From Escherichia coli (GTDB lineage Bacteria; Pseudomonadota; Gammaproteobacteria; Enterobacterales; Enterobacteriaceae), in the NCBI RefSeq assembly GCF_003334335.1, contig NZ_QOWQ01000157.1: a stretch of DNA of 697 nucleotides. One strand, given 5' to 3'. Below are positions 1-697 of this stretch, in pieces. A program made the position numbers and the translations under genes. A model generated the notes under the pieces. It saw only the letters and a list, made by a program, of their open reading frames with translations, was not told where the DNA came from and did no database searches. Numbering within the stretch: position 1 is the first letter of the stretch; every line of letters starts with the position of its first letter.

Positions 1-697
1 CTGGACCGGCTGGTACAGCAGGGCGGCTTTGACGGGCGGACGCAACGTTATCATTATGACCTGACCGGAAAACTCACACAGAGTGAGGATGAGGGACTTG
101 TCATCCTCTGGTACTACGATGAATCGGACCGTATCACTCACCGCACGGTGAACGGCGAACCGGCAGAGCAGTGGCAGTATGATGGCCACGGCTGGCTGAC
201 AGACATCAGCCACCTGAGCGAAGGCCACCGTGTTGCCGTCCACTATGGCTATGACGATAAAGGCCGCCTGACCGGCGAATGCCAGACGGTGGAGAACCCG
301 GAGACGGGGGAACTGCTGTGGCAGCATGAGACGAAACACGCATACAACGAGCAGGGGCTGGCAAACCGCGTCACGCCGGACAGCCTGCCGCCGGTGGAGT
401 GGCTGACGTATGGCAGCGGTTACCTGGCGGGAATGAAGCTGGGCGGGACGCCGCTGGTCGAGTATACGCGGGACAGGCTGCACCGTGAGACGGTGCGCAG
501 CTTCGGCAGCATGGCAGGCAGTAATGCCGCATACGAACTGACCAGCACATACACCCCCGCAGGCCAGTTACAGAGCCAGCACCTGAACAGCCTGGTATAT
601 GACCGTGACTACGGGTGGAGTGACAACGGCGACCTGGTGCGCATCAGCGGCCCGCGACAGACGCGGGAATACGGCTACAGCGCCACGGGCAGGCTGG
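1..697 (+). CDS. rhs: Internal fragment (5' and 3' partial) of an Rhs-family YD-repeat core protein, the beta-shell scaffold of a polymorphic toxin; both gene ends lie outside the window
   Basis: Seen in sequence: frame 1 is open for all 232 codons. Frame 2 has TGA at 62-64 and frame 3 has TGA at 30-32. The translation begins LDRLVQQGGFDGRTQRYHYDLTGKLTQSEDEGLVILWYYDESDRITHRTVNGEPAEQWQYDGHGWLTDISHLSEGHRVAVHYGYDDKGRLTGE and ends LVYDRDYGWSDNGDLVRISGPRQTREYGYSATGRL. It carries recurring G-x(3-9)-Y-x-Y-D-x-x-G-R-L-T motifs, the hallmark of RHS/YD repeats. Codon usage is CTG-rich with G/C at third positions. Established knowledge: this architecture and composition match the GC-rich core of E. coli-type Rhs elements. 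Core paralogs (rhsA/B/C/D) are too similar to tell apart from 697 nt without alignment, so the symbol is given only at family level. Confidence 0.93.
   Translation, partial: MDRLVQQGGFDGRTQRYHYDLTGKLTQSEDEGLVILWYYDESDRITHRTVNGEPAEQWQYDGHGWLTDISHLSEGHRVAVHYGYDDKGRLTGECQTVENPETGELLWQHETKHAYNEQGLANRVTPDSLPPVEWLTYGSGYLAGMKLGGTPLVEYTRDRLHRETVRSFGSMAGSNAAYELTSTYTPAGQLQSQHLNSLVYDRDYGWSDNGDLVRISGPRQTREYGYSATGRL
34..696 (+). repeat. Tandem array of degenerate YD (RHS) peptide repeats encoded within the CDS, about 20-24 aa (60-72 nt) per unit
   Basis: Seen in sequence: aromatic-x-aromatic/Asp positions recur with a roughly 60-70 nt period. Tyr codons heading the Y-D or Y-G/Y-x dipeptides fall at nt 55, 115, 178, 250, 343, 409, 463, 532, 598 and 670. 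Clear units are GRTQRYHYDLTGKLT (34-78), GLVILWYYDESDRIT (94-138), GEPAEQWQYDGHGWLT (154-201), GHRVAVHYGYDDKGRLT (223-273), GELLWQHETKHAYNEQGLANRVT (307-375), GTPLVEYTRDRLHRETV (445-495), and GPRQTREYGYSATGRL (649-696). The repeats are degenerate at nucleotide level, so this is a protein-level repeat rather than a DNA direct-repeat array. Confidence 0.8.

Follow-up and report, generated by a model that had tools for sequence, protein, structure and literature searches.

A stretch of Escherichia coli DNA lies within the shell-coding core of an Rhs polymorphic-toxin gene, most probably rhsD

Introduction

Tse5 of Pseudomonas aeruginosa (PDB 8cp6) is the closest solved structure to the E. coli K-12 protein RhsD, which it matched with E = 7e-122 over RhsD aa 48-924. 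In the Tse5 shell, 40 YD-repeat hairpins make up an anti-parallel beta-sheet, which winds spirally to form a barrel; the hairpin turns are made by a DxxGR motif and the tyrosine faces the cavity (PMC10684867). Two plugs close the barrel, an N-terminal one (DUF6531) and a C-terminal one that is an aspartyl protease. The toxin is cleaved off by the protease and remains encapsulated until delivery, and a short PAAR-like N-terminal fragment is required for secretion on the VgrG spike (PMC10684867). An equivalent logic of cocoon, autocleavage and type VI delivery applies to RhsA of P. protegens (PMC8765631).

P. protegens RhsA (7q97), Photorhabdus Rhs1/Tre23 (7pq5), Acinetobacter Tse15 (8uy4) and the Salmonella bongori Rhs protein (8qjb-d) all belong to this cocoon family, with C-terminal autoproteolysis and an encapsulated toxin, as would be expected by homology for RhsD. 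Their N-terminal regions (prePAAR/PAAR/TMD, clade domains) are longer than that of RhsD, and their similarity to RhsD is lower (E = 6e-86 to 2e-41). The YD-repeat shell fold is also found in TcB/TcC of Tc toxins and in metazoan teneurins; Tc toxins share the conserved C-terminal plug, whereas in teneurins the toxin-like domain lies outside the barrel (PMC8765631).

The rhs genes of E. coli were divided by Hill and co-workers into RhsABCF and RhsDE core subfamilies, and a GC-rich core followed by an AT-rich core extension was described in the same work (PMC2935791). Regarding the variable tips, Zhang et al. 2012 equate Tox-JAB-2 with DUF4329, pair it with Imm-NTF2-2 and suggest a possible nuclease activity for the JAB-fold toxin (PMC3482391). 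Two later in-silico papers, one of them PMC7216683, label DUF4329 'RNase', which differs from the 2012 prediction. The literature passages retrieved on DUF4329, RhsD toxin activity and YbbC immunity contained no experiment. Here we describe a 697-nucleotide stretch of E. coli DNA, referred to as the window, and compare it with these systems.

Results

Identity and reading frame of the window

The window was identical at 697 of 697 bases, on the plus strand, to rhsD of E. coli K-12 (b0497, WP_000014739.1). Nucleotides 1-696 corresponded to codons 665-896 of the 1426 codons of rhsD in frame +1, and nucleotide 697 was the first base of codon 897. Both the start and the stop of rhsD were located outside the window, and its in-frame Met codons are internal because of this position in the gene. 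Frame +1 contained 232 codons and no stops, and the other five frames contained 1-14 stops each. In a megablast search against 5,426 complete E. coli genomes, 3,864 had a match to the window, typically with five copies per genome, and 1,319 records matched at 99% identity or above. Matches at 100% in which the feature was annotated rhsD included K-12 MG1655, BW25113, C600 and J53. Coordinates of the main features are collected in Table 1.

The 232-aa translation matched the NCBIfam model NF041261 (RHS_core) with E = 2e-148 over its whole length (aa 1-232), collinear with model positions 669-899 of 1261. The score of 496 bits was below the 2000-bit cutoff of the model, which a fragment of 232 residues cannot reach; full-length K-12 RhsD scored 2787.7 bits over model positions 1-1261.

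Comparison with rhsA, rhsB and rhsC of K-12 showed which frame has been maintained. Differences from these genes fell at codon positions 1, 2 and 3 in the ratio 27/21/90, and the codon changes were 63 synonymous and 45 non-synonymous. GC content of the window at the three codon positions was 0.65/0.45/0.76. The third-position bias of the substitutions, together with the codon-position GC, indicates that frame +1 is the constrained coding frame.

On this evidence we consider it about 95% probable that the window comes from the interior of an Rhs polymorphic-toxin gene of E. coli with a core of the RhsD/E subfamily, rhsD itself being the most probable gene. The window is already known as an ordinary rhsD shell segment, and there is nothing new in it.

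Table 1. Positions of features in the window, in K-12 RhsD and at the related E. coli loci.
Feature	Reference	Position	Strand	Basis or score
Internal Rhs core ORF segment	window, nt	1..697	+	K-12 rhsD identity, RHS_core match, Tse5 alignment
YD-repeat hairpin unit, recognisable (RLVQQGGFDGRTQRYHYDLTGKLT)	window, nt	7..78	+	own-repeat HMM 7.7 bits; Pfam RHS_repeat aa 3-28 and 19-52; TIGR01643 aa 19-58
YD-repeat unit with HYGYDDKGRLT	window, nt	178..276	+	Pfam RHS_repeat aa 60-92, i-E 0.0012, best in window; own-repeat HMM aa 81-91, 7.5 bits
Highly degenerate repeats, sub-threshold signal	window, nt	277..615 (aa 93-205)	+	weak own-repeat HMM matches aa 110-125, 179-189
YD-repeat unit (…RQTREYGYSATGRL), continues past window 3' end	window, nt	616..696	+	Pfam RHS_repeat aa 206-232, i-E 0.05; own-repeat HMM aa 219-232, 6.3 bits
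Window in K-12 record	locus L001	L001:9001-9697		
rhsD CDS in K-12 record	locus L001	L001:7009-11289		
DUF6531 N-terminal plug domain	RhsD, aa	46-123		E = 2.6e-18
Strong RHS repeats	RhsD, aa	~320 to 656		
Rhs-associated core	RhsD, aa	1181-1258		TIGR03696 (Rhs_assc_core); Pfam RHS PF03527 also matches
Aspartyl-protease motif DPMG-x18-DPMG	RhsD, aa	1232-1257		
Demarcation motif PLQQIDPMGL	RhsD, aa	1249-1258		
Tip, DUF4329 (Tox-JAB-2), 168 residues	RhsD, aa	1259-1426		E = 8e-37
HTH-x13-SxxD in tip	RhsD, aa	1356-1375		fits published Tox-JAB-2 signature
Orphan Rhs module downstream of ybbC	locus L001	L001:11697-12648		
Paralog at yncH (rhsE) locus, WP_053264705.1, 1402 aa	locus L002	L002:4009-8217		
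Paralog tip, 144 residues	locus L002	L002:7783-8214		
dsORF-e4, 131 residues	locus L002	L002:8229-8624		
K-12 rhsE pseudogene, truncated	locus L003	L003:3891-5939		

YD repeats in the window

The window scored 19.2 bits against the TIGR01643 YD_repeat model (cutoff 15.8). Four matches to Pfam RHS_repeat were found, the best with i-E 0.0012; as all were marginal, the YD repeats in the window are degenerate. For an independent test, a repeat HMM was trained on eight strong repeats of RhsD located outside the window, with 200 shuffles of the window as the null. The window reached 15.3 bits and had three units that exceeded 5 bits; the shuffles scored 0.1 +/- 1.4 bits (maximum 6.5), none of them with such a unit. 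The repeats between aa 93 and 205 of the window were far more degenerate than those of the strong repeat region of RhsD (Pfam E-values to 6e-12), and the alignment of this stretch was continuous and collinear with both the Tse5 barrel and the RHS_core model. Across the full RhsD protein, YD_repeat scored 158 bits in 7 stretches and 8 Pfam repeats had E < 0.001.

The window aligned end to end with residues 571-801 of the Tse5 shell chain (8cp6_B) with E = 2.8e-21. These residues fall within the barrel domain described in PMC10684867, and the window would correspond to mid-barrel hairpins. By homology, it would encode about 10 degenerate YD-repeat hairpins of the mid-barrel cocoon wall, and it would be a structural segment that has neither a catalytic nor a specificity role.

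No tandem repeats were found in the window by Tandem Repeats Finder. A search for direct and inverted repeats in the window gave no inverted repeats and a single 14-nt three-copy family with 86% identity. YD repeats were not detected at the DNA level because they are too diverged. In an Rfam scan with a permissive E threshold, the window gave only a eukaryotic snoRNA match at chance level (19.6 bits, E = 0.17; gathering score 47), which gives no indication of an RNA element.

From the letters alone, the original prediction had placed the window entirely inside an Rhs core, as YD-repeat shell sequence holding no gene start or stop, and had called the fragment conventional. Each of these statements agreed with the comparisons above: the RHS_core match and the K-12 identity for the core; the YD_repeat score, the separation from the shuffles and the Tse5 barrel alignment for the shell; the open frame and the position inside rhsD for the missing ends; and, for conventionality, identity to K-12 rhsD and to more than 1,000 other E. 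coli genomes. The profile search that it had proposed as a check was run, and the translation matched RHS/YD models; teneurin matches of the full protein were far weaker. The absence from the window of the demarcation motif PxxxxDPxGL was likewise borne out, as neither DPxGL nor PxxxxDPxG occurred within the window translation and the motif of K-12 RhsD is located downstream.

Organization of the K-12 rhsD locus

In RhsD, a 45-residue leader starting with MSGKPAARQGD precedes the DUF6531 domain. The Pfam PAAR_motif match at the N-terminus was insignificant (E = 0.15 over 18 residues). Both catalytic aspartates of the aspartyl-protease motif, D1232 and D1254, were present. The GC content fell from 0.63 (rhsD core) to 0.35 (tip) and 0.31 (ybbC), and K-12 rhsD in this respect fits the arrangement of GC-rich core and AT-rich extension described earlier. 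ybbC starts 39 nt past the rhsD stop and encodes an NTF2-fold immunity protein (Imm-NTF2-2, PF15631, E = 7e-26); it is a putative cognate immunity gene of the DUF4329 tip. The upstream neighbour of rhsD is ybbP. Neither vgrG nor an hcp or PAAR gene was found in the ~7 kb upstream or the ~7 kb downstream of K-12 rhsD.

RhsD and Tse5 were collinear in a short N-terminal region, the DUF6531 plug, the YD-repeat barrel and the DPxG...DPxG protease plug. They differed in the spacing of the protease motif (x19 in Tse5 and x18 in RhsD) and in the tip, which is a pore former in Tse5 and DUF4329 in RhsD. Tse5 loads on VgrG1c, whereas K-12 rhsD has no linked vgrG. From sequence homology only, RhsD may form a beta-cocoon closed by N- and C-terminal plugs.

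An orphan Rhs module was observed downstream of ybbC. It is a 236-residue fragment in which the end of the core is retained (DPIGL…PVNGIDPLGL) and a different tip comes next, to which Pfam SAA (serum amyloid A) matched weakly (i-E 0.0013); an 86-residue ORF (NF011297) lies after the fragment. Pfam and NCBIfam searches gave no confident family for the orphan tip. This layout is that of a 'dissociated tip' in the C-terminal displacement model (PMC2935791; PMC3150448). The rhsD tip of EDL933 is reported to be SAA-like (PMC7216683), so the K-12 orphan may be an older rhsD tip that was displaced by the DUF4329/ybbC module.

Related modules were also observed elsewhere. K-12 RhsB carries a Tox-JAB-2 tip homologous to that of RhsD (53% identity, HTH motif shared), and YhhH, the RhsB immunity protein, was homologous to YbbC (56%). 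As the cores of RhsD and RhsB are 77% identical, related toxin modules sit on divergent cores.

A second locus with the identical window

The exact 697 bases were also found, at 100%, in the arrangement yncG-yncH-vgrG-rhs-dsORF-e4 in strains AR_452, S56, Cn5 and W150. The rhs gene at this yncH (rhsE) locus lies directly after vgrG, and the N-terminus of its product was identical to that of RhsD. At the DNA level it was identical to rhsD over rhsD nt ~1601-3000 and 90-98% identical in the flanking core segments; the two proteins were unrelated after residue 1258. An identical patch amid core segments of 90-98% suggests a mosaic generated by gene conversion between paralogous cores. The tip of the paralog is glycine-rich. 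Neither this tip nor dsORF-e4 matched a Pfam or NCBIfam family, and the two are an unclassified putative toxin/immunity pair.

Because the exact window is present at two loci, its assignment to rhsD or to the vgrG-linked paralog is probabilistic; in the second case it would still be Rhs core, of a different gene. The complete identity in the four strains named above favours the paralog as the source, as does an evenly spaced sample of the matches, in which 5 of 11 rows at 100% were named generically and not rhsD. Against it, 27 of the 30 best matches listed, all at 100%, were annotated rhsD, K-12 laboratory strains among them, and the K-12 tip together with ybbC was found in 1896 genomes. The match listing shows one tied best place per record, and strains listed at the rhsE-type locus may for this reason also hold an identical rhsD copy. 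We consider origin from the paralog possible but rather unlikely, and the window probably derives from rhsD.

The 918-nt query covering the tip and ybbC was recovered in several strains, including ATCC 8739 and 55989, as 2-3 pieces spread over 1.7-2.5 kb. IS1 transposases were annotated under these split matches, which indicates that IS1 had inserted in the toxin/immunity region.

Other K-12 rhs copies and a decayed remnant

Truncated rhs remnants exist, and the window could in principle be part of one, like the rhsE pseudogene of K-12. Compared with the intact AR_452 locus, K-12 rhsE carries a deletion of about 4.4 kb that took out vgrG together with the 5' ~2.2 kb of rhs; the base at which homology starts again corresponds exactly to window nt 206. 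The interruption of the rhsD tip/ybbC region by IS1 in several strains also points to decay. However, K-12 rhsE was only 92.7% identical to the window, covered only nt 206-697 and did not contain nt 1-205, whereas the window is intact, open in frame and 100% identical to full-length genes. A remnant is thus a very improbable source.

The RhsA, RhsB and RhsC proteins, of the RhsABCF core subfamily, share their architecture with RhsD and have a collinear core, and they are 7 residues shorter across the window. Their genes were 76.6-77.3% identical to the window in DNA and their proteins matched it at 177-180 of 232 residues. These K-12 identities agree with the published division into RhsABCF and RhsDE cores.

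Other protein families and the antisense frame

A different beta-rich YD-repeat protein (a teneurin-like protein, TcB/TcC of a Tc toxin or an adhesin) was also considered. Full-length RhsD did match teneurins (E = 3.5e-27 to 3e-11) and YenC2/TccC2 (E = 8e-8 to 4e-5), but bacterial type VI Rhs effectors matched at 7e-122, tens of orders of magnitude more strongly, and the YenC2 and TccC2 matches covered only the C-terminal plug (aa 1194-1321). At E <= 0.001 the window alone had no match among teneurin and Tc chains, and full-length RhsD exceeded the equivalog cutoff of RHS_core. Membership in one of these families is therefore hardly credible.

Equally negligible is the idea that a minus-strand protein is encoded by minus frame 2, which has one stop per 232 codons: its only stop lies opposite the sense TTA at nt 568-570, rhsA, rhsB and rhsC show an equivalent by-product with 1-2 stops, the substitutions track the third positions of the sense frame and the promoter signal was not above chance. 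The antisense frame is nearly open because it is in register with the sense frame, so that only sense TTA, CTA and TCA codons can give it stops, and these are rare in a GC3-rich gene.

Two regulatory-like sites were seen within the coding sequence, a sigma-70-like match (TTGACG-17-CATTAT, window 29-57, plus strand) and a terminator-like hairpin (window 289-264, minus strand). With one of each against 0.2 +/- 0.5 expected, both were regarded as chance.

Discussion

The window is best read as a piece of the RhsD shell, and its likely role can be outlined by comparison with Tse5 and its relatives. In such a scheme the DUF6531 plug and the aspartyl-protease plug (DPxG-x18-DPxG) would close the RhsD barrel, and the protease would cut after PxxxxDPxGL and release the toxin within the shell. 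Carried on a type VI secretion spike, the shell with its cargo would then enter a neighbouring cell, and a small immunity protein, encoded immediately downstream, would protect siblings of the producer. The sequence comparisons themselves show the identity of the window, its frame, its family, and that the K-12 gene has the motifs, the tip and the immunity gene; we infer the fold, autoproteolysis, delivery and toxin activity of RhsD from its homologues.

E. coli K-12 is not known to have a type VI apparatus, and this and the lack of an adjacent vgrG suggest that the K-12 copy of rhsD is probably not deliverable. The original prediction had noted that Rhs proteins are often linked to type VI secretion. 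That linkage did not hold around K-12 rhsD, where none of the expected genes was found, and it did hold at the yncH locus, where vgrG adjoins rhs. The prediction had also put the toxin and immunity region off-window, which the K-12 record confirmed with the DUF4329 tip and then ybbC downstream. Its caution about judging the tip from this fragment proved well founded: at two loci the same 697 bases are followed by unrelated tips, and the fragment cannot identify the toxin payload.

If the window came from the paralog at the yncH locus, the off-window toxin would be of an uncharacterised type, possibly membrane-active, and the 1.4-kb core patch, 100% identical between the loci, would mark a recent gene conversion. 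The window itself is a textbook shell fragment of an Rhs toxin; it matters little in its own right, being the structural rather than the informative part of the protein.

Follow-up and report, generated by a model that had tools for sequence, protein, structure and literature searches.

YD (RHS) repeats were first defined on the Rhs proteins of E. coli, with the classic consensus YDxxGRL(I/T), and several structures solved since 2013 explain these repeats as hairpins that build a cocoon around the toxin. In Tse5 of Pseudomonas aeruginosa, the shell comprises 40 β-hairpins with the consensus YDXXGRLV, in which DXXGR forms the turn; the motif tyrosine points into the cavity—with His, Arg, Trp, or Phe as frequent substitutes—and the motif aspartate hydrogen-bonds the Gly and Arg backbone within the turn (PMC10684867). 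The YD motif has also been described as the point at which a strand gives way to a sharp turn (bioRxiv 10.1101/2024.02.26.582050).

The stretch of DNA analysed here (697 nt, hereafter the window) belongs to such a gene. It is identical at 697/697 bases (100%) to rhsD of E. coli K-12 (WP_000014739.1; rhsDE subfamily) and corresponds to positions 8001–8697 of the MG1655 locus (L001), inside a coding sequence at 6009–10289; thousands of further E. coli genomes also match at 100%. Frame 1 is open over the entire window and the gene runs past both ends. The first-pass annotation had taken this frame for part of an Rhs core, and both the identity with rhsD and the match to NCBIfam NF041261 RHS_core (profile positions 669–899 of 1261, E 2e-148) bear this out; full-length RhsD scores 2787.7 bits against the same equivalog model (RHS element core protein; residues 1–1258, cut-off 2000). 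Open reading frames in the other five frames reach at most 59 aa, lie within the annotated gene, and were dismissed as mechanical. Outside the window, TIGR03696 matches RhsD 1181–1258, PF03527 was found directly in RhsD, and PF20148 is present in precomputed Pfam lists of RhsD clusters. The C-terminal tip matches DUF4329 (Pfam, E 2.8e-36), and NCBIfam holds no family for this tip or for YbbC.

The neighbourhood reads ybbA-ybbP-rhsD-ybbC and then an orphan fragment of an RHS core. The rhsD core has a GC content of 62%–67%, the C-terminal tip is AT-rich (32%–46%), and the small ORF ybbC lies downstream; Jackson et al. 2009 (PMC2935791) described the rhsDE subfamily, along with a core rich in G+C and a core extension rich in A+T. 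Within this gene, the window almost certainly encodes a central portion of the RhsD shell made up of ten YD (RHS) repeats in a row, each forming one β-hairpin of the spiral cocoon sheet.

Table 1. Features of the 697-nt window. "Earlier anchor" denotes the tyrosine chosen in the first-pass annotation.
Feature	Residues	Position (nt)	Strand	Remark
Frame-1 coding sequence	RhsD residues 665–896	1..696	+	Internal part of Rhs core (shell)
Tail of preceding YD unit	LDRLVQQG	1..24	+	Its YD falls immediately before the window, RhsD 662–663
Unit 1	GFDGRTQRYHY19-D20-LTGKLTQS	25..84	+	Motif Tyr nt 55; earlier anchor right
Unit 2	EDEGLVILWYY39-D40-ESDRITHR	85..144	+	Motif Tyr nt 115; earlier anchor right
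Unit 3	TVNGEPAEQWQY60-D61-GHGWLTDIS	145..210	+	Motif Tyr nt 178; earlier anchor right
Unit 4	HLSEGHRVAVHYGY84-D85-DKGRLTGE	211..279	+	Motif Tyr nt 250; earlier anchor right
Unit 5, long (31 aa)	CQTVENPETGELLWQHETKHAY115-N116-EQGLANRV	280..372	+	Motif Tyr nt 343; earlier anchor right
Unit 6 (specialised)	TPDSLPPVEWLTY137-G138-S-G140-YLAGM	373..435	+	Motif Tyr nt 409; earlier anchor right within 1 residue
Unit 7 (specialised)	KLGGTPLVEY155-T-R157-D158-RLHRE	436..489	+	Motif R157-D158, nt 469
Unit 8	TVRSFGSMAGSNAAYELTSTY184-T185-PAGQLQSQ	490..579	+	Motif Y184-T185, nt 550
Unit 9	HLNSLVYDRDYGW206-S207-DNGDLVRI	580..645	+	Motif W206-S207, nt 616
Unit 10, cut at window end	SGPRQTREY224-G-Y226-S227-ATGRL	646..696	+	Motif Y226-S227, nt 676

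The ten tyrosine-headed dipeptides to which the first-pass annotation had drawn attention were all located in frame 1, with Tyr codons at nt 55, 115, 178, 250, 343, 409, 463, 532, 598, and 670 (Y19, Y39, Y60, Y84, Y115, Y137, Y155, Y178, Y200, and Y224). These are followed in order by D, D, D, D, N, G, T, E, D, and G, and are spaced 54–93 nt apart (mean 68 nt, equal to 22.8 aa; standard deviation 3.4 aa). With 17 tyrosines in 232 residues, a regular-looking subset can always be picked, and the periodicity might thus have arisen by chance or from a composition rich in Tyr, Gly, and Asp, with no true repeat present. Fixed-lag BLOSUM autocorrelation inside the window gave a best z of 3.09, below the 95th-percentile shuffle maximum of 3.38, and at the DNA level Tandem Repeats Finder and a repeat search returned no tandem array in the window, only short two-copy chance matches. 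The missing single lag, however, follows from a unit length that varies between 20 and 31 aa; over RhsD 301–1180, lag 21 gives a z of 7.2.

Shuffle tests, moreover, reject a chance origin: a ten-Tyr chain at 18–31 aa spacing was equalled in 31 of 5,000 composition-preserving shuffles, the five literal YD pairs (1.18 expected) in 73 of 20,000, and the seven occurrences of the motif [YWFH][DNST]xx[GD]x[LIVM] (0.29 expected) in none of 20,000. Repeat detection by profile-profile comparison is likewise significant, hhalign of family profiles of window aa 1–116 against aa 117–232 finding repeats at E 1.8e-10 and 5.3e-10; curated repeat models match the window, and structure prediction yields a regular array of hairpins. 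A chance effect is therefore improbable in the extreme, and the ~69-nt periodicity of Tyr codons is the footprint of a protein repeat, confined to the protein level.

Structure prediction agrees with the claim of ten YD-repeat units with one β-hairpin each. Because an initial homolog set, made up almost wholly of sequences from E. coli and Shigella at >70% identity, lacked the depth needed for this purpose, a representative search took its place. The resulting AlphaFold2 model of the RhsD shell (pLDDT 85.7, pTM 0.78) superposes on solved Rhs cocoons, and its window portion is β-rich—59% strand and 1% helix—with 21 strands and ten YD turns. Each of the ten motif residues closes a strand and leads into a turn, which is five residues long except in unit 6, where it spans three; one loop of unit 8 (aa 172–175) is modelled with low confidence (pLDDT <50). 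RhsD as a whole is predicted to present a closed spiral β-sheet shell with a DUF6531 N-terminal plug and an aspartyl-protease C-terminal plug (DPxGL, Rhs_assc_core).

At the left edge of the window, the preceding unit gives a self-profile match at RhsD 652–672 (NENGSHSVFSYDALDRLVQQG), a Pfam RHS_repeat match beginning at window aa −2, and a model strand at aa 4–8. In unit 1 (self-profile 20.4 bits), Y19 closes strand 14–19 ahead of a five-residue turn, and its ortholog column holds Y in 28/34, with D/N in 27 at the next position. Y39 of unit 2 (self-profile 13.8 bits; TIGR01643 match aa 19–58) closes strand 33–39, again ahead of a five-residue turn; Y60 of unit 3 closes strand 53–60 and is the residue on which a Pfam RHS_repeat match (aa 60–92) begins; and Y84 of unit 4 closes strand 76–84. 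In the long unit 5, Y115 closes strand 105–115 before a five-residue turn, its ortholog column holds Y in 18 and the next position D in 18, and the motif aligns to the HD of Tse5 HSHDALGV.

Y137 of unit 6 closes strand 132–137 and precedes a loop of only three residues; it is conserved in 29/34 orthologs and G138 in 30/34, with G138 and G140 near-invariant shell-wide. Here the register could shift by one residue: the model favours Y137, and the third hhalign hit places the motif at T136-Y137 (probability 54%). Y19, Y39, Y60, Y84, Y115, and Y137 are thus true motif residues, as the first-pass annotation had them, whereas Y155, Y178, Y200, and Y224 are off by two or six residues. Literal picking of Y-x pairs misplaces these four of the ten units because the motif aromatic may be Trp or Arg and an extra Tyr stands two or six residues upstream.

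For these four, the alternative is that every unit is anchored on its literal tyrosine and differs only in the residue that follows; the ten Tyr codons are real and fairly evenly spaced (the standard deviation given above), and Y200-D201 is a literal YD. None of the four tyrosines is strand-final in the model, however. In unit 7, Y155 is the upstream aromatic of YxYD and lies two residues early: strand 150–157 closes at R157, followed by a five-residue turn, hhalign pairs Y82-G-Y84-D85 with Y155-T-R157-D158, and the motif matrix gives −3.2 bits at 157 against −11.1 at 155. Shell-wide, R157, D158, R162, and E163 each reach a conservation of 90% or more. In unit 8, Y178-E179 marks the start of the strand (178–184) that Y184 closes, six residues early; the matrix gives 5.8 bits at 184 against −10.0 at 178, hhalign pairs Y39-D40 with Y184-T185, and the ortholog columns hold Y 22 then D 19 at 184 but a mixture at 178 (Y 9, T 7, L 7).

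The Y200-D201 of unit 9 is a coincidental YD, placed in the loop across the hairpin, outside any strand and six residues ahead of W206, which closes strand 202–206. The ortholog column at 206 is Y 27, W 4, then D 27, N 7, while that at 200 is dominated by Leu (17); the Pfam RHS_repeat model starts on W206, hhalign pairs both Y19-D20 and Y60-D61 with W206-S207, the Tse5 counterpart reads YRYDGLGQLV, and the matrix gives 2.0 bits against −10.4. In unit 10, Y224 is the upstream Tyr of YxYD, two residues early. Here Y226 closes strand 221–226, occupies the self-profile's motif-Tyr column, and is Y in 33/34 orthologs, followed by D in 26 and S in 7; the matrix gives 12.7 bits at 226 against −12.8 at 224. 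The scores at 178, 200, and 224 are thus those of background (null mean −15.4, standard deviation 5.4), and Tse5 carries a literal YD at the places of both W206-S207 and Y226-S227. Five independent lines of evidence already contradict anchoring on literal tyrosines at these four units, and such anchoring is highly improbable for the window as a whole. What looks like a reversion to YD at nt 598 is consequently spurious; in the register preferred here, the last three motifs are YT, WS, and YS in RhsD, and mostly YD in orthologs.

How readily the units are recognised depends on the method. The curated TIGR01643 YD_repeat model scores 19.2 bits on the window (cut-off 15.8) and 158 bits on RhsD, and Pfam RHS_repeat gives four matches in the window. 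A self-profile of RhsD repeats, trained only on sequence outside the window, recovers units 1, 2, 4, and 10; for its seeds, an over-strict motif gave too few and a relaxed version was used. Iteration of the RhsD-only self-profile never recruited units 3 and 5–9, and between window aa 92 and 206 neither Pfam nor the self-profile produced a match. An ungapped matrix does not cope with the altered turns of units 6 and 7. Units 5–9 thus escape sequence-profile detection at conventional thresholds and are assigned by ortholog alignment, profile-profile comparison, and predicted (not solved) structure; single-sequence repeat profiles are too insensitive, so ortholog profiles and structure are needed. 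The window nevertheless shows the tandem ~21-aa units and YDxxGRL(I/T) motif that define a YD/RHS repeat, recognisable in units 5–7 only through ortholog alignment and structure.

The first-pass annotation had proposed a "gradient of repeat degeneracy". At the true anchors, motif scores for units 1–10 are 12.6, 1.6, −1.5, 12.7, −0.4, −18.1, −3.2, 5.8, 2.0, and 12.7 bits, that is, a trough at units 6–7 followed by recovery rather than a gradient. The middle units, 5–8, might still be decaying under relaxed constraint and drifting from the consensus: motif scores do drop from unit 1 to unit 6, and self-profile scores, at 22–30 bits for units preceding the window, fall to 20.4, 13.8, and 9.8 bits before units go undetected. 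The recovery across units 8–10 makes the trend non-monotonic, however, and conservation runs the other way. Among 34 orthologs, each of <70% identity, units 6 and 7 (nt 373–489; WLTYGSGYL, YTRDRLHRE) are the most conserved, with mean top-residue frequencies of 0.57 and 0.62 against 0.40–0.44 in the canonical units 3–5. Of the 19 columns that are near-invariant in the entire 1159-residue shell, six lie in these two units, and their signature YG.G.L...RD.LHRE is retained in Tse5, an Advenella Rhs protein, and Tse15, at only 21%–30% overall identity. Decay under relaxed constraint is therefore unlikely, and units 6–7 are better understood as specialised, position-specific variants than as decayed copies. 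Degeneracy against a repeat consensus need not mean weak constraint, and units 6–7 show the opposite.

Being the best conserved, and keeping their signature at 21%–30% identity, units 6–7 could conceivably mark a hitherto undescribed functional site of the cocoon, a proposal to which only a small probability is attached. Candidate roles could include a charged cluster serving closure of the inter-layer seam, N-terminal autocleavage, or toxin retention or release; alternatively, these units may be a purely structural variant hairpin. A search of structural papers on Tse5, RhsA, and Tse15 turned up no role for the conserved RD.LHRE and YG.G residues.

Under the reading of the window as ten YD repeats, each repeat of ~20–31 residues, with the form xxDGxxx-[R/x]-Y-x-[Y]-[D]-x-x-G-R-L-[T/I], would fold into one β-hairpin. 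The motif aromatic would end the first strand, D-x-x-G-R would make the tight turn, and L-T would start the return strand, with a second, looser turn connecting to the next repeat. Adjacent hairpins would join side by side into a continuous antiparallel sheet, and this sheet would spiral into a closed cocoon, which in the Rhs proteins studied encloses the C-terminal toxin. By analogy with published homolog structures, we infer that the motif Tyr faces the cavity, that Asp, Gly, and Arg form a hydrogen-bonded turn, and that the toxin is encapsulated. E. coli K-12 is commonly regarded as having no functional type VI secretion system (T6SS), and the biological use of the shell in K-12 itself is thus uncertain.

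The ten-unit tyrosine pattern is an already known, ordinary feature of a fully annotated gene. As a textbook feature its importance is small, and the gains are one negative result and two corrections, of register and of degeneracy.

Compared with the YD/RHS repeat as catalogued (PF05593, TIGR01643), both of whose models match the window, units 1–4 and 8–10 fit the consensus, whereas units 5–7 fall below the model thresholds; the turn of unit 6 is shortened to G-S-G, and in unit 7 R-D-x-x-H-R-E replaces Y-D-x-x-G-R-L. The spiral β-hairpin cocoon fold is common to RhsD, RhsA of P. protegens (7q97), the Advenella and Salmonella bongori Rhs cores (8qja-d), Tse15 (8uy4), the BC components of Tc toxins (4igl, 4o9x), and teneurins (6fb3). 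Foldseek with the shell model gave TM-scores of 0.73/0.82 to the Advenella Rhs protein and 0.73/0.80 to RhsA; query-normalised values were 0.55–0.73 for T6SS Rhs shells, ~0.4–0.5 for teneurins and TcdB2-TccC3 fusions, and ~0.1–0.2 for isolated Tc chains. These other YD-shell proteins share 8%–25% identity with RhsD and differ from it in N-terminal plugs, delivery modules, and payloads. Tse5 (8cp6, cryo-EM; PMC10684867) is the closest solved relative, at E 7.3e-122, 30% identity, and a TM-score of 0.78/0.83 over ~1170 columns (chain 8cp6_B). Its published hairpin geometry and YDXXGRLV consensus (PMC10684867) agree with RhsD, and it aligns colinearly with every unit of the window in turn, the variant units 6–7 among them; the two proteins differ at their C-termini, where Tse5 has a pore-forming toxin and RhsD a DUF4329 tip.

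The window matches rhsD of E. coli K-12 MG1655 at 100% identity and is found unchanged in many other complete E. coli genomes. It lies inside the rhsD coding sequence and therefore encodes RhsD residues 665–896, with frame 1 of the plus strand open across all 697 bases; ORFs in the other five frames are short (≤59 aa) and were judged to be mechanical. RhsD scores 2787.7 bits against the NCBIfam equivalog RHS_core (cut-off 2000), the window aligning to positions 669–899 of the 1261 in this profile. Related copies of the window occupy a median of five places per E. coli genome; 12 of the 19,154 matching places are on plasmids rather than chromosomes.

In the K-12 record, rhsD lies between ybbP, upstream, and ybbC, which is followed by an orphan fragment of an RHS core. 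A G+C-rich core followed by an A+T-rich core extension has been described for rhs (Jackson et al. 2009; PMC2935791), and rhsD shows this classic pattern, with 62%–67% GC in the core and 32%–46% in the C-terminal tip, which Pfam identifies as DUF4329 (E 2.8e-36). Downstream, ybbC is presumably the immunity gene, a putative role; no family in NCBIfam matches it at E ≤0.01. The orphan core fragment, which lacks an N-terminus and is followed by small hypothetical ORFs, corresponds to the displaced-tip organisation already described at rhs loci. A 'prePAAR' motif, AARxxDxxxH, has been reported in T6SS Rhs/PAAR effectors, which the RhsD N-terminus (MSGKPAARQGDMTQYGG) presumably resembles, with Tyr replacing His.

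Features of the window and of the rhsD locus. L001, K-12 MG1655 rhsD locus record; unit rows give the revised motif residue, the first nucleotide of its codon, and its matrix score
Feature	L001 (nt)	Window (nt)	Window (aa)	RhsD (aa)	First-pass dipeptide	Score (bits)
rhsD CDS (WP_000014739.1)	6009–10289			1426 aa in all		
RhsD N-terminus	6009–6100			1–30		
Window	8001–8697			665–896		
C-terminal tip	9882–10241			1292–1411		
ybbC	10329–10697					
Orphan RHS core fragment	10721–11407					
Unit 1		55	19		Y19-D	12.6
Unit 2		115	39		Y39-D	1.6
Unit 3		178	60		Y60-D	-1.5
Unit 4		250	84		Y84-D	12.7
Unit 5		343	115		Y115-N	-0.4
Unit 6		409	137		Y137-G	-18.1
Unit 7		469	157		Y155-T	-3.2
Unit 8		550	184		Y178-E	5.8
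Unit 9		616	206		Y200-D	2.0
Unit 10		676	226		Y224-G	12.7
Units 6–7 together		373–489	125–163	789–827		
Loop of unit 8		514–525	172–175	737–740 of the shell		

The ten Tyr-headed dipeptides proposed by the first-pass annotation are all present in frame 1 at the nucleotides given for them, spaced 18–31 aa (54–93 nt) apart. The window holds 17 tyrosines, and the chance picking of such a chain was therefore tested by shuffling: only 31 of 5,000 shuffles reached a 10-Tyr chain at this spacing (mean longest chain 5.1). Literal YD, expected 1.18 times, is seen five times, a count that 73 of 20,000 shuffles reached; the turn motif [YWFH][DNST]xx[GD]x[LIVM], expected 0.29 times, is seen seven times, a count that 0 of 20,000 reached. 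No single lag is significant in BLOSUM autocorrelation within the window because unit length varies; across RhsD 301–1180, peaks appear at lags 21 (z 7.2) and 42 (z 4.9). A repeat was also sought in the window at the DNA level, and none was found. The HHrepID-style check suggested at first pass, made with hhalign on ortholog profiles of aa 1–116 and aa 117–232, detected repeats within the window, with E-values of 1.8e-10 and 5.3e-10 (probabilities 97%). The periodicity is real.

Six of the ten proposed anchors are correctly placed, whereas seven independent lines put the other four out of register; the revised positions lie on average 23.0 aa apart (sd 3.6). Of the four, Y155 and Y224 occupy the first aromatic position of 'YxYD', upstream of the motif residue; Y178 is the opening residue of a strand closed by Y184; and Y200-D201 (nt 598–603) is a coincidental YD, which illustrates that picking motifs by literal match can mislead. 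Alignment with Tse5 sets 'YRYDGLGQLV' opposite RhsD 'YGWSDNGDLV', 'YEYDLGGRL' opposite 'YGYSATGRL', and 'HAPLGRL' opposite 'YTPAGQL'. An ungapped position matrix trained on nine RhsD repeats, all outside the window (null mean -15.4 bits, sd 5.4), gives Y178, Y200, and Y224 -10.0, -10.4, and -12.8 bits, respectively, against the positive scores of Y184, W206, and Y226. Among 34 orthologs below 70% identity, 27 carry Y and 4 carry W at column 206 (next column D 27, N 7), 33 carry Y at column 226 (D 26, S 7), and 22 carry Y at column 184 (D 19), whereas column 200 is mostly Leu (17) and column 178 is mixed (Y 9, T 7, L 7). The Pfam RHS_repeat model opens on 'YD', and its match near the window end begins at W206. 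The hhalign matches pair Y19-D20 and Y60-D61 with W206-S207, Y39-D40 with both Y184-T185 and Y226-S227, and Y84-D85 with Y226-S227; a third, weaker match (E 1.3e-4) pairs Y82-G-Y84-D85 with Y155-T-R157-D158. A self-profile seeded outside the window places its motif-Tyr column on Y226, and the structure model agrees with the revised register.

This model, of shell residues 100–1258, was predicted from an alignment of 48 relatives (32%–95% identity) and has a mean pLDDT of 85.7 and a pTM of 0.78. Ten-residue blocks of the window mostly fall at 83–95, with weaker blocks from the mid-60s to high 70s; pLDDT drops below 50 only in the loop GSMAGSNAA (aa 172–175). Orthologs also differ more here than anywhere else in unit 8, so this is probably a variable surface loop. 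DSSP assigns the window 21 strands (59% strand, 1% helix). The motif residue is modelled as the last of a strand in 10 of 10 units, followed by a turn of five residues (three, G-S-G, in unit 6), which supports the proposal of about ten units, each predicted to form one beta-hairpin. Y155 and Y224 fall two residues before a strand end and Y178 six before, while Y200-D201 sits in a short helical turn of a loop on the far side of the hairpin.

Motif strength does drop on entering the window, but the pattern is not the first-pass 'gradient of degeneracy': it is a trough at units 6–7 with later recovery. Self-profile repeats at RhsD 355–672 score 22–30 bits; inside the window the scores are 20.4, 13.8, and 9.8 bits, then none until 7.8 bits at unit 10, and Pfam RHS_repeat has no match between aa 92 and 206. 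Units 6–7 (WLTYGSGYL ... YTRDRLHRE) are the least like the YD consensus. Decay does not explain the trough. Ortholog conservation here is the highest after unit 1: mean top-residue frequency among divergent orthologs is 0.57 in unit 6 and 0.62 in unit 7, against 0.40–0.44 in units 3–5. The shell alignment spans 1159 residues and has 19 columns with ≥90% conservation, six of which (G138, G140, R157, D158, R162, and E163) lie here, and Tse5, Advenella Rhs, and Tse15 keep the signature YG.G.L...RD.LHRE at 21%–30% identity. Units 6–7 are position-specific, constrained variants of the repeat. Their strong conservation is the only loose end; the structural papers on Tse5, RhsA, and Tse15 were searched for a role of the conserved residues, and none was mentioned.

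Foldseek matches the model to solved Rhs cocoons, closest to Tse5 (8cp6_B; E 1e-82, TM 0.78/0.83), the Advenella Rhs core (8qja; TM 0.73/0.82), and P. protegens RhsA (7q97; TM 0.73/0.80), followed by Tse15, S. bongori Rhs, Tre23, and RhsP, and then teneurins and Tc toxins. Tse5 has 40 hairpins with the consensus YDXXGRLV, the turn being made by DXXGR, and its cavity-facing Tyr is often His, Arg, Trp, or Phe instead (PMC10684867); the strand-final motif and turn modelled here agree with these descriptions. Rhs proteins of E. coli were themselves the source of the consensus YDxxGRL(I/T) (as cited in PMC4436062 and PMC10684867), and the window, which shows all the testable defining features of the YD-repeat family, is the type example of it. 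The first-pass annotation was right to read the YD repeats as hairpins belonging to an Rhs shell, which is already known, and wrong to see a gradient; the corrections concern which register four of the units take and how 'degeneracy' is read.

Follow-up and report, generated by a model that had tools for sequence, protein, structure and literature searches.

Results

The window is an internal fragment of rhsD

The DNA analyzed here, a stretch of 697 nucleotides referred to as the window, lies entirely within one gene of Escherichia coli. It is identical at 697 of 697 positions to rhsD of E. coli K-12 (b0497), and is found as an exact substring at positions 525,253–525,949 of NC_000913.3. It corresponds to nucleotides 1993–2689 of the 4,281-nt rhsD coding sequence, in frame, and thus covers codons 665–896 of 1,426. 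Frame +1 runs through the whole window, 232 codons, without a stop. The features of the window, all on the + strand, are the following.

1–697, + strand: internal in-frame fragment of the rhsD coding sequence, belonging to the GC-rich YD-repeat core (100% identity, RHS_core match, Tse5 alignment)
1–205, + strand: stretch that lacks a close paralog in K-12, as the 5′-truncated rhsE pseudogene has no counterpart of it and rhsA, rhsB and rhsC are about 77% identical
55–276, + strand: two YD/RHS repeat units (residues 19–52 and 60–92 of the translated window; PF05593, independent E-values of 0.014 and 0.0012)
78–138, + strand: polymorphism block (sites 78, 122, 123, 132 and 138, with A/T in K-12 and G/C in BL21(DE3))
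206–620, + strand: diverged stretch homologous to rhsE (36 mismatches over 415 nt, 91.3% identity; 21 synonymous at the codon level)
616–696, + strand: start of a third YD/RHS repeat (from residue 206; PF05593, independent E-value of 0.05)
621–697, + strand: first 77 nt of an exact rhsD/rhsE tract, the run being stopped by the end of the window

The translated window matches the NCBIfam model NF041261 (RHS_core) over model positions 669–899 of 1,261, with 496 bits and E = 2e-148. An earlier note had taken the whole stretch for a piece of Rhs core. Both this match and the full identity to rhsD bear it out, and the span from 1 to 697 is aptly delimited, as all of it is coding core. Antisense frame −2, which is interrupted by one stop in 232 codons, was considered as a gene and dismissed because the homology of the sense frame is overwhelming; such frames are a usual by-product of a GC3-rich gene. 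An internal search for DNA repeats in the window returned a trivial 14-nt family, and neither tandem nor inverted repeats.

When 5,426 complete E. coli genomes were searched by megablast, K-12 MG1655 was among the full-length matches at 100% identity, the matching genes being annotated rhsD. Forty evenly spaced rows were sampled from the 2,987 matching records, and the first 14 of them are 100% identical to the window. The exact allele is therefore present in about 1,000 finished genomes, a figure to be read as an order of magnitude. Nothing was found that contradicts the identification as rhsD. The window is thus read, with a probability of about 0.95, as a genuine and unblended piece of rhsD in its K-12 allele, located in the central part of the YD-repeat core.

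The RhsD element is an accessory insert between ybbP and mnmH

The occupancy of the rhsD locus was examined in the 5,426 finished E. coli genomes with a query in which the terminal 1 kb of ybbP was fused directly with 1 kb from mnmH (selU). Both genes were found in 5,421 of the 5,426 genomes. The gap between them is at most 1.5 kb in 1,908 of 5,426 (35%), which therefore have no Rhs element between ybbP and mnmH. Strain Nissle 1917 provides a clean empty site, with a REP-like spacer of 140 nt in place of the 7,301 nt of K-12. Homology between the two strains ends 6 nt past the stop codon of ybbP and restarts 7 nt before that of mnmH. Since 35% of the genomes, and Nissle 1917 in particular, are without it, the 7.3-kb RhsD element is an accessory insert at a conserved site. 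The right end of the element is annotated as a truncated HTH gene, ylbG. Some variants of the ybbP–mnmH site are deletion remnants, consisting of IS1 together with ylbG or a DUF6531 fragment.

Relation of the window to the other Rhs loci of K-12

Compared by blastn with the Rhs loci of K-12, the window is 100% identical to rhsD, 92.7% to rhsE (over positions 206–697 only), 77.3% to rhsA and rhsB, and 76.6% to rhsC. The rhsA, rhsB and rhsC stretches differ from the window by 21 nt in length and by a dS of about 0.87. They have no 31-mer in common with it, the longest common run being 30 nt. Among themselves these three loci are very similar: over the homologous stretch, rhsA does not differ from rhsB (100% identity), and rhsC has 95.3% identity to either of them. 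The earlier statement that Rhs cores exist as several near-identical copies therefore holds for rhsA, rhsB and rhsC taken together, but not for the window, whose identity to them is only 77%. At this distance, rhsA, rhsB and rhsC are too diverged from the window for RecA-driven exchange or for collapse in an assembly. [quoted passage not shown] (2009) to Hill and co-workers (PMC2935791). With its high identity to rhsD and rhsE and its divergence of about 22% from rhsA, rhsB and rhsC, the window falls into the RhsD-E subfamily.

The relation to rhsE changes along the window. The 36 mismatches to rhsE in the window are all located within positions 213–620, and at 36 of these 36 sites the base found is that of rhsD. 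From position 621 onwards the two loci are identical, over a tract of 848 nt in K-12 that spans nucleotides 2613–3460 of the rhsD coding sequence, after which the tips diverge. Positions 621–697 are the sole part of the window where short reads from K-12 cannot be assigned to one locus. The sudden switches from about 9% to 0% divergence suggest gene conversion or recombination between rhsD and rhsE. Recombination between paralogs, also put forward in the earlier note, finds support in this mosaic of exactly identical tracts. For the window, such exchange would take place with the rhsE copy only and would leave exact tracts that are specific to the strain (K-12, 848 nt; BL21(DE3), 2,327 nt).

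Copies of the window in other strains

Searched by megablast, the complete genomes have a median of 5 places each that match the window. Two levels of identity were set through E-value cut-offs. At about 94% identity or more, full-length matches amount to 4,057 places in 2,987 genomes, with a median of 1 and a maximum of 4 per genome. At about 98.4% or more, counted with a 500-nt sub-window, there are 1,537 places in 1,343 genomes, with a median of 1 and a maximum of 2. About 14% of the carrier genomes hold two near-identical copies.

BL21(DE3) illustrates the latter situation. Its rhsE locus contains a core pseudogene of 3.65 kb, longer than the rhsE of K-12 and with a fragment of vgrG in front of it, and this copy is identical to the rhsD of the same strain over 2,327 nt (nucleotides 574–2900 of the rhsD coding sequence), a tract that includes the whole window stretch. 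Six sites, common to both copies, distinguish them from the window. In BL21-type strains, short reads cannot separate rhsD from rhsE anywhere across the window stretch. A single-copy region with unique flanks, which was named beforehand as an outcome that would speak against repeat problems, is accordingly found or not depending on the strain and the position: the median is one copy, but the sequence is shared with rhsE from position 621 onwards in K-12 and over the whole stretch in BL21(DE3).

The six differences between K-12 and BL21(DE3) all have A or T in K-12, and AT-biased amelioration was considered as their origin. It was rejected because the K-12 and BL21 haplotypes of the 78–138 block are each found in other lineages, which identifies an old polymorphism block.

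Base composition of the window and of the RhsD element

The GC content of the window is 62.1% (433 of 697 nucleotides), which makes exact the "roughly 60%" estimated by eye. It amounts to 65.1, 44.8 and 76.3% at the first, second and third codon positions, respectively. Along the window, the 100-nt GC profile ranges from 51% at positions 51–150 to 70% at 351–450. The 29 intact genes that flank the RhsD element on either side in K-12 were used as background. They average 52.2% in GC content (s.d. 4.1, maximum 58.6) and 56.8% in GC3 (s.d. 7.3, maximum 72.8), so that the preference for G or C at third positions noted earlier is confirmed. None of 650 sliding windows of 697 nt in the K-12 flanks reaches 62% GC, the maximum being 60.4%. 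Over a larger sample, non-Rhs DNA taken from the surroundings of the five Rhs loci of K-12 (58.7 kb) has a GC content of 52.1%, in agreement with the value of about 51% usually quoted for the whole E. coli genome. The core is thus about 10 points richer in GC than its surroundings, as had been anticipated for Rhs cores, and the possibility that the host composition would resemble that of the window did not materialize, with 52% in the flanks against 62.1%.

The codon choice in the window is atypical. ACG encodes 12 of 20 threonines and AGC 11 of 15 serines, and 18 of the 27 glycines are encoded by GGC as opposed to one by GGT. AGG occurs at 8.6 per thousand codons compared with 0.7 in the local genes, a more than tenfold difference.

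The composition of the window extends over most of rhsD. In bins of 300 nt, the gene has 61–70% GC up to nucleotide 3600, before dropping to 46, 35 and 31% over the tip; the 2.6 kb that follow the gene have 40% GC. Because the GC-rich core contrasts with an AT-rich tip and with flanks of about 52% GC, the 7.3-kb RhsD element is a compositional composite. The stretches homologous to the window in rhsA, rhsB, rhsC and rhsE contain 61.5–64.4% GC (61.5–61.9% for rhsA, rhsB and rhsC). A Rhs gene of Escherichia albertii has a core with 62–63% GC, a tip with 36%, and a downstream flank with 46–57% per 1-kb bin. High GC is a property of the whole core family, found in all the Rhs cores of K-12 and in that of E. 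albertii. GC-rich Rhs cores have been on record since the 1990s. The layout as a G+C-rich core followed by an A+T-rich core extension is likewise documented (PMC2935791; PMC8636562).

Origin of the GC-rich core

By the conventional reading, the RhsD element was acquired horizontally, which is plausible. The accessory status of the element, together with its atypical composition, is consistent with acquisition. The earlier description of the core as "horizontally acquired" is therefore sustained in part. The atypical GC3 (z = 6.5) and the presence or absence of the element at a conserved site speak for it, but no donor was found and some of the site variants are deletion remnants. A donor was sought by scanning the contigs of a genome collection with the window protein, using exact peptide patterns whose reach is confined to close relatives. 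Two loci were returned, one in E. albertii (79% amino-acid identity) and one on an E. coli contig that looks misbinned.

The divergence of the copies also bears on the question. The cores of rhsD and rhsA are separated by a dS of 0.88 and a dN of 0.145, and all copies, including that of E. albertii, keep a GC3 of 72–77%. A dS of 0.88 is about the depth of typical gene pairs between E. coli and Salmonella. That the GC3 has been kept at 72–77% over such a distance therefore implies either that the split into subfamilies took place in a GC-rich background, prior to their entry into E. coli, or that the composition has been maintained. The first of these views, divergence in a GC-rich background before entry into E. 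coli, was reportedly that of Wang et al. 1998. The composition of the core may, instead of being the fading signature of a donor, be actively maintained.

Taken further, the high GC of the core could be a long-standing enterobacterial trait, sustained by biased conversion or by selection on mRNA or DNA, with the polymorphism between ybbP and mnmH reflecting mostly losses. Several observations fit this proposal. The GC3 is retained in every copy, including that of E. albertii, despite the dS of 0.88 between rhsD and rhsA. At the 36 sites that differ between rhsD and rhsE, G or C is present 21 times in one copy and 23 times in the other, so that neither copy is richer in GC. Conversion tracts between paralogs are evident, and several of the occupied-site variants are deletion remnants with IS1 and ylbG or a DUF6531 fragment. 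Finally, Jackson et al. (2009) call the rhs family ancient in Enterobacteriaceae and interpret clade I of E. coli as having expanded recently within the species (PMC2935791). The proposal is nonetheless judged unlikely, as the classical scheme of a GC-rich divergence prior to entry, reportedly that of Wang et al. 1998, fits the same data, and as the clean empty site of Nissle 1917, with a REP-like spacer of its own, looks never to have been occupied.

A narrower version, to which we give still less credence, holds that the excess of 15–20 points in GC3 is no relic of a donor and is kept up within E. coli by gene conversion between the paralogous cores that favors G and C. The exchanges involved would be the same as those behind the exact rhsD/rhsE tracts. 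If this were true, Rhs elements would offer a natural test case for biased gene conversion in bacteria.

It is very improbable that the high GC stems from protein selection for the amino acids of the YD repeats (Gly, Arg, Ala, Pro and Asp). The GC contents at the first and second codon positions (65.1 and 44.8%) are slightly above those of the neighbors (60.1 and 39.8%; z = 0.9 and 1.4), and the window protein recoded with the synonymous codon usage of the neighboring genes would have 54.9% GC, compared with the local mean of 52.2%. The recoded sequence has however an expected GC3 of 56.6%, and the observed 76.3% lies 6.5 s.d. above it. As this departure is found with the protein sequence held fixed, the GC excess is mainly synonymous. 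Amino-acid content accounts for about 3 of the 10 GC points and codon choice for the remainder, and the codon preferences themselves are atypical, with ACG, GGC, AGC and AGG favored and GGT used for a single glycine out of 27.

The window as a possible assembly product

The earlier note raised the concern that the fragment might be a consensus of several paralogs. There are general grounds for such a concern: Rhs cores are repeated, with the median of 5 places found by megablast in each genome; rhsD and rhsE share exact tracts, the one in K-12 being 848 nt long and that in BL21(DE3) 2,327 nt; about 14% of the carriers hold two copies with an identity of about 98.4% or more; and a short metagenome contig, JALHET010000378.1, ends inside the Rhs repeat zone. 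That the window is a consensus or a chimera of collapsed paralogs is nevertheless scarcely credible, since it agrees with rhsD at all 36 sites that discriminate between rhsD and rhsE and matches exactly the finished rhsD of K-12 (697 of 697) and about 1,000 other complete genomes; it shares no 31-mer with rhsA, rhsB or rhsC, and a collapse in a B strain would yield the BL21 allele, which is six sites away from the window. The match to finished genomes shows that the allele is real, for the span of the window only. The suspicion of a paralog consensus is thus set aside. The broader warning about paralogs and collapse is too general for this subfamily: it is justified for the last 77 bases in a K-12-like strain, and in the minority of strains where rhsD and rhsE have been converted, but not for the sequence of the window itself.

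Contig JALHET010000378.1 merits a separate remark. Deposited as part of a Lentisphaerae MAG, it is 99.4–99.6% identical to E. coli vgrG–rhs junctions over all of its 3,462 nt, and it ends at coordinate 2822 of the rhsD coding sequence, in the repeat zone. It looks like a fragment of E. coli that broke off at the Rhs repeat and was later assigned to the wrong bin, and offers a concrete case of the effects of Rhs repeats in practice.

For the reading of short-read data, the results can be stated as a map of ambiguity. In K-12, rhsD and rhsE are confounded from window position 621 for 848 nt; in B strains, the whole stretch lies within the 2,327 nt that are confounded. For the window stretch, ambiguity with rhsA, rhsB and rhsC never arises. 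The warning that Rhs cores are near-identical should accordingly be applied by subfamily and by strain. The identity of the gene, the GC-rich core and AT-rich tip, the subfamilies, the accessory distribution, the exchange between paralogs and the cage function have all been described already. As rhsD is a textbook gene, the window has little meaning beyond this map.

Architecture of RhsD and comparison with known Rhs systems

The repeats within the window are weak when taken individually. Four matches to the Pfam family RHS_repeat (PF05593) were detected, the best with an independent E-value of 0.0012, and residues 19–58 match TIGR01643 (YD_repeat_2x) with 19.2 bits for a cut-off of 15.8. The match of full-length RhsD to the repeat family is strong, with E = 1.8e-47 over six stretches. 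Against RHS_core, the complete protein scores 2,787.7 bits (cut-off 2,000) and covers positions 1–1261 of 1,261. It contains a DUF6531 domain (residues 46–123) and a Rhs_assc_core domain (residues 1181–1258), and the core ends with the PxxxxDPxGL motif, in the form PLQQIDPMGL (residues 1249–1258). The C-terminal tip that follows the core matches DUF4329 (E = 1.3e-37). Directly downstream of rhsD lies ybbC, which is presumed to be the immunity gene for the RhsD tip, and then orphan fragments of cores and tips.

[quoted passage not shown] The DUF4329 tip would act as the toxin, and the product of ybbC would confer immunity. Over its full length, the window can be aligned with residues 571–801 in the shell of P. 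aeruginosa Tse5 (8cp6_B, E = 2.8e-21), and also matches the solved Rhs shells of 8qja, Tse15 (8uy4) and P. protegens RhsA (7q97). Because of this alignment with solved shells and of the published cage structures, the window probably encodes a part of the cage wall, to which its 232 residues would contribute by analogy with Rhs and Tc toxins.

The RhsD of K-12 differs from the solved Rhs effectors at its N-terminus and in its genomic setting. The solved effectors have PAAR or prePAAR N-termini and adjoin vgrG, whereas the N-terminal region of K-12 RhsD has DUF6531 only, with an insignificant trace of PAAR (E = 0.11), and no vgrG was found within 18 kb upstream, where ybbP is located, or about 18 kb downstream. 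The combination expected of an effector delivered by a T6SS, a PAAR or prePAAR N-terminus with linkage to vgrG or hcp, is thus missing from K-12 rhsD. To our knowledge, the T6SS is absent from K-12. Close relatives of rhsD in other strains do adjoin vgrG; the Rhs family works in linkage with vgrG, and the K-12 copy of rhsD is without it.

Within K-12, the rhsE pseudogene (b1456) belongs to the same subfamily as rhsD, from which it differs by its tip (from nucleotide 3461 of the coding sequence) and by its location between yncH and ydcD. The rhsA, rhsB and rhsC genes, which form part of the RhsABCF subfamily and are the original "rearrangement hot spot" copies, have the family, the GC content and the architecture in common with rhsD. 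With Rhs1 of P. laumondii (PMC8636562) and other solved Rhs effectors and Tc toxins, RhsD shares the PxxxxDPxGL boundary and would share the YD-repeat cage.

Composition of the Rhs core

The cores of two subfamilies were compared:
L001 (K-12 rhsD locus), 18009-21782: rhsD core
L002 (K-12 rhsA locus), 4184-7921: rhsA core

Synonymous divergence between these subfamilies is deep (dS = 0.88, with dN/dS of about 0.16). GC3 is the same in all core copies, at 72-77%, including that of E. albertii. Over this deep divergence the composition of the Rhs core has stayed stable. On the minus strand of the window (1-697), frame 2 has a single stop codon in 232 codons. Near-open antisense frames are a usual by-product where the sense frame is GC3-rich, and this one does not count as evidence for an overlapping gene.

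Within the window, the K-12 and BL21 alleles differ at six sites:
Window 78, 122, 123, 132, 138 and 432: K-12/BL21 allele differences

All six have A or T in K-12 and G or C in BL21, and five are grouped where GC along the window is lowest. The K-12 bases at 122, 123, 132 and 138, four of the five clustered sites, are also found in L007, a vgrG-linked copy, while the K-12 base at site 78 is found in K-12 only. E. albertii shares the BL21 haplotype. As the haplotypes are shared with L007 and E. albertii, new AT-biased mutations were rejected as the source of the differences, which constitute an old polymorphism block.

Location and linkage of core copies

Matches to the Rhs core are almost exclusively chromosomal in the E. 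coli genome set, with plasmids accounting for 12 of 19,154 places and, among high-identity matches, for 4 of 4,057. Plasmids are not an obvious vehicle for the core.

L007, 1-3462: contig JALHET010000378.1, deposited as 'MAG: Lentisphaerae bacterium'
L009, 13335-17328: BL21(DE3) rhsE locus (NZ_CP053602.1 1,483,335-1,487,328)

E. coli vgrG-rhs junctions match L007 over its full length at 99.4-99.6% identity, so this contig is E. coli DNA wrongly binned into a Lentisphaerae MAG. Its end, at position 2822 of the rhsD CDS, falls inside the Rhs core and in the zone where rhsD and rhsE form an exact repeat; the assembly seems to have broken at this repeat.

In BL21(DE3), the rhsE locus carries a 3.65-kb Rhs core pseudogene. 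For 2,327 nt this core matches BL21 rhsD without a difference, implying that the two loci recently underwent gene conversion. The VgrG gene fragment directly upstream is a vestige of T6SS linkage, retained in BL21(DE3) but lost from rhsE of K-12.

The ybbP-mnmH site

L001, 17585-24872: ybbP-mnmH site, K-12
L011, 1301-1440: ybbP-mnmH site, Nissle 1917
L001, 22721-23407 (ylbH) and 23388-23878: orphan Rhs core-end fragment, K-12

The interval is polymorphic, with a 7.3-kb RhsD element in K-12 versus a 140-nt REP-like spacer in Nissle 1917. Further genomes have IS1 and ylbG, or a DUF6531 remnant, and some have an insert of about 0.5-0.9 kb annotated as a dinQ-type toxin. The K-12 orphan fragment lies downstream of ybbC and carries its own tip and small ORFs, an arrangement for which Jackson et al. 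(PMC2935791) use the term 'dissociated tip'.
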